From a virus, in IMG/VR virus record IMGVR_UViG_3300008116_000011, positions 64,001 through 128,000 of that record: 64,000 nucleotides of DNA; one strand, given 5' to 3'. The notes below the pieces were generated by a model that was given only the letters and a program-made list of their open reading frames with translations, made no database searches and had not been told where the DNA came from. A program made the translations under genes and the position numbers. Shown piece after piece: positions 1-64,000 of this stretch; position 1 is the first letter of the stretch, and each line of letters starts with the position of its first letter.

Positions 1-377
1 ACATTTGGTTGTATTCTCCAAGATGATACAACATATTTTCCATTATGTTTTCTTATTTCATTTAATAAATCTAAATCAAAGTCTTCAGCAACGTAGAAAT
101 CAGACTGCAGGAATATAATGTATTCTGTTTTTACTTTACTAGCACAGAAGTTCATTCCACCACCTATTCCTCTAGCTGGTTCAAAGTATGGTTCGATATA
201 GATTTCTAAATTATATTTATCTTTAACTTCTTCAAGCCATTCATTAGTACCATCCGTACAATTTTCGGCATGTACTATAAATGGAGCATCTTTAAAGTAA
301 GCATTTTGTCTTACAGATTTAATACACCATTTAAGATATTCTAAATTATTATATGTCGAAACTGTAAATGTTATCAT
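1..377 (-). CDS. GT2-family glycosyltransferase (partial, runs off the window)
   Basis: Not in the ORF track. ATG at 377 overlaps the TGA of the upstream ORF; translates MITFTVSTYNNLEYLKWCIKSV...HAENCTDGT, a GT2-type N-terminus. Confidence 0.75.
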   Translation of the reverse strand, partial: MITFTVSTYNNLEYLKWCIKSVRQNAYFKDAPFIVHAENCTDGTNEWLEEVKDKYNLEIYIEPYFEPARGIGGGMNFCASKVKTEYIIFLQSDFYVAEDFDLDLLNEIRKHNGKYVVSSWRIQPN

Positions 378-1108
378 GGCTTATAATTTTGAGCTAAACT
401 CATCATTTTATATTTTTCACTGTCCAACCCATTAATTGAGAAGAAATGATCCATTCCACCTTGAGCCAGCTGGCAGTATTGTTCCAAGGTAATATCAGAT
501 TTTCCTTCTTTTGTTGTTTTAGCTACTAAATGTACGGCTGTAAGGTAATCAACTATTCCTATTTTCCAACCTTTTCTTTCACATACTATTCCTGAGTAGA
601 TGTCTAGTCCCCATCCATAGATCATGCTCATATCAAATTGTTTAATTTCTTCAATTAAACGTCTATGAATTAGAGGAGACATAAAATCAACCCATGGTAC
701 TTGTCTTACATTTTGAGTACCATAGTTAAACATTTGTCGCCACATATCTGATTCTAATCTAACTTGAATAACGGAAGGAGATAATATAGTATAATTTTGT
801 TCAAACATTTCTTTACGTAGTGTTTCTACAAAATTATGTCCGTGTAATAAAACGTCATTACTTAAAAATAATAATGAATCATATTCTTTATTTTCAAGAA
901 TATACTCAAACATTAAATTCATTGCCCCTCCGAAATAACAGTTTTTCTCTGTTTCAAAATGTACTATACTAGGCTTACCTTCAGGACTACTTGCATTATC
1001 TAATACAACCACATCATATAAATTATTTTCATATGGTTTTAATGAATTGTATAAGAAATTAGTATACTCTGGTAGGTTATGGTTGAGTATTGTTACTAGA
1101 GTTTTCAT
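374..1108 (-). CDS. GT2-like glycosyltransferase
   Basis: VVLDNAS, LFLSND, GWGLD motifs typical of GT-A/GT2. Confidence 0.7.
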   Translation of the reverse strand: MKTLVTILNHNLPEYTNFLYNSLKPYENNLYDVVVLDNASSPEGKPSIVHFETEKNCYFGGAMNLMFEYILENKEYDSLLFLSNDVLLHGHNFVETLRKEMFEQNYTILSPSVIQVRLESDMWRQMFNYGTQNVRQVPWVDFMSPLIHRRLIEEIKQFDMSMIYGWGLDIYSGIVCERKGWKIGIVDYLTAVHLVAKTTKEGKSDITLEQYCQLAQGGMDHFFSINGLDSEKYKMMSLAQNYKP

Positions 1109-1131
1109 ATATAACCTTTTTAATTGTCATT

Positions 1132-2124
1132 TTAATTAGTCCAATCCGGGTATAACCCGTTCATTGTTTCATAAGGGGGATGAGAAGATAAAGATCGAGT
1201 TGGTTGTTGTTGTACCCAATTCCACATTTGAGTTAATCCAACATTCAAAGACGTTTCATTAGTTGCCCCAAATAATTGTATTGATTTTGCTATATCAGGA
1301 TATGAATCTTCTATTTCATACCTTGGAGCATCATATACCTTTTGGCTAGTACCTACAACTTGATCAAATATATCACTAGCTTCATTAATAGTAGTAGGTA
1401 CAGATCCTCCTAAATTAATTATTTGTTTTGAACAATTAGATTGAACAGCACTTTTCCAAATATTTTCTAAATAATCATCTATAAAGCTAAAACGCCTTAT
1501 TTGGTTTCCATCTCCAAATATTGTTCTAGGTTGATTATTCAAATATTGGTACATCCAAATTCCAAATATATTTCTATATCTATCCCAAATATTTTGTTTA
1601 GTTCCATATAAGTTATATAAACGCAAAATACACCAGTCTAATCCTTGTTGTTCTCCTGCTATTTGAATATCTTCTTCACTAGTGTATTTTGCCACTCCAT
1701 AAGGATCAATAGGGTTACATGATTGTAATTCATCATAAGGATGTCCATATCCACGACCATAGACAGCAGTCGCAGATGAAAATATTAATTTTCCAACATT
1801 ATAGTTAAGACAATTATTTACTATTTTAGATGTAGCTAGTAGATTATTTTTATAGTTATATACTCTAACAAAAGGAGATAATGTTTCAGGAGCATATGCT
1901 GCAAAATGAAATACATAATCAAATTGATTAGAGGAAAAGCAATTTTCTATAGGGTCATCTACTATATTCATTTGAAATAATGTAACATTAGAATTTACAT
2001 TTTCAATGTATCCCCCACTTAAATCATCTATGCCCACAATTTCTGTAGTTGGGTAATTAGCTACTACCCAATCAGCAAATTTACTGCCTAAAAATCCTGC
2101 TACGCCAGTAATTAGTATTTTCAT
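1132..2124 (-). CDS. NAD-dependent epimerase/dehydratase (extended SDR)
   Basis: GVAGFLG Rossmann motif, YGVAK (YxxxK), IFGDG. Confidence 0.9.
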   Translation of the reverse strand: MKILITGVAGFLGSKFADWVVANYPTTEIVGIDDLSGGYIENVNSNVTLFQMNIVDDPIENCFSSNQFDYVFHFAAYAPETLSPFVRVYNYKNNLLATSKIVNNCLNYNVGKLIFSSATAVYGRGYGHPYDELQSCNPIDPYGVAKYTSEEDIQIAGEQQGLDWCILRLYNLYGTKQNIWDRYRNIFGIWMYQYLNNQPRTIFGDGNQIRRFSFIDDYLENIWKSAVQSNCSKQIINLGGSVPTTINEASDIFDQVVGTSQKVYDAPRYEIEDSYPDIAKSIQLFGATNETSLNVGLTQMWNWVQQQPTRSLSSHPPYETMNGLYPDWTN

Positions 2125-2831
2125 TTTAATATTGTTTTTAATTTATCTAAATTCATTGATATGTTGCCAGGAACATGTTCTGGTTTTTGTGCTGGTTGTG
2201 TTTCTGGTTTTGTTTGTTTTGCTAGGTCAAGCATTGTTTTTAATTCAGTACCTACATTATAAATACCAGTTGCTTTTTTATTTATTAGTTTAATAATTAA
2301 ATCCGCAATTGTATCTATGTAGTCAAAATTGCCTATTTGGTTATACCATGCATATTTAAATTCAAAAGGTCTTGCTTTAAATGAACATCTACAAATTAAA
2401 TGATTATTATTAGTTAATGAAACATATTCATCAGCTAATAATTTATAGTACGTGTACCAATTATTTGAAGGAATAGGCATATCTTCTTCTGTAGCATTGT
2501 TTGTTGATCCGGCATAAATATAGTCTGTTGAAATATGAATTAATTTTATACTATAGGCATTGCAGATATCCGATAAAATAGAAACAGCTTCATAATTTAC
2601 TTTATACATTGCTTCTTTATCTGTTGAATATGTGTCTGTATTTGCAATGCAATTTACTACTGCATCGTACTTTGTTGTAGCTCTATTTCCTGACACATTG
2701 AGTACATAATTAGCTATTTTATTAGAGTCTGTTATTTCAAATCCATCTTTTTTTCTTGAAACATAATCCCAGCCTGTTTGTTTTACAATTTCAGACCCTA
2801 GCATTCCATCTCCTAATACTAATACTTTCAT
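2121..2831 (-). CDS. rmlD: dTDP-4-dehydrorhamnose reductase-like SDR
   Basis: GDGMLG, HISTDY, YTYYK (YxxxK). Confidence 0.8.
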   Translation of the reverse strand: MKVLVLGDGMLGSEIVKQTGWDYVSRKKDGFEITDSNKIANYVLNVSGNRATTKYDAVVNCIANTDTYSTDKEAMYKVNYEAVSILSDICNAYSIKLIHISTDYIYAGSTNNATEEDMPIPSNNWYTYYKLLADEYVSLTNNNHLICRCSFKARPFEFKYAWYNQIGNFDYIDTIADLIIKLINKKATGIYNVGTELKTMLDLAKQTKPETQPAQKPEHVPGNISMNLDKLKTILK

Positions 2832-4111
2832 TTAAATTTTGTTAAAACATCATTAATGTAATCGAATACTGGTTCACGATAATGAGGAGCAGCTCCTATA
2901 AAGAATACTTTATCTAATACTTTATTTGCTTCAGGATAATCTTTATAGTCATCTAAGTGACTAAATCCAGGATGTAATAATATGTTTCCTGCAAAGTAAT
3001 TTCGAGTTTGTATTTTATTATCTTCTAGATATTGAACTAATCTATGCTTTAGTCCAGGTTCGTCACATATAAATGGCGTTCCAAACCAACATGGTTCTGC
3101 TTTACTTAATCTAGACGGTGCTCTTAATCCAGGGATGTTATCAACAAATATTTGTGTAATTGTTTCTTTACTTCTTTTTCTATTTTTTTCTATTTCTTCA
3201 AATTTATCTAATTGAGCTAATCCAATTGCTCCTTGTAAATCTAACGGTTTTAAGTTATACCCCATCTCAGCAAACACATATTTGTGATCGATTATACCAT
3301 CATAATTTTCAAGCCATTTGTCAAATCTATTTCCACAAGTACCACAAGATAATAAATTAGCTGAGCCTACACAGTAACAATCTCTGCCCCACCAACTTAG
3401 ACTAGTAAATAGTTTTTTAAGTGCTTCATCATTAGTACAAATCATTCCCCCTTCACCTGTTGAAATATGGTGTGCTGGGTAAAATGAATTTGAGTGAGCT
3501 ACATAATAATCAGTAAGTAGTTTTCCATTCCATTTACTTCCTAAGCTATCACAGTTATCACCTATCAATTTAAGATTATACTTATTTGCTAATTCTACCA
3601 ATTTATCGAAATCAGGAGGATTACCTAATACAGGTGAAACAAATATACCTTTAGTTTTTGGTGTAATTTTTTCTTCTATTTTAGCTATATCAAAATTTAA
3701 AGTATCCCATTCAATATCTACAAACACTGGTTTTAGTCTGTTTTGATAAATTACAGATACTGTTGTTGCAAATCCAACAGGTGATACAATTATTTCATCT
3801 TCATCTTGCCAATTAAATCGTTTTTTAAGAGCAGTAATCAATACTAAGTTTGCGGATGAGCCTGAGTTCACCATGTGGGCGTACTTTTGATTAAATTTCT
3901 TTGCAAACCTACTTTCAAATTTATGTACTTTTTCTCCTGCTACAATCCATTTCCCATTTAGGAAAGCATCCATAGCAGCTACTATTTCATTACTATCCCA
4001 GTATGGACCTGAATAATATACTGGAGTTATCCCGGGTTCAAAATGATCATTGTAGATATATTTTGGAACGTGATTTCCAGCTAGTGCTTGTATGTTGGAT
4101 AGTTCTATCAT
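2828..4111 (-). CDS. rfbH: NDP-4-keto-6-deoxyglucose 3-dehydrase (RfbH/DdhC)
   Basis: NSGSSAN, DNCDSLGS, SFYPAHHISTGEGG (His in place of the catalytic Lys), RDCYC..CGTCG Fe-S motif, DHKY, GYNLK. Confidence 0.9.
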   Translation of the reverse strand: MIELSNIQALAGNHVPKYIYNDHFEPGITPVYYSGPYWDSNEIVAAMDAFLNGKWIVAGEKVHKFESRFAKKFNQKYAHMVNSGSSANLVLITALKKRFNWQDEDEIIVSPVGFATTVSVIYQNRLKPVFVDIEWDTLNFDIAKIEEKITPKTKGIFVSPVLGNPPDFDKLVELANKYNLKLIGDNCDSLGSKWNGKLLTDYYVAHSNSFYPAHHISTGEGGMICTNDEALKKLFTSLSWWGRDCYCVGSANLLSCGTCGNRFDKWLENYDGIIDHKYVFAEMGYNLKPLDLQGAIGLAQLDKFEEIEKNRKRSKETITQIFVDNIPGLRAPSRLSKAEPCWFGTPFICDEPGLKHRLVQYLEDNKIQTRNYFAGNILLHPGFSHLDDYKDYPEANKVLDKVFFIGAAPHYREPVFDYINDVLTKFK

Positions 4112-4788
4112 GTTGTATAATTTATAATTTGTTCCCAGTTAATTATTGGAGCTAACCATTCTACTTCACAATGCGTTGCTAAGCTAGGAATAGGAGATAA
4201 AATGGTTCTATTTCTATTTTCTCTTAAAAATTCATATCTATTAAAATCACTACAGTTTGTTGAGTGAGTATCAAAATCTTCTTCTAATATTCTTTTTCCA
4301 AATATTACACTTCCTGTTGTATTAGGAACCCATCTCCAATGATGTGTTTTAGTTAAAAACATATATGTAACTAAATCAGGATACATTGTTGAGTTATATT
4401 TGTCATTATGATCATATAAACTAACATAATCTAAACCATTATATGATTCAAATAACTCTAATACTTTATAAGCCCATCCAGGAACATGAACATAGTCATT
4501 TTCTGCTATATATATTAAGTCTTTATCCCCAATATTTAATTTTTTAGCATAATTCCAAGCATAAAAGTATGAGTTACAATCAGAACCAGCAGTGAATATT
4601 TGAGTATGATGGATTCTTGGATCTACAGGAGCATAATCTCCATCAAGTAAAAGATGAAATTTTACAAAATCTAATCCTTCTATTGTAGTAAGAATATTAT
4701 TTAAACTTTTATCATAAGAAAACCAATAAGGTCTATTTTTACCTAATCCACTAGCATTACTTGTATGTCTATAAAGTATATGTATCAT
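4108..4788 (-). CDS. putative GT-A glycosyltransferase
   Basis: YIAENDYVH (DxD-like), YVSLYDH, PSLATH; cluster context. Confidence 0.55.
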   Translation of the reverse strand: MIHILYRHTSNASGLGKNRPYWFSYDKSLNNILTTIEGLDFVKFHLLLDGDYAPVDPRIHHTQIFTAGSDCNSYFYAWNYAKKLNIGDKDLIYIAENDYVHVPGWAYKVLELFESYNGLDYVSLYDHNDKYNSTMYPDLVTYMFLTKTHHWRWVPNTTGSVIFGKRILEEDFDTHSTNCSDFNRYEFLRENRNRTILSPIPSLATHCEVEWLAPIINWEQIINYTT

Positions 4789-5381
4789 TTTATTTTTTTA
4801 GCAGGTGTCCCAATATATACTCCCGGTTCAATAATATCAGTTAGTACTCCTGAATTTAATCCAATTGTTACATCATTGCATATTTTGGTTTTTTGTTTGT
4901 TACATGATCTAGTTCCAAAATATACTCTATCTCCTATAGTACACGTTCCTGAAATTTGAACTCCAGGAGCGGTTGTAAAATAATTTCCAATTATATTATC
5001 ATGTCCTATAGTTGTTATTAAATTCAAATGAGCATGTTTACCTATTTTACAGTTTGTTGTAATAATAGTACCAGCACATATTATACTTCCTTCACCAATT
5101 TCAACATCAGGTCCGTGTATTTGAGCGGACGGGTGAATATACGTAAAAAATTTAGTGTTTCCAGGTAAAGAATTTACTATTCTTTCTCTTACAACAGGAT
5201 CAGCAATAGCTACTATTACCTGATATTCTGTAGGGTCAAATTTAGATAGGGGTAAAGTTTTGTCTTTTCCTTGGTAGTAATTATCATCTATAAAAAATAC
5301 ACATTCATCTTGTTCTTTAAGGGATAAAGTCCAAAATATTTCTGTTCCAAAACCACCAGCACCTATAATTGCTTTTTTCAT
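4785..5381 (-). CDS. sugar acetyltransferase (PglD/NeuD-like, hexapeptide repeat)
   Basis: IIGAGG, IHPSA, IGEGS repeats, GHD, GTPAK. Confidence 0.9.
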   Translation of the reverse strand: MKKAIIGAGGFGTEIFWTLSLKEQDECVFFIDDNYYQGKDKTLPLSKFDPTEYQVIVAIADPVVRERIVNSLPGNTKFFTYIHPSAQIHGPDVEIGEGSIICAGTIITTNCKIGKHAHLNLITTIGHDNIIGNYFTTAPGVQISGTCTIGDRVYFGTRSCNKQKTKICNDVTIGLNSGVLTDIIEPGVYIGTPAKKIK

Positions 5382-5382
5382 A

Positions 5383-6003
5383 TTATTTATTTTTATAATA
5401 CCAACAATTACCTACTATAATTACTTCTAAATTGTTTTCATTAGCAAATTCATGAGCAGCTTGTCTTACTCCAGGCCATGTGTAATCATCTCCTACTATA
5501 GTAGCATTAGGCCAAAATTTATAAGAAACAGTAATATCATGTAATACACTTTCATAATCATGATGTGCATCAATATAAATTACATCAAAAGGTATATTTA
5601 GTTTTCCTAATATTTGTAAACCATCTACTGTTTTAGCTTTAAGAGGTGTCAAACGATCTTTATATTCCCAAGTATTTACTAAAAATGTTTCAAATAATGA
5701 TTTAATATGATGCCATATTTTTCTTACTTCATAGATATTAAACTCCTTTTGAACATAATCATTTTCATCATTACTCCAATGATCAACACATACAATATAA
5801 GCTTCAGGAGCCGCCCTTAATATAAACTTTGTTGAACCAGATCCATTCCAACTTCCCATTTCTAAAATGTATTTTGGCTGTCTTTCCTTTATTACTTGAC
5901 CTAACACAGATGCATTATCTCCACCAAACCAATTATATCCATTTTCTGAGATATTTGGTTTTTCAGTAGGCCATTGGAATAATGTTTCTAATTTTTCTTT
6001 CAT
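5383..6003 (-). CDS. class I SAM-dependent methyltransferase
   Basis: LEMGSWNG, VDHW, IYIDAHHDY, GDDY. Confidence 0.85.
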   Translation of the reverse strand: MKEKLETLFQWPTEKPNISENGYNWFGGDNASVLGQVIKERQPKYILEMGSWNGSGSTKFILRAAPEAYIVCVDHWSNDENDYVQKEFNIYEVRKIWHHIKSLFETFLVNTWEYKDRLTPLKAKTVDGLQILGKLNIPFDVIYIDAHHDYESVLHDITVSYKFWPNATIVGDDYTWPGVRQAAHEFANENNLEVIIVGNCWYYKNK

Positions 6004-6629
6004 TGTTTATATATTTCAAATTTTGATAGATCTGGGTATGGTAATTCCAAGTCAGCATTGTGTTTTTTGGTTCCATCTAGGTTGTAAAATTGGTTCATTA
6101 ATAGTAATCCTCTAGCTGCTAGTTCAGGCATCATATAGAAATTCCATCCTAGCATATCAAAGTTATCATCATGATATGAGCATTCTCTTCTTCCACTATA
6201 TCTTGCTCTTTTAAACCAATGATATGCTTCTAAACTATCTGTTAATATAGCTCCACCTTTACTTAATTTAAAATGCTTATAAGGACCTGTAAATGAAAGA
6301 CACATATGAGTTCCTGGTTTGTACATATCTGCTGTGAAGCATAAAGCACTATCCCAAACATTAGTAGGTGCTAATTGATAAGCTCCTTTTAATGTTTTAC
6401 CTTTTACAGATTTAAACTTTACTTTAGCCCCAGCATGAATAATTTCACAAGGTACAGAAGGATAAGTACGAGCAGGAATTGTTACCTCTTTTCCTTTAAC
6501 ATTTTCAAACATTAAAGCTAAGAACAAAGCATTACTTTGATTATCTACAGTTACTGCATAAGGAGCACCTGTATAATCAGCTAATTTTTGTTCAAACTCT
6601 TCTGTTATTTTGTAAATACCATTTGCCAT
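6000..6629 (-). CDS. compact DegT/DnrJ/EryC1/StrS PLP aminotransferase
   Basis: FEQKLADY, WDSA, SFTGPYKH (catalytic Lys), GGAILT, GWNFYM; only 209 aa. Confidence 0.75.
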   Translation of the reverse strand: MANGIYKITEEFEQKLADYTGAPYAVTVDNQSNALFLALMFENVKGKEVTIPARTYPSVPCEIIHAGAKVKFKSVKGKTLKGAYQLAPTNVWDSALCFTADMYKPGTHMCLSFTGPYKHFKLSKGGAILTDSLEAYHWFKRARYSGRRECSYHDDNFDMLGWNFYMMPELAARGLLLMNQFYNLDGTKKHNADLELPYPDLSKFEIYKQ

Positions 6630-6632
6630 AAC

Positions 6633-7232
6633 TTATAATTTAGAATAAAATTCGTTTTGTCGCTCTTGCCTCTTAATATCTTTAGGATGAAATAAACAAT
6701 ATTCTTCTATTTGTGGTAGTACTGAGTAGGTTTCAAATCCATCTAGGCGTTCATGTACTTTATTTATCCATTTAATTTTCTTATTATTTTTCCAAACACG
6801 CCATTGGTAATCAGGAAAATTAACCCATCCTTTTTCATTTACATTCCATCCCCACTTTCCAATGTGTTGTACAGTTAGTCCTTCAACAGTATTAATTCTA
6901 GGAACTAAAATTACATCTATTGGGTTGTATTCTAATATCTGGGGAAGTGATTGAATTAGAAATGGATGGGGGTATTCATCCGCATCTATCTGGAAGATAT
7001 AATCTTTAGTACAGAATTTAGTTAGGTGATTTTTGAATGTTGCAAAGTCTCCATTTAATGGATGAGCAGTATATTTGTTTGCTACTTCTCTTACTTCTTT
7101 AGTTGCATTGTCTATATCTAGTTGAATTACTATTTCATCCTCGGGACGTATATGCTTACTTAGTAAATCTAAAAGGAACGATAGTTCTTTATGCTCATTA
7201 CAAGCAGTGATAGCATAACTAATTGAAGGCAT
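6633..7232 (-). CDS. GT2 glycosyltransferase
   Basis: YAITACNE, FQIDADE, VHE motifs. Confidence 0.8.
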   Translation of the reverse strand: MPSISYAITACNEHKELSFLLDLLSKHIRPEDEIVIQLDIDNATKEVREVANKYTAHPLNGDFATFKNHLTKFCTKDYIFQIDADEYPHPFLIQSLPQILEYNPIDVILVPRINTVEGLTVQHIGKWGWNVNEKGWVNFPDYQWRVWKNNKKIKWINKVHERLDGFETYSVLPQIEEYCLFHPKDIKRQERQNEFYSKL

Positions 7233-7235
7233 AAC

Positions 7236-7484
7236 TTAATCGTTAAGTTGTTGTTTAGAGGTTGTATATGTTATATCTGTTCCAGAAGGCAAATTAGTTA
7301 AATTATGTCTAGTAGTACCTGTATTTATAAATCCGGTTCCACCTATTCCTATAGACACACCCTTATTATCAGATACCTTCCCCAATTCTTCTTTAATACT
7401 ATCCCATTGTTTAGGTGTAGGAGCAAATTCATTACAAGCTTCTACAAATCCTTTTAACCATATTACAAATTCGCTTGATGTCAT
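7236..7484 (-). CDS. hypothetical phage protein
   Basis: ORF packed into the operon with a 4-nt start/stop overlap. Confidence 0.6.
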   Translation of the reverse strand: MTSSEFVIWLKGFVEACNEFAPTPKQWDSIKEELGKVSDNKGVSIGIGGTGFINTGTTRHNLTNLPSGTDITYTTSKQQLND

Positions 7485-7912
7485 AGTGAATTTAATTTTA
7501 TAACTGCAGATGCAAATGTTTCTTTAGGAAAATGTTCCATTTGATTCATATCAATTTTATGAGTTTGATTCTTTGGGAAGCGTGCTTTTTCTTCTTCCTT
7601 AATTGGTACTAAAGGAGCTACTGTCCATCCCCAAGAGTCTTTACCTCCACCATTTGGAAATAATATACCCTTTTCAGGGATGTTGATAGTACTTGGGTAC
7701 CATACGAATCCATCTTCATCTATGATCTCTAAATCCTTAATTAATTCAGGAAGTGATTCCTTAGCATTTTTTACAAAGTCACTATCTTGAACCATATGTG
7801 AAGTACTACCATAACCACAATTAAAACACATCCATTGTATAAATTGTGAATGATGATATTCGTAGCACATTTCCGCACCACAACAGTGGCATGTAACTAA
7901 ATTGTCAGTCAT
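7481..7912 (-). CDS. zinc-ribbon hypothetical protein
   Basis: CHCC...CFNC; promoter directly upstream. Confidence 0.6.
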   Translation of the reverse strand: MTDNLVTCHCCGAEMCYEYHHSQFIQWMCFNCGYGSTSHMVQDSDFVKNAKESLPELIKDLEIIDEDGFVWYPSTINIPEKGILFPNGGGKDSWGWTVAPLVPIKEEEKARFPKNQTHKIDMNQMEHFPKETFASAVIKLNSL

Positions 7913-7916
7913 ATTA

Positions 7917-7948
7917 TAAATTTACGAACAGTAAATTAGAGTCCCAAA
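7917..7948 (-). promoter_or_regulatory. Bacteroidota-type promoter
   Basis: Minus strand TTTG-N20-TAAATTTA. Confidence 0.65.
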
Positions 7949-8139
7949 AACTTCTTAACTTTATCTAAAAACGATACTTTTGATTCTGATTTGTTATCAT
8001 CGTGGTAAGCTACATATGGTGTTGCTTCCGGAGCGAGGATCGGAGCTTCTTCTAATTTTACTTTTTTAACAATTTTTTTCTTTGGAGCAGCTGTTTTTTT
8101 CTTTGAAGCTGGAGCTTTTTTTAGTTGTTTCTTTTCCAT
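7936..8139 (-). CDS. small Lys-rich protein (histone H1-like N-terminus)
   Basis: KKAPASKKKTAAPKKK; preceded by TATTTATA at 8157-8164. Confidence 0.55.
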   Translation of the reverse strand: MEKKQLKKAPASKKKTAAPKKKIVKKVKLEEAPILAPEATPYVAYHDDNKSESKVSFLDKVKKFLGL

Positions 8140-8168
8140 TTGGTTTATGTTTTGTATATAAATATATG

Positions 8169-9467
8169 TTACTCTATTTTTTTAAGTTTAGGTAATTTTA
8201 ATTCAACATGTTTAGGAAATTCAGGAACATATTGCTTAAGTAATTCATCTAGTTTTTCAGTCATTTTATCTAATGAAAAATTCTGTTTGTTTTTATAAGC
8301 AAGGCGTTTTGCTTTTTCTTGATATTCCTTGTAACGATTAAATACATCCATAAATGCATGTCCTGTTTGATTATCATCTGGTTTAAACCACATTGATTCT
8401 GGGATGATAGTATTTGCTACTACAGCACTAGGGTGTATTTTAGATAATGTTCCTCCAACTATACCACAAAATTCGGGTGTTAAAAAATCCATATGCCCAC
8501 TCCATCCACTAGCAATGATTGGTTTTCCAACTACACTAAATTCAAGTAATGGACGCCCAAATCCTTCACCTTTTGTAAGTGAAATCATTGCTTTTACTTT
8601 TGGATGATTATAGATACAGTTTATTTCTTCATCATTTAAATCACCATGAATTAAATATATGTTAGGTAAATCTTTTGAAGATACTGTTTTTCTAACATTT
8701 TCTATTCTTTTTAATATATCATCTCTATCCATGATAGATGGAGCACCTTGTGATGTTTTTAATATTAATGCAGGTTTATTCTTTTTATCTTTAAACACTT
8801 CTAAAAATGCTTTAACTAAATATCCAACATTTTTTCTATCTTCTCCAAAATCACCTTGTAACCAGTGGCCTACAAATAAATAACAGAATGATTCTTTAAT
8901 TGTATTCAAATCATTATAAACATCAAAACCAGTAAGAACATCAGATTTAAAATATTTAGTTAAATCTGCTCCTTCAAACAATATTTCAATTGGTTTTTTT
9001 AATTCAATTGATCCAACAGTTTGACCCATTTGGTTTCTTTGTTCAAATTTACTACTTTGAAATACTTTTTGAGAGTGTTCTGAAGAGATTAATGTGAGGT
9101 CAATTCTGTTACATCCTTCAATCCAACTAGCATCACATATTGTAGTTTCAATACCTGCTGTAACTCCAATGTTATATTTTCCTAGAGGTTGAAATTCATT
9201 TGGTACTGTAATTTGTATCCAAATATCTGGTTTAAAGGAAAGATTCATTGTTAATGAGCCAATTATTCTATTTTTTAAATCAGCTTCTTCTTTAATATTT
9301 TCATCTAATGCTCCAAAAGGTGTTTGACCCCATCTTTGGGATAATATTTTAATATCCCATTCTTCTCCTTTTGCTTTAATAAGAGACTTTACAAAATCAC
9401 GAGATCTAGCTCCATACCCACTAGAAGTATCAATAGGGCAACTTACTATACAGATTGGTTTATTCAT
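8169..9467 (-). CDS. GT4 (GT-B) glycosyltransferase
   Basis: SGYG, RKN, GEGFGRPLLE, SGHMDF. Confidence 0.85.
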   Translation of the reverse strand: MNKPICIVSCPIDTSSGYGARSRDFVKSLIKAKGEEWDIKILSQRWGQTPFGALDENIKEEADLKNRIIGSLTMNLSFKPDIWIQITVPNEFQPLGKYNIGVTAGIETTICDASWIEGCNRIDLTLISSEHSQKVFQSSKFEQRNQMGQTVGSIELKKPIEILFEGADLTKYFKSDVLTGFDVYNDLNTIKESFCYLFVGHWLQGDFGEDRKNVGYLVKAFLEVFKDKKNKPALILKTSQGAPSIMDRDDILKRIENVRKTVSSKDLPNIYLIHGDLNDEEINCIYNHPKVKAMISLTKGEGFGRPLLEFSVVGKPIIASGWSGHMDFLTPEFCGIVGGTLSKIHPSAVVANTIIPESMWFKPDDNQTGHAFMDVFNRYKEYQEKAKRLAYKNKQNFSLDKMTEKLDELLKQYVPEFPKHVELKLPKLKKIE

Positions 9468-10906
9468 AACGAAACTATGTGTTTGTTTTGTTTTGCAGGT
9501 AATTCTTCAATTTTTATAAAATCATAGGATACTCTTGGCTCCCAAGTATCAAAAGTTTTATCTATATACTTAATAGCATTTTTAGCCATATTTTCAGCTG
9601 TCATCATAGCCTCATCAGATGTAACCCATTTACGAGCAGCCTCTCCTTTATGTTTACGTTCCTCAGAACTTAATTCATACATTGCTTTTATTTGAGCAGC
9701 TGCATCTCTAAAATCAACTCTATCATCAAATATATAAGGTGTTGGGATAGATCCTATTACAGACATATTAGAAGGAAATACGGGGAATGCCCATTTACCA
9801 CATTTTTTATATTTTCCAAAATGATTTGATCCAAATTCTTCTGTAAACTTAACCCAATTACCATTTTCATCTTCAAAACGCATTTGATCTTGCATACCAC
9901 CAGTAACATTAGCAATAATAGGTTTACTACACATCATTGCTTCTGTTAATGATAATCCCCAACCTTCATTTGATGAAAGTAAAATAACTCCATCTGAGCA
10001 GTTATATAGAAGATTCATTTGTTCTGGAGTGAATCTGTTTAGTCCTGTAATGAAGACATTTGGTGGGTTTTTACCCCAAATCATTTCCATTACTGCATAA
10101 AGATCGGTTCCATTTTCATCTACAGGTTGGGTATGAGCTATAAAGGCAACTTTATCTTTTTTATCTTCAGGAAGTTGATCTACAAATAATTTCCAAGCTA
10201 ATAGAGTATCGGGAAATGATTTACGTCTAATGTTTCTAGAATTAAACATTAAAATAAATTCATATTCTTTATCTTTAAATAATTGTTTTTTAAATGTTTG
10301 AAGCTCATCCCATTTATCTGTTCCTTCTTGAATAGGAAAAAATACATTTTTATTTATACCATGAGGTACATATCCTATTACTTTATCTTTAGCTTTATCT
10401 CCTAATACAACATGGTTAATATTTTCTGTTTGTTTAGAAATAGCTAGTAGAGCATCACATGATTCATAATAAGCTCTATTATATAAAGGATAAGGTAATG
10501 AATCCCAAATATTAAGATAAATAATAGGAACTTGAGCACGTATTTCTCTCTCATGCATCCACAACCAAGTCCAATAACGCGGGTCTGTAAATAGCATTAT
10601 TGCGTCTGGTTTTTCTATGGCTAGTAAATCTCTAATTCTTTCAATAGTGCCATATCCAGAGCTAGGATACAGGAATACACTAGAATCTGTTAGTTCATTA
10701 ATTCTGTTTGAGTCTTCGCTTAGATCTAATTTTTTACCTTCATCAGGATGTTTAATTGTGCTTCCTAAATTCACCCAGTTATAATGATGACAAGTTCCTA
10801 CAACTATTTCTCTAGCCATAGTAGCAATACCAGATGTAGTTCTAATGTCATCTGATAATAATAGAATTTTCTTTCGTTGTTCTTTGGGGATATAACCTTC
10901 TTTCAT
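9464..10906 (-). CDS. GT4 (GT-B) glycosyltransferase
   Basis: SGIA, PHG, RNIRRK, NEGWGLSLTEAM, TGG. Confidence 0.85.
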   Translation of the reverse strand: MKEGYIPKEQRKKILLLSDDIRTTSGIATMAREIVVGTCHHYNWVNLGSTIKHPDEGKKLDLSEDSNRINELTDSSVFLYPSSGYGTIERIRDLLAIEKPDAIMLFTDPRYWTWLWMHEREIRAQVPIIYLNIWDSLPYPLYNRAYYESCDALLAISKQTENINHVVLGDKAKDKVIGYVPHGINKNVFFPIQEGTDKWDELQTFKKQLFKDKEYEFILMFNSRNIRRKSFPDTLLAWKLFVDQLPEDKKDKVAFIAHTQPVDENGTDLYAVMEMIWGKNPPNVFITGLNRFTPEQMNLLYNCSDGVILLSSNEGWGLSLTEAMMCSKPIIANVTGGMQDQMRFEDENGNWVKFTEEFGSNHFGKYKKCGKWAFPVFPSNMSVIGSIPTPYIFDDRVDFRDAAAQIKAMYELSSEERKHKGEAARKWVTSDEAMMTAENMAKNAIKYIDKTFDTWEPRVSYDFIKIEELPAKQNKHIVSL

Positions 10907-10923
10907 AACAAATTTTAGAATTA

Positions 10924-11127
10924 TTAAAGACTACCACTCATAACTAAATCAGTATGATTGTGTAATTGCTTGCGAAATTCTTCATCGCTTAAATACAAAT
11001 GAATTGCTCTATTAGTTAATTTTTGCAAATTGAATTTATTTTTAATACTTGCAACTTTAAACTCTTCAAACAAGTCTTGATGTACTTTTACACTTGTAAG
11101 TGTTAATTTTTCATTTTTACCTGCCAT
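10924..11127 (-). CDS. small ribbon-helix-helix-like DNA-binding protein
   Basis: LTSVKV beta strand followed by two predicted helices. Confidence 0.45.
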   Translation of the reverse strand: MAGKNEKLTLTSVKVHQDLFEEFKVASIKNKFNLQKLTNRAIHLYLSDEEFRKQLHNHTDLVMSGSL

Positions 11128-11157
11128 AAACTATATATTTTATATAAATATATACAG

Positions 11158-12102
11158 CTATATAGAAGAGTTCATCTTGTTGCAAAGAGAAGGATTGTTA
11201 TTAAATTGGCACCAATTACATAAAGGACCTACTTGTTTTAAGTGTTCTTTAACTAATGGTTTTCCATCCTTATCAAAGCAATCTTCTATAAATGTACGAA
11301 AACTTTCTAAGGTAGCCGAACGTTTTCTTGAACCTGATGCAGGAATAAATGATTGAATTCTAGGAATTGGGTATTCACTTTCTTCCCATATTTTGCGTTT
11401 TACAATGAAGAATTCAACTTCTATTTTATCTACATCCCAATTAAATAATTTACTAAAGTATTCCTTGTAAAGTATAATTTGTGATATTTTAGTTTCATTT
11501 CGTTTATCCTCATCTCTCCATCCGCGTTTTGAAGTCTTGATATCGTATATTTGAATTTTATCTACTGCTTCATTATATAAAATAAAGTCAATATATCCTC
11601 TAAATTTAACATTAGGGTATTTCTCGTGTGGAGTAAAGGATAAAGGAAATTCAATTCCTATAAGATGTGTTTTACGAGTTGAAAAATATTCGCCTCGTTT
11701 TTTAAGGAAGAATTCAATTATTGATCTTCCATCTTCAAAATATTCAGCCATTTCATCGGCTGAAGAGAAATGTACTTTATTATTTTGTTCAAATCCTTTT
11801 TTATATTCTTCTCTAAAGGTATTTTCAAATAAAGTAAGAATATCTTCTCTGTCAGCGGCGACACCACTTTGTTCATACATTACTTTTAAATAATGTTGAA
11901 TAGCAGTGTGCATTGCTGTTCCAAAAGCAAATTCAATACTTGGAGGGCTTTTATGTTTGTCTACATTTTGAAGTTTCCATTTATGAGGACATTGCCTCCA
12001 AGTAGAATATTGCGAATAAGAAACTATCTTTTCTTTACTCCAATCAATTTCCGTTTCTTTATGCTCAAGTAGAGGCTTTAGATGCTTTGGTAGTTTTTTC
12101 AT
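11158..12102 (-). CDS. PD-(D/E)XK Cas4/RecB-like exonuclease
   Basis: SYS..CP, FGTAMH, GYID, DIKT, Q...Y, C-terminal CNWC..C. Confidence 0.85.
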   Translation of the reverse strand: MKKLPKHLKPLLEHKETEIDWSKEKIVSYSQYSTWRQCPHKWKLQNVDKHKSPPSIEFAFGTAMHTAIQHYLKVMYEQSGVAADREDILTLFENTFREEYKKGFEQNNKVHFSSADEMAEYFEDGRSIIEFFLKKRGEYFSTRKTHLIGIEFPLSFTPHEKYPNVKFRGYIDFILYNEAVDKIQIYDIKTSKRGWRDEDKRNETKISQIILYKEYFSKLFNWDVDKIEVEFFIVKRKIWEESEYPIPRIQSFIPASGSRKRSATLESFRTFIEDCFDKDGKPLVKEHLKQVGPLCNWCQFNNNPSLCNKMNSSI

Positions 12103-12511
12103 CCTTCAATAACTTTTTAATTTCATCGTCGTTTATTCCTCTACTACTTAAGATATCTTTTATTTGATCTTTACTTAGTATGTAAAGATATTCTTTTATT
12201 TCTCTAGTTGATACTTGGAAATGATTTGCTAAAACTTCAAGTAATTCACTATTTGCTTTAGACTTAGTTGACTTAATATATTTTGCAAATACCTTATTTT
12301 CAGGTAAATAATTACAATATATTAAATATATTTGATCCGGTTTTAATTGCCAAAACTGTTGTAAGTAATTAGCTAACTCAATATATGGTTCATACATTGA
12401 TACTAGTCGATGCATCATATAGGGATTAAATGTCGCTTTATCTTCATCGCTAAATGAAGACCAAGGATCCCTAACGTATGTAACTTGTTTAAACCAATCA
12501 AATATTGTCAT
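12065..12511 (-). CDS. clamp loader small subunit (gp62-like)
   Basis: FNPYMMHRLVS, KYIK; located near the RFC subunit. Confidence 0.6.
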   Translation of the reverse strand: MTIFDWFKQVTYVRDPWSSFSDEDKATFNPYMMHRLVSMYEPYIELANYLQQFWQLKPDQIYLIYCNYLPENKVFAKYIKSTKSKANSELLEVLANHFQVSTREIKEYLYILSKDQIKDILSSRGINDDEIKKLLKDEKTTKASKAST

Positions 12512-12735
12512 TACGCTTTGTCTTTAGGCATAAAATCAGCATTTACGTGTCCGCATTTAGAACAAGTAAATACTTGAATAGGCATAAGTGCATCTTGTGA
12601 AGTACCAGCTACAAAACGTGAAATTTTACGTAGCATTACTCCTTCGATAAACACTTCATTTTCACATTCTTCACATTTAATAGGTGTAGTATCTTTTAAT
12701 GCTACATTCATGTTAATTTGTTGTTGTTGACTCAT
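12511..12735 (-). CDS. zinc-ribbon protein
   Basis: CEEC...CSKC. Confidence 0.6.
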   Translation of the reverse strand: MSQQQQINMNVALKDTTPIKCEECENEVFIEGVMLRKISRFVAGTSQDALMPIQVFTCSKCGHVNADFMPKDKA

Positions 12736-12736
12736 T

Positions 12737-13648
12737 TTATTTGATTTTTAAGATTTGAGATATAAACGCCATAAAGTTAATTTCTTTATCAGCGATAGTA
12801 TTATTTTGCCATAGATATTGAGCTGAATGTATTGCTACGTCTGCAGGTTGGGTTGTGTATTCGCTTACACGTTCATATAAGCCTGTAAATAAAGGTACGT
12901 AATCATTTACATCTGCATCTGCTACTGTTTGTCTAATATCAGTCCAAGCTGTTTTACTCTTTAATTTTAAATGTTTTATAACATCATTTAAAACGCCCTC
13001 AACATTAGCTACTAATGCTCCTGGATTTAGAGTATTATTGTCATCTATTGATTGTTGAGATGCATTAATAATTTTTCTAATGTCAGGGTAGTATGTTTTA
13101 ACTATAGCAGCAATATTAGGTAATTCATATTTAACACCCTCTTGATCTAATATCCAGGCTAAATGTTTTGCAACATCACCTTTAGCAGGTGGTTCAATAT
13201 GAAATGTTTGACATCTACTTTTAAGCGGATCAATTATACGTTCAGCATAGTTAGCTGTAAGTATAAATCGTGTTTTTGCAGAATAAGTTTCCATTACATT
13301 ACGTAATGCTGCTTGTGCTTGAGCAGTAATATAATCGGCTTCATCAAGTATTACTACTTTAAGTGGATTAAAACTACTCACAGAGGCAAAATCTACAATT
13401 TTATCTCTAATAGTATCAATTCCTCTTTCATCAGAAGCGTTAATGTACATTATATCACACTTGATATTTTTTGTAATTAACTTAGCTAATGTTGTTTTAC
13501 CTGTACCCGGCTTTCCAAATAGTAATAGATGAGGAATATCATTTGTAGTGATACATTTAGAAATGAAGGCTTTTACACCCTCATTTCCAACGTATGTATC
13601 TAGATTTTGACTACGATATTTCTCAACCCATAGCGAGTTGTTCGTCAT
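12737..13648 (-). CDS. clamp loader AAA+ subunit (gp44/RFC)
   Basis: WVEKYR, GKPGTGKT, DEAD, SRC motifs. Confidence 0.95.
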   Translation of the reverse strand: MTNNSLWVEKYRSQNLDTYVGNEGVKAFISKCITTNDIPHLLLFGKPGTGKTTLAKLITKNIKCDIMYINASDERGIDTIRDKIVDFASVSSFNPLKVVILDEADYITAQAQAALRNVMETYSAKTRFILTANYAERIIDPLKSRCQTFHIEPPAKGDVAKHLAWILDQEGVKYELPNIAAIVKTYYPDIRKIINASQQSIDDNNTLNPGALVANVEGVLNDVIKHLKLKSKTAWTDIRQTVADADVNDYVPLFTGLYERVSEYTTQPADVAIHSAQYLWQNNTIADKEINFMAFISQILKIK

Positions 13649-15254
13649 TTTTATCTTTTTTAGGTTCGTTATAGATTACACATTCAGTTAACAATACAGT
13701 ACCTGCTACTGAAACGGCATTTTCAAGTGCTGTACGAGCTACTTTCATAGGATCGATAATACCTGCTTCAAACATATCTTTTATTGTTTCTGCTTTAATG
13801 TCGTATCCAAATGTACGGCCATTAGTTGGGTTTTCCTCTCTAGACTTCCTAAGAGCAAAGATAATTTCCTCTTTATTTTCAACACCCGCATTATCAAGAA
13901 TCTTAAGGAATGGAGCAGCACAAGCAATATATGCTATTCTCTTTCCTAAATTAAAATCTTCTCCATCTTCTTTCTTAAGTACGATATTTTCTCTTGCTTC
14001 TAGTAAAGCAATACCACCACCTGGGAGTAATCCTTCTTCAAGTGCTGCTTTAGTTGCTTGTAGAGCATCATCAATACGATCTTTCTTTTCTTTAATTTCA
14101 GTTTCTGTAGCTCCACCAATATTAATTACAGCAACTCCACCTACTAATTTTCCAAGACGCTCTTGTAAATGTTCTTTTTCGAACGCTGATTGTGCTTTTG
14201 CAATTTGTTCTTTTAGATCAGCAACACGATTTTGAATATCACCTTCTGCTCCACCACCATCTACAATTGTAGTTGTATCTTTAGTTACTGTTACTACTCT
14301 TGCTTTACCGAACCAATCTGAGTTGAAGCGCTCTAATTTCATTCCTTTCTCAGGTGAAATTACAGTACCACCAGTTACAGTTGCAATATCTTCAAGTACT
14401 GCTAAACGACGATCTCCAAAATCAGGTGCTTTAACAGCAACTGCTTTTAACATACCTCTCATTTTATTTACAATGAGTGTAGATAGTGCTTCACCATCAA
14501 TATCTTCAGCAATGATTAAAAGTGAACTATCTGTTTGTGAAGTACCCTCAAGTACTGGAAGTAGTTCTTTAACTGATGTTAATCGTCCGTTATAGATTAA
14601 AATCAATGGGTCTTTTAGAGCAGCAGACATTGTACTATTATCTGTTGTAAAATACATTGATTTATATCCCCTATCAAATTGAATACCTTCTACTGTTTCA
14701 AGTGATGTTTCACCTGTTTTACTTTCTTCAACAGTAACTACACCATCCATTCCTACCATATTCATGGCTTCAGCTACTAATGCTCCAATTTCTTCGTCAT
14801 TGTTAGCTGAGATAGTAGCTACTTGCTTAATTTGGTCTTCAGAATTAATTTCACGTTTAATTTCTTCTAAACCTTTAACTACTTCTTTAGCAGCCGCTTC
14901 AATACCTTTCTTTACTAATACTACGTTAGTATTAGGATTGATACTATGAAATGCTTTTTGAATTAATGAATTAGAAAGTACAGTTGATGTTGTTGTACCA
15001 TCACCTGCTTTATCTGCTGTTTTAATAGATGCTTGCTTAATCATTTGTGCACCTATATTTTCAATTGGATCTTCAAAATCCTTAAGTGTTTTTGCTACTG
15101 TAACACCATCTTTAGTACTGCGTACAGTTCCGTAGTCATCAATGAATACTACGTTGCGACCATAAGGTCCGAGTGTTGAGCTAACAGCATCAGCAACTTG
15201 CTTGATACCACTAGCTAATTTTTCTTTTGCTTCTTGATTGAATGCTGTCTTCAT
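13623..15254 (-). CDS. groEL: chaperonin GroEL
   Basis: TLGP, KDGVTVA, GDGTTT, FDRGY, GGG; full length. Confidence 0.97.
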
Positions 15255-15273
15255 ATTTTTGTTTTATATATTC

Positions 15274-15405
15274 TTAAAATACAGGAGCAAATCCCCTTTT
15301 TGTTTTATCACATTTTTCACATTTCCATAAAGCAAATGTACCATAAATGTGAACACAAGTCCATTTATGTTTACAAAATAAGGATTTGATATACTGTTTT
15401 ATCAT
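15274..15405 (-). CDS. 43-aa Cys/His-rich microprotein
   Basis: Not in the track. MIKQYIKSLFCKHKWTCVHIYGTFALWKCEKCDKTKRGFAPVF; TAATG overlap with the groES stop. Confidence 0.6.
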   Translation of the reverse strand: MIKQYIKSLFCKHKWTCVHIYGTFALWKCEKCDKTKRGFAPVF

Positions 15406-15695
15406 TAGTCATTAATTAATGCTAATACGTTTGCTTCTGACACTGCAATATATTCTACTCCTTCCCATTCTAGTTTAGTAGGTCCTACTTGAGGTAATAC
15501 TACTTTATCTCCTACTTTAAATGACATAGGGATACGAGCATCTCCTGCGTTGTTCCACCTTCCAGGTCCAACATCAATAATTGTTCCTACAATTGCTTTT
15601 TCTTGTGACAAATCGGGAATAATAAATTTGCCGTGCATTTTTTCTGTTTTTTCATCCACCTTTACAATGATGGCATCCCATACTGCTTTAATCAT
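15405..15695 (-). CDS. groES: co-chaperonin GroES
   Basis: IIPD, VGPG, KVGDKV, E..VLA. Confidence 0.9.
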   Translation of the reverse strand: MIKAVWDAIIVKVDEKTEKMHGKFIIPDLSQEKAIVGTIIDVGPGRWNNAGDARIPMSFKVGDKVVLPQVGPTKLEWEGVEYIAVSEANVLALIND

Positions 15696-15994
15696 AAGTT
15701 TAATGCTTGTTTAAAATTTTCAAGTGTTTGTTTATGTTCGTTTACGTACTCTCTAAAAGTGTAAGTACCTTTTTTATTTACCATACAATTACGAACTAAT
15801 GTATGTAATACGTTTTCAAGTGAATTATAATAACCAACTGCAGTCATATTATCATTATACCCGGGTTCCATTAGAGTATAACATGATTTGTCTTCATGTA
15901 TTTCATAAGGGGCAAAGATAGGGTCTTTAATAATAACAATGTCTTTAGTTTGGCCTTTTTGGCGTCCGCGACGCCCCTTAAATGGATCACTCAT
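15692..15994 (-). CDS. hypothetical protein
   Basis: ORF overlapping the groES start. Confidence 0.6.
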   Translation of the reverse strand: MSDPFKGRRGRQKGQTKDIVIIKDPIFAPYEIHEDKSCYTLMEPGYNDNMTAVGYYNSLENVLHTLVRNCMVNKKGTYTFREYVNEHKQTLENFKQALNL

Positions 15995-16026
15995 AACTTT
16001 TATTTTTGTTTATATATAAATGTATG

Positions 16027-16233
16027 TTATTCAATTGTGTTCTCCACATTTTCTTCGATAATCTCAACATCCATTATTTGTTCACAGAAGAATACTTTAC
16101 CATCCTTTTTAAATGTTTTATGTGATGGTGATAAAGCGTTCCAATCCGGCCCTAAAGGCTCATACTTTTCATCTAATATTGTTTTTACGATGAATAATTC
16201 ATCATTTACTCGTATCATTCCTTTACTAATCAT
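16027..16233 (-). CDS. hypothetical protein
   Basis: ORF in operon. Confidence 0.55.
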   Translation of the reverse strand: MISKGMIRVNDELFIVKTILDEKYEPLGPDWNALSPSHKTFKKDGKVFFCEQIMDVEIIEENVENTIE

Positions 16234-16970
16234 CCTACTTGAACTTCAGGTAAATAATAAACAGCGTTTCCTGTTTCTGTTTTGATATCTAATTTTAAAA
16301 GTCCTTGAGTGCTAATATATCCTTTTGCTTCTATCAAATCATCTTTACTAGCATTAAGTATTTCTTTTACATATGCTGAATTAAATGATAGGAATCCAAT
16401 ATGCATTTCATTAAATGAAGCCTCAGCTGTAAATTCAACTTTATTGGAGTGAGATGTGGGTTCGCCTAGTATTAGTTTAACTTGTTTATTTTGATCTTCA
16501 TTTACATTAGTAGATATTCTAAATACTTCTCTAATATTTGACCCTAGAGCTCCTTTTGCCTTAGCAAAACGCATAATAAACTCAGAATCAATACTAAATG
16601 TTATTTCGTATTCAGGTTCACTTATTGATGGGGTATTTTGAATAATAAATGGATCTGCTAATGAATATTGTAGTGAGAAATTAGAATCTTCAATTAACAA
16701 CTTAGTAGGTACTTTATGTTGTTTATCAACATTAACTAAAATATCCATATCTAGAATAGATAACATTTTAAGTAATCCACTTGTATTAAATATACCTAGT
16801 GTTCCATCTTCTAATTCAACATCACATTCAACATGTCCTACTAGATCCTGATTCGGAGATACAAAGTCAATATTTAATTTATTGTTTGCAACATTCCATT
16901 TAACACTTTCAACAGTGCCATTTAAGTAGTATCGCTCAATGTTTGCTACTAGGTCTAGTTTATTAATCAT
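16230..16970 (-). CDS. sliding clamp (gp45/PCNA-like)
   Basis: 246 aa beta-rich protein; GIFN...L..L, Y.LADP, C-terminal YYL; lies between PolB and the clamp loader. Confidence 0.7.
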   Translation of the reverse strand: MINKLDLVANIERYYLNGTVESVKWNVANNKLNIDFVSPNQDLVGHVECDVELEDGTLGIFNTSGLLKMLSILDMDILVNVDKQHKVPTKLLIEDSNFSLQYSLADPFIIQNTPSISEPEYEITFSIDSEFIMRFAKAKGALGSNIREVFRISTNVNEDQNKQVKLILGEPTSHSNKVEFTAEASFNEMHIGFLSFNSAYVKEILNASKDDLIEAKGYISTQGLLKLDIKTETGNAVYYLPEVQVG

Positions 16971-17167
16971 AATTTTTCAATTTCTTGTTTTACTTCTATC
17001 CAATATGGGAATCTATTTGCGAAGTCTGTTACTATTAATTCTTCAATTATCTCATCTACTGCTATTAATGCACATTTTTTAGCATAATATACATCAGCAT
17101 CGGTATGAAAGTTAAGATAATCAAACATTTTGTTTAGTAATTCTGCTGCTTTTTCTTGTGGTGTCAT
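16967..17167 (-). CDS. hypothetical phage protein
   Basis: MTPQEKA...AKKCALIAVDEII...YW.EVKQEIEKL; own promoter upstream. Confidence 0.6.
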   Translation of the reverse strand: MTPQEKAAELLNKMFDYLNFHTDADVYYAKKCALIAVDEIIEELIVTDFANRFPYWIEVKQEIEKL

Positions 17168-17171
17168 ATTA

Positions 17172-17203
17172 TAAAGGTAATAAGATTTATTAGTTTATCC
17201 AAA
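17172..17203 (-). promoter_or_regulatory. Bacteroidota-type promoter
   Basis: TTTG-N20-TACCTTTA. Confidence 0.65.
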
Positions 17204-19777
17204 TTTAAAGAATTTATTTATGGTATTGTTGAATATTGGTTTTCCCCATTTCAAATCCTCATATAGTGTTTCTAGTTTATTCTTTAACATTGAATCAAAT
17301 AATTGCACTTTGTCTAGGTATTTTTCAATGAATTCAGTAATAAATGGAGGATCATCATAACCGTTAAATCCAATTACGTCAATTCGATATGGATTATCTT
17401 TTAAATATGCTATAAACATTTTATCTCCAATCTGAAATGTATTGTGTTTTTTATCTAGTTTTTTAAATCGAAGTAAATCATTATAGTAAATAGCTGCTTT
17501 AGTATTGATAGGACATTTTAATTCCAATTTAGAGAATATTTCACCTGGTTGAGGTTTTGAAGCAATATATTCGCCTATGTTTTTTAATCCAGTAGGTTTA
17601 AGCAATAAACGCCAATCTACTGTGTTGATACTTTCTCTAAATGTAATAATCTGTTTGTCTATTTCTGGTTTAGGTTTACCAAACATAATGTCTTGAATTA
17701 GACCCTTTGCAAATTTTCTAAAGTAAGGAGCAAAGTTAGATTTCATCAAATCTAATCCTTTAATATCTAATTCCTCTACAGGCACACCTTCTTTATTTAC
17801 AATAAATTGAGCGTAACGTCTTTTACCTGCAAAGTATCCTCGTTCAAGTACAACCTCTTGCTTTAATTCAAAGTAATGAGGACGATCATGTAAATTAAAT
17901 AATTCTACTACTAATGTATTTAGATTTTCGTTTGCTACTTTTTGTATTTCAGTAGCAATTTCTAAAACATACTTTACAGCTTCTTCTCTATTATTAAGAT
18001 TTACATCAGGATATCTTTTTCGGATTAGATCCTTTACTTGGATAAATAACGAATCAGTATCTGATGTTACAATATAATCAATACCCTCAGTTTCCATTTG
18101 TTCATTCATCCATCTATTTACATATTTAATAGATTCCTGAGTTAAACGTTGCCCTGTAAGTGTAATTGCTTTTGAAACGAATTTATGTCCATCTGTATAG
18201 CGCCATCCATTAATAGCATAGCAACCATAAACGTCATTCAATTTAATTTTATATGCGTGTTGTCTACGATTATAGAATTCACCTTTAACAGCATCACCTG
18301 ACTTATATGCTTTTTTCATCAGGTTTTTATATTCAACACGTTTATTAAACCAGTCAGTTAATACATCACATACTATACTTGATCTGTCTTTTCGAAATAT
18401 AACACCAGGAGCAGATATAATCCAATTTTCCTGTTCAATTAATTTAATTATTTTTTCTACAGTTACAATTGAGCGTGAAATACTTTTATTTGGATTTATT
18501 CGCTCAATAGTAATTTCAGTATTTGGGTTTAATAATTTTAATTCTTTTAAAGACCATTGATTATCATATTTGTCTTTATTTACTATTCGTCCTATTAAAG
18601 TTTCAATCCCCATATTTAAGGAACGAATAATAGACGGATATAATGATGTAAAATCTAAATCAATAACCCACTCATATAATCCTGGTACTGGGTCTTTTAG
18701 GTATCCGCCAGCATATTCCTCTTTAATGTCTTTTAAATTAGGATTATAAGTTGTTGGTTTATTAGGTGAAATTACATTTTTACGTTTTAGATAAGTTAAA
18801 ATAGCGCCTTCATTTAATGTTGTAGACATATAAATTTGCTCATAAGGCACATGACACAGGTGGCAAATAATTACTGTTAGATCAATAAATTTAAGTTTAT
18901 CTTCAAGTGCAACTATAATTTCAACGTCTCTAATATTGTAATCAATAAACTTATTTATATCTTCTTTAAATAATTTATCTAATGAACCTAAATAATCTAC
19001 TTTGCCTAAATCAACATATTTTTCTCCAATATTACCTAAGGCATAAGATGGTTCTTGAGCTGTGATGTATTTTTTAAACAGCAACATATAGTCAAGGTGG
19101 TTTACACCTGCTATAGTAGTATATTTTTCTCCAGCAAATTCACCTTCATCTACTTGTTTTAATGGAGATAAACGTACAGCTTGGCTTTCACCTATTACTT
19201 TAGCAATACGATGATATAAGTAAGGAATATCAAAGAACTCACTATTCCACCCAGTTATAATTGTTGGATCTAATTCTTCCCATTTATCAAGGAACTTATA
19301 CATTAATTCCTTTTCTGTAAGGCAAGGTATTACTGTTTTATTTTCACTTGTAGATTCACTCATTGCCTTTGCTTCATCTAGAATGTAACAATAATACATT
19401 TTAGTACTATTGTCGTATAAAGCAATTGCTGTTAATTTACCTGCAGGGTCACGAACACTATCTTGGGTAAGCGCTCCTGCAATTTCACACTCAATATCTA
19501 GATAGACAATGTTTTGATATTCAGGTGTGTCGTCTTGTTCATAATAGGCATCTACTAATACACGAGTAAATTTATCAACATCACTTTCATAAGCATTAGA
19601 ATCTTTCCAATCATATTGTTTAGTTGGAGATACTTTAACGCCCTCTAATGTTTCATATTCACCTTTTTCATTTGCAACGTAGCAGGTAGCTCGATATGGA
19701 AATTCGAGCCACCCCTTTTTATCGTCACGTAGATGATATGTCTTTGTACTTCTGTTGTAATAAATTGCTTGATACAT
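17195..19777 (-). CDS. family B DNA polymerase (gp43-like)
   Basis: Exonuclease DIE, WNSEFFD, YNIRD; polymerase DFTSLYPS, K...N..YG, DTDS, KRRYA. Confidence 0.97.
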   Translation of the reverse strand: MYQAIYYNRSTKTYHLRDDKKGWLEFPYRATCYVANEKGEYETLEGVKVSPTKQYDWKDSNAYESDVDKFTRVLVDAYYEQDDTPEYQNIVYLDIECEIAGALTQDSVRDPAGKLTAIALYDNSTKMYYCYILDEAKAMSESTSENKTVIPCLTEKELMYKFLDKWEELDPTIITGWNSEFFDIPYLYHRIAKVIGESQAVRLSPLKQVDEGEFAGEKYTTIAGVNHLDYMLLFKKYITAQEPSYALGNIGEKYVDLGKVDYLGSLDKLFKEDINKFIDYNIRDVEIIVALEDKLKFIDLTVIICHLCHVPYEQIYMSTTLNEGAILTYLKRKNVISPNKPTTYNPNLKDIKEEYAGGYLKDPVPGLYEWVIDLDFTSLYPSIIRSLNMGIETLIGRIVNKDKYDNQWSLKELKLLNPNTEITIERINPNKSISRSIVTVEKIIKLIEQENWIISAPGVIFRKDRSSIVCDVLTDWFNKRVEYKNLMKKAYKSGDAVKGEFYNRRQHAYKIKLNDVYGCYAINGWRYTDGHKFVSKAITLTGQRLTQESIKYVNRWMNEQMETEGIDYIVTSDTDSLFIQVKDLIRKRYPDVNLNNREEAVKYVLEIATEIQKVANENLNTLVVELFNLHDRPHYFELKQEVVLERGYFAGKRRYAQFIVNKEGVPVEELDIKGLDLMKSNFAPYFRKFAKGLIQDIMFGKPKPEIDKQIITFRESINTVDWRLLLKPTGLKNIGEYIASKPQPGEIFSKLELKCPINTKAAIYYNDLLRFKKLDKKHNTFQIGDKMFIAYLKDNPYRIDVIGFNGYDDPPFITEFIEKYLDKVQLFDSMLKNKLETLYEDLKWGKPIFNNTINKFFKFG

Positions 19778-19803
19778 AACCTTTTAAATATACTAGGGTT
19801 TCT

Positions 19804-22218
19804 TTAATTTTCACGCCTTTCTTCTGGTTTATAGTAAATAATTCTATTATGCCAAACAGGTGCTGCTAATAATATAGCTGGTTTGATATGACCTCTCATT
19901 GTTTCTTGAAATATATAGGACATCCAGGTTTGTTCAAATGGATTTGCCCATTCTGTTTCTAGGAACATTTTATAATTACCTTTTTTATTTGCAATCATAG
20001 GCCAGTTAGCATAATAAATGTCACCAGTAGCATAAGATACTTCATTATGAACTTCAATTCTATCAAATTTAGTTCTGGGAGCATATGGGTCTAATCCTGA
20101 TACTGGTAATTGGTCATAGTCAGGCCATATATAACTTCTAACAGCTTGAGGAACATTATACCAAGATACTTGAATATTATTATCCATGTATACTTCTGTA
20201 TATGATAATTTAAGGAAATCAAATTCTTCCTTAGCCATTATTTCATGAACTTTGTCATATAGGTTAGGAACATATTTTCTAAATCCATTTCTACAGAAAC
20301 CAGTTTCAGTTGAAGGATATAACCCCATATCATCTTCAAAGAAGAAATAATAATCACTATCTGATTCATTGAAATGTTTTGCAGCAAATAGTCTTCCACC
20401 ATTAATTCCTTTGTTTTCATTCATAATGATGTGTTCAAAACCGTATTTGTCTGCTACTTCTTTATTAGTAATTCTAGCTTGTTCGTCTGTTGAGTTATCA
20501 ATTAGAATTTTTTTATGCGGTCTACTTAACCAATCAGGTGAATTTGCTTGCCATGTAGCTAAAGTATGTTCAATTTGTTGAGGAAAATTAAACGTTAACA
20601 TATATAGAGATGTTTTATCTGTATCTCTATTGTATAATCCTTTAGGCAAAACATGAGAGCGAGTACCATTATTTTCTAATTGTACTTGATCATCTAATAA
20701 TGCTTGTACAAATTTAACTACTAAACCATTATCATCTAAAGCATAACGTCTATAGATGTGAGGTTCTAAATGAGCCATAATACTAAAGATACTCTCTTCA
20801 GTGCCCATATATCCTGAATTTAGTGTATCTTGAAGTAAATTATAGTAGGTACCATTTGCTTGACTTAAAAAGTCTTTATGTCCACCAAATAATCCACCTC
20901 TACAAACATAAGTTACTTTTTCACGAGCATATCTGTTAATTGCTTTAAAGTCAAATCCATGAATTTCATCTGCGGCTTCATAGGGGTAACTTAGGAATAG
21001 GAATGTTTTTAGATACGGAATTATTTTATCTAGGCATCTATGCTCAGTAAAATATTTTTCATATACAGTATTTGTAATACCAGCATCAAGCCATAAGAAA
21101 TAATTAGTATCAAATACATTCATTACTTTAGCATCATGCAACATAAACATTTTTGATTGCACAATTGGGTTATACCACTCAAGTGATGCTTGAGGACTAC
21201 CAGGAAGCCATCCATGAGGACCTGTTTGATTCAACCAGTCAGGATTAGTTCTTATTTCTTGAGTTTTATCCCAAAATGGTTGATAGAAATTATTTTTAAT
21301 ACTTTCTAGTTCAAATGTTCTAACATAAGTGTTTTCAGGTTTACGTTTTTTCCATACTAGATATTCATATTCTTTAGGAATATAAATAAACATTTTAACT
21401 GGTATGTCTAGGAATTTATCAAAATTTTCAATGTAGTGGCTAAAATCTCTACCTGGGCGTCCTATGTTCCATAGCCCTGTTACTAGAGTTAAATCTTCAG
21501 TTAAATGTACTTCGGGAGTATTTTCAGATATTTTTACTTGTTCTCTTAGTTTATCTAGTTCATAAAATGCTAATCCTTTTCTAGTTCCTCCTTCATAATT
21601 GTCTACAATTGATTTTTCTTCAATATAAAGTTCAGGTTTAGGAAAATTAAAAGGTTCTGAATGTAGGCAGACAGGATAAAAAGCAGCTGCTCCTCTTTCC
21701 CAGTTTGCATCTACAGTTACAGTATTATCAGCATTAATATGTTTTTGAGAATAATTTTCATCGTTTAAATCATACCAAGTAGTAGTTAGAAGATATTTAC
21801 ATTTTGATTTTAAAATGTTATTTATTGCTTTACGTCCATCTTCTAAACTAAGATGTCCTAACACATCTCTTACAATCAATAAGTCAGCTTCAGGAATTTC
21901 AATATTGTCTTGAGTTAAATCAATTTCTTGAAATTTAATTATTGAATTAGCATACTTTTGGTTGTCTTGGATTAATTCAGGGACAATATCACATCCTGTG
22001 TAGCTTTCAAAACTATACACTATATCTTTCATCCAGTTAAAGTCACCACAAGGAATATCAACTACGGATTTAATCTCTTTGTCTTTAACTAATTGCTTAA
22101 TTTGTTGTCTAATAACTTCAGTTTCATCCATTGTGCTTCCAGGGCCACTTTTACTTTCAGGCCAACCTCCAAATCTCCAGTTTGTGTAAACATCTTGAAA
22201 AACCTCTTTTAAACTCAT
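19804..22218 (-). CDS. three-domain fusion: SAM methyltransferase + HtrL/YibB-like + GT2-like
   Basis: N-terminal SGPGS, DIPCGDFNW, RDVLGH; middle TLVTGLWNIGR, WLDAG, GGLFGG, GTEES; C-terminal IDNS, FFEDD. Confidence 0.7.
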   Translation of the reverse strand: MSLKEVFQDVYTNWRFGGWPESKSGPGSTMDETEVIRQQIKQLVKDKEIKSVVDIPCGDFNWMKDIVYSFESYTGCDIVPELIQDNQKYANSIIKFQEIDLTQDNIEIPEADLLIVRDVLGHLSLEDGRKAINNILKSKCKYLLTTTWYDLNDENYSQKHINADNTVTVDANWERGAAAFYPVCLHSEPFNFPKPELYIEEKSIVDNYEGGTRKGLAFYELDKLREQVKISENTPEVHLTEDLTLVTGLWNIGRPGRDFSHYIENFDKFLDIPVKMFIYIPKEYEYLVWKKRKPENTYVRTFELESIKNNFYQPFWDKTQEIRTNPDWLNQTGPHGWLPGSPQASLEWYNPIVQSKMFMLHDAKVMNVFDTNYFLWLDAGITNTVYEKYFTEHRCLDKIIPYLKTFLFLSYPYEAADEIHGFDFKAINRYAREKVTYVCRGGLFGGHKDFLSQANGTYYNLLQDTLNSGYMGTEESIFSIMAHLEPHIYRRYALDDNGLVVKFVQALLDDQVQLENNGTRSHVLPKGLYNRDTDKTSLYMLTFNFPQQIEHTLATWQANSPDWLSRPHKKILIDNSTDEQARITNKEVADKYGFEHIIMNENKGINGGRLFAAKHFNESDSDYYFFFEDDMGLYPSTETGFCRNGFRKYVPNLYDKVHEIMAKEEFDFLKLSYTEVYMDNNIQVSWYNVPQAVRSYIWPDYDQLPVSGLDPYAPRTKFDRIEVHNEVSYATGDIYYANWPMIANKKGNYKMFLETEWANPFEQTWMSYIFQETMRGHIKPAILLAAPVWHNRIIYYKPEERREN

Positions 22219-23846
22219 AAATTTATGTTTTTTCTAATATAATATTTTTCTGTTATTAATCCATCCATTTGGGAATTTTCAAATACATATAAAGCATCTT
22301 TTAACGTTGTAAGAATAGGCATTCCATTAACATTAAATGATGTATTTAGTATAACACCAATTCCTGTCTTTTCTTCAAATTTAGTTATAAGATCATATAA
22401 CCATTTATTTTGTTCTCTTGTTACTGTTTGAACACGAGCGGTATTATCAACGTGTGTAATAGCTGCTAATTTTTCTCTCCATTCTTCACGTACAACGGGA
22501 GCATAAGACATCCACCTTGCATCTCGATCCCACTCAAAGTATTTATTTACATCTTCTAAACGCACAACAGGAGCAAATGGTCTATACCATTCTCTATGTT
22601 TAACTTTTTGGTTTAAAATATCTTTCATTTCTGGAAATGATGGGTTGCAGATAATACTTCTGTTTCCTAGTGCTCTAGGTCCGTGCTCAGAATTTCCTCT
22701 TACTATTCCTATAATTTTACCTTCAGCTAGTTCATCAATAACCAAATTCATATCTAGATCATCTTTCCACCATGATTGATTATTAAAATAATAATGAAGC
22801 ATATCTTTGTCTAATACAGGCAAACCAGCATATGTTACATCTATTGGTTCTTCTGGTTTGATAAAAGCAGCTAATAAGCCTACAGCTATACCACAGTCAT
22901 TAGGGTTAGGTCCTACGAATACTTCTTTATTAAATTCATTTACTAATCTAGTATTTAACAGAATGTTCAAACCACATCCTCCAGTTATACAAATTGGAAG
23001 ATCAGGAAATAATTCAAAATATGGTAATGCTATTTCTAAAAAGCATTCTTCAAATGCTCTTTGTGAAGTAGTAGCTATATCCCATGCTACTTGTCCTTCC
23101 AATCTGTTATTAAAATCAAATGTAACTCCTATTTTTTCACCTAACACATCTATTTTGGCTTGATAGTTAGTTCCATTAGGATCACTTTTGTAAAAATCTA
23201 TAAAATCATTTAACCATTCCTCTCTTACATTACCATAAGAAACAAGTCCCATTATCTTACCAGAGTAAACTAAATTTCCTTCACTTAAAGGTTCAAACTT
23301 TATATCATTAAGATAATGTCCAAACAACATATAGGGAAATCCTAAATCATATTCTATCCAATGTTGCCCCATAGTAGGATTTGCTAGTCTTTCTAGCAAT
23401 GCAGGTTCTTTACCTCGCACACAATGATAAATGTTAAATTTACCATCATCTCCTCCTCCATCAAATGAAAATACTATTGCTTCCTTGTACGGTGATTGAT
23501 AAAAAGTACCAGCAGCATGAGCTTGATGGTGATGATAATCATAGTAATTATCAGCTTTTATAGCATGTGGGGTGTGTAATAACTGGTTATCTATTACTAG
23601 ATCAGTATTGATGGCAATGCAATTTTCAAATTTATCAATATTATATTCTTTTTTGATAAGATCAACTGCATCTCTAATTAGTCCTTTAAGGTCATTATAT
23701 CCCTTATGTTTAGGTACTTTATATTGAGCTACACCTGCATTTTTATACCCTATATATCTTTCAATTTCAACAACACATACTATTTTGCCGTCTTTTTCAA
23801 CAGCTAAAGCTGCATTGTGTGATCCATAATATCCTATATTAGCCAT
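22215..23846 (-). CDS. carbamoyltransferase (NodU/CmcH/TobZ family)
   Basis: SHNAA, HHQAHA, DGGGD, GKIMGL, GGCGLN, GPRALGNRS, RPFAP, HVDNTARVQT, NTSFN. Confidence 0.95.
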   Translation of the reverse strand: MANIGYYGSHNAALAVEKDGKIVCVVEIERYIGYKNAGVAQYKVPKHKGYNDLKGLIRDAVDLIKKEYNIDKFENCIAINTDLVIDNQLLHTPHAIKADNYYDYHHHQAHAAGTFYQSPYKEAIVFSFDGGGDDGKFNIYHCVRGKEPALLERLANPTMGQHWIEYDLGFPYMLFGHYLNDIKFEPLSEGNLVYSGKIMGLVSYGNVREEWLNDFIDFYKSDPNGTNYQAKIDVLGEKIGVTFDFNNRLEGQVAWDIATTSQRAFEECFLEIALPYFELFPDLPICITGGCGLNILLNTRLVNEFNKEVFVGPNPNDCGIAVGLLAAFIKPEEPIDVTYAGLPVLDKDMLHYYFNNQSWWKDDLDMNLVIDELAEGKIIGIVRGNSEHGPRALGNRSIICNPSFPEMKDILNQKVKHREWYRPFAPVVRLEDVNKYFEWDRDARWMSYAPVVREEWREKLAAITHVDNTARVQTVTREQNKWLYDLITKFEEKTGIGVILNTSFNVNGMPILTTLKDALYVFENSQMDGLITEKYYIRKNINL

Positions 23847-23855
23847 TATATTTAA

Positions 23856-24911
23856 TTAATAGGGTTCAGTATGAGGCCAAGCATTATGTTGATCCATCAT
23901 ATCTTTTATTTCTTTATTTTTCTCCATAAAATCCTCTAAACTAGTCCCTACAGCAAAATTTCCACCAAATCCAGGAATAGAAGGAGGCATAAAATATCTA
24001 TCTTCGAAATGTATTTGTCTGTTATATACAGTGTTAGGGAAATTTAATACTTCTATTTTATGAAAAATATTAGTAGTTGCTACTGGCATATAGTCACATA
24101 ACATATAGCCACCGCATTGTTGGCATGCTTTTAAGAAATGTTCTCCATAAAATATGTTAATACATTCATTCCATATATCAAAGTAATCTTTAACCTTTTC
24201 CGGACTTTCAAAATGATAGTATCTGAATGGTCCCTCAGTTATAGGAAGTTGAGTTATAAATGGATCACCAAATATATTTTTTTGTTTAAATAATTTATTA
24301 AGAACTATTGAGCATGCTTGTAAACCTACTAAAGAACCTGTTGATCCCATAGCCATAGACCATCTTAATCTGTATGAACCTGTTGGAGAATCAAAAGAAA
24401 GAGGATCAATTCCTAAAGTTTCTTTAACACATCCCTTCATTGAATTAATAGGAGTATTAAATTCCTCCCAAAATTCTTCTTCAGTCATAGTTCCATCTAC
24501 TATTTTATCGTATCTGATTTTTACATCACCATCCATAAACACAATTTTCTTATATCCTAATTGTGATATAGTTGGAAATGAAAATCTATGAGCCGAATAA
24601 GAGAAAAAATGACCTCTGCTCATAGCTTCTTTATATTCATTCCCATAAGCATCAGGGTCAATAGCATTTGATGGAATAAATTCTAAATCTTCAGACCATG
24701 GATATGGTTTTCTAGCTTCATGAACATTTATAATGGCTTTAACTTTCCCAGTCTGTTCAGCAAATTCTAAAAAATCTTCAGGATAATCCGTTAAAATAAC
24801 ATAATCCATCATGTTATCATAACCCATAGACATTGCATCTAAAATATTAAGTTTAACGCGTCTACGGTAAGAAGGACCAAATCCCCAAAGTGAAATAATC
24901 GGTTTTTCCAT
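23856..24911 (-). CDS. putative GT-A glycosyltransferase
   Basis: ILTD, VFMDGD (DxD); cluster context. Confidence 0.45.
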   Translation of the reverse strand: MEKPIISLWGFGPSYRRRVKLNILDAMSMGYDNMMDYVILTDYPEDFLEFAEQTGKVKAIINVHEARKPYPWSEDLEFIPSNAIDPDAYGNEYKEAMSRGHFFSYSAHRFSFPTISQLGYKKIVFMDGDVKIRYDKIVDGTMTEEEFWEEFNTPINSMKGCVKETLGIDPLSFDSPTGSYRLRWSMAMGSTGSLVGLQACSIVLNKLFKQKNIFGDPFITQLPITEGPFRYYHFESPEKVKDYFDIWNECINIFYGEHFLKACQQCGGYMLCDYMPVATTNIFHKIEVLNFPNTVYNRQIHFEDRYFMPPSIPGFGGNFAVGTSLEDFMEKNKEIKDMMDQHNAWPHTEPY

Positions 24912-24914
24912 AAC

Positions 24915-25859
24915 TTATTTTAAAAGTTCTAAATCAAAAACATCAAAAAACGACTCTACAATTTTATCCAATAATAAATATTGTTGATAATATTCTACGT
25001 TATTTCTAGATATAGAAGTTAATAATTCTTCGTTATTAATAGCATCTTCAACTGCTTTTATATAATTAGCAGCTGACTGTTCAAAAGGTATTCCTGGAAA
25101 TACTAGACTGGCATTTATAGAGGCTTCATTTCCTTTTATGTAATTTGTCCCAGGAATTAGTTCTTTATAAAAAGGAGTTTTTAATTCTGCTCTTACAAGA
25201 GGAATTCCTAACCCCATTGCTTCTACATCTCTTAAACACCATTCTCCATTACCATTAAGTGAAAGAGCAAGAGCATATTGACTTAATACTTCATAATATT
25301 TTTCTCCTCGAATGTTGTGTTCATGTCCAAATACATCAAATAAAGGGTGTTGTTCTAGTATATCTGTTATTTGTTTTCTTGAATCATATATCCATCCTAT
25401 AAAACATGCCTTTTTAATTTTTTCATTGTAATTATAAGGTATTCTATATTTTTCTATAAGATCATAGGAACGTAAAAATTCTAAAGCATATAAGAACGGA
25501 CTAAACTTAATTCCTGTTCTTTGTAATATTGCTTCAGGGGATTCATAAATACCTAACCCACCTATAAGGTGAACAATATTAAGTGAATCCCATTCAAGAT
25601 GGCCTGTTGTTATATCCATTGCTCTATCCCAAAAACTAAGAACAGTTGCCTTTTTATTATCCGGGTTAATAATTTTTAAACTAGCTATTCCACATCTACC
25701 CCCTGGTGATTGGCAACCAGGGTAAACATCATACACACTTATTTTAGATTTTGTTACTTCAGGATAATGTTTGTCAATATTATTATACACACTATTAAAT
25801 ACATATCCAAATCCTTGATTTCCACCTCCATCAAAAGAGTACTCAAATATTAAATTCAT
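24915..25859 (-). CDS. putative GT-B (exostosin/GT90-like) glycosyltransferase
   Basis: F.G...R, LSLNGNG..C.RDVEAMGLG.P. Confidence 0.55.
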   Translation of the reverse strand: MNLIFEYSFDGGGNQGFGYVFNSVYNNIDKHYPEVTKSKISVYDVYPGCQSPGGRCGIASLKIINPDNKKATVLSFWDRAMDITTGHLEWDSLNIVHLIGGLGIYESPEAILQRTGIKFSPFLYALEFLRSYDLIEKYRIPYNYNEKIKKACFIGWIYDSRKQITDILEQHPLFDVFGHEHNIRGEKYYEVLSQYALALSLNGNGEWCLRDVEAMGLGIPLVRAELKTPFYKELIPGTNYIKGNEASINASLVFPGIPFEQSAANYIKAVEDAINNEELLTSISRNNVEYYQQYLLLDKIVESFFDVFDLELLK

Positions 25860-27154
25860 CTAATTATTTTATAATTATAATCAATGTTACCTTCAATTCG
25901 CTCAGCCCAATCTTTAGATCTGCTGTGTGCCCAAATTACCCAACGTGATGGTACTTTGTCTGTAAGGAAGAATTTTTCTTCCCTATACCAATCTCCAGGT
26001 GATGATAGTATATTTCTTATTTGGTATTCATTATAATCTTCTCTCCACATTTCTTTTCCATCTTCATCATCAAAGGCACAAACCCAAAAATCATAATCAT
26101 TTTCTTTAAAATTAGATTTATTAAATTCAACTAAATGGTAGAAAGAAAACATAAATGAATCTTCCCATTCTTGTTCATTTTCAATTATAGGATTTGGAGG
26201 ATAATTATTTTCATAAGTATAACGCTGTACTGAGCGTTTTTTAAAATGAATACCAGCATATTTTTCATAGTCACGGAGTGTACGTTCAGTTCCTAAATCA
26301 TATCCTGTAAGATCAAATCCATTGTCTTCAGTACGTAATAATTGTCTAATTTTAGAGCGAGCAATATTTTGTTGTGTCCACCAATCTTCACCACGTTTGT
26401 GTTGGTCATCCCAAACTAAAATACCATCACGTTCAGTTCTCATAGTAGCATGCCAAATTACAAGTTTATGAGGATGAAACATATCATATCCATGAGTATA
26501 AGAACGTACTGTTAAATTAAGTTCTTCACCACTAAAGTAAATATCTTGGTCATGTAGTATTGTTTTAGCCCAATGCCCATCAGCAAAGCAGAAATGACCT
26601 GATAAAAATCTTGATGGTGGTGGTTCAGTCATATCTTGCCATCCATGTAACAGTGAAGGACGAATAAAGATAGTACCATGTGGATAAAAACAAGCAAATG
26701 TTTGTTGCCAAGGTTCCATTGTCCTGTCAGCAGGATCATTAAACGGATTATAATAGGGTAGATAAGCGGCTAATATTGGTTTTTTAATACCTTTATCTTT
26801 AAGTTGATCATGCATCTCAATTAATGTAACATCCCAACCCTCAGCAAATCTATGATGTGAATCAAGTTGACAAATATACTCTTCATCTCTTAACATTGTG
26901 TTAATTTGATAACGAGCATAAGGTAAACCTTTAGCTTCAGTGTGCGGAATATCCATTATTCTAAAACGAGGATCATCTCTAAATTCATCTACGTTATCAA
27001 ATCCATCTTCAGGATTAAATTGCCTACAAATACCAAATACTAATCTATCAGGATAAGTAGCATTTTCTAATGCCGATTTAATTGTAGGGACTAATTCTGG
27101 TTCTCTATAGGCAGGTAGATGGATAAAGATTTTTCTTAAATGTGCTTTTTTCAT
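25856..27154 (-). CDS. Skp1-hydroxyproline GlcNAc-transferase-like (GT60) protein, paralog 2
   Basis: IF..LPAYREPEL, QLDSHHRF, SGHF.F, F.GEE, YTHGYD.FHP. Confidence 0.8.
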   Translation of the reverse strand: MKKAHLRKIFIHLPAYREPELVPTIKSALENATYPDRLVFGICRQFNPEDGFDNVDEFRDDPRFRIMDIPHTEAKGLPYARYQINTMLRDEEYICQLDSHHRFAEGWDVTLIEMHDQLKDKGIKKPILAAYLPYYNPFNDPADRTMEPWQQTFACFYPHGTIFIRPSLLHGWQDMTEPPPSRFLSGHFCFADGHWAKTILHDQDIYFSGEELNLTVRSYTHGYDMFHPHKLVIWHATMRTERDGILVWDDQHKRGEDWWTQQNIARSKIRQLLRTEDNGFDLTGYDLGTERTLRDYEKYAGIHFKKRSVQRYTYENNYPPNPIIENEQEWEDSFMFSFYHLVEFNKSNFKENDYDFWVCAFDDEDGKEMWREDYNEYQIRNILSSPGDWYREEKFFLTDKVPSRWVIWAHSRSKDWAERIEGNIDYNYKIIR

Positions 27155-28434
27155 TATCTAGGTATTTCTTGTTCAATAATTTTGTGATTCCATTCTTTTG
27201 ATTTACTATGTGGCCATAATAACCAACTTACAGGTGCTTCTTCACATTCAAACTCTCTCCAAATATGGTAAAATTGATCTGTTGAATCAGACATTTTAAA
27301 ATTTCTAATTTCATTTTCATTAACATCTGCTCTAATCATTTCATTACCATTTTTATCTTTAAAAGCAACTACCCAACAATCATAATCATCATCAGTTAAC
27401 GCTCCTTTCCATACATCTATACAATATTTAAATTTCTTTACAAAATTTTTATTCCATTGTTCTTCACTTTCAAATGGTACTGGGAGTAATTTTTGGTCTA
27501 AAGTATGTCTTTGTATTCGTTTTCCTTTAAAATCAACTCCAATATAACGCTCAAATTCAGCTAATGAACGTTCTTTACCTAAATCAAACCCAACAAAATC
27601 AAGTCCTTCTCTACTTTCATCATCTATTCCAAATAATGCTCTATATTTTCTAAATGAAAATTTATCTAAAGGAGAAAATTGATGATCATCCCAATGACGT
27701 GTTTTTCCATTTCTAGTATATTCATGCCATATTACTGGAAAATGGGGATGGAATAGGTCATATCCATGAGTGTATGCTCTAGCAGATATTGATGTTTCTT
27801 CTCCATGAAAATAAAGATCAGGATCATGTGGAACATCATGTACAAATGATCCTAAAGTAAATCCAAAATGTCCTGAATAAAATCTTGCAGGGATAGGTTC
27901 GGTATATTTTTGCCAGTTATCAACATGAGAAGGAACAATAAATATAGGACCTTCAGGCATAAATCTATCATAATTAGTATGCCATACCTCTATATTACGC
28001 CCAGCAGGGTCATTATTTGGAAAGTATCCAGGTAAATATGCAGTTAATAGTGGTTTTTTATAGCCTTTCTTTTGAAGATTTTTTAGCATGTTAATTAAAC
28101 TTTCATCCCAATCTTTAGTAAATCGATGATGAGAGTCTAATTGTAATGTGTATGTTTCTCCATTATAATATCTTTGTAATCTATTTCTAGCCCAACAAAC
28201 ACCTTTAGCATCTTTGTAATGAATATCTATAATTTTAAAACGAGGATCACCCAAATATTCATCTAAATGATCCCATTTATCTTCCTCAGCATGTTGCCAG
28301 GCAATGCATATCCTTAAATTTTCAGGCCACTTTGCATTATCAAGCATGTCCTTAATTGTAGGACGTAATTCAGGATCGCGATAAGAAGCAATTTGTACGA
28401 ATATTGTTTCTTCTAGTTGTTTCTTTTTTGGCAT
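27154..28434 (-). CDS. Skp1-hydroxyproline GlcNAc-transferase-like (GT60) protein, paralog 1
   Basis: IFVQIASYRDPEL, GVCWAR, QLDSHHRF, DP.LYFHGEE, YTHGYD. Confidence 0.85.
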   Translation of the reverse strand: MPKKKQLEETIFVQIASYRDPELRPTIKDMLDNAKWPENLRICIAWQHAEEDKWDHLDEYLGDPRFKIIDIHYKDAKGVCWARNRLQRYYNGETYTLQLDSHHRFTKDWDESLINMLKNLQKKGYKKPLLTAYLPGYFPNNDPAGRNIEVWHTNYDRFMPEGPIFIVPSHVDNWQKYTEPIPARFYSGHFGFTLGSFVHDVPHDPDLYFHGEETSISARAYTHGYDLFHPHFPVIWHEYTRNGKTRHWDDHQFSPLDKFSFRKYRALFGIDDESREGLDFVGFDLGKERSLAEFERYIGVDFKGKRIQRHTLDQKLLPVPFESEEQWNKNFVKKFKYCIDVWKGALTDDDYDCWVVAFKDKNGNEMIRADVNENEIRNFKMSDSTDQFYHIWREFECEEAPVSWLLWPHSKSKEWNHKIIEQEIPR

Positions 28435-28472
28435 AACAGATTATATAACAATTTATTTGCTATACATATATA

Positions 28473-29012
28473 TTAGAGTGAATTTCTTTGCTTATCATTT
28501 TGCCACTGTCCATTATACATTACATCAGTATTGTTTGATGGGTGGAAATAAATTTGTGCTACACGAGCATCTTTTTCAATGAATATTGTTTCATGAACAT
28601 AAAGCAAAGTACCCATATTATCTGTTTCAAATCCAGGATCAAATACAGGGCTATTGATTATAGCTCCATTTCTGTACAGAGATGAACGTTGCTTAATGAA
28701 TGCAGTACGATTTGATGGAATTTTACATCCCTCCCAAAACGTAATATCATATACACCTTTATAAAGTAACCATCCTTCAGCACCATCTAAATTGATAGTA
28801 TCAACAGGAGTATAAGTAGTTAATTCAGTTTTGTCCTTAAGTACTTTACCTATTTTACCATCTTTAGTTACGTTGTAAGGGTTATTTGCTATGCTAGTAC
28901 CTACTTTCTGTACGGCTTTAAGTGATAAATCATAACCAACTTGTGCTGGTTTTCCTTTAGTGTGCTCTAATTTGAGCAATCCTTCGTCTATAATTTGTTG
29001 TGAATTTAACAT
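28473..29012 (-). CDS. trimeric dUTPase / dCTP deaminase
   Basis: GYDL, RSSL.R.G, FDPGF, RVAQ, YNGQWQ. Confidence 0.8.
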   Translation of the reverse strand: MLNSQQIIDEGLLKLEHTKGKPAQVGYDLSLKAVQKVGTSIANNPYNVTKDGKIGKVLKDKTELTTYTPVDTINLDGAEGWLLYKGVYDITFWEGCKIPSNRTAFIKQRSSLYRNGAIINSPVFDPGFETDNMGTLLYVHETIFIEKDARVAQIYFHPSNNTDVMYNGQWQNDKQRNSL

Positions 29013-29024
29013 AATATAAAGTTA

Positions 29025-29186
29025 TTAAAGTTCTTCTAATATTCCAAGTATTTCTGCTAGTACAAATCCTAATCCTGCGAATTCAAAATCTTGATACATA
29101 ATACCAACACCAGCTATAATTCTAATAACTGATTTGGCTATACTAAACCAGAAATGACTTTTTGATTTACTTTCCTTTGGTTGCAT
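29025..29186 (-). CDS. 53-aa small membrane protein
   Basis: Not in the track. MQPKESKSKSHFWFSIAKSVIRIIAGVGIMYQDFEFAGLGFVLAEILGILEEL fills the gap between PRTase and dUTPase. Confidence 0.65.
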   Translation of the reverse strand: MQPKESKSKSHFWFSIAKSVIRIIAGVGIMYQDFEFAGLGFVLAEILGILEEL

Positions 29187-29580
29187 AGTCTGCTATTGTT
29201 TGTGAATCTTTTTGTTCCCATGGATAAACTATCCATTCATTTTCAGAAGCTAACTTCCACCAAAAATGAGGTTCATATTCTGATGCTGTTTTATAATGAA
29301 GAGTAGCTGTGTAGACATTATCTTCAAATTTAAAACGTTTTAATGTTTTACCTGAGTCGCAAATGTCATCTACAATTAGGATGTTGCTTGTTATTCCTTT
29401 AATGTTAGCTTGAGACACAAAAGGGATATTTAACTTATGAGACAATATAACTGCTGGAATTAATCCTCCACGAGGTAAACCTCCAATAGCTGCTATCTCA
29501 TATTTGCTGTTGGTGATGTTAATGGCTAGTCTTTCAACAGCATCATCAATATCACTCCATGATATAAAACGTTTATCCAT
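29167..29580 (-). CDS. purine phosphoribosyltransferase (Gpt-like)
   Basis: RGGLIP, LIVDDICDSGKT PRPP loop, WIVYPWE. Confidence 0.9.
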   Translation of the reverse strand: MDKRFISWSDIDDAVERLAINITNSKYEIAAIGGLPRGGLIPAVILSHKLNIPFVSQANIKGITSNILIVDDICDSGKTLKRFKFEDNVYTATLHYKTASEYEPHFWWKLASENEWIVYPWEQKDSQTIADYATKGK

Positions 29581-30308
29581 TATCTATAACCTTCCATTCC
29601 TAATTTAAGCATTTCAAGTACCTCAGCTTTAGCTGTTCTAGTATGATCAGCAAATACACCTGATACCTCACTTGTAACCATTGATGCTCCAAAATGTTTT
29701 ACTCCTCTACAACTAACACAGTTGTGGAATGAATGTACTACTACCATTACACCAATGTTATCTTCACAAATAGTATCTACAGCATTGTGTATTGCAACTG
29801 TAAGTTGTTCTTGAATAGCACCTCTACGAGCAAAATGCTCTACAATACGATTTAATTTACTTAAACCTACTACTTTACCATCTTTACCAGGTACATAAGC
29901 AACGTGTGCTTTACCTAAAATTGCTTGGTGGTGGTGAGAACACATTGATACAATTGGAATATCTCTTTCAAGTACAATACCTGTGTAACCATCAGAAGGG
30001 AATGCTGTGATGTCTGTAGGTAACTCATAACGACCTTTCCATAGGTCATTAACGTATGCTTTAGCTACACGGCGAGGTGTTTCCATACTATTTGGATCAT
30101 TTCTCCAATCAACACCCAATGCATCTAAAAATTCACCGTATGCTTTTTCAGCTTGATCAATTATTGCTGTTTTCTCATCTGAATTCAGTGAACGATGATT
30201 ACCAGCATCAATTAATGATTTTAATTGAAGTGACATTCCGTTTGCAAAGCCGGGTTGTGCTGTTTCTAAAGATTCAACTTGTGTAACTTTTCGTCTTTTA
30301 TTTTCCAT
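29580..30308 (-). CDS. folE: GTP cyclohydrolase I
   Basis: ETPRRVAK, CSHH, GLSKLNR, QEQLT, HNCVSCRG. Confidence 0.95.
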   Translation of the reverse strand: MENKRRKVTQVESLETAQPGFANGMSLQLKSLIDAGNHRSLNSDEKTAIIDQAEKAYGEFLDALGVDWRNDPNSMETPRRVAKAYVNDLWKGRYELPTDITAFPSDGYTGIVLERDIPIVSMCSHHHQAILGKAHVAYVPGKDGKVVGLSKLNRIVEHFARRGAIQEQLTVAIHNAVDTICEDNIGVMVVVHSFHNCVSCRGVKHFGASMVTSEVSGVFADHTRTAKAEVLEMLKLGMEGYR

Positions 30309-30328
30309 TTACATAACTATTTTATAAT

Positions 30329-30359
30329 TAAATATACGACCAAATATTTGGTTTTCAAA
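30329..30359 (-). promoter_or_regulatory. Bacteroidota-type promoter for the folE-PRTase-GT block
   Basis: TTTG-N19-TATATTTA. Confidence 0.7.
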
Positions 30360-30360
30360 A

Positions 30361-31248
30361 TTAAATACTAAATTTTTCAAGTAATATTCTAATTTCATTA
30401 GGTATAAGTTCTAATCCTCTCTGTTTTTCTAAAATCCATCCTTTAAAACTATCATAGTCCTCCCAATCTTTTCTATGATCTTCTGGTGAGAATGGGTATA
30501 GTTGTTTAGTGTAGTTATTTTCTTCATACAGAGAATCAAAACAAACATCTCTTAAATGTAATAACTTTATATTAGGTTCCACGGGTATTTTATTATCCTT
30601 ATGTAAATGAAGATGTCTACCGGGCCCCCAATTTATGTTTTTTTGTACTATAATAGGTTTATCGCAAAAGAATGAATTACGTACCCAATAAGAACGTTGC
30701 ATGTATATAGGAGCATTCCATCCTAGTTTTTCCTCATATATGTTTTGGACAATATCATACCCTTCAGGAATAATGTATTCAAAGTCTGTTTCTAATATTT
30801 GGTGAATATTTTCTCCCACTAACAATTCATCTGAATCTAGAAATATAAATTTATATTTTTTATGTATTAATTGAGATTTAATTCTATTAATTACATAAGG
30901 AGTTTCAGATATAAGTAATTTATATATGTTTAAATTTTCTCTGTAAGGGATAAGACATTCATACGGGCAATGAAATATAATAGGAACATTTAAATCAACC
31001 ATGTGCTCTAACAACCCATTAATTTCTTTATTAAACTCATTCTTATTTACTATTTTATTTTTTGTAATAGTTAATACAAATAAATTAGTAAATCCTTGAC
31101 TAATTAAATATTCTTTTAATTCCTCATTGTCTTTTGAGAAATTTATAAATATAAATTGGTTTTTATTAAATACCTGAGTATGGTATTCTACCCATTTTTT
31201 AAAATAATTACTAGGACGTCTGTCTAGAAGCGTTGATATTCGAAACAT
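30361..31248 (-). CDS. GT2-like glycosyltransferase
   Basis: WVEYH, FLDSDELL, KP, W.PG.H. Confidence 0.6.
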   Translation of the reverse strand: MFRISTLLDRRPSNYFKKWVEYHTQVFNKNQFIFINFSKDNEELKEYLISQGFTNLFVLTITKNKIVNKNEFNKEINGLLEHMVDLNVPIIFHCPYECLIPYRENLNIYKLLISETPYVINRIKSQLIHKKYKFIFLDSDELLVGENIHQILETDFEYIIPEGYDIVQNIYEEKLGWNAPIYMQRSYWVRNSFFCDKPIIVQKNINWGPGRHLHLHKDNKIPVEPNIKLLHLRDVCFDSLYEENNYTKQLYPFSPEDHRKDWEDYDSFKGWILEKQRGLELIPNEIRILLEKFSI

Positions 31249-31554
31249 TTATTTATCATCCTTATTTTTTTCTTTAGTTCCAAAATAATAACTAAAGATC
31301 ATTAGTACTAGTGTTTTAATTAGATCAAATAATTCTTCATTTTGTTCTGGAGATATTAAGTTAATTTTCCAAGCTATAGTTTTATCAACGATAAATAAAG
31401 CAACTAAGGCTGTAAATATCATTAATATGAATCTAACTAATATTTCTTGGGTTCCTTGTGCAAATAATTTATATACAAAATAAACAGATCCCATTATAAA
31501 TCCTAAGGCCATAATTATCCCTAGGACCATTGTTAGCCCACCTTCTGAAAACAT
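31249..31554 (-). CDS. 3-TM membrane protein, holin candidate
   Basis: Three hydrophobic segments, YYFG and a charged tail; adjacent to the endolysin. Confidence 0.5.
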   Translation of the reverse strand: MFSEGGLTMVLGIIMALGFIMGSVYFVYKLFAQGTQEILVRFILMIFTALVALFIVDKTIAWKINLISPEQNEELFDLIKTLVLMIFSYYFGTKEKNKDDK

Positions 31555-31560
31555 ATGGTA

Positions 31561-32160
31561 TTATTTTAGTAAGTCGTAATATTCCTTAAAATGTTTCTTA
31601 CGATCTTCTAAACCAATAGTTCCACCGTTTACAAGTTTTGTAACTTTAGTTACTGTATCGTCTCCGGCTCCTAAATCTGCGGTTGCATTAATTTTTCTGC
31701 TGTTCCAATACCAAGCAGCTGATAGTAATGGATATTTAGTTGCAACTAAATCAGGATTTTCAAGAATATTTTCTGTTACTACAGCATCAAATGCTTTATA
31801 ATTATCTTTTCCAGTTAATTGAATATAACCACGTCCTCTAAATTTCCAACCCTCTTTTGTAGCTTCAACACCATTACCCATTCTACCACCATATACTTTA
31901 GAAGCAATTAATTCCGGTTTTCTTTCATATTGTTTTGCTAGTGCTTCAGTTGGGAAATATTTTTTAAAAGTAGTCATCAATCCTTTTGCTCCGTAATTTA
32001 GATTCTCATTTACAAGCTTAAAGCCACCTGATTCGTGACCACATTGAGATAAGAAATGAGAAAGGCGAAGTGGAGTGTTAATTTGAAATTTTTCCATTAC
32101 TCCAGGAATTTGTCCTATTACTGTGTCAGGGATGTGTCCTTTTAATTTATTTAAGTCCAT
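31561..32160 (-). CDS. GH19 chitinase-like endolysin
   Basis: HFLSQCGHESGGF, ENLNY, FRGRGYIQLTGKDNY, VNGG..GL.DR. Confidence 0.92.
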   Translation of the reverse strand: MDLNKLKGHIPDTVIGQIPGVMEKFQINTPLRLSHFLSQCGHESGGFKLVNENLNYGAKGLMTTFKKYFPTEALAKQYERKPELIASKVYGGRMGNGVEATKEGWKFRGRGYIQLTGKDNYKAFDAVVTENILENPDLVATKYPLLSAAWYWNSRKINATADLGAGDDTVTKVTKLVNGGTIGLEDRKKHFKEYYDLLK

Positions 32161-32180
32161 AGCTTATTTTGTTATAAATA

Positions 32181-32573
32181 TTAATTTCCAGTAGTATCTG
32201 TTTTTTCAGTAATTATACTATCGGATTTAATAGTTGTGTTTGTTTTTTCTTTGCCCCAGAAGTTCTTTTTAGTTTCAATATAAACAGTATCTATTTTATA
32301 TACAATCTTTTCAGTGGCTATTGTTTGTTTACTTAATACTTCTTTATATTTTTCAACTTCAGTATTCAAATAGCTAATTTCTTTAACTATTTTAACTACT
32401 TGTTCTTTAGCAGCTGAATCTGATTGATTGTATACTATAACTGCTGTGTCGAAATGTTTTTGGCTGTTTTCAAGTATATTATCTGCTTCTGTTATTTTTT
32501 CATCTACAACTTCATATCCTTCATCTTTGCAACTGAATAGAAACAAAGCAGATAACAATAACAATTTTTTCAT
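32181..32573 (-). CDS. lipoprotein, o-spanin candidate
   Basis: Signal peptide MKKLLLLSALFLFS-C with lipobox-like Cys. Confidence 0.55.
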   Translation of the reverse strand: MKKLLLLSALFLFSCKDEGYEVVDEKITEADNILENSQKHFDTAVIVYNQSDSAAKEQVVKIVKEISYLNTEVEKYKEVLSKQTIATEKIVYKIDTVYIETKKNFWGKEKTNTTIKSDSIITEKTDTTGN

Positions 32574-32575
32574 AA

Positions 32576-32842
32576 TTATTTAATTTTACCCAGTTCTTGT
32601 AATAATGTAATCTTAGAAACAGCAGCAGCTAAAGCACTGTCTGATTTACGAAGTTGATTTGTTAACATATCAACTTTAGTTTCTAATACTACAATTTTAG
32701 CATCTTGTTTAGCCACAATAGAGCTATTTGACATTTTAATATCAACATAAAGATATCCAATTGCAACTAATACAATGAATAATAATCCTTTAACTGGGTC
32801 TTTGGAAAATTCCTTAAATGTAATAGGGGTTTTTACAGGCAT
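32576..32842 (-). CDS. TM + coiled-coil protein, i-spanin candidate
   Basis: Single N-terminal TM then a heptad helix; directly upstream of the lipoprotein. Confidence 0.5.
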   Translation of the reverse strand: MPVKTPITFKEFSKDPVKGLLFIVLVAIGYLYVDIKMSNSSIVAKQDAKIVVLETKVDMLTNQLRKSDSALAAAVSKITLLQELGKIK

Positions 32843-32862
32843 TTTATTTTGGTTTTTATAAG

Positions 32863-33132
32863 TTAATGAACAGCTATACTATCCACAACCTCAATAGGTA
32901 AAGTATCTACAGGAGAAATAATGCTATCTACAGGAACGGATACGCTATCAACAAAAGCATTACTAATATAATCGATTACTACATCTAATTTAACAGCATC
33001 TTCGGCTATATATCCTTTTTGAACAGCAAATACATAAGCAGCAATTGCTACTACTGATAGGATAATTACAATTTTCTTTTTACCTTTTAATTTGTCTACT
33101 AATGGGAATAATTTACTTAATATGTTTTTCAT
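32863..33132 (-). CDS. single-TM hypothetical protein
   Basis: Hydrophobic segment, VDS-rich tail. Confidence 0.5.
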   Translation of the reverse strand: MKNILSKLFPLVDKLKGKKKIVIILSVVAIAAYVFAVQKGYIAEDAVKLDVVIDYISNAFVDSVSVPVDSIISPVDTLPIEVVDSIAVH

Positions 33133-33238
33133 TTTCTAATTTTTTGATTACTTTAATATTTTGATCAATTAACTTACGATCTTTAATACCGTTTTTTCTT
33201 GATTTTCTTGGTTTAAAATTATTGTGTGACCTTGCCAT
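33113..33238 (-). CDS. 41-aa basic microprotein
   Basis: Not in the track. MARSHNNFKPRKSRKNGIKDRKLIDQNIKVIKKLENEKHIK; TAATG-coupled to the upstream ORF. Confidence 0.55.
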   Translation of the reverse strand: MARSHNNFKPRKSRKNGIKDRKLIDQNIKVIKKLENEKHIK

Positions 33239-33495
33239 TATAATGTTTCCTCCTCAGATCCTTGATCCTTTTTATTAATATATTTGTCAATAGATGCAAT
33301 ACCAAAGCATCCTAATGTTAACCATAAGAAGGCGTTGAATATAAAATCTTGTACTAGTAGTTCTTTACCCATTGAGCCGGTAATAATATCGGCAATCGCA
33401 AAGCCTACCATCATTAAAAAAGCTAAAAAACCAATGAAAGATTTTTCATTGATGTTGTTGTTATCACTAAATAGTGACTTGAAGAATTTTTTCAT
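33238..33495 (-). CDS. 2-TM membrane protein, holin candidate
   Basis: Two TM helices and a charged C-terminus; first gene of the lysis block. Confidence 0.5.
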   Translation of the reverse strand: MKKFFKSLFSDNNNINEKSFIGFLAFLMMVGFAIADIITGSMGKELLVQDFIFNAFLWLTLGCFGIASIDKYINKKDQGSEEETL

Positions 33496-33512
33496 ATATA
33501 TATGATAATTAA

Positions 33513-33551
33513 GGGGTTATCGGCGATAAATAGGACACGCGCGATAACCCC
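33513..33551 (-). promoter_or_regulatory. GC-rich hairpin with TATTTAT in the loop
   Basis: Perfect 10-bp inverted repeat GGGGTTATCG/CGATAACCCC; loop contains TATTTAT (33526-33532, minus strand). Confidence 0.6.
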
Positions 33552-33573
33552 CTGCGGTATATATGTAGTAATT

Positions 33574-34593
33574 TTAATCTATAAACGCCTGCTGTATTAA
33601 TTTTTTAGCTGTTTCGTAATCTGTATTATAAATTTTGCGGCGGCGTGTTTCTGCTTTAGTAATTTCTAATTCATCTAATAGATTATAAAAATCTTTTAGT
33701 GATTTTTGTGTTACGTTTAGTTTCTGAGTAGATACTGCTGATTTAAGTTTTGTAGCATTCATTAAAGTATCATTCTTTTTCTTTTTACCCTTAACAAATA
33801 TAATACTGAGTAGTGTTAAGGATTCTTCAAGTTGCTTGTATTTTGGAGTACCAAATAAATCTTTTGTTTCAGTATATGCTCCTAATGTATAATATCCTCT
33901 AAATCCAACGCCTACTAATACTACAATTTCTAGAAAAAATGTTAAAAATACAAGTAACTTATTGTTTTCTTTATTTTTATTAACTTGTGTTTGTACAGTT
34001 AATCCCGTCTTATTTTCAACACTTGCTAGTTTTTGGTCTTTAGTTGTTTGTAGTACAGCTACAATTGAATCTCTATATTTTCTATCTGCTCTAGTACGTG
34101 CAGGTTGGTTACGATAAAAGTCAATTTCCTTATCATAATATTTTGCAATTGAATCAGCCTTAGTAGATACTGTTTGGTCTACTGTGGTAGCAATTTGTGT
34201 ACTTCTATCTATCCAACGATGGGATCCATTTAAAGATAAATAAAATGAACCTACTGTTAGCATAACTACGGCTAAAGCACCACCAATTAATCCAGGTGTT
34301 GCTTTTTTCTGTTTAAATAATCCAGTAATAAACTGTTCAAATGCGAATCGTTTAAATAATTCGTATCCGGTCATGATTAAAACAGCAAATATAAGGAATA
34401 TTGTTGCTTTAATACCAGCTAGATCAGGAATCGAGTTAACTACATCGGCAAAGAAGTAGTATGAAAAATAAATAATCGCTATGTTACCAAGGAATGAAAA
34501 CCAATACAAGGTTTTATCCAAGGTACCGAAATTCAATTCAAAACTGTTTGTTTCTAGCTGCTTTTCGAGTTTTTTATATTTAGAAAAATCCAT
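33574..34593 (-). CDS. multi-TM membrane protein with coiled coil
   Basis: About 4 TM segments. Start moved to the ATG at 34593 (MDFSKY) because a TATTTATA promoter motif lies at 34604-34611. Confidence 0.6.
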   Translation of the reverse strand: MDFSKYKKLEKQLETNSFELNFGTLDKTLYWFSFLGNIAIIYFSYYFFADVVNSIPDLAGIKATIFLIFAVLIMTGYELFKRFAFEQFITGLFKQKKATPGLIGGALAVVMLTVGSFYLSLNGSHRWIDRSTQIATTVDQTVSTKADSIAKYYDKEIDFYRNQPARTRADRKYRDSIVAVLQTTKDQKLASVENKTGLTVQTQVNKNKENNKLLVFLTFFLEIVVLVGVGFRGYYTLGAYTETKDLFGTPKYKQLEESLTLLSIIFVKGKKKKNDTLMNATKLKSAVSTQKLNVTQKSLKDFYNLLDELEITKAETRRRKIYNTDYETAKKLIQQAFID

Positions 34594-34613
34594 TCGTTTT
34601 ATATATAAATATA

Positions 34614-34904
34614 CTACATTCCTAAGCTTTCCCAATATTTTCGCCTAACCAACTCTCCTAAATCAGCGTCATTAGGAGTATTGAATATTTCTTCATGGGA
34701 TACAGTTATTAATGTTGTTCTGCGTTTCATAATATTAGAAACAGAATATTGATCCTCATATTGATCCTCTATAGTTTCTACCCCTGTATAACATGAATAG
34801 CATAATTGTCCTGCGCCTTCAACATAGCCTATTCTGTAATCAATATGTGTTTCAAAATCATAAGCGGTTTCTTTACCGCACATAATACAAGTGTCTTTTG
34901 CCAT
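34614..34904 (-). CDS. zinc-finger hypothetical protein
   Basis: CIMC...YVEGAGQLCYSC. Confidence 0.6.
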   Translation of the reverse strand: MAKDTCIMCGKETAYDFETHIDYRIGYVEGAGQLCYSCYTGVETIEDQYEDQYSVSNIMKRRTTLITVSHEEIFNTPNDADLGELVRRKYWESLGM

Positions 34905-34915
34905 AACTTATTTTT

Positions 34916-35257
34916 TTATTTCCAAAATATTTGTACTAAAATTATCAGGGTTCCTAAACCTAAACAAACAAGTGTTTTAAGAGTTATAGGTTCTTTAAAT
35001 AAAAAGTAAGACATTAATGCAAATGTAATTATACCAACAGCAAATCCAATCAATCGACTAGGCCATATTTCACCATTATACGCAATGACAAAATGTTTTA
35101 CAGATGCCATAAATAAAAGTGATATAGGAGCACCTCCAATAACTGCTACTAATATAGGATGGTTTTTTACCCAATCATATTTCATTTGTCCTTGCAATTG
35201 GATAAATGTAATTACTTGAGCTATAAAACCATATATAATTCCTTTAAGTATGTCCAC
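34916..35257 (-). CDS. small 4-TM DMT/SMR-like membrane protein
   Basis: 113 aa, 4 TMs, LFKEPITLK pattern; GTG start. Confidence 0.5.
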   Translation of the reverse strand: MDILKGIIYGFIAQVITFIQLQGQMKYDWVKNHPILVAVIGGAPISLLFMASVKHFVIAYNGEIWPSRLIGFAVGIITFALMSYFLFKEPITLKTLVCLGLGTLIILVQIFWK

Positions 35258-35260
35258 AAC

Positions 35261-35956
35261 TTATTTTTTAATATATGCTGTAGGGCACATATAATTTAGT
35301 GTTTTTATTTCTAGATTTTTTTCTTGAATAAATTTATCTACACCTTTAGATTCACTCCAACTGTGATATCCATACTCATCAAACACTATTATTCCTCCTT
35401 TTGTAACATTATCCCACATATTACTTAAAGCATCATAAGTAGGCTCAGCAATATCTAAATCCATATACAATAGAGATATTTTAAATCCAGGATATTCAGA
35501 TACAAACTTTTTACTTGTAAGTGAAATATCTCCTTCTACTAAAAGAAAATCTGAGGTACTGAATCCATCTTGTAAGAGTTTATTTTGGAATTGTTCTTTA
35601 AAGGATGAATCATGGTTAAAACTTCTTCCTTCAAATAAAGTATTCATTGTTTCTTTATCTGTTGAATTTTGAATAGAAGAAAGTAAACCATCAGTATTAA
35701 AGAAATCAAACCCAATAACTTTTTTAGCTGAATTAGGGTTGTATATATTTTTTAGTTTAAGAAATGTATACATTCCTGTTCCTTTAAATACTCCACACTC
35801 TACTATATCTCCAGGAATATCTTTAACCTCATTATATAGTAATGTTCTAGCAACTAATTTATTAAAAACCCTTCTATCATTACTTAAAATAAAATTATTA
35901 AAGTTATCAAATAGACTTTGAGGATTTTGTGTTAATTCTATCTTATTTAAATCCAT
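35261..35956 (-). CDS. TylF/MycF-family sugar O-methyltransferase
   Basis: GDIVECGVFKG, GFDFF, YMDLD..EPT, GGIIVFDEY. Confidence 0.85.
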   Translation of the reverse strand: MDLNKIELTQNPQSLFDNFNNFILSNDRRVFNKLVARTLLYNEVKDIPGDIVECGVFKGTGMYTFLKLKNIYNPNSAKKVIGFDFFNTDGLLSSIQNSTDKETMNTLFEGRSFNHDSSFKEQFQNKLLQDGFSTSDFLLVEGDISLTSKKFVSEYPGFKISLLYMDLDIAEPTYDALSNMWDNVTKGGIIVFDEYGYHSWSESKGVDKFIQEKNLEIKTLNYMCPTAYIKK

Positions 35957-37326
35957 TATTTTTTATTTTCAATAAAGTAACGAAGATCTTCTGGGGTTCC
36001 CAAACCCCACATTTTGTCTATATGGAATATTTTTATATGCTTTCCATTAGCTATTGCTTCGTTAAATGTAGGACATATATAAAATTCATTATTTGTCCTA
36101 ATATTTTTAGATATCATCTGTTCAGCAGAATTAACATAATCAGAACCCTTAGCCCAATAATATATACCAACAGTTGCTATATCAGATATAGGATTTTTTT
36201 CTGCTACTTCAATTACATGACCATATTCATCAACCTTAGCAAATGACCATTTAGGGTGTGTAGCGGTAAATGTAAGTATACCTCCATCAGCTCCTGTTTC
36301 TTGCATCTTGTACATAAATTCATTCGAATCCCATTCTACAAATTGATCAGAATTTGCCATTAATAAAGGAGAATCATTGTTGATATATTCTTTAGCTAAC
36401 AATGTAGTAACAGCTGATCCTTCCGTAACACCATTTACTTCTACTATTTTACATCCTGGTGTTATTAGGTTAAGTAATGTATCTAGGTTATATTTTTCGC
36501 GGTGTGATTTTTGTACAAGGTAAATATAATTAGCATCTATATTTAGATTTTCAATTACTACTTGGATCATTGGTTTTCCTTTAACCTCAATAAGTGGTTT
36601 TGGGAATGTGTATCCTGCTTGTTCAAATCTAGAACCAGCACCAGCCATTGGAATTAAAACATTTAATTTTTCATCTTTCCATTTTGGTATTGCCATATCT
36701 TTACCATTTTCTATTTCCATTAATTTTAAAATAATTCTAGTGTAAGTAACATCTTGAGGATTTTTTACTCGCATTACATTAGCACAACTTCTATGTGCTG
36801 CAAGCAAGCCATAAGGGCTATCTTCAATAATTAATGTTTCTTCAGGTAGTACTCCTAAACCACTCATTGCTTTCCAATACATCTCAGGATGTGGTTTACT
36901 ATTTTTTACGTCTTCATTCGATAAAATCAAATCAACAAATTCAGTAAGACCTAGTTTAGATAATACTGTTAATACTGTTTTACGAACACTATTAGAACAT
37001 ACAGCTATTTTATATCCATCTTCAGACAAAGCACTAAATACCGATTGTAATGTTAAATTTGGTTTTAATTGCTTTAAAGCCTCAATAGTTAAATATTGTT
37101 TTTTATGCCAAATATCATCATAAAATTTAGGATGTAATCCTTTATTTTTAGTAAGTAACTCTAACTTTTGAGTTGTTTTTAAACCATCATATATTGAAAG
37201 ATGTTCTGCTTCTGTAATTATATATTGCTCTCCAATTTCTTTAAGAGCTTGATTTAATGTATCAAAGTGTATCTGTTTGGCCTCAACCAAAACACCATCC
37301 ATATCAAATATGATTAATTTTACCAT
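35956..37326 (-). CDS. HAD phosphatase fused to a nucleotidyltransferase-like domain
   Basis: FDMDGV, KPHP, EDS; IPMAGAGSRF, PKPLI, NSDQ, EKNP, LGTPED. Confidence 0.85.
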   Translation of the reverse strand: MVKLIIFDMDGVLVEAKQIHFDTLNQALKEIGEQYIITEAEHLSIYDGLKTTQKLELLTKNKGLHPKFYDDIWHKKQYLTIEALKQLKPNLTLQSVFSALSEDGYKIAVCSNSVRKTVLTVLSKLGLTEFVDLILSNEDVKNSKPHPEMYWKAMSGLGVLPEETLIIEDSPYGLLAAHRSCANVMRVKNPQDVTYTRIILKLMEIENGKDMAIPKWKDEKLNVLIPMAGAGSRFEQAGYTFPKPLIEVKGKPMIQVVIENLNIDANYIYLVQKSHREKYNLDTLLNLITPGCKIVEVNGVTEGSAVTTLLAKEYINNDSPLLMANSDQFVEWDSNEFMYKMQETGADGGILTFTATHPKWSFAKVDEYGHVIEVAEKNPISDIATVGIYYWAKGSDYVNSAEQMISKNIRTNNEFYICPTFNEAIANGKHIKIFHIDKMWGLGTPEDLRYFIENKK

Positions 37327-38147
37327 ATAAAAAGACTTTTATCAAACCCAATATACTTATTATATTCGGGATTATTAAGTAAATTATTTTCTTTAATAAG
37401 TTGTTTTACAAATGTATCCCCATGAGTTCCTGTTAGAGTTTCATGGCCATTCAAATCCATTAAAAATGCACCATGGCGTATTATTTCTTTATACCCTATA
37501 ATAAAATATTCTGCAGGGTATGCTAAATCATAGATATAGTATTTAGTGCATATTATTTTATAGTGATTCTTATTAGCTATTTCTGAGCAATCTAGTTCAT
37601 GAGGATTTATATCAGGGTTGTCTTGTAATAATTGTGTTAGTGATGATTTTTTCCATATACATGGTTGGATACTAAAAGCATGCCTGTAATTAGGATCCAT
37701 GTGGTGGAATATATTATTTTCAAATCCGTATTTGCTATAATCGATATTAAATAAAGGTCTATTATATTGATTAGCGTATGATGAAGCAAATGAGAATAAA
37801 TCTATGTTTTCATCATTCATTAATTTAACAAGATTATTTAGCCCTGTTATATCTATAGGATCTGTTAGAATATAGTCTTCGCAAAAATAGAATATATAAT
37901 CTTCTTTAATTTGAGGAAGTACATTGTTTAATGTTTTTGAGAAATGACCCCCAATAGAATCAAATTCTACATCCCCTGCTAAGTATTTTACTCTATCTAA
38001 ATATGGTAGATCGAATATTGTAAATTTGTTAGCTACAACATATATTGGTAAATTAAAATTTGGATTATGTTTAAAAAAATAATCTAAAAATAATCGTAGT
38101 ATGGGCAAATTAGTTTCATTAGTATAAACTACTATAGCTAAATTCAT
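37320..38147 (-). CDS. putative GT-A glycosyltransferase
   Basis: YIFYFCEDY, QPCIWKK; context. Confidence 0.45.
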   Translation of the reverse strand: MNLAIVVYTNETNLPILRLFLDYFFKHNPNFNLPIYVVANKFTIFDLPYLDRVKYLAGDVEFDSIGGHFSKTLNNVLPQIKEDYIFYFCEDYILTDPIDITGLNNLVKLMNDENIDLFSFASSYANQYNRPLFNIDYSKYGFENNIFHHMDPNYRHAFSIQPCIWKKSSLTQLLQDNPDINPHELDCSEIANKNHYKIICTKYYIYDLAYPAEYFIIGYKEIIRHGAFLMDLNGHETLTGTHGDTFVKQLIKENNLLNNPEYNKYIGFDKSLFIW

Positions 38148-38371
38148 AAAACATCTTTATCAAATATAACTATTATTTCTCCTGGGTTATGTGCAGGGAT
38201 ATTATATTCAAAGTTATATTTAGTCAAAACTTCACTTACTATTTTCTTCATAAATTCAGAATATCCAGTAATTATTCTTAAAGGTAGTTGTTTTGAATTA
38301 AGTAATACAAAATTTTCTACCACACCCCATACTTGATGATGATATAAACCATGTAAATCTAATTCTTTCAT
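38144..38371 (-). CDS. stand-alone Smr-domain protein
   Basis: LDLHG, IITG, NPG. Confidence 0.75.
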   Translation of the reverse strand: MKELDLHGLYHHQVWGVVENFVLLNSKQLPLRIITGYSEFMKKIVSEVLTKYNFEYNIPAHNPGEIIVIFDKDVL

Positions 38372-39261
38372 TATACATTTAATGTTTTATTCCAAGCTGC
38401 AATATGCAAACGAGTCAATCCTCTAAATTTATACTTTTTAGCCATTTCAAGAACAAATTGAGTACGCTCTTCAAAATTAGCTACATCATCTAGTCCTGGC
38501 ATACAAACCACGTTGGAAAGAGGTATATTAAGTGGTACGATAAAGTCGCTAAAAATCTCGTGTACATCTTCTTCATTGGATATAACAAATTTAAATTGAT
38601 AGTTTCTATGTTCCATAATACGTTTAAGAGCAGCTTCGTTAAAGCGTTGACTCTTACTCATTCCTGAGTTTGCTAACTTAGGTGAACAGTTGATTTGGTC
38701 TAAATAATCGAATAATAGTTCATCAATTACTACAGTACCATTTGTTTCAATTTCATTAAAAGCTGTTACTTTTCTAACTTTAGATGATTCACCTGTTTCT
38801 AAGTTATATTTTGTAAAAATATTTTTTACGCTAGGATCCTGGTTAATCCAATATTCAAAGAAGTTACAAATTGCTTGTTGGTGTCCTTTAATTGTAGGTT
38901 CACCACCAGTCCAAATAATATGAATAGTACCGTTTTTAATATCATCATAGATACCTTCTTCTTTCCACCTATCAATTAGATATTGGAATTCTTTATCTTC
39001 ACCTCTCCACAACCATTGGCTTGTAGAATCACAAGTCCAAGTTGCTTTACCTTCTTTAACTAAATCACCTTCGAATATTTCTCCGTCCTCTAAATTTTGA
39101 TCTTTCATTAATTGATTTGCAAATTGACGGCTCATACCGCAAGTCAAGTTACAAATACCTAAACGAACAAAGTAAGAGGGCACACCTGAGGAGATACCCT
39201 CGCCTTGGACAGAGTAGAAGTCGGAACTTATTAATAGCTTATTCGGATCAATTTTACTCAT
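38371..39261 (-). CDS. queE: 7-carboxy-7-deazaguanine synthase (radical SAM)
   Basis: FYSVQGEG, FVRL..CNL.C, CDS, TGGEP, IETNG, SPKL, KFV, RLH. Confidence 0.92.
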   Translation of the reverse strand: MSKIDPNKLLISSDFYSVQGEGISSGVPSYFVRLGICNLTCGMSRQFANQLMKDQNLEDGEIFEGDLVKEGKATWTCDSTSQWLWRGEDKEFQYLIDRWKEEGIYDDIKNGTIHIIWTGGEPTIKGHQQAICNFFEYWINQDPSVKNIFTKYNLETGESSKVRKVTAFNEIETNGTVVIDELLFDYLDQINCSPKLANSGMSKSQRFNEAALKRIMEHRNYQFKFVISNEEDVHEIFSDFIVPLNIPLSNVVCMPGLDDVANFEERTQFVLEMAKKYKFRGLTRLHIAAWNKTLNV

Positions 39262-39383
39262 TTAAATAATGTTTTTATATAACTAAATATAGGACTAAAG
39301 TTTTGCCAATCCAAAATTACTGATAGTATGTTGAAATGTTTTTCTCCACATAGTCCTAATATATGTTGTATTTCGTGAATCAT
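39258..39383 (-). CDS. 41-aa microprotein
   Basis: Not in the track. MIHEIQHILGLCGEKHFNILSVILDWQNFSPIFSYIKTLFK; ATGA overlap with the queE start. Confidence 0.5.
   Translation of the reverse strand: MIHEIQHILGLCGEKHFNILSVILDWQNFSPIFSYIKTLFK
39284..39315 (-). promoter_or_regulatory. Bacteroidota-type promoter for queE
   Basis: TTTG-N20-TATATTTA. Confidence 0.7.
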
Positions 39384-39395
39384 AATTAATTAATT

Positions 39396-39427
39396 AAAGA
39401 AGGTCCCAACAATTAAGTTGGGACCTT
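39396..39427 (-). terminator. intrinsic terminator
   Basis: AAGGTCCCAAC/GTTGGGACCTT stem followed by a T-rich tail on the minus strand. Confidence 0.75.
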
Positions 39428-39434
39428 AGTTAAA

Positions 39435-39647
39435 TTAGGCAGTTGGCAACTGGCTGTTTTTTACGCGGCGGCGTGAAATAGAATACATTGCATTTGCAAG
39501 TACTTCATTTACTGTTCTTTCTCCTGCTTTAACATAATTGATAAAACGGGTTGTGAAACCAGTAGTTTCAGCAAGGCGAGTAGTGTCACCTTTGCGTTCG
39601 CGAGCCATGTAAAATGCTAATTTCGCTGTGCGATTCAATTTACTCAT
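39435..39647 (-). CDS. small basic HTH (Cro/XRE-like) protein
   Basis: RLAETTGFTTRFINYVKAGER HTH pattern; monocistronic. Confidence 0.6.
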   Translation of the reverse strand: MSKLNRTAKLAFYMARERKGDTTRLAETTGFTTRFINYVKAGERTVNEVLANAMYSISRRRVKNSQLPTA

Positions 39648-39683
39648 AACAATTTTTGTTTGTTTAACAATTTATTTACAATG

Positions 39684-39715
39684 TAAATATATAGACAGTA
39701 AATTGGGTTTCCAAA
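39684..39715 (-). promoter_or_regulatory. Bacteroidota-type promoter for the HTH gene
   Basis: TTTG-N20-TATATTTA. Confidence 0.7.
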
Positions 39716-39719
39716 AGAG

Positions 39720-39791
39720 TTGTTGTACCAAGATTCGAACTTAGTCTTTATGTTCCGGAAACATACGTGCTATCCCTTACACTATACAACA
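39720..39791 (-). tRNA. tRNA-Arg(CCG)
   Basis: Folded by hand: acceptor TGTTGTA/TACAACA, D arm GTGT/GCAC, anticodon arm TATGT-TTCCGGA-ACATA, T arm CTAAG-TTCGAAT-CTTGG, A73, no encoded CCA. Confidence 0.85.
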
Positions 39792-39795
39792 AAGG

Positions 39796-39830
39796 AATAA
39801 AAAAAGGGACTGATTAGGTCCCTTTTTATT
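39796..39830. terminator. bidirectional intrinsic terminator
   Basis: AAAAAGGGAC-N7-GTCCCTTTTT. Confidence 0.75.
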
Positions 39831-39923
39831 GAGTACACCTTTCGGTGGTTTGAACAACTCGCAAAGGGTTCTTTGTATAAGCTCAAACCAGGTTCTTTGT
39901 ATAAGCTCAAACCACGGAGTACT
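39831..39923 (-). ncRNA. candidate structured ncRNA segment
   Basis: AGTAC/GTACT closing stem, 11-bp GTGGTTTGAGC/GTTCAAACCAC stem, CACC-GAAA-GGTG tetraloop. Confidence 0.45.
39867..39914. repeat. perfect 24-bp tandem duplication
   Basis: GGTTCTTTGTATAAGCTCAAACCA x2 with no spacer. Confidence 0.95.
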
Positions 39924-39938
39924 TAAGTTTCCGAAGCT

Positions 39939-40013
39939 TGGAGCCACCAGTCAGGCTTGATCTGACACCTCTCCCGGTCGGAGTGGGAGGCTTCTACATT
40001 GAACTATGGCGGC
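39939..40013 (-). tRNA. atypical tRNA-like RNA (CCG-centred loop, U73, encoded CCA)
   Basis: GCCGCCA/TGGTGGC-T-CCA acceptor; CTCCC-ACTCCGACC-GGGAG anticodon arm; GTCAG-ATCAAGC-CTGAC T arm; no GG in the D loop. Confidence 0.7.
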
Positions 40014-40125
40014 GAGTATCTTTTAAAGGATACTCAAACCTGCCTTGCGACAGTTTATTCGAGTTGTCTGCTCTAGATAGCTATAAAAACCGATTTGGTC
40101 GGTAAGGATTGATCTATCTAGTCCC
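40014..40125 (-). ncRNA. candidate structured ncRNA segment
   Basis: CTAGATAG/CTATCTAG stem enclosing ACCGA/TCGGT, a GACA/TGTC hairpin, and a GAGTATC/GATACTC hairpin; downstream of TATTTATA at 40148-40155. Confidence 0.45.
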
Positions 40126-40162
40126 TTTGTTGTTTGCTTAGTGCGTATATAAATATATAATA

Positions 40163-40522
40163 TTATCCAAAAACAGCTACTCCTACTACAGTTCCTATAG
40201 AAGCACAAATTACAAATACTATTTGGTCTACTCTAGTTCCGTAAGTTACCCTTTGCACATTTAATGCAAATGAAATCCAGAAAAAGAAAGCTACAAAAAA
40301 TAGACCAATATCTGCTTGCATTGTTTCATTAGCCCATCTAGCACTAATATTACTTCTCATAAATGCATGAATAAATGCTGACATAAATGCTACTACAAAT
40401 GTAATAGGATTATAACTATTTACTTTAAGATACTCAGTAAATAATGATTTATTACCTTGTGTTAGTATCTTTTTTGCTTTTGGCTTTTTTCGAGGTTGTA
40501 ATTGATTATTTTCCATATTCAT
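40163..40522 (-). CDS. 3-TM hypothetical membrane protein
   Basis: Hydrophobic segments. Confidence 0.55.
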   Translation of the reverse strand: MNMENNQLQPRKKPKAKKILTQGNKSLFTEYLKVNSYNPITFVVAFMSAFIHAFMRSNISARWANETMQADIGLFFVAFFFWISFALNVQRVTYGTRVDQIVFVICASIGTVVGVAVFG

Positions 40523-41333
40523 TTAAAACTTTTTCTACGTGTGCTTTAGCTACTTCCCAAGATACAGGACCTGTTTCATCAGCATACTCTACAGAATCCG
40601 GACGACCCAATTTGATAAATGCTTCAATACGTTCTACTGATGCTGCTGATTTGTAGTCAGAATACCATTTACCTTCAAAATCAGACCATGGATGTTTAAT
40701 AAAGATTGGTTTATAAGATGTATTAGTACGTTTATACACTTCATTAAAATCTAAACCTAATATTTCACAAGCTTTTAAACCATCTTCTAAAATATCAAAT
40801 TTATTCATTTCAAGATATGGAGTATAATGTGATATTCTTTCAGCATCCCAATTACCAATCATAAACGCTTCAAAATCAGCATCACGGAATTCTTGTCTAC
40901 AATCAGGATAAATTGCATGGTCACCAGCATGAATACCCATTGCAATAGCACATTCAGTACTATGTTTAGTTGCTATAGATAATGCTACTGCTTGTATAAG
41001 TGAAGCAAAAATTTTATTACGATTAGGAACAACAGTATCTTTCATGTTGTCTTGTTCGTAATGTCCTTCAGGTACATCCCACCCACCTTCAACTAATGCT
41101 GAGTTGAGTAGTTGAGATAGGCCATCAATTTTGATTATTTGGTGTTTTACTTTGTAAACTAGTCTAGTGTTTACATATTCAACTAATGAAGTTGCTCGTT
41201 CAAGTTCTACTCTATGTTTTTGACCATAATCAAAAGATAGAGCTGTTACTTGATAACCATTTGCTAATAGGTGGAGGAGTAAAGTTGATGAATCCATTCC
41301 ACCTGACAGTGATAATACTGCTTGTTTTTTCAT
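40506..41333 (-). CDS. queC: 7-cyano-7-deazaguanine synthase
   Basis: SGGMDS, FDYGQKH..E, VPNRN, GIHAGD, YPDCR. Confidence 0.93.
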   Translation of the reverse strand: MKKQAVLSLSGGMDSSTLLLHLLANGYQVTALSFDYGQKHRVELERATSLVEYVNTRLVYKVKHQIIKIDGLSQLLNSALVEGGWDVPEGHYEQDNMKDTVVPNRNKIFASLIQAVALSIATKHSTECAIAMGIHAGDHAIYPDCRQEFRDADFEAFMIGNWDAERISHYTPYLEMNKFDILEDGLKACEILGLDFNEVYKRTNTSYKPIFIKHPWSDFEGKWYSDYKSAASVERIEAFIKLGRPDSVEYADETGPVSWEVAKAHVEKVLNEYGK

Positions 41334-41376
41334 TTAAAATAATTGTTAAAATTTAGGCGGTATTTTAACGTTTAGC

Positions 41377-42168
41377 CTATTTAATAAACGATTTAAACTT
41401 TTGTACGTTGAATTTAATATCATCTAATTGGGTATCCAAATTCTTTTCAAAATAATGTTCGAGCTTATCTTTAGGTTTAAAGGTAATTCCACTATTAGAA
41501 TATCTTACTCCTTCAGCTCCAACTAGAATTGGATTTGATGTATCACATGAATTAACAAATTTCCAATCACTATAAGCCATAAATTCTTGAGGCAAAGAGC
41601 AACCAAGCAAATGGTGATAGCAGCTTGTATCTATAATATTTTTTTCTACTAATCGCCTAATAAATTCCATTCTACCATACATTTGGGCTTTTAGTATAGG
41701 CATTTCACCTGGATATTCTTTTTGGTATGCTGCACTGGAGTGGTTGAGTGCAATGTATTTGTATCCTAAATCAATTAATGTTTGATATGTAATTATTAAT
41801 TCACCCATATCTTTACCTTGGCATACAGCCATTAATTCAACATCTAATTCTCTCAGTTTTTCTCCATAGTTATTCATCCAATGTTTAGCATTTCTAAGAG
41901 TAGTAATGCTATCATTCCAAGCATCAGGAACAATGAATATATTTGGTTGTAGTAATTCGATTTTTGAAAGTAAATCTTCTGTTGTATGTGTTACTCCTTC
42001 AAATAATCCATTATCCATAATAATGAATCGTTTATCTTTTTTAGATTTTTGAAAGAATAAATTATACTGTTGTGATTGATCTAACAAATGAGGGAGGCAG
42101 TAATCATAGTCATTCCACTCATAAGCATATTGTAGTAGACTAAGAGGTAATTCGTGTGATACTTTCAT
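41377..42168 (-). CDS. dpdA: TGT-fold transglycosylase, DpdA-like
   Basis: MDNG, VPD, VCQG, HLLG, SCDTS motifs in TGT order; directly upstream of queC. Confidence 0.7.
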   Translation of the reverse strand: MKVSHELPLSLLQYAYEWNDYDYCLPHLLDQSQQYNLFFQKSKKDKRFIIMDNGLFEGVTHTTEDLLSKIELLQPNIFIVPDAWNDSITTLRNAKHWMNNYGEKLRELDVELMAVCQGKDMGELIITYQTLIDLGYKYIALNHSSAAYQKEYPGEMPILKAQMYGRMEFIRRLVEKNIIDTSCYHHLLGCSLPQEFMAYSDWKFVNSCDTSNPILVGAEGVRYSNSGITFKPKDKLEHYFEKNLDTQLDDIKFNVQKFKSFIK

Positions 42169-42175
42169 ATAGCTA

Positions 42176-42454
42176 TTAAAATATTTTATTATTATTTTCC
42201 TCCTCAGCCATTCTAAAACTATCTTCCATTAATTGAGTATTAATATCGGTAAAATCAGTATCAATGAATATTTTTTCAGCTTCGAAATATTCATTCAAAA
42301 ATTCTTCAGGATATAAAAGTACTTCCCCTGTATATTTTGGGTTTGAAACAAAACGTTTTTCTGGGGTAATGTTTTTTAACTTAGCATAGCCTGCTACTCG
42401 TTTACCCAATGCAGGGCCAGCAGCATATCCTAAATAATCATAAAGCGAAACCAT
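42176..42454 (-). CDS. hypothetical phage protein
   Basis: SLYDYLG.AAG...G..V, Y.G.V.LYP. Confidence 0.6.
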   Translation of the reverse strand: MVSLYDYLGYAAGPALGKRVAGYAKLKNITPEKRFVSNPKYTGEVLLYPEEFLNEYFEAEKIFIDTDFTDINTQLMEDSFRMAEEENNNKIF

Positions 42455-42466
42455 AATTATATGTTT

Positions 42467-42709
42467 TTAACTTAGTAATTGAATATAATAACTTTTTGGT
42501 TGGGGACCTACCTTTCTTTCAGTTTCCTTTCCATTAACTAATAAAATAGTTGTTGGAATAGAAGTAATTCCATATTCACGAGCAATTTCAGGTTGATTGT
42601 CTATATTAATTTTTTTAATAGGATATTGTGTTGATAATTCATCTAAAATAGGACCTAGTGCTCTACAAGGACCACACCAGGGTGCAGAAAAGTAAAGTAA
42701 TTGTTTCAT
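42467..42709 (-). CDS. thioredoxin
   Basis: WCGPC, SIPT. Confidence 0.95.
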   Translation of the reverse strand: MKQLLYFSAPWCGPCRALGPILDELSTQYPIKKINIDNQPEIAREYGITSIPTTILLVNGKETERKVGPQPKSYYIQLLS

Positions 42710-42957
42710 TGGTATCGTTTTAGTTTTCTTTTTAATTTATCAATTTGTATTTGGCAGTACCATTTTCCCATATTACTAGAGGCTTCATCATACTTTTTCT
42801 GCCATTTATCAATTTTTTTATAAATAGAAGCGTTTGCATTATTAAGAATGTCTATATCATAATAGCTATTATTTTCCAACATAGCTTCTTCCCATTCTTC
42901 TTTTTTAGTTTTACTCATATATAGCAGTATTTTTGTTATGCTCCATAAATTCAACAC
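42706..42957 (-). CDS. hypothetical protein (true start possibly the internal MSKTKK)
   Basis: ORF between queD and thioredoxin. Confidence 0.5.
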   Translation of the reverse strand: MLNLWSITKILLYMSKTKKEEWEEAMLENNSYYDIDILNNANASIYKKIDKWQKKYDEASSNMGKWYCQIQIDKLKRKLKRYQ

Positions 42958-43372
42958 GTGCTACCTTAACTCGTCCATTTGTTTCCTCCTGGATAAATGT
43001 ATTTAGTTTTTCAAATATATATTTTGCAAATTGTTCAGCACCAACAGCAGGAATAACTCTAATTTGAGCAGCGCCTACTTTATCCATTTCAAGGAATGCA
43101 GGTAAAAACGGATCATCTTCGGCTATAATAGTAGTGTGATCAAACATGTAATCCATCCATGCTTTAGGATTCTTACCATCAATAGTACCTTTAGCACGTT
43201 TCATACCTCCAAAATCCCAAACCCAATTACGTTCATCAAGTTCACCTTCGAACCATACTCTAAACGATACTCCATAACCATGGATATATTTGCAGTGTGT
43301 ACCTTCGGCTCTCCATTGTCTAAAAACACAACTAAAACCGTCAAATAACTTTGTTGATTGAAACTTTGGCAT
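42911..43372 (-). CDS. queD: 6-carboxytetrahydropterin synthase
   Basis: HCKYIHGY, WVWDFG, FDH, AE, C-terminal E...N.A. Confidence 0.9.
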   Translation of the reverse strand: MPKFQSTKLFDGFSCVFRQWRAEGTHCKYIHGYGVSFRVWFEGELDERNWVWDFGGMKRAKGTIDGKNPKAWMDYMFDHTTIIAEDDPFLPAFLEMDKVGAAQIRVIPAVGAEQFAKYIFEKLNTFIQEETNGRVKVARVEFMEHNKNTAIYE

Positions 43373-43377
43373 AACGT

Positions 43378-43554
43378 TTAATTTTCTTTATTATCTAAAT
43401 TTATTATTTTAGTATCTATATTGTTAAGTATATCAAGTAAATAATCTATATCTTTTTGTTCTAATTGTCCTCCATTAGATTTTTCGTATAATTTTTTAAC
43501 CTCATCTTCCATATTGGACATAAATGAAGATAAATCTAAAAGTTCGTTTTCCAT
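43378..43554 (-). CDS. 58-aa acidic hypothetical protein
   Basis: Not in the track. MENELLDLSSFMSNMEDEVKKLYE...; fills the gap downstream of a promoter. Confidence 0.55.
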   Translation of the reverse strand: MENELLDLSSFMSNMEDEVKKLYEKSNGGQLEQKDIDYLLDILNNIDTKIINLDNKEN

Positions 43555-43559
43555 ATATA

Positions 43560-43758
<199 letters not shown>

Positions 43759-44184
43759 TTATTTTAATTTGTAAATATCACGTATTTTATCTTTTAAATG
43801 ATTTTTCATAAAGTCTTCTACTTCTTCAAATGTATCAAATTGATAATAGTAGGTTCTATGACCTAAAGGATCCCAATCTCCATCATCTTCATATTTTTCA
43901 AGAGGATCTTTTGTCCATAAACCGGCTCCCAACCAATCTACATATTCTTCTAAATCTCCAGAAGCTACATATTTTTTAGGGGTTGGATAATTTCCAATGT
44001 CTATGTATTCTTCTTTTTTTGGGTCAAAATAAAGTAATTGAACAAATACTCCATTTATATAATCTTCATCATCTTCTATTATTTCTCCATCTTCTATTGT
44101 TACTTGAAAATCATATAAATCTTCTAGTTTATTATTGCTAAGAACGTATGTTGTTTCGTTTAATATGTCTATTAGCTTTATCAT
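43759..44184 (-). CDS. acidic hypothetical protein, possible internal head protein
   Basis: N-terminus MIKLIDILNE; TATTTATA 3 nt upstream. Confidence 0.5.
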   Translation of the reverse strand: MIKLIDILNETTYVLSNNKLEDLYDFQVTIEDGEIIEDDEDYINGVFVQLLYFDPKKEEYIDIGNYPTPKKYVASGDLEEYVDWLGAGLWTKDPLEKYEDDGDWDPLGHRTYYYQFDTFEEVEDFMKNHLKDKIRDIYKLK

Positions 44185-44195
44185 ATATATAAATA

Positions 44196-46067
44196 CTAAA
44201 CTATTTCACAGGCACCACCAGCACACGCTGCTTGATCCATCAAGGCAGTTTCATCGCTAAATTCTACTACTTTAGATAAATCAATTGAGTGAAGGTGTTG
44301 AGCCATTTCTTCAAATTGTTCTTTAGTAATATCTTCGAATGGTGCTTGAATGTAGCTACCTCCAAAATAAGGTAATACTGATAAGCCATTAAATGTTTCT
44401 TTGTATTTCCACATCCATTCACCTACTTCTTTCCATTCATTTTCTTTAATTGAAATAGTAGCGGATACGTTATTTGTATTTGCTCCTCTTCTATGGCCTT
44501 TTCTAACCCATTCTACATTGAATTTACGAACACGTTCTAACAAGTCAATAGCTGATTCTGTTCTTAAAATAGCGCCTTCTGGTGCTTTTTGAGGTACTGA
44601 AATTACAGCTTGGATTGTTGGTTTAAAGTATTCATCTTCTACTAGTTCAGGATGATGAACAGCCAAGTGAGTATATAGTGCTTCATTTTTACCTACTCTC
44701 ATTCGGCGAACATAATAATCGTTATGCCATGCATGAATACCACTTGAAGTACCTAATACTAATGATGAAGTACCAGATGGTTTAATTGTAGTAACACGAG
44801 CTGCTGTGTTAATATTTAAAATTTCAGCTACACGAGCATTTTCTACTTTAGCAATTTCAGCTGCTTCTTTTAAGTTATACTTTAATACAGCACCAGAACC
44901 AATACCTGTTTGACCAACACCAATTAAAGCGTCTTTTTCAGTTGTTTTACGCCATACATCTCTCAAGTAATGGAAATCAGTGTATGATGCTTGTAATGTA
45001 CCAATAAAGGCAGCAGCACGAGCTCTTTCATTTAGATCTTCTTGTGATTCAACATCTGAAACGTTTAATTCACATAAGTTACAGAATTGGTAAGGGCGAA
45101 GAGCAATTTCGCAACATGGGTTTGTACCCCAATCCTTATCGTTTGAAAAATAAATACCGGGTTCACCACTGCCGCTCATTTCAATTTTTTTCCACAGCTT
45201 AAAGAATTCTTCTTCTGTGATTTTGTGGCGTAACACAACGGCAGAATTGTTAGCGCGACCACGTTGAGGATTTTCTTCCCACCAATTTCCAAATTTACAC
45301 GTCAACATATCTTCATCGTTTAAATTAAACAATGAAATCAATGCTGCTCTTCTAATACCACCTGATAATACTGCATCTGCAATATGACAAATAATATCAT
45401 GTGCTTCAAGTGAAGTTACTTTATCGCCATTTTGCTTGCGATCAAATATCTTCTGAATTTGGAATAGACATTCTTTTAATGGCTCAGGACCAGGTGCTTT
45501 GCCACCTGCAGTAATTAAACGAGCCCCTTTAGGACGAATATCTCTAAAGTCAAATAATGGAAGTGGAGATCCAGTAAAATATGCTTTAACTAGTATTTTA
45601 ACTGAGTCAGCCCATCCTTCAATGCTATCACTTACTAGATAGCGTTTATGTTTGGTAGGAATTTTAATTTCAGGAAGTTGTTCAATGTGGTGTTGTTGTA
45701 CACTAAATCCTACTCCACAACCACTTAACAATAAAAACATTGTTTCGCTAAATGAACGATAATCATCTACAGGTAAATAAGCACAATTGTAAATACGTGC
45801 ATTATTAATTTCAATTGGTTTACCAGCAAATTGTAATGAACGCATTGATGGTAAAATCTTTTTTGCATATACTAATTCATATGCTTTTTCAATTTCATCT
45901 TTTAAATTTGGAAACTTAGATATATGCATATCCTTATTTCTCGTAACTATTTCGTCCCATGTTTCTCTCCTTTCTAATTCAGGAATATACTTTGCGTACT
46001 TGTTATAAACTGTAATGTCAGAGAGAATGCTCACCGAAGGATGAACGTCATGTTTTCCTTTGTCCAT
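44196..46067 (-). CDS. nrdJ: class II (B12-dependent) ribonucleotide reductase
   Basis: YNC, GVGFS, GGIRRAALI, TNPCCEI, FCNL, TIKPSGT, C-terminal ACAGGACEI. Confidence 0.9.
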   Translation of the reverse strand: MDKGKHDVHPSVSILSDITVYNKYAKYIPELERRETWDEIVTRNKDMHISKFPNLKDEIEKAYELVYAKKILPSMRSLQFAGKPIEINNARIYNCAYLPVDDYRSFSETMFLLLSGCGVGFSVQQHHIEQLPEIKIPTKHKRYLVSDSIEGWADSVKILVKAYFTGSPLPLFDFRDIRPKGARLITAGGKAPGPEPLKECLFQIQKIFDRKQNGDKVTSLEAHDIICHIADAVLSGGIRRAALISLFNLNDEDMLTCKFGNWWEENPQRGRANNSAVVLRHKITEEEFFKLWKKIEMSGSGEPGIYFSNDKDWGTNPCCEIALRPYQFCNLCELNVSDVESQEDLNERARAAAFIGTLQASYTDFHYLRDVWRKTTEKDALIGVGQTGIGSGAVLKYNLKEAAEIAKVENARVAEILNINTAARVTTIKPSGTSSLVLGTSSGIHAWHNDYYVRRMRVGKNEALYTHLAVHHPELVEDEYFKPTIQAVISVPQKAPEGAILRTESAIDLLERVRKFNVEWVRKGHRRGANTNNVSATISIKENEWKEVGEWMWKYKETFNGLSVLPYFGGSYIQAPFEDITKEQFEEMAQHLHSIDLSKVVEFSDETALMDQAACAGGACEIV

Positions 46068-46131
46068 AGCTGGTTCAGATTTTATGTTTTGTAATTCTTA
46101 AAGTGTGCCAATAAATACAATATATACAACA

Positions 46132-47499
46132 TTAGGATGAACTAAGAATAAAGTTTTTCAGGAAATCCTTCTCATCTCTATCTAAAGTATTGTAATCAGT
46201 AGGTTTTTTAGATACTCCATTAGTCGGTTCTTCTATATCTAGAAAATCCTCGTATATATCTATATGTCCTGTTGAAGTATCTATTTTAGAGGCAAATGTC
46301 ATACCATCGGCACCTAATCTGTTCTTCATAATATGCCAACGTCCCGTACCTTCTAATTTGTCTTTTCTATTACGTGCTAATGATACCACTATATCCCCAA
46401 TCATCAATTTAGAATAAGAACCTGCTATATTATCTCCTTCAATAATATCACTTTTAGCACCTGTTCTATTTGCTTGTGAAGGTGTTACAATAGGTAATCC
46501 TAATTCACGAGCTAATCCTCGAACACTAGTGTATATATCTTCTGTTCCTTCTAATCTATCACGAGCTGTGTTTTTAAGCAAGTCGATATAATCAATAAAG
46601 ATGATATCTGGTATAAATTCATATTGAGTTTTAAGTTGTTCAATATGTTGTTCAATATTGTCTAGTGTAGTTTTTCCTGATGCAAATTCTTTAATTTTAA
46701 TTTTACCAGGTAAATTTTCTACTATTTGTTCAATTTCAGCTCTATGTTTTGTAATTTGATCTACAGGTACATTTAGAATGTTTGCGTCAATACGTCTTGC
46801 AACATATGTTTCACTTAATTCAAGTGTATAATACAATACATTATATCCTAATTTAGCAGCATGAGCAGCCATTGCAATAATAGCCCACGATTTACCTCCA
46901 CCAGGATTACCAAATACAATACCTAATTCACCTTTACCAATACCTCCTTGTGTAATATTATTAAATGTATCCCAAGGAAATGGAATAGGTCCTCTATTAT
47001 CTTCACGATAACGAGTTTCAACATCTTTTTCATATTCATGTCCTATTGATCTTACTTCACCTATTTTAAGTGCGTTAAGAATAATTTGACGAATAGAATC
47101 AAAATCATTTGTAACAAGCAAATCTGCTGATGTTACAATTGCTTTTTTCATTTGTTGGTTTTTACAAAAACCTAAAAATTCATCTTTAATGTATTGGATA
47201 TCTGTTTGTTCTGATTCACGATATGCTTGTACTAGCTGTTCTTTAATAGCAATTTTAAGTACATCGTTATCTATTTTTTGCACTTCAACTTTAATAGCAT
47301 CCATTGACGGAACAGTGTGATACTTATTAAAATATTTAAGTATTTCTTTGATAATCCATTGATGAGACGTGTTTTCAAAGTATTCATCGCTTAATGATTC
47401 AGAAATAGTAATTAAAAAATCTCGATCTGTCAGCAAGGCACCCATTACTTTTGTTTGGAAAGTAGGTCCGTACTGAGATAATTTACTCAGAGTTGTCAT
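46132..47499 (-). CDS. replicative helicase (DnaB/gp41)
   Basis: GNPGGGKS, TLEL, IDYID, SQANR, KNR.G. Confidence 0.92.
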   Translation of the reverse strand: MTTLSKLSQYGPTFQTKVMGALLTDRDFLITISESLSDEYFENTSHQWIIKEILKYFNKYHTVPSMDAIKVEVQKIDNDVLKIAIKEQLVQAYRESEQTDIQYIKDEFLGFCKNQQMKKAIVTSADLLVTNDFDSIRQIILNALKIGEVRSIGHEYEKDVETRYREDNRGPIPFPWDTFNNITQGGIGKGELGIVFGNPGGGKSWAIIAMAAHAAKLGYNVLYYTLELSETYVARRIDANILNVPVDQITKHRAEIEQIVENLPGKIKIKEFASGKTTLDNIEQHIEQLKTQYEFIPDIIFIDYIDLLKNTARDRLEGTEDIYTSVRGLARELGLPIVTPSQANRTGAKSDIIEGDNIAGSYSKLMIGDIVVSLARNRKDKLEGTGRWHIMKNRLGADGMTFASKIDTSTGHIDIYEDFLDIEEPTNGVSKKPTDYNTLDRDEKDFLKNFILSSS

Positions 47500-47517
47500 A
47501 CGTAACTTTTATTTTTG

Positions 47518-47549
47518 TAAATATACTATTTTAAAATAAGGGATCCAAA
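47518..47549 (-). promoter_or_regulatory. Bacteroidota-type promoter
   Basis: TTTG-N20-TATATTTA. Confidence 0.7.
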
Positions 47550-48551
47550 AGTTTCTACTAACCATCCTTGGGTGTTACCAATAGAATTTTTTAGACCATC
47601 AGTCTCATAAAGCATTAAAAAACCACCTATATTTAAATTATTTATATCCTCATTTAGTGATTCAAATATAACCTGTTGATCAGGTTGAGAAATATTAGGT
47701 GATCTAAGATTCATCAATTGATAATTAATATCTAGTTGATGTTTAAAATCTAAAACACTACCATATAAAGCATTAACGTCAATATTATCTTGACATACTT
47801 CATATATTTCTCTTAAAGTATATTCAATATCATCACTTAGAGCAAATAATTTTACTGCTTTTTTAGGTCCTATTCCTTTTACTCCTGGAAGATTATCTGA
47901 TTGATCTCCCATTAGTGTTTTGTAAAGTAAAAAATTATTAGGATGCACTCCAAATTCTTCAAGTACATCTTTAGTTTTATATGTTTTACGTTTAGTAGGA
48001 GAGTAAACTGATGTTTTGTCACTAATTAATTGGTAGAAGTCTTTATCAGCAGACATAATAGTAATTTCTTTACATTCTTTATCATTTTCAAAATGATTAA
48101 CAATGTATCCTATACTATCATCTGCTTCTATTTTATCAATTGAAACTAAAGTGACAGGAAGCTGTTTTAAATATTGGATAAGGCGAGTCATTTGCCCAAC
48201 CATCGCTTCGCTTTCATCGTCCTTATTTTCAAATACATCCCAATTAGTAACGCGAGTAACATTTCTATTTCCTTTGTATTGTGGATATAGGTTTTTCTTA
48301 TTATTAGTACTACCTAAACCATCAAATACTAGTACTACTCGGGTAGGACGGAAAGTTTTAATAGCGTATCCAACACTTCTTAGATATCCCACAAGACCAC
48401 CAATATGGTGGCCTGCAGGATTCATAAGGTTAACAGTAGAGAAACTACGAATAAAAGTATTCATTGAATCTACTATAAGTATTCTACTGTTACGTGTTGG
48501 TTTTTCTCCTAAGGAATTAATAATTTGGTTTAAAAACTTTTTGTCAAACAT
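47526..48551 (-). CDS. 5'-3' exonuclease / flap endonuclease (T4 RNase H-like)
   Basis: VD..N, VFDG, YKGNR, EADD, SADKD, GD.SDNLPGV.GIG.K. Confidence 0.93.
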   Translation of the reverse strand: MFDKKFLNQIINSLGEKPTRNSRILIVDSMNTFIRSFSTVNLMNPAGHHIGGLVGYLRSVGYAIKTFRPTRVVLVFDGLGSTNNKKNLYPQYKGNRNVTRVTNWDVFENKDDESEAMVGQMTRLIQYLKQLPVTLVSIDKIEADDSIGYIVNHFENDKECKEITIMSADKDFYQLISDKTSVYSPTKRKTYKTKDVLEEFGVHPNNFLLYKTLMGDQSDNLPGVKGIGPKKAVKLFALSDDIEYTLREIYEVCQDNIDVNALYGSVLDFKHQLDINYQLMNLRSPNISQPDQQVIFESLNEDINNLNIGGFLMLYETDGLKNSIGNTQGWLVETFGSLILK

Positions 48552-49633
48552 TATTCTGGTTCTTGTTCAAATCCCACATCATGAATAAGATCATCTCTTT
48601 CCTCAACAATATCAAAATCGTTTGTACCAAGTTTTTCAAGCCACTCTGCTGAGTGTAGCTTTTTGTATTCATCAATTGCTTTTTTATCATCATCAATAAA
48701 ACCATGAGTAGTCATGATGATAGTTCCTTTTGATGAAATACCATTTACGTGGTTCTTTTCAACTTGAATTTTAGTACGTTTAGCAAATTCAACGTCTTTA
48801 CCGTTTTTGGTTGCTTTAATTTTGTTTGTACCAGCATTTGATACATTACCAAATGTAATGATAAATGTTGCATCATACCACATTGCCATTCCACCTTTAT
48901 TCATCATTTTAGGTTGAGACATTGGTGTTTCTGCCTTTGCTGTCCAAACTTTATTAACACATACTAATGTATTTGTATAGGGGTAAGATTCCTTACGTGA
49001 TAATAGGATCTTTTGGTTTACACCGTTAGAAAATTGAGTTGACATTGCACCTGCAATCCACTCATTATTATTTTTTCCTGAGTTGAGTGACATTTGGCAC
49101 GTAATACTTCCAATTGAATCCCAAAAGAATGCTAAGTCATGAGGCAGATTACCTTTCTTTTGTTCATCTAATAAATCAGAAATAAAAGATGCTACGTCTT
49201 CAACTGTATTTAGGTTGCTTCTATCAGCAAATATAAAGAAACCATTATAATCCGCTACGGCACCATTTTCATCAGGTATTTCCTCAAATTGCAGACCCAT
49301 TTCACGAGCATGCTCCCAATTCCATTTCATCTCTGTGATTAGGAATACAGGTAATACACCCATTTTTTGAGCTGCTACTGCTGCTTCTAACATTGCTGTT
49401 GTTTTGCCTGTATCCGAGTGACCACGTAACAAAGTTATGTGGCCCATCGGAATACCAGGTACAGAAGTAACATCTTGAAAAGCTTGTGATAGTGGAATCC
49501 ACTTTTGTTCTTTAAATTTAACAGCTGTAGTTAGATATTTTGCCTGTTTAAAAGCATCTAAATCAAATGACTTGCCAGGAGAACTTTTAATGGCAGAAGA
49601 TGCTGCCTCATTTAAACTTTTACCACGAGCCAT
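48551..49633 (-). CDS. RecA/UvsX-like recombinase
   Basis: GIPMG, GHSDTGKT, WDSIG, GG, KNH. Confidence 0.85.
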   Translation of the reverse strand: MARGKSLNEAASSAIKSSPGKSFDLDAFKQAKYLTTAVKFKEQKWIPLSQAFQDVTSVPGIPMGHITLLRGHSDTGKTTAMLEAAVAAQKMGVLPVFLITEMKWNWEHAREMGLQFEEIPDENGAVADYNGFFIFADRSNLNTVEDVASFISDLLDEQKKGNLPHDLAFFWDSIGSITCQMSLNSGKNNNEWIAGAMSTQFSNGVNQKILLSRKESYPYTNTLVCVNKVWTAKAETPMSQPKMMNKGGMAMWYDATFIITFGNVSNAGTNKIKATKNGKDVEFAKRTKIQVEKNHVNGISSKGTIIMTTHGFIDDDKKAIDEYKKLHSAEWLEKLGTNDFDIVEERDDLIHDVGFEQEPE

Positions 49634-49635
49634 AA

Positions 49636-50442
49636 TTATTCGTTAAATAGGTCATTAAATTTGTCTGCTTTAGATTGCTTAGCCTGCAAGTTAAAATTTT
49701 GGTCTTGCTTTTTTTCCCAAGGTAAATCACCCTCTTCCTCTTCGTCCTTAGCAACAATTGGCTCTTCAGTATCTTCTTCAGGATTAGCCCATTTTTGGAA
49801 GATTTCGTTCAAGCTCTCATAAGTGTGATGCTTATTAATTGCTAAAATGTCAGGTTGCTCTTCAAGCCAACCATTAATGGCATCAGCATCATCAGAAAGT
49901 GGAGTTGTTTTTACACGTGGGGTAAGGTTACATTTAATACCTTTACGACCTGCAATGTCTGCTTCAACAGCTTCAATGACAAAATCACGACCATCTTGAA
50001 TATCGGTATAATCACCGTAATCTTCATTCATGGCAATGTTCATAAGTTGTGTGTAAAGTTCTTTACCAAATTCCCACAAACGAACACCCATTTGCTCTTC
50101 ACCACGTACAATAACAGGAGCAAATACTCTCATTTTAGGAGTAATTTTCTTTGCCATCTGCCAATGATCAGGATTGTCTGATTTGCGAAGCTTTTGAGCT
50201 GCTTCTACAATTGGATCAGCTTCACCCCAGTTGGTTAGTGCAAGGATAGGTCCTTTTGTGTAGCCATAGTGAAAATAAATTTCACGGAATGGAGTCGATT
50301 TGTTAAACTTAGAAGGAACAATACGAATCTGGTATTTACCAGCTTTTGGTTTCCAGAAAATCTTTGTGTAGTCGATTTTCTCTCTTTTTTCTCCTTTACT
50401 CTGGAAGGAGTCCAGTTTGTTTTTAATTAATGATAAATCCAT
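49636..50442 (-). CDS. single-stranded DNA-binding protein (gp32-like)
   Basis: FWKP..G...IRIVP, LWEFGK, D.TD...GRD, acidic tail ending FNDLF. Confidence 0.8.
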   Translation of the reverse strand: MDLSLIKNKLDSFQSKGEKREKIDYTKIFWKPKAGKYQIRIVPSKFNKSTPFREIYFHYGYTKGPILALTNWGEADPIVEAAQKLRKSDNPDHWQMAKKITPKMRVFAPVIVRGEEQMGVRLWEFGKELYTQLMNIAMNEDYGDYTDIQDGRDFVIEAVEADIAGRKGIKCNLTPRVKTTPLSDDADAINGWLEEQPDILAINKHHTYESLNEIFQKWANPEEDTEEPIVAKDEEEEGDLPWEKKQDQNFNLQAKQSKADKFNDLFNE

Positions 50443-50464
50443 AACATTTTTTATTTTGTGACAA

Positions 50465-50496
50465 TAAATATAAGAAATTAGGATTGGGTATCCAAA
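50465..50496 (-). promoter_or_regulatory. Bacteroidota-type promoter for SSB-recA
   Basis: TTTG-N20-TATATTTA. Confidence 0.7.
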
Positions 50497-50520
50497 AACG
50501 GTACTGGTTTTATTTTATTA

Positions 50521-50841
50521 TTACATAAGATCCCTTAACCATTGCAATACTTCCCTTAATTCATCATCTTTTAAATGATATATATCTTCAGAAGTAATAT
50601 AACCTTTTTCATCAAAAGCATCAATAAAACCATATTCTAATCCTATACGCTCTAATTCCTCGCGTAAAACATTATAATACCCCACATATGGATCACCATC
50701 CCACTGATGTTCAGCTTTACGAGCTAAATTATTAAATAAATCAACTATACCTAGGAATTGTGGTTGTACAGGTACAACTTTAGCCTCATTAATTCCTGCT
50801 AGTTTTTGCAGGCGTTGAGCTTCTGTGATGTACTGTTTCAT
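50521..50841 (-). CDS. hypothetical protein, possible internal head protein
   Basis: N-terminus MKQYITEAQRLQKLAGINE; TATTTATA 3 nt upstream. Confidence 0.5.
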   Translation of the reverse strand: MKQYITEAQRLQKLAGINEAKVVPVQPQFLGIVDLFNNLARKAEHQWDGDPYVGYYNVLREELERIGLEYGFIDAFDEKGYITSEDIYHLKDDELREVLQWLRDLM

Positions 50842-50852
50842 GGATATAAATA

Positions 50853-51314
50853 CTAGATCTCTACTATCTTGTAGATCTTAGTGTGTACTTTCCTTAAACC
50901 ACCGTCTTGAGTAAGCAATATAGTATTGCGGTGATCCAACCAATTAACTCTATAATTAGTATCTAATATACCTCCGTTTAATTCACGAATTAATGCATTA
51001 AGAGCATTAATTGTATATAATGTATTACTTTCTTTTTTGCGATGCAGCAATATTGTATTGGAAAGAGCATTTTGTGAATTGTTATTCACAATATCAATGT
51101 TGTAAGTAAGAATTAATTCATCTGTATCTGGTGATTCCAATACAAATATTTTATTATATAAAATAGCATAACGCGTAGTTAAGCTATTTAATGTCTCATC
51201 TAATCTGTTGTGCTCAATAAAGGTGCAAAATAATTTATTTCCCGCCATTTCATCAATAAGAATGTTCTCAAATTCATAACTGGTCATAAATATGGGGTGT
51301 TCTAGTGTAGACAT
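50853..51314 (-). CDS. hypothetical phage protein
   Basis: LFCTF, HRKKESNTLYTINALN. Confidence 0.6.
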   Translation of the reverse strand: MSTLEHPIFMTSYEFENILIDEMAGNKLFCTFIEHNRLDETLNSLTTRYAILYNKIFVLESPDTDELILTYNIDIVNNNSQNALSNTILLHRKKESNTLYTINALNALIRELNGGILDTNYRVNWLDHRNTILLTQDGGLRKVHTKIYKIVEI

Positions 51315-51320
51315 TATGTT

Positions 51321-52598
51321 TTAGTTTAATCCGTTATAGTTAGTTCCTGTTTTTACTCGTACAGGGTATTGGAGTTTAGCGATAAGTTCATTGATTTTTT
51401 GCGTTTCTTCACGCGATACATCAATAAGCACAGAATCGTATGTGTATAGTATTATACGTGATTTTAATGGTCTAAATTCATTAAATAATGAATAAAATTG
51501 TGTGACATTCTGCGAAGTCTCATAATTCTGAATGTAGTAGTTTAATATTTTTTGTGGGTTAGGGTTGTCAATATCTTTTAGTCTAAAGCGTTTACCAGAT
51601 AGCATTTCAATAAACCCACTATAGTTAATAGTGTCCCATAGATCTTCGGTAAATGCTTGTATATTTTTAAAAAATGGTTTACTTTGCAATTCAGGTCTAA
51701 TACCTCCATACAAATTTTGGAATGTTATTTCTTTAACTTTAGATGTATCGGGGTTGTTTAGTATTTTTCCTATTTGACTATATACACTTGTTTCTTTATC
51801 AAACTTGTAGTCTACAATTGTACCAAGAAGACGCGGATGGTACCCGTTAAAGTCAATTTCAATAAATAAATCGTTGTGTGGTATAAAACATTCACGTTCA
51901 CCATTTTCTTTATTTAAGGCAGCAAAGTTTATACCATTGAAGCTATTAGAAGGGCGCCCAGTGAGAGTAAATAAATTATAAGAAGTGTAAATAACTCCTT
52001 GTTTGACTGAAAAATGCGGTGTAAGGTGGTTTTCATGATACTTAATAAAACATGTTTTATCTAATTTAATACCTTCTTTTTCTATCTTAAAAAACACCTC
52101 GATTGCTTTATTCATAGCATCAGTGTTTTTAAGTAGGTAAGGTTTTACTACATCATAAATATTCTCACAATACTCATAATGTTTAGAGATAGGTATAAGC
52201 TCATTAACATTTTTTAAAGAACCATGCTCACGATAAAAATTAGAGATAATTATTGGTTCGCATTTATCAAAATCAAACCTACTATTTTCTGTTAAAGCAT
52301 AATGAAATGAGGCATCATTAATTTTACCACTAAGAAAATATTTAGTATACTTTGCATCAACAGCATACAATTCCTTTTCGGATAGATATTTTTTAATTGT
52401 TTGCCATTTTAAACTAAGCGATTCACTATGCTTAATACAAAATATATAACCTTTACTATTAAATGGCTTTACATACACAAGTGAAACTTCGGCAATAGCA
52501 GGATGATAATTGTTGTTATTTGTAATTATATGAACAAAACATTTATCAAAGGGAGGTATGTGTTGTAACTGTTCTTCTTTCTCAATAATATAAAACAT
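51321..52598 (-). CDS. compact family A DNA polymerase-like protein
   Basis: TGRPS, DFNGYHPRL (motif A), K...FQNLYG (motif B), NYYIQ, YTYDS (motif C). Confidence 0.8.
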   Translation of the reverse strand: MFYIIEKEEQLQHIPPFDKCFVHIITNNNNYHPAIAEVSLVYVKPFNSKGYIFCIKHSESLSLKWQTIKKYLSEKELYAVDAKYTKYFLSGKINDASFHYALTENSRFDFDKCEPIIISNFYREHGSLKNVNELIPISKHYEYCENIYDVVKPYLLKNTDAMNKAIEVFFKIEKEGIKLDKTCFIKYHENHLTPHFSVKQGVIYTSYNLFTLTGRPSNSFNGINFAALNKENGERECFIPHNDLFIEIDFNGYHPRLLGTIVDYKFDKETSVYSQIGKILNNPDTSKVKEITFQNLYGGIRPELQSKPFFKNIQAFTEDLWDTINYSGFIEMLSGKRFRLKDIDNPNPQKILNYYIQNYETSQNVTQFYSLFNEFRPLKSRIILYTYDSVLIDVSREETQKINELIAKLQYPVRVKTGTNYNGLN

Positions 52599-52617
52599 AA
52601 CCTTTATCTTTATACAT

Positions 52618-52649
52618 TAAATGTATGTATAAAACTTTAGGTTACCAAA
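52618..52649 (-). promoter_or_regulatory. Bacteroidota-type promoter
   Basis: TTTG-N20-TACATTTA. Confidence 0.65.
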
Positions 52650-53110
52650 AATTCTCTTAACCCTGGCATTTGTTGATTGGCTTCATCTAACGTTGTTGTA
52701 TTAGGATTGTATTGTATTACCTGATAATCTGAAGCTGATTTATTTGTTAATTCATTGTATGCTTTTTGATCTATTTCTTTTATAAGGATGTTTGGATTAG
52801 TTAAGTCTTTATAGAAATATCTTATCTCACTTCCTTTTGTATTAAAAACAGAACCTGCTTTTGTAGGTAAAGTACCAGCAGCTAATGCACCGGCAGCAGC
52901 TGCAGCAGCTCCTAAAAGATTATATTTTTCTAATGGTTTAGAATTTTCAGTATATGTTTTGCCACTAAAATATTTGTTACCATTTATTATACTGTAGAAC
53001 CCAATGTATGGAAGTTTTGATCGTACAAAACGTAAAGAAATATTTTTTCCAATACCAGTACCATTGGTATATTGATTTTCTACAATTTTATTTTTTGGCA
53101 CTTGAATCAT
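52637..53110 (-). CDS. hypothetical protein (baseplate operon)
   Basis: Coupled to the hub gene. Confidence 0.55.
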   Translation of the reverse strand: MIQVPKNKIVENQYTNGTGIGKNISLRFVRSKLPYIGFYSIINGNKYFSGKTYTENSKPLEKYNLLGAAAAAAGALAAGTLPTKAGSVFNTKGSEIRYFYKDLTNPNILIKEIDQKAYNELTNKSASDYQVIQYNPNTTTLDEANQQMPGLREFLVT

Positions 53111-56100
53111 TAGAATACAATTTTAATATCTTTAACACCCAGTACAGATTTTTTTCCTACTCCCGTACGAGTATAAGTTAATGTTACTCCTATTTGTGCT
53201 AGTTTTGCTTTTATAGAATCAGTTGTTATTAAATCTTCGTCTCCAAGTTCACTGTTTAATATATTTTCTATATTTACAAGTTTATTTATTTGAGCAAATG
53301 TTTCTTTATCTTTTATTCTACCTATTGCATTAACTAAACCTTTTTCATCCGTTCCAGCTCCTCCAATTCCAGGAGAGGCAGCTTTGTTAATGTCACTAAT
53401 AATAGAATTTATCTCAGCGTTAGGATCAGTAGGTGATGTATAATTACCAAATTCACCAGCTCTTATACGTGCTAATATGTCTTGAGTATATTCTATTCTT
53501 TTACCTGTTTCTGGTGCCCTTAATACTTCATCATATGTTACTCCATCTAGTATAGTTATGCCAGCGTATCTTTCATAAAAAGCAGCAGCTACAATTGCTT
53601 CTTCTAATGTTTTGGATCTTTTTAATCTATCTCCTGCATTTTTTTCATCCTCGCTAAATTCTTCAATAACAAAATTTAATTGAGTTATTAAACTAGTAGG
53701 TTCTGCTTTAGATAATAATTTTGTTTTTCTATAACTTAACCATTGAGCTATTCCTATTGCTCCTATACTGTTTACTATTTCAGGATTTACTCTAGATTCT
53801 TGAACAAATCCTCCTACTAAAGCAGCTACCTGGATGTCAGTAAATCCTTTATCTAAGAAGAAACGAACTGCCTTTCTTAAATTATTTTGATTTATAGTTT
53901 TAGTACTTAATCGTGCAATAGGTACTCCTCCAGCAGATATAGTAATAATTCGTTCTCCAGGTTTAGGTCCAGGATATTCTTGTTGTTTCCAATCTTTAAG
54001 AACATTTGTTCCTTGTTTAAGCTCATATATAATAGGATATGCTTTTAATGTTGTAGTCCAATCATTATCTTGAATAGTATGTTCTATTCTAGTTACTATG
54101 TATGCTACTCGTCTGTCAGATGTTGATTTATAGCCTTTAGGGATAATATCTTGATTTATAGTGAAAATATTACCTATTACAATTCCTCCAATGCCATCTA
54201 AAGTAACAGATAATTCTGTTGGTATAATTGCTTTAAAATTATTTCTTTCATCAATTCTAGCTAGGTATGCTAAAAAATCTCTATAAGCAAAATTTAACCC
54301 TCCATAAGCAAAGCTAAGATTATCTTTAGCACGTCCTTGAGTAGCTTGAAAATAATCGTACATTTTAGTTAAAAAAGGATATATAAAAGTAACAGGATTA
54401 TCTTCTTTATCTAATTTAATTAAAGAGGTAAAATCACGTTTTGGTATTAATCTATCAACTATCCCATTATTCCATGCTACTAATGTAGCGTTATCATATC
54501 CCAATTTACCAATACCCGTAACATCTTGAGCACTAATCGCTATAATTGACCCCATTTCTGGGAATATTTTAGATTGGAAACTATAGCTACGTACTATGGA
54601 ATTTAGATTATGTATTTGTAGTAGAAAGAGATCTTCTGTTGGTTCTTCTGTATAATTAATATCTATAATTCTTCCAATTGCATTTCTATTATCTACTTGT
54701 AGATCAAAATTATTTATGTTTCCTAAACTATTTTGTATTTCTCTTAAAATACCTTGTAAATATTCTCTAATAGATATTACGCTTTTATTTTGGGTGTCAT
54801 TAGAAGCAACATTTCTAGAAATAGCTTGTGAATATAAGAAATTTATATTTACATAAATATTTGCAATATTACCTATAGATTTTGTTTGTTCTGAAGTAAT
54901 AGGGAGTAAAAATTCATTTATATCTGAGCTTACTCCGGGAGCTTTGGATGCTTCATTAGCTAATGCATCTACTACCTCAGGTATTTCTTTAGTTAGTTGT
55001 TCTTGAATAAGGGTATTTATTGGTACTCGTGTAAGAGCAGATTCCAATAAAGCTTTTATATCTTCACGTTTCCATGTTCTATTTTGATCTCTAAGAATAT
55101 TTCTTCCACCCGCTGGGTCTTCATCAAATCCCCATATTCTATTTCCATCATAATCTTCTATAAATAAATCTTTATATGCTTGGTTTATTTTTTCTTCAAA
55201 AGTAAGAGAAGTAATTTCGGCTCCTTTTTTACCTGTTCTATCAGCTTCTGTTTGGCTTTGATAAAAATAATCAAAAAAGTTTATTGTTTTTGCATTCTCA
55301 GCAAATGTAGAAGAAATAAATGATCTTGCTCCATTTGGTGCAAACAAGAAAGTAGGAACTTGTTTACCGTTAACGTTCCTTACATCTACTTTTAAAATAG
55401 CATTTAATAAATCAGAAGCTAATGCTTCAACATCTGCTGCTAAGTCTCCTGCATACACGTAATTATTGTCATCTGCAGGATTGGTTATTTTATTTTGAAA
55501 TCTGTTAGCTACATTTCCTGGGTTTTCAAATGATCCTTTACTAATAGCTATTAAAATATCATTTTTTACAGATTTAGCTGGGAGTGTTGTGGTTTGGTTT
55601 GATTCTTCATCTTTAGCTGCATTTTCTGCTTGTATTACTAGTGATTGCCAGTTATCATTTCTTACTAGGCAAACTCCTAAGTTGGTAGATATAGAAAGAG
55701 GATTAGCTATACATTTTAAAGAAGAAGGAACTTCAATTGAATTTGAAGGTATAGGAATTTGTGGTATTTTACTTGAATTTAAAAACTCATTAGGCTTATA
55801 TAATGGAAGTTTAGTAAAATCCTTTACTACTTGTTTCTTCTCAGTTAATACTCGACCACTAGCATCCATTTCATATGCTGTTACTTGAGATAAAGGATTA
55901 TTATTTACGCCTTTAAGTAAAACATAGTTATTTAATAAGTCACAAAAACTACCTAAAGTTATATAGGCTTCAGCTAATATATCTTTTCCTAATGGTTTAG
56001 GATATCCGTTTCTATCATTTTGTGTAATAGCTGTATTGTTTGGATTTTTGTATAAGTCATATTTAGTTTTAAAAGTAGGATCAATAAATTGCTCACTAGC

Positions 56101-57018
56101 AGCACTACTAACAGTTTTAGACTCTAAATAAATCCATAATTCATGAAGTAATCCAGGAATTATACCTTGTTCATATGATGTAGCTATTTCTTGATATTTT
56201 CCTAATGATCCTTGACCAAGTAATCCGGAGCCATTTGTATCAAAAGCATATGTGTTAATTGGTACCCAGTTTACTTTTAATGATTCTAATACTTCACCTA
56301 ATGATATAATTGTAGTAGTGCAATCATAACCCCCATCATCACGAGCAGACCAATTATAGTTTGTTACGTACCCTAATAAAGCATCATAATTACCTTTACT
56401 ATCTGTAATTTTTTGGTATATTTCAACAAATGCTTCAGTTAATTCAATATCTTTTTTATTTAAAATATCATATTCAGGTATTATAGGTTTGGCAAAATCC
56501 CAACCAAATTCTAAAAGTACAGTATACCCTGGGCGCATGAATAGTAGTTCTAATTCTTCTAGTTGTCTAACATCCCAAGCAACAAATGATACTGTTGCTT
56601 CTTGTAATGAGCCATAAGCACCTTTATTTTTTACAGATACCCCAGTAATACCGGCCATTGGTCTTATACCTAATCGATATTTTTCACCAGAGGCATTAGC
56701 AGTACCGTATGCATTAGTAGAAAATGCACCTCCTAAACCTGCTTTTAAAGCATATGCATTAGAAATTTCTCCTGTTTTCTCATCAACAACTGAACCTTTA
56801 TATGTTAGTGTACCTGCTTGAAGAACATATTTTTTAGCTAAATCATTACTTACAATCCCGTCTTTGTTCGCAGTATTTACTCCTGAGGTCATTCTAACCC
56901 AGGCACTTCTGGTGTTAAGTTCATGAACAAATCTAGGAGTACGTGTAAATATTCCATTTTGTCTTCTATCTAACTCTTCTTGTATAAATTCAGGAAATGT
57001 TTCGCGAAATATTGACAT
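53110..57018 (-). CDS. baseplate hub-like protein with phage tail lysozyme domain and C-terminal annexin-like repeat
   Basis: N-terminal PG...LLEFGW; late H.I....W.T.L; AALVG.F.QES..NP, GIAQW; G.GTDE. Confidence 0.7.
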   Translation of the reverse strand: MSIFRETFPEFIQEELDRRQNGIFTRTPRFVHELNTRSAWVRMTSGVNTANKDGIVSNDLAKKYVLQAGTLTYKGSVVDEKTGEISNAYALKAGLGGAFSTNAYGTANASGEKYRLGIRPMAGITGVSVKNKGAYGSLQEATVSFVAWDVRQLEELELLFMRPGYTVLLEFGWDFAKPIIPEYDILNKKDIELTEAFVEIYQKITDSKGNYDALLGYVTNYNWSARDDGGYDCTTTIISLGEVLESLKVNWVPINTYAFDTNGSGLLGQGSLGKYQEIATSYEQGIIPGLLHELWIYLESKTVSSAASEQFIDPTFKTKYDLYKNPNNTAITQNDRNGYPKPLGKDILAEAYITLGSFCDLLNNYVLLKGVNNNPLSQVTAYEMDASGRVLTEKKQVVKDFTKLPLYKPNEFLNSSKIPQIPIPSNSIEVPSSLKCIANPLSISTNLGVCLVRNDNWQSLVIQAENAAKDEESNQTTTLPAKSVKNDILIAISKGSFENPGNVANRFQNKITNPADDNNYVYAGDLAADVEALASDLLNAILKVDVRNVNGKQVPTFLFAPNGARSFISSTFAENAKTINFFDYFYQSQTEADRTGKKGAEITSLTFEEKINQAYKDLFIEDYDGNRIWGFDEDPAGGRNILRDQNRTWKREDIKALLESALTRVPINTLIQEQLTKEIPEVVDALANEASKAPGVSSDINEFLLPITSEQTKSIGNIANIYVNINFLYSQAISRNVASNDTQNKSVISIREYLQGILREIQNSLGNINNFDLQVDNRNAIGRIIDINYTEEPTEDLFLLQIHNLNSIVRSYSFQSKIFPEMGSIIAISAQDVTGIGKLGYDNATLVAWNNGIVDRLIPKRDFTSLIKLDKEDNPVTFIYPFLTKMYDYFQATQGRAKDNLSFAYGGLNFAYRDFLAYLARIDERNNFKAIIPTELSVTLDGIGGIVIGNIFTINQDIIPKGYKSTSDRRVAYIVTRIEHTIQDNDWTTTLKAYPIIYELKQGTNVLKDWKQQEYPGPKPGERIITISAGGVPIARLSTKTINQNNLRKAVRFFLDKGFTDIQVAALVGGFVQESRVNPEIVNSIGAIGIAQWLSYRKTKLLSKAEPTSLITQLNFVIEEFSEDEKNAGDRLKRSKTLEEAIVAAAFYERYAGITILDGVTYDEVLRAPETGKRIEYTQDILARIRAGEFGNYTSPTDPNAEINSIISDINKAASPGIGGAGTDEKGLVNAIGRIKDKETFAQINKLVNIENILNSELGDEDLITTDSIKAKLAQIGVTLTYTRTGVGKKSVLGVKDIKIVF

Positions 57019-57023
57019 AACAT

Positions 57024-57323
57024 TTATTGTTGATTTTCAGCATTAAATAATTCTATAACATTATTTAGATTGATTGGTATTCTTAATTGAGTACCAGGTT
57101 CAGGAAACATAGATCCAAATGTAATATTACTATTAGCAACAGATATTACCCACCATAATGTTGGATCTTTATAATATTGATATGATAACAAATCTAATCT
57201 GTCACCTTGAACAGTAACTACATATACGTCACTTTCTTGTGGTGGAATAGGTGGATATTTTTTAGCCTTATAATATTTTACACCTCTAGAAGTTGTTAAT
57301 ATATCAGTTGCATTGTATATCAT
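57024..57323 (-). CDS. LysM-like baseplate wedge protein (gp53/gpX-like)
   Basis: GDRLDLLSYQYY.DP.LWWVI..AN, G.QLRIP. Confidence 0.8.
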   Translation of the reverse strand: MIYNATDILTTSRGVKYYKAKKYPPIPPQESDVYVVTVQGDRLDLLSYQYYKDPTLWWVISVANSNITFGSMFPEPGTQLRIPINLNNVIELFNAENQQ

Positions 57324-57326
57324 AAG

Positions 57327-59303
57327 TTATGGTACTATTTTTCCTTCAGGAATTTCTTTATTTCCATTTGCCGTAAATATATCAGTAAGCCATTTATTTT
57401 CCTTCTCTACTCTATCAACAGTAAATGCGGGGAGATTAGCCCAATCCCCTGGAATATTGCTAAATTTATTTGGAAATTTGCGAGGTAAGAAATCATGCAC
57501 AGGAGTAAATGTCATTTGCACAGTCATTACATGAGGTAATTCATACATATTAACACCAGCACCTCCTTCAGGATCATCTATTGCTATTTCCCAAGGTGAC
57601 TTATCATCTATAGTATAAGTTAAATTTTTAATAATTCCTGGTTGGCGATACATGTAATTACCCATAGTGAGTTTCATATATGGTCCTCTCATATTTATGC
57701 CATCATAATCGGGCATTGTGTTTGAGTATAAATAATTTAACTTTTGCCACATCGGTTTCATTTCAGCTTCAGACATTGCTGCTACTTGAAATGTAAATGA
57801 AACATTTCTTTCAAATCCTTTATAGATATAAAAGGGTTCTCCTCTACCTACATAATTCACAGTATTCCAAGTTGGATTAGGATTATCAGATATACTTGTT
57901 AAATAAGATCTAAATATCATCCATGTACTAAGTCCTGGATTAGTTCCATCAACAGCCTCTATTCTAAATTTAATAAGGTCTCTTACGGTAAAGCTCTTTC
58001 CATTTACATTTATTTTGGTATTTGGAGGAGCACCACTTATATATAAAGGGGTAAGGTTAATTTGATCTTGTCTAGGATATTCTGAGTCTGTAGGATTATA
58101 TCCTAATCGTCTTTCAATATTGAATTGTTCTAATGGTAAACCCTTATCAGCATATGACCCTGTTGTAGGTTTATATTTTGAAAATCCTTTAAATGTAAAT
58201 GTTATAGGCCTATCTAAATAGCCTTGGCGGCTTATAGTGCCAGGACCTACTATATCATTATTTGCTTTAACTATATTAGCTGTTCCTATAGCAAAACTTC
58301 CGGTTTGTTGGTTAATTGCATTTATTAAATTATTATAAAGTTTACCTGCCTCTGGGTAATTTATAGCATTTTGATCAATCTGGGAGGGTTTATGTGTGAG
58401 AGAACCAGTAGTTATATTATTATACTCTAAAATTTGATCTCGATTCCAATCAAAATACTCTTCAGAAACACCTTGTGCTAAAAAATAATCAATATCAGGA
58501 ATAGGACGTCTAAATTTAGAAGCCATATTAGAAAGTGATACAACACGAGCTGTACCTGTGTCTACAAGATTAGCAGTAAACCCAGGAAGGGAAGCATCAA
58601 TAGGTAAAACTCTACGTCCACCACCATATTGATTATATTGTTGATTTCCTAATGTATTATAATATCTTGGTATAGTAGTTCGTCCTATACCATCAATAGA
58701 TCCAGGACCGCTAACATATTGATTAATATTAACAGTAGTATTATTACCTGCTGCTACTAATTTATCTTTTAATAATACTAATCTATTATTAGCTCCATTA
58801 GAACCACGAGCATCATTAGCAACTACTACATTTTTATATAATTGACCTTCATTTAATACCGGTAATAAACCATGTCTAGTAATGTGACCACCAAACGCTG
58901 TAATTGGTACTTGAGCTAATGTATTGATACCTAAATTATAGATACGAGTAGGACCTATTTTACCTAATAGTTGTCCTAAAGCATCTGTTCTAGTTTCAAG
59001 TTGAGGATTTGATAATTGTAATCCTACTTGTTTTGCTATAAATAAAGGTCCACGAGGTGGATCAACAAGAAATTTTCCAATACGGAGAGTATCACGAGCA
59101 GAAGCTAGTGTAGCACCAGCAAAACCACCTCTGATTAAACCATTATCTGAGTTCCATATAGTTGTAGATGGAACTTGTTGTTGGTATGGTGGTGGTATTT
59201 TTGTAGTAATATATGGCTCACCACTACTACCTCCTCCTGGTTGATCATTTCCGTATTTAAGACCTCTTAATGCAGTTAATCCAGCTTGTGTAATTATTGG
59301 CAT
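57327..59303 (-). CDS. baseplate / tail-tube initiator protein (gp48/gp54-like C-terminal domain)
   Basis: W....YVGRGEP.Y.Y.GF.R...F.F, LT.G, PG.I..L. Confidence 0.6.
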   Translation of the reverse strand: MPIITQAGLTALRGLKYGNDQPGGGSSGEPYITTKIPPPYQQQVPSTTIWNSDNGLIRGGFAGATLASARDTLRIGKFLVDPPRGPLFIAKQVGLQLSNPQLETRTDALGQLLGKIGPTRIYNLGINTLAQVPITAFGGHITRHGLLPVLNEGQLYKNVVVANDARGSNGANNRLVLLKDKLVAAGNNTTVNINQYVSGPGSIDGIGRTTIPRYYNTLGNQQYNQYGGGRRVLPIDASLPGFTANLVDTGTARVVSLSNMASKFRRPIPDIDYFLAQGVSEEYFDWNRDQILEYNNITTGSLTHKPSQIDQNAINYPEAGKLYNNLINAINQQTGSFAIGTANIVKANNDIVGPGTISRQGYLDRPITFTFKGFSKYKPTTGSYADKGLPLEQFNIERRLGYNPTDSEYPRQDQINLTPLYISGAPPNTKINVNGKSFTVRDLIKFRIEAVDGTNPGLSTWMIFRSYLTSISDNPNPTWNTVNYVGRGEPFYIYKGFERNVSFTFQVAAMSEAEMKPMWQKLNYLYSNTMPDYDGINMRGPYMKLTMGNYMYRQPGIIKNLTYTIDDKSPWEIAIDDPEGGAGVNMYELPHVMTVQMTFTPVHDFLPRKFPNKFSNIPGDWANLPAFTVDRVEKENKWLTDIFTANGNKEIPEGKIVP

Positions 59304-59578
59304 TATCTAGGTAGATTGTCTGTGTATTTTTTTCCAGCTTGGTTTCTATAAGTACTTGTATTCAAAGCATCTTCAGAATCGAGTGCTGTTGGGGCAGGCT
59401 TTGGTGGAACAAACCCAGCACCAACACCATTAATGTTAGGATTTCCGTCAAGAGAGTAAGTATCATGACGTGATCCTGGAGGATTTGGGTTAACCTTAGA
59501 CATCCTATTAGATGGTACAGGACCACCTCCCCAGCCTAATTTGCTTACGCCGCCAAATAATAAATTAAGTAATCCCAT
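59303..59578 (-). CDS. Pro/Gly-rich hypothetical structural-module protein
   Basis: TATTTATA upstream; coupled to the next gene. Confidence 0.55.
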   Translation of the reverse strand: MGLLNLLFGGVSKLGWGGGPVPSNRMSKVNPNPPGSRHDTYSLDGNPNINGVGAGFVPPKPAPTALDSEDALNTSTYRNQAGKKYTDNLPR

Positions 59579-59613
59579 ATTTGTTGTATTTTATATTTGA
59601 TATAAATATTAAA

Positions 59614-61944
59614 TTATGGTAAATTGGTACCAAACATCATTTGAGCTGTGCCTACTTGTTGAATATCAACACCAGCTACAAGTTTCTTATTGACAAATTT
59701 ACCAGTATTTTCTCTAGTAGCACGCAGTTCATTACGCATATCTGTAAATAGTTTTATCATTTCTGAATTGTCTTGGGCAGCGGCCGTTTGTCTATTAGAA
59801 TTACTAATAATATCTTGTAGATCACTTAATGGAGCAATAACTTCAGGATTGTTTGCAGCACCAGAATATTCACCAACAATAGCGTTTGTTTTCCCATATA
59901 CTAAACCACCATTTGCAAATTCAGTAGCATCTTCAGCATTATTCATAGCAGAAGCAATTACACCTACAGCAGTTGCTAAAGCAGCTACTCCTAAAATTAA
60001 GTTTACTGGGTTTAAAAAAGCACTAGTGGCTGCTCCTGCTATTGCTGCTACTCTTAATTGGGCACTCATTAGAGCAATACTACTAACAGTTCTAGCTAGT
60101 GAAAGACCAGCTATTGCTGTTAATACTCCATATAAAACCCCAGTATTACTAGCTATAGAAGCTATAATATCAGCCATTGTTCCTAAAGGACCACCAACAA
60201 GTCTAGCAACAATATCTTGCATTTTTTCCATTGCAAGATTAAATCTATCTTGTGCATTTATTGCTTCTAATCTTTTAGCTACCTCATCACCAGCCAATGC
60301 CCTAACTTCTTCTGTTGATTTATTTAAGTATTGTTGTTTTAATAATTGATCAGATAGTGTATCTGATGTTGTTCCTAAAGCAGCTGCTATTTTATCTTGA
60401 GCAATAACATTCATGTTAGAAAACTTATTAAAATCAATATTTTGATTATTAAGTTCTTTCATTACTGTTGTCATATCACCCATTAAAGCTGCTGTTCTAG
60501 CTCTTTCTAGGTTTAATTGTTGACCAGTTAATAACTCAGCTTGTAATTCATTTTCAATTGATGTTTCAAAATCAAGTAAAGCAGATGCTTGTTTTCTTGT
60601 ATTATCAAGAGTAGTACCTAATAATTTAGCTTGTGCTACCGCTTGTGTTAAGGCAGGAACACTACCTTTAAACATTGCTAAGGTTTGCCCAGATATTTTA
60701 CCTACTTCTTCAAGTACTTCTTTTTGATTTAACTGAATACCATATTGTGAAGATAAATTTTGTGTTGTTTCAAAAGCAATGTTTTTAGATTCTTTTAATG
60801 TTTTACCAGATGCAATAGAAAGTTTTGCTAAACCACCAGCTGCTTCTTCACTTAATCCAATTTGTTTAGTTAATAGAACAAATTGAGAATTTAAGTCATC
60901 TGTAAATTTAGAAGAAAATCCTAATTGTTCACCTAATTTAGCATTAGCTTCTACTAAACGATTAGTATTAAGAGCAACATTTCCTGATTCAACAGCCATT
61001 CTATTGAATTCCTGTCTTACAGTATATGCTTCTTCTCTACTTAATACTAAATTCTTTTGTAATCTAGTTACTTGATCTGAAACTTCTAATGCTACTTTTT
61101 TTAGGTAAGTAAAAATAGTAGTTAAAGATAATGTATTGTGGATATTATCTTTTATTCTTTTTCCTATACCCTCAATTTCATCTTTAAACTTTTTAGCACT
61201 ACTATTTTGTTCTTTTAAAGCTCCAGATAAAGCTTCATTTTTTAAAATTTGTTCCTCTATTAGTTTTAATAATTCTCTATAAAAATCAACTATTTTATCT
61301 GTTTCTTCTTTTTCTTTCTTTTTTTGAATTAAATTCTTTTCATTTAAAGATTGAGTTTTTTCTATAGTATTTATAGAAATATTATTATCTTTTATTCTTT
61401 CTCTAAGTGATTCTTGTTGTGCTTTAGCAAAATCTTTTTGTGTTGTGTTATTAGCATTGTTATAAGCTTCAGTTGCTCTTTCTAACTGTTGTGTTAAATC
61501 AAGTTGATCTTCTAATCGCTCAGTATAACGTGCTCTTATAGCTATTCCTTCGTCTTCTAATTTTTTTACATCCTCTTGTAATTTACTTTGAAGAGATTTA
61601 GCTTGGTTTATTTTGCTATTTTCGTTTTGTTCTTCTTTAGCATATTCGTTTTTTAAACGAGCAAGTGTCTCTAATTGTTTATCAATGTCTATTTGCTTTA
61701 ATTTTCCTGCATATAGCTTATCTGATAGTTTAAGAGTATTAGTAAGTGCTCTGCCTATTTCTTTAGTGCCATCTATTAATTTTCTATCTTCTACATTAAC
61801 TCCTCCTAATCTTTTAGCAAAAGTTTGAATATTATCAGAAAGTACCCTAGATAAACTAATGGATTCTCTAAGAGAATCATTGTACTCAGCTAATCGTTCT
61901 TGAGCACTTCTTATATCTTTTTCATTAGGTGTATTATCAGCCAT
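59614..61944 (-). CDS. tape measure protein
   Basis: Long helical/coiled-coil protein with an Ala-rich hydrophobic region, FANGGLV..GE...PEVI.PL; follows the tail chaperone. Confidence 0.8.
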   Translation of the reverse strand: MADNTPNEKDIRSAQERLAEYNDSLRESISLSRVLSDNIQTFAKRLGGVNVEDRKLIDGTKEIGRALTNTLKLSDKLYAGKLKQIDIDKQLETLARLKNEYAKEEQNENSKINQAKSLQSKLQEDVKKLEDEGIAIRARYTERLEDQLDLTQQLERATEAYNNANNTTQKDFAKAQQESLRERIKDNNISINTIEKTQSLNEKNLIQKKKEKEETDKIVDFYRELLKLIEEQILKNEALSGALKEQNSSAKKFKDEIEGIGKRIKDNIHNTLSLTTIFTYLKKVALEVSDQVTRLQKNLVLSREEAYTVRQEFNRMAVESGNVALNTNRLVEANAKLGEQLGFSSKFTDDLNSQFVLLTKQIGLSEEAAGGLAKLSIASGKTLKESKNIAFETTQNLSSQYGIQLNQKEVLEEVGKISGQTLAMFKGSVPALTQAVAQAKLLGTTLDNTRKQASALLDFETSIENELQAELLTGQQLNLERARTAALMGDMTTVMKELNNQNIDFNKFSNMNVIAQDKIAAALGTTSDTLSDQLLKQQYLNKSTEEVRALAGDEVAKRLEAINAQDRFNLAMEKMQDIVARLVGGPLGTMADIIASIASNTGVLYGVLTAIAGLSLARTVSSIALMSAQLRVAAIAGAATSAFLNPVNLILGVAALATAVGVIASAMNNAEDATEFANGGLVYGKTNAIVGEYSGAANNPEVIAPLSDLQDIISNSNRQTAAAQDNSEMIKLFTDMRNELRATRENTGKFVNKKLVAGVDIQQVGTAQMMFGTNLP

Positions 61945-61969
61945 AGTAAAATATTACCAATATAAATAT

Positions 61970-61997
61970 AAAAGCGCCTTATTTTTTAGGCGCTTTT
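61970..61997 (-). terminator. terminator hairpin directly followed by TATTTATA
   Basis: AAAAGCGCCT/AGGCGCTTTT stem; the motif at 61961-61968 precedes the tape measure gene. Confidence 0.65.
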
Positions 61998-62239
61998 GCT
62001 GTGTATGTTGGTTTTATATTAGGTTTTGCTGTTTGAGCTGTTTTGGATTTTAGTGATTTTTGTTGTTTTTCTTGGTCTTTTGCTTGTTTTTCATAATGTT
62101 CTCGTAATTGTCTATAAATAAAATCACGATATCTTATAGGTAAGCTATAAACAGTATCCCAATCGTAACCACCATTTCCGAAAAATACAATTTCATGTAT
62201 TCTAGAGAATAGGTATTCCCTATATTTAGGATTCAGGCC
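61979..62239 (-). CDS. start-less ORF: frameshift extension of the tail chaperone (gpT/gp51-like)
   Basis: 86 codons, GLNPKYREYLFSRIHEIVFFGNGGYDWDTVYSLPIRYRDF...; no in-frame ATG/GTG/TTG; begins right after a T7 run. Confidence 0.75.
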   Translation of the reverse strand, partial: GLNPKYREYLFSRIHEIVFFGNGGYDWDTVYSLPIRYRDFIYRQLREHYEKQAKDQEKQQKSLKSKTAQTAKPNIKPTYTAKAPKK

Positions 62240-62981
62240 AAAAAAAGTTAATATTAATAGGAATAATTACGCCCTCCTGTACGTAACCATCCTTATTAAT
62301 CGTAATTTCAGTATTAATATCTGGAGATAGTTGACTGTAGTATTTTTTAAATGCTCTAGAATCGGGAACAAGTAAGTAGTTGTCTACAAAATCACGTATA
62401 GATGCTTGATCGGCTTTACCATTAATAGAAGTAATCATGTGCTTCAAACGAGTAGTATTTTCAAAAGCACCATTAGGATCAATTTTTTCTAAACCTTTAA
62501 TTTCAGCATCAATTGCTTTTTCATCTTTACCTGTTAGTAATTTGAATGTAACAACATTTTCTGATTGAGGTAAGGTAAATTTAAATTCATTTTTGCCTTT
62601 TTCAAATAATGATTCGTTAATTTCTTTTTCTTTTAATGTAGTTAAATCAACAGTATAATCTTCATCTTTACCAGTTGATTCATTTCTAAATCTAAAAGAA
62701 TATTCCTTACCATATCCTAAAATACGAGCAGCAAATAAAATTGCATTTTTATCACCTACAATCAATTCATCAATGTCAATTGGTGTAACAATTAATGATT
62801 TTAGCAATTTATCAATTGCCGTACCTTGTTTGATAAAGTTAATATTAGTTAATATGTCTTCATCTTTAGCAGACATATAACGCATTTCAATTTCGCCTTT
62901 AGATAATAGTGATGTTTCAGGATATACAAGACCTTTTGAAGGTAATGAAACCGTTTCTGTTGGAATTTTTAATTCAGCCAT
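62226..62981 (-). CDS. tail/baseplate hub assembly chaperone (gp26-like, gpG analogue)
   Basis: LPSKG..YP, M.AKDEDIL, GDKNAIL..AR..GYG, C-terminal FFWP; between tail tube and tape measure. Confidence 0.75.
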   Translation of the reverse strand: MAELKIPTETVSLPSKGLVYPETSLLSKGEIEMRYMSAKDEDILTNINFIKQGTAIDKLLKSLIVTPIDIDELIVGDKNAILFAARILGYGKEYSFRFRNESTGKDEDYTVDLTTLKEKEINESLFEKGKNEFKFTLPQSENVVTFKLLTGKDEKAIDAEIKGLEKIDPNGAFENTTRLKHMITSINGKADQASIRDFVDNYLLVPDSRAFKKYYSQLSPDINTEITINKDGYVQEGVIIPININFFWPES

Positions 62982-63030
62982 AAACTAATTTGTTTTATAT
63001 ATATAAATATAAACACTTTAAATTTTTAGC

Positions 63031-63058
63031 AAAAAGAAACCCGGTATTTCTACCGGGT
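63031..63058 (-). terminator. intrinsic terminator
   Basis: ACCCGGTA-GAAA-TACCGGGT followed by TTCTTTTT. Confidence 0.8.
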
Positions 63059-63095
63059 CCTTCCTCCAACGAGTGATTACACCATTATCACCCAA

Positions 63096-63356
63096 TTATT
63101 TATTAGAAGCAGATACTTCTTCTTTCAAGGCTTTAAAAGCTTCAGCTAATTTTTTATACTTAGATTTAGCTGCTTTTTCACCAGCAGCGTATCCAGCACC
63201 GTATACTTCCTCTTCACCTTTATCTTTAGCTACTTTACCTTTTACACCTTTATCAACGCGTTTAAATTCGTCGTCGCCTTTGCTTTTCTTTTTTCTTTCT
63301 TCTAGTACTTCAGAAATGCATTCTTGCACTAATGATTGTAGATCTTGTTTTTTCAT
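63096..63356 (-). CDS. small charged protein, possible internal head protein
   Basis: N-terminus MKKQDLQSLVQECISEVLEE. Confidence 0.5.
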   Translation of the reverse strand: MKKQDLQSLVQECISEVLEERKKKSKGDDEFKRVDKGVKGKVAKDKGEEEVYGAGYAAGEKAAKSKYKKLAEAFKALKEEVSASNK

Positions 63357-63362
63357 TGATAA

Positions 63363-63854
63363 TTAGTAGTTTAAGATGCAATAATCCATTCCAACACTCA
63401 TAGTAAGGTTGATAGCTTCAGTATAAGTAGACCAATCATAATCGTCAAAGTTTGCAGTCTTAATGAAAGCACCTTTAACAATCCATTCTGATACTACGTC
63501 ACCTACTGGGCCTAAGCCATTGAATGTTAAATCTTTCTTATAGAAGTCAGAATAACCAGCGCGGCCAGTTACTGATTCGTATGCTAAACGAGCCCATTCC
63601 ATTACAGCTTGAGCACCGCTTGGAGCGATTGGATCAAATAAGGTGAAAGTCATATCACCCCAAAGTCTTTTACCGCTACGAATTTTTCTATAAGTGTTAA
63701 TATGATCTAATATAATCTCACCATCATCGAATGTTACGGCACTTACTCCTTTAACAATATATGATGGGATACCGTCTATATACATTATGAACCTATTAGG
63801 AACTTTAGGTTCATATTGTGTAAACATAATTTCGTTTGCGTCTAATACAGGCAT
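63363..63854 (-). CDS. tail tube protein (gp19-like)
   Basis: EPK..NRF, G...W......L.DPI, ME W, YKKD, W...GAF, final DY. Confidence 0.88.
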   Translation of the reverse strand: MPVLDANEIMFTQYEPKVPNRFIMYIDGIPSYIVKGVSAVTFDDGEIILDHINTYRKIRSGKRLWGDMTFTLFDPIAPSGAQAVMEWARLAYESVTGRAGYSDFYKKDLTFNGLGPVGDVVSEWIVKGAFIKTANFDDYDWSTYTEAINLTMSVGMDYCILNY

Positions 63855-63881
63855 GTTATGTTGTGTTTAATATTTGTTTAT

Positions 63882-63889
63882 TATAAATA
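63882..63889 (-). promoter_or_regulatory. putative late promoter TATTTATA
   Basis: Recurs just upstream of structural and lysis genes (also 63002, 61961, 59601, 50845, 44188, 32173). Confidence 0.6.
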
Positions 63890-63893
63890 TTTT

Positions 63894-64000
63894 TTAAGCT
63901 GGGAATTCAACACCTGTTGGTAAGATTGTGAAATCTAAGATGACAAATTCTGCAGTTTTAGTTGGCTGGATATAAATCTGGCCAATTAATTGGTTACGAT
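63894..64000 (-). CDS. tail sheath protein, C-terminus (partial)
   Basis: RNQLIGQIYIQPTKTAEFVILDFTILPTGVEFPA*, a gp18-type C-terminus. Confidence 0.88.
   Translation of the reverse strand, partial: RNQLIGQIYIQPTKTAEFVILDFTILPTGVEFPA

What the first reader, a model, noticed from the sequence alone, without database searches (positions are those of the whole stretch)
61979..62260. Hidden +1/-2 programmed frameshift extending the tail-assembly chaperone
Seen: the gp26-like ORF ends AAC TTT TTT TGG CCT GAA TCC TAA (N-F-F-W-P-E-S). The U7 run (62240-62246) opens directly into an 86-codon +1-frame ORF (GGC CTG AAT..., GLNPKYREYLFSRIHEIVFFGNGGYDWDTVYSLPIRYR...). This ORF has no in-frame ATG/GTG/TTG, is closed by a TAA about 9 codons upstream of the GGC, fills the whole gap to the tape measure gene, and ends in a terminator hairpin. 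Known: lambda G/GT-type chaperones upstream of tape measure genes are made by programmed frameshifting, usually -1 (-2 in Mu). Inference: this T4-like phage makes a 251-aa and a ~333/334-aa product by +1 slip of tRNA-Phe at a Trp codon, or by -2 slip. The FFWP ending would then be a recoding signal, and annotation pipelines would miss the second product.
Basis: partly seen in the sequence, partly recalled or inferred. Interest (0 to 1): 0.8.

Follow-up and report, generated by a model that had tools for sequence, protein, structure and literature searches.

The report
Forward frameshift in phage tail-chaperone gene
One tail-assembly gene of this uncultured 174-kb T4-related phage very probably makes a 251-residue and a 333-residue protein because some ribosomes slip one base forward on a strictly conserved run of seven U's, doing with one gene what phage T4 does with its two genes 26 and 51.

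Summary
The gp26-like gene (62981..62226, minus strand) ends AAC TTT TTT TGG CCT GAA TCC TAA. A start-less +1-frame ORF of 86 codons runs from GGC to a terminator hairpin just before the tape measure gene.

It is not a sequencing error. All 80 related loci examined keep the same two frames and an invariant block, TTA-RC-TTT-YTT-TGG-CCT-GA. Synonymous variation across it is zero, against a gene mean of 1.04 bits. Stops in both frames confine the shift to the T-run. ORF2 shows a coding pattern of substitutions, and its profile finds 659 clusters. The 150 best listed are all short separate ORFs, never fused.

Distant isolates (SP-15, LIS04, HSE3, GXN1, Mel-JY01, immuto) also need +1, at UUU_U or UUU_C sites without a long homopolymer. 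This favours ribosomal +1 slippage over -2 or transcriptional slippage.

Sister clades (S-PM2, HTVC008M, Atu_ph07, XacN1) use -1 on U_UUU_UUY. T4 has two paralogous genes, 26 and 51.

Gp26/gp51 as T4-like tail chaperones were published in 2022 (Vladimirov et al., which I could not read). This is therefore a +1 variant of a known system. This scan has noted the same thing on other DNA.

The parts
62226..62981 (-). ORF1: gp26-type tail assembly chaperone, short form (TAC-N), 251 aa including the frame-0 tail W-P-E-S
   Evidence: PF12322 at 30.2 bits against a cut-off of 24.5, and phrog_150 at E 3e-12. The AlphaFold model has pLDDT 87 and matches gp26/gp51-type viral models with TM up to 0.85. 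It is the only PF12322 gene in the 174-kb genome.
62240..62246 (-). Slippery run U7 (frame 0: UUU UUU U), the proposed +1 shift site
   Evidence: T7 or T3CT3 in all 80 loci that reach the junction and in 10 further loci. Stops in the +1 frame (as close as one codon upstream in L099) and in frame 0 (5-8 codons downstream) confine the shift to this run.
62233..62251 (-). Invariant 19-nt block TTA-AC-TTTTTTT-GGCCTGA around the shift site
   Evidence: Third-position entropy is 0 over six codons, against a gene mean of 1.04 bits; this is the lowest window in the gene. GGC and CTG are the rarest Gly and Leu codons of the genome.
61979..62239 (-). ORF2: the +1-frame extension, 86 codons plus stop, giving the long form of 247 + 86 = 333 aa (TAC-NC); probably a Gp51_C-like domain
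   Evidence: The joined translation is. Entropy by codon position is 0.73, 0.53 and 1.14 bits, the pattern of a translated frame. The profile finds 659 clusters at E <= 1e-3. The predicted fold is a helical hairpin followed by a basic tail.
62267..62269 (-). TAA that closes the +1 frame nine codons upstream of GGC
61970..61997 (-). Terminator-like hairpin that contains the ORF2 stop codon
63037..63060 (-). Terminator-like hairpin upstream of ORF1; with the one above it brackets ORF1 and ORF2 as one unit
59614..61944 (-). Tape measure protein gene (776 aa), the presumed client of the chaperone
   Evidence: Position, size and coiled-coil-like sequence. The gene in the same position is annotated as tape measure in immuto, SP-15, HSE3 and LIS04.
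63363..63854 (-). Tail tube protein gene (163 aa)
   Evidence: phrog_4542 tail tube protein, E 2e-11

Best explanation
ORF1 and ORF2 form one recoded gene for the tail assembly chaperone of a T4-related myophage. Most ribosomes read frame 0 to the TAA and make the 251-aa short form. A minority slip one base forward while peptidyl-tRNA-Phe sits on a UUU codon of the U7 run (UUU_U re-pairs perfectly with UUU). They then read GGC CUG... and make a 333-aa long form with the junction ...I-N-F-F-G-L-N-P-K.... By analogy with lambda gpG/gpGT, and with T4 gp26/gp51, the shared N-part would coat the tape measure protein. The extension (a helical hairpin plus a Lys-rich tail) would recruit tube subunits. 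Shown here: the two frames, their conservation, the narrow shift window, the coding signature of ORF2, and the gp26 fold of ORF1. Inferred: that the ribosome rather than RNA polymerase slips, the direction (+1 rather than -2), the ratio of products, and the chaperone activities.
For: Frames and site. In 80 of 80 related loci ORF2 is in the +1 frame at TTT-YTT-TGG-CCT; 10 more loci agree. Synonymous variation is zero over six codons against a gene mean of 1.04 bits, and TTC is never used at the site although it is 17% of Phe codons elsewhere. +1-frame stops lie 1-3 codons upstream in seven lineages and frame-0 stops 5-8 codons downstream, so the shift falls in the run. 53 of 80 loci have no start codon. 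Gene callers chose many different starts, and the 150 best of 659 hit clusters contain no fused form. ORF2 has a coding pattern of substitutions. +1 rather than -2 or RNA-polymerase slippage: the immuto/L082 lineage has TTT CTT TGG, a broken run kept over 63% ORF1 identity. SP-15, LIS04, HSE3, GXN1 and LR756508 need +1 at TTT_T or TTT_C sites such as GAG TTC TTT CGT and AAC TTT CTA, where a -2 re-pairing is poor and no homopolymer exists. No conserved downstream RNA structure was found, as is usual for +1 sites. UUU is among the most +1-prone P-site codons in the prfB context (PMC10885494, citing Curran 1993). Chaperone identity: the gene order tube - gp26-like - tape measure; PF12322; T4 gp26 and gp51 are both PF12322 paralogues, and gp51 carries a C-extension; full-length fold matches to gp26/gp51-type models; the N-terminal ~95 residues align to the HK97 tail assembly chaperone 2ob9 (Z 4.9) and to 3fgx (Z 5.8), well above the next row at Z 2.0. 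Terminators bracket ORF1 and ORF2.
Against: There are no protein or RNA data. No slow A-site codon is evident, since UGG occurs at 11.9 per 1000 codons. No Shine-Dalgarno-like or structural stimulator was found. The full T7 is conserved although a UUU_U slip needs only four U's; that would also fit a homopolymer-dependent mechanism such as transcriptional slippage or -2. Homology of ORF2 to the gp51 C-terminus is not statistically established. The title of Vladimirov et al. [quoted passage not shown]
Confidence: 0.75

Rival explanations
1. Transcriptional slippage. RNA polymerase drops one U on the T7 run, and the U6 mRNA encodes the fused 333-aa protein in a single frame.
For: The whole T7 is conserved, not just the four U's needed for a tRNA-Phe slip. 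Only a few per cent of long form is needed, by analogy with lambda gpGT. The title of Vladimirov et al. 2022 points to a non-translational route in T4-like phages (seen only as a citation).
Against: The cultured phage immuto and L082 carry TTTCTTT. HSE3, GXN1 and LR756508 have only T3 at the junction, yet keep the same +1 arrangement. According to PMC10885494, the 'other mechanism' of that paper is two separate genes, not slippage.
Confidence: 0.12
2. A -2 ribosomal frameshift. Peptidyl-tRNA-Phe on the second UUU slides back two bases, a third Phe is read, and the product is 334 aa (...NFFFGLNPK...).
For: The U7 run allows perfect re-pairing at -2. The +1 and -2 frames cannot be told apart from sequence. 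Sister clades slip backwards (-1) on similar runs.
Against: At GAG TTC TTT CGT (HSE3, GXN1) and AAC TTT CTA (LR756508) a -2 re-pairing would hit UCU or ACU, whereas +1 gives UUC.
Confidence: 0.07
3. ORF2 is translated on its own, by non-canonical initiation or by termination-reinitiation after ORF1, and no fusion protein exists.
For: Some loci have a TTG in the +1 frame upstream (27 of 80). CTG follows GGC in most loci.
Against: No start codon is conserved. Protein-level conservation of ORF2 begins at G-L, inside ORF1. CTG is CTA in Mel-JY01. In T4 the equivalent extension is covalently part of gp51.
Confidence: 0.04
4. Sequencing or assembly error, or a pseudogene: the true gene is a single 333-aa ORF with T6.
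For: Homopolymers are error-prone. No read data were available to check this one.
Against: More than 8000 clusters from independent assemblies show the ~251-aa ORF1. 80 of 80 loci keep the two frames. The 150 best of 659 ORF2 clusters contain no fused form.
Confidence: 0.01

Closest known systems
Phage T4 gp26 (208 aa) and gp51 (249 aa), identified as the tail assembly chaperones of T4-like phages by Vladimirov, Gautam and Davidson, Virology 2022, 566:9-15 (not held; known here through PMC10885494 and PMC12846349)
   Same: ORF1 belongs to the same Pfam family, PF12322, and has the same predicted fold. T4 gp26 stops three residues after ...EFF. gp51 reads on from ...DVFKLL into a C-terminal extension, at the place where the window switches frame after ...NFF.
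   Different: T4 makes the short and long forms from two diverged paralogous genes on opposite strands, which are sisters on the tree (95/84). The window has one gene and needs a +1 shift. Similarity of ORF2 to the gp51 extension rests on position, a visual collinear pattern, an Atlas lead (PF28602 Gp51_C, score 0.91) and one phrog_634 hit in 74 sequences. It has no significant profile match.
gp26 plus small 'gp51' of Kyanoviridae (S-PM2, HTVC008M) and of the jumbo phages Atu_ph07, XacN1 and RAS14
   Same: The gene family is the same, the short form again ends in ...FF on a T-run, and a start-less extension ORF follows.
   Different: There the extension lies in the -1 frame behind a canonical U_UUU_UUY heptamer. 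Here the base before the run is never T, the -1 frame closes after two codons, and the open frame is +1.
Lambda gpG/gpGT and the conserved tail-chaperone frameshift of long-tailed phages (Xu, Hendrix, Duda 2004, as cited in PMC10885494)
   Same: The gene sits just upstream of the tape measure gene, with tube or major tail genes upstream. The two products share an N-terminus, and the second ORF has no start.
   Different: Lambda uses -1 at G_GGA_AAG. There is no sequence similarity. Only a modest fold resemblance exists, between the first ~95 residues and the HK97 chaperone (Z 4.9).
E. coli prfB (CUU_UGA_C) and yeast Ty1 (CUU_AGG_C) +1 frameshift sites; UUU_Y +1-prone sites (Schwartz and Curran 1997, from my own knowledge)
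   Same: A P-site tRNA re-pairs one base forward (UUU_U; CUU_U or UUU_C in immuto), and no downstream structure is required.
   Different: The A-site holds no stop or demonstrably rare codon, and there is no upstream Shine-Dalgarno-like element.

Membership tests
Frameshifted tail assembly chaperone (lambda G/GT type) | Gene lies between the tail tube (major tail) gene and the tape measure gene | tested here: met
   Order is tube 63854..63363, an 86-aa ORF, ORF1, ORF2, tape measure 61944..59614. The same order is seen in immuto, Mel-JY01, SP-15, HSE3 and LIS04.
Frameshifted tail assembly chaperone (lambda G/GT type) | A second ORF overlaps the 3' end of the first, lacks its own start, and is conserved as coding | tested here: met
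Frameshifted tail assembly chaperone (lambda G/GT type) | Canonical -1 slippery heptamer X_XXY_YYZ leading into the second ORF | tested here: not met
   The second ORF is in the +1 frame. The -1 frame reads TTG GCC TGA and stops.
Frameshifted tail assembly chaperone (lambda G/GT type) | Both the short and the long product are made, with the long one in the minority | not testable with these tools
   Needs proteomics or reporter assays.
Frameshifted tail assembly chaperone (lambda G/GT type) | Fold of solved tail assembly chaperones | tested here: inconclusive
   Residues 1-99 align to 3fgx_A (Z 5.8, rmsd 4.0, 83 aligned) and to HK97 TAC 2ob9_B (Z 4.9, rmsd 4.4, 80 aligned). The next row has Z 2.0. 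The Foldseek E-value is only 1.6.
T4 gp26/gp51 family (Pfam PF12322 T4_baseplate) | HMM match above the curated cut-off | tested here: met
   30.2 bits against 24.5, over residues 25-152. The six-frame search of the genome finds the same match.
T4 gp26/gp51 family (Pfam PF12322 T4_baseplate) | Full-length fold shared with family members | tested here: met
   BFVD: SP-15 baseplate hub subunit, TM 0.84-0.85, E 1e-17. 57 matches at E <= 1e-3, many named baseplate hub subunit or assembly protein.
T4 gp26/gp51 family (Pfam PF12322 T4_baseplate) | C-terminal extension of the Gp51_C type (PF28602) on the long form | tested here: inconclusive
   PF28602 is not in the local Pfam. There is an Atlas lead at 0.91. 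One of 74 relatives hits phrog_634, at E 0.005. hhalign and hmmsearch were not significant.
Programmed +1 ribosomal frameshift (prfB / Ty1 / UUU_Y type) | The P-site codon allows the tRNA to re-pair at +1 | tested here: met
   UUU_U in the window. UUU_C or CUU_U in immuto. UUU_C or UUU_U in SP-15, LIS04, HSE3, GXN1 and LR756508.
Programmed +1 ribosomal frameshift (prfB / Ty1 / UUU_Y type) | A slowly decoded A-site codon (stop or rare codon) | tested here: inconclusive
   UGG occurs at 11.9 per 1000 codons, and the phage carries no tRNA-Trp, -Phe or -Gly. Host tRNA levels are unknown.
Programmed +1 ribosomal frameshift (prfB / Ty1 / UUU_Y type) | An upstream Shine-Dalgarno-like stimulator (prfB type) | tested here: not met
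   The bases upstream of the invariant block vary (AAT ATT, GGG ATT, TCT CTT); no conserved purine tract.
Transcriptional slippage | A homopolymer run of about 7 or more at the junction throughout the family | tested here: not met
   T7 in the window, but TTTCTTT in immuto and L082, and T3 in HSE3, GXN1 and LR756508.

The most novel reading that the evidence does not exclude
The block U7-GGCCU is a self-sufficient, stimulator-free +1 recoding signal used by a very large clade of environmental phages whose nearest cultured relative infects Flavobacterium. The same ancestral Phe-Phe T-run at the end of gp26-type chaperones has been re-used in evolution for -1 shifting, for +1 shifting and for replacement by gene duplication. 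If so, the direction of a programmed frameshift is evolutionarily interchangeable at one site. The invariant use of the genome's rarest Gly and Leu codons (GGC CUG) would then be part of the signal.
Probability: 0.3. Interest if true: 0.65.

Novelty: new variant of a known kind. Interest (0 to 1): 0.5.

Why it matters
The long form of this tail chaperone is missing from database records. Immuto, Mel-JY01, SP-15, HSE3 and LIS04 all annotate a 'baseplate hub subunit' plus a stray small ORF or nothing. Only 64 called proteins match ORF2, against more than 8000 clusters for ORF1.

Recognising the +1 shift corrects the annotation of a very abundant group of environmental phages. It adds a natural bacterial-virus +1 frameshift site with neither a stop codon nor an upstream stimulator. 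It also gives a comparative series for asking what sets the direction and efficiency of ribosome slippage: +1, -1 and two genes, all at one homologous junction.

Finally, it supports the view that T4's genes 26 and 51 are the split equivalent of the G/GT chaperone pair.

Tried and rejected
Downstream RNA structure: RNAalifold on 24 junctions from -12 to +90 predicted no pairs.

Homology of ORF2 to the T4 gp51 C-terminus:
- hhalign of two ORF2 alignments against gp51 gave E 0.07 and 0.03, on a different region.
- A fused-product profile against gp51 gave nothing meaningful.
- phmmer and hmmsearch gave no hit.
- PF28602 is absent from the local Pfam.

Pfam and PHROG searches with ORF2 and with the distant +1 ORFs gave only noise. 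Sequence search of solved structures with the ORF1 and ORF2 profiles gave nothing. Foldseek against the PDB had no match at E <= 0.001.

Search for in-frame fused forms: none among the 150 best of 659 hits. The weaker hits are not listed, so fused forms among them are not excluded.

A viral-contig scan with P0216 found nothing.

The paper by Vladimirov et al. 2022 is not held, and searches for a text describing its content gave only two one-sentence summaries.

The four-letter codes TTTT=F and AACT=N misread other places in the gene. TGGC=G gave the clean fusion.

Full report
WHAT IS THERE. All genes in this part of the window lie on the minus strand. In order they are:
- a tail tube gene, 63854..63363 (phrog_4542);
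- an 86-aa Lys/Glu-rich ORF;
- a terminator-like hairpin, 63060..63037;
- ORF1, 62981..62226 (251 aa);
- a +1-frame ORF that ends at 61979;
- a second terminator-like hairpin, 61997..61970, which contains that stop;
- a 776-aa tape measure gene starting at 61944.

ORF1 ends AAC TTT TTT TGG CCT GAA TCC TAA. The +1 frame is closed by a TAA at 62269..62267. It is then open for 95 codons and reads ...L-T-F-F-G-L-N-P-K-Y-R-E-Y.... It contains no ATG, GTG or TTG. The -1 frame stops after two codons (TTG GCC TGA). Reading TGGC as one step gives the predicted trans-frame product of 333 aa: 247 residues of ORF1 plus 86 of ORF2.

IT IS NOT AN ERROR AND NOT CHANCE.
- A search with ORF1 returned the maximum of 8000 scored clusters, and the best 120 are almost all exactly 251 aa.
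- Eighty viral contigs with 55-92% identical ORF1 were fetched. In every one that reaches the junction, and in Flavobacterium phage immuto and Microcystis phage Mel-JY01, the ORF2 homologue lies in the +1 frame. The junction reads TTT-YTT-TGG-CCT in 49 distinct 60-nt contexts. Ten more divergent loci show the same.
- Across 60 unique loci, third-position entropy is exactly 0 for six consecutive codons ([I/V/L]-[N/S]-F-F-W-P), against a gene mean of 1.04 bits. This is the lowest window in the gene. TTC supplies 17% of Phe codons elsewhere in ORF1 but is never used here.
- In its own frame ORF2 has entropies of 0.73, 0.53 and 1.14 bits at codon positions 1, 2 and 3, the signature of a translated frame.
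- A profile of ORF2 searched against 1.84 billion representative proteins found 659 clusters at E <= 1e-3. The 150 best are all short stand-alone calls whose match begins at many different residues. Gene callers therefore guess different starts, and no in-frame fusion to a gp26-like N-part appears.
- Only 64 called proteins match ORF2 in the 5.8-billion collection, so pipelines do mostly miss it.

WHERE THE SHIFT MUST HAPPEN. In six lineages (L017, L020, L039, L044, L071, L082) a TAG closes the +1 frame three codons before the run. In L099 a TAG lies one codon before ACT TTT TTT GGC. Frame 0 ends 5-8 codons after the first TTT. The only stretch common to all is [N]AC/AGC/AAG - TTT YTT TGG CCT, that is, the T-run. 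53 of 80 loci have no ATG, GTG or TTG anywhere in the +1 frame near the junction, which argues against separate initiation.

WHICH MECHANISM. The sequence alone cannot separate +1 from -2, but the relatives help.
- Immuto and L082 are 63% identical to each other in ORF1 and are nearest neighbours, so probably one event. They carry TTT CTT TGG, which breaks the homopolymer yet keeps UUU_C and CUU_U, both classical +1 re-pairing sites.
- Five much more distant phages keep the order tube - gp26-like - tape measure: Bacillus SP-15, Listeria LIS04, Bacillus HSE3, Streptococcus GXN1 and the 484-kb assembly LR756508. All have a start-less ORF in the +1 frame.
- Their junctions are GAA TTT TTT CAC, GAG TTT TTT AGT, GAG TTC TTT CGT, GAA TTC TTT CGT and AAC TTT CTA.
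- What these share is UUU followed by a pyrimidine. At the last three, a -2 re-pairing would land on UCU or ACU, and there is no run for RNA polymerase to slip on.

A +1 slip of peptidyl-tRNA-Phe on UUU_Y is therefore the one mechanism that fits all of them. Within U7 either Phe codon can be the launch site, and both give the same product (...N-F-F-G-L...). No conserved RNA structure follows the site, and no purine-rich element precedes it. PMC10885494, citing Curran 1993, notes that UUU is among the most +1-prone codons in the prfB context.

Two things remain unexplained.
- The whole T7 is conserved, not just UUU_U.
- GGC and CTG are invariant, although they are the rarest Gly and Leu codons of this 31.9% GC genome, at 3.8 and 1.0 per 1000 codons.

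Two partial explanations can be offered, both as inference. The base before the run is never T, which avoids the -1 heptamer U_UUU_UUU. The invariant CCTGA (CCTAA in Mel-JY01) places a -1-frame stop right after the run. UGG is not rare, and W-P follows from the T-run plus the +1-frame GGC CTG (G-L), whose rare codons are themselves the open question. The phage carries only tRNA-Leu(taa), -Thr(tgt) and -Arg(ccg).

WHAT THE PROTEIN IS.
- ORF1 matches PF12322 (T4_baseplate) at 30.2 bits, against a cut-off of 24.5, and phrog_150 'baseplate hub'.
- Its AlphaFold model is confident (pLDDT 87, pTM 0.82), with confidence falling over the last ten residues, where the junction lies.
- The model matches gp26/gp51-type viral models over its full length (SP-15 'baseplate hub subunit', TM 0.84; 57 matches at E <= 1e-3).
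- Among solved structures only two rows stand out, both over the first ~95 residues: 3fgx (Z 5.8) and the HK97 tail assembly chaperone 2ob9 (Z 4.9). The next row has Z 2.0. This is suggestive, not proof.
- ORF2 is predicted as helix - short hairpin - long helix, followed by a disordered Lys-rich tail (pLDDT about 71-80 in the core).

In T4, gp26 (208 aa) and gp51 (249 aa) both match PF12322 end to end, and gp51 has about 48 extra C-terminal residues. A newer Pfam release calls this extension PF28602 Gp51_C. T4 gp26 stops at ...KEFFELL, while gp51 reads ...VDVFKLLVNPDEIF... through the same point. This is where the window changes frame after ...NFF.

The window genome is a 174,437-bp record with terminal repeats, judged complete. 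It has a single PF12322 gene; T4 has two. The window therefore does with one recoded gene what T4 does with two.

The link between ORF2 and Gp51_C is supported by position and by a collinear pattern visible by eye. It also has an Atlas lead (0.91) and one phrog_634 hit among 74 relatives. Profile comparisons were not significant, so I treat that homology as probable, not shown.

THE WIDER PICTURE. In the cyanophage S-PM2 and the pelagiphage HTVC008M, gp26 ends ...QSFF on TCT TTT TTC / AGT TTT TTT T. The small annotated 'gp51' is a start-less ORF in the -1 frame behind a canonical U_UUU_UUY heptamer. Atu_ph07, XacN1 and RAS14 are also -1. On a tree of 24 gp26-type sequences:
- T4 gp26 and gp51 are sisters (95/84), and group with the Kyanoviridae;
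- the window clade (13 rows, all +1) is well supported (97/94);
- the direction of the shift needs at least three changes among the three states.

The Phe-Phe T-run at the end of the short form is thus ancient, and the way the long form is reached has changed between clades.

WHAT IS KNOWN. The conserved frameshift of tail chaperone genes is textbook (Xu, Hendrix, Duda 2004). [quoted passage not shown] I could not read that paper. PMC10885494 summarises it as follows: some T4-like phages carry one short gene and one longer fused gene instead of frameshifting. PMC12846349 cites it for poly-T -1 signals in TAC-N genes of T4-like phages. One GenBank record already names gp51 'tape measure protein assembly chaperone'.

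I found no text that describes a +1 version in this family. None of the seven +1 phage records examined annotates a joined product. I therefore rate this a new variant (+1 direction, no stop codon or upstream stimulator) of a known kind. The caveat is that the 2022 paper may already cover it.

This scan has reported the same gp26/gp51 recoding, in both -1 and +1 forms, on other genomes and on this same stretch. Some of those notes say that no paper reports it; the 2022 paper qualifies that claim.

VERDICT. Recoding at this site is very likely real (about 0.93). A +1 ribosomal slip is the best mechanism (0.75). Transcriptional slippage (0.12) and -2 (0.07) are the live rivals. The function as a tail assembly chaperone pair is inferred from gene order, family and fold.

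Noticed in passing
window 62233-62239 (minus strand) and the same position in L001-L082: The invariant CCTGA after the T-run (CCTAA in Mel-JY01) puts a stop in the -1 frame two codons after the run, in all 49 junction contexts. Any backward slip would therefore end at once, in a product of nearly the short-form length.
   Followed up: partly
L088 (T4) 3803-4429 minus and 4480-5229 plus: T4 gp26 ends ...KEFFELL-stop, while its paralogue gp51 reads ...VDVFKLLVNPDE... through the same point. The Phe-Phe junction is kept even where two genes replace the frameshift. The annotated internal product 26' covers PF12322 positions 121-219.
   Followed up: partly
L108 (S-PM2) 1625-1864; L109 (HTVC008M); L110, L111, L112: The small ORFs annotated 'gp51 baseplate hub assembly catalyst' in Kyanoviridae, and the unnamed small ORFs after the gp26-like gene in Atu_ph07, XacN1 and RAS14, are start-less -1-frame extensions behind U_UUU_UUY. 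None is annotated as a joined product.
   Followed up: partly
window 63096-63356 (minus strand): An 86-aa Lys/Glu-rich ORF lies between the tube gene and the chaperone gene. It has no family match, and a strong terminator-like hairpin (63060..63037) follows it.
   Followed up: no
window 57327-59578 (minus strand): The 91-aa and 658-aa ORFs directly after the tape measure gene have no Pfam or PHROG match at the thresholds used.
   Followed up: no
own genome C1 c[59339,59726] (outside the window) and window about 39719-39791: ARAGORN calls a tmRNA-like gene (tag DEMSTMTFDDLMAFVGADEATFA) and three tRNAs in the phage genome: Leu-taa, Thr-tgt and Arg-ccg. The tmRNA call may be a false positive.
   Followed up: no
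P0191, P0208, P0216 (representatives): A few ORF2-like representatives lack the FFGL motif and begin with a plausible Met some 25 residues upstream (...DPAFVQRL......EVFRELVES...). They may be lineages with a separately initiated extension or another junction type. Their contigs could not be fetched.
   Followed up: partly
window 61945-61975 (minus strand): Between the ORF2 terminator and the tape measure ATG lies TTTTATATTTATATTGG. It includes the TATTTATA motif that other readers of this genome flagged as a promoter-like element.
   Followed up: no
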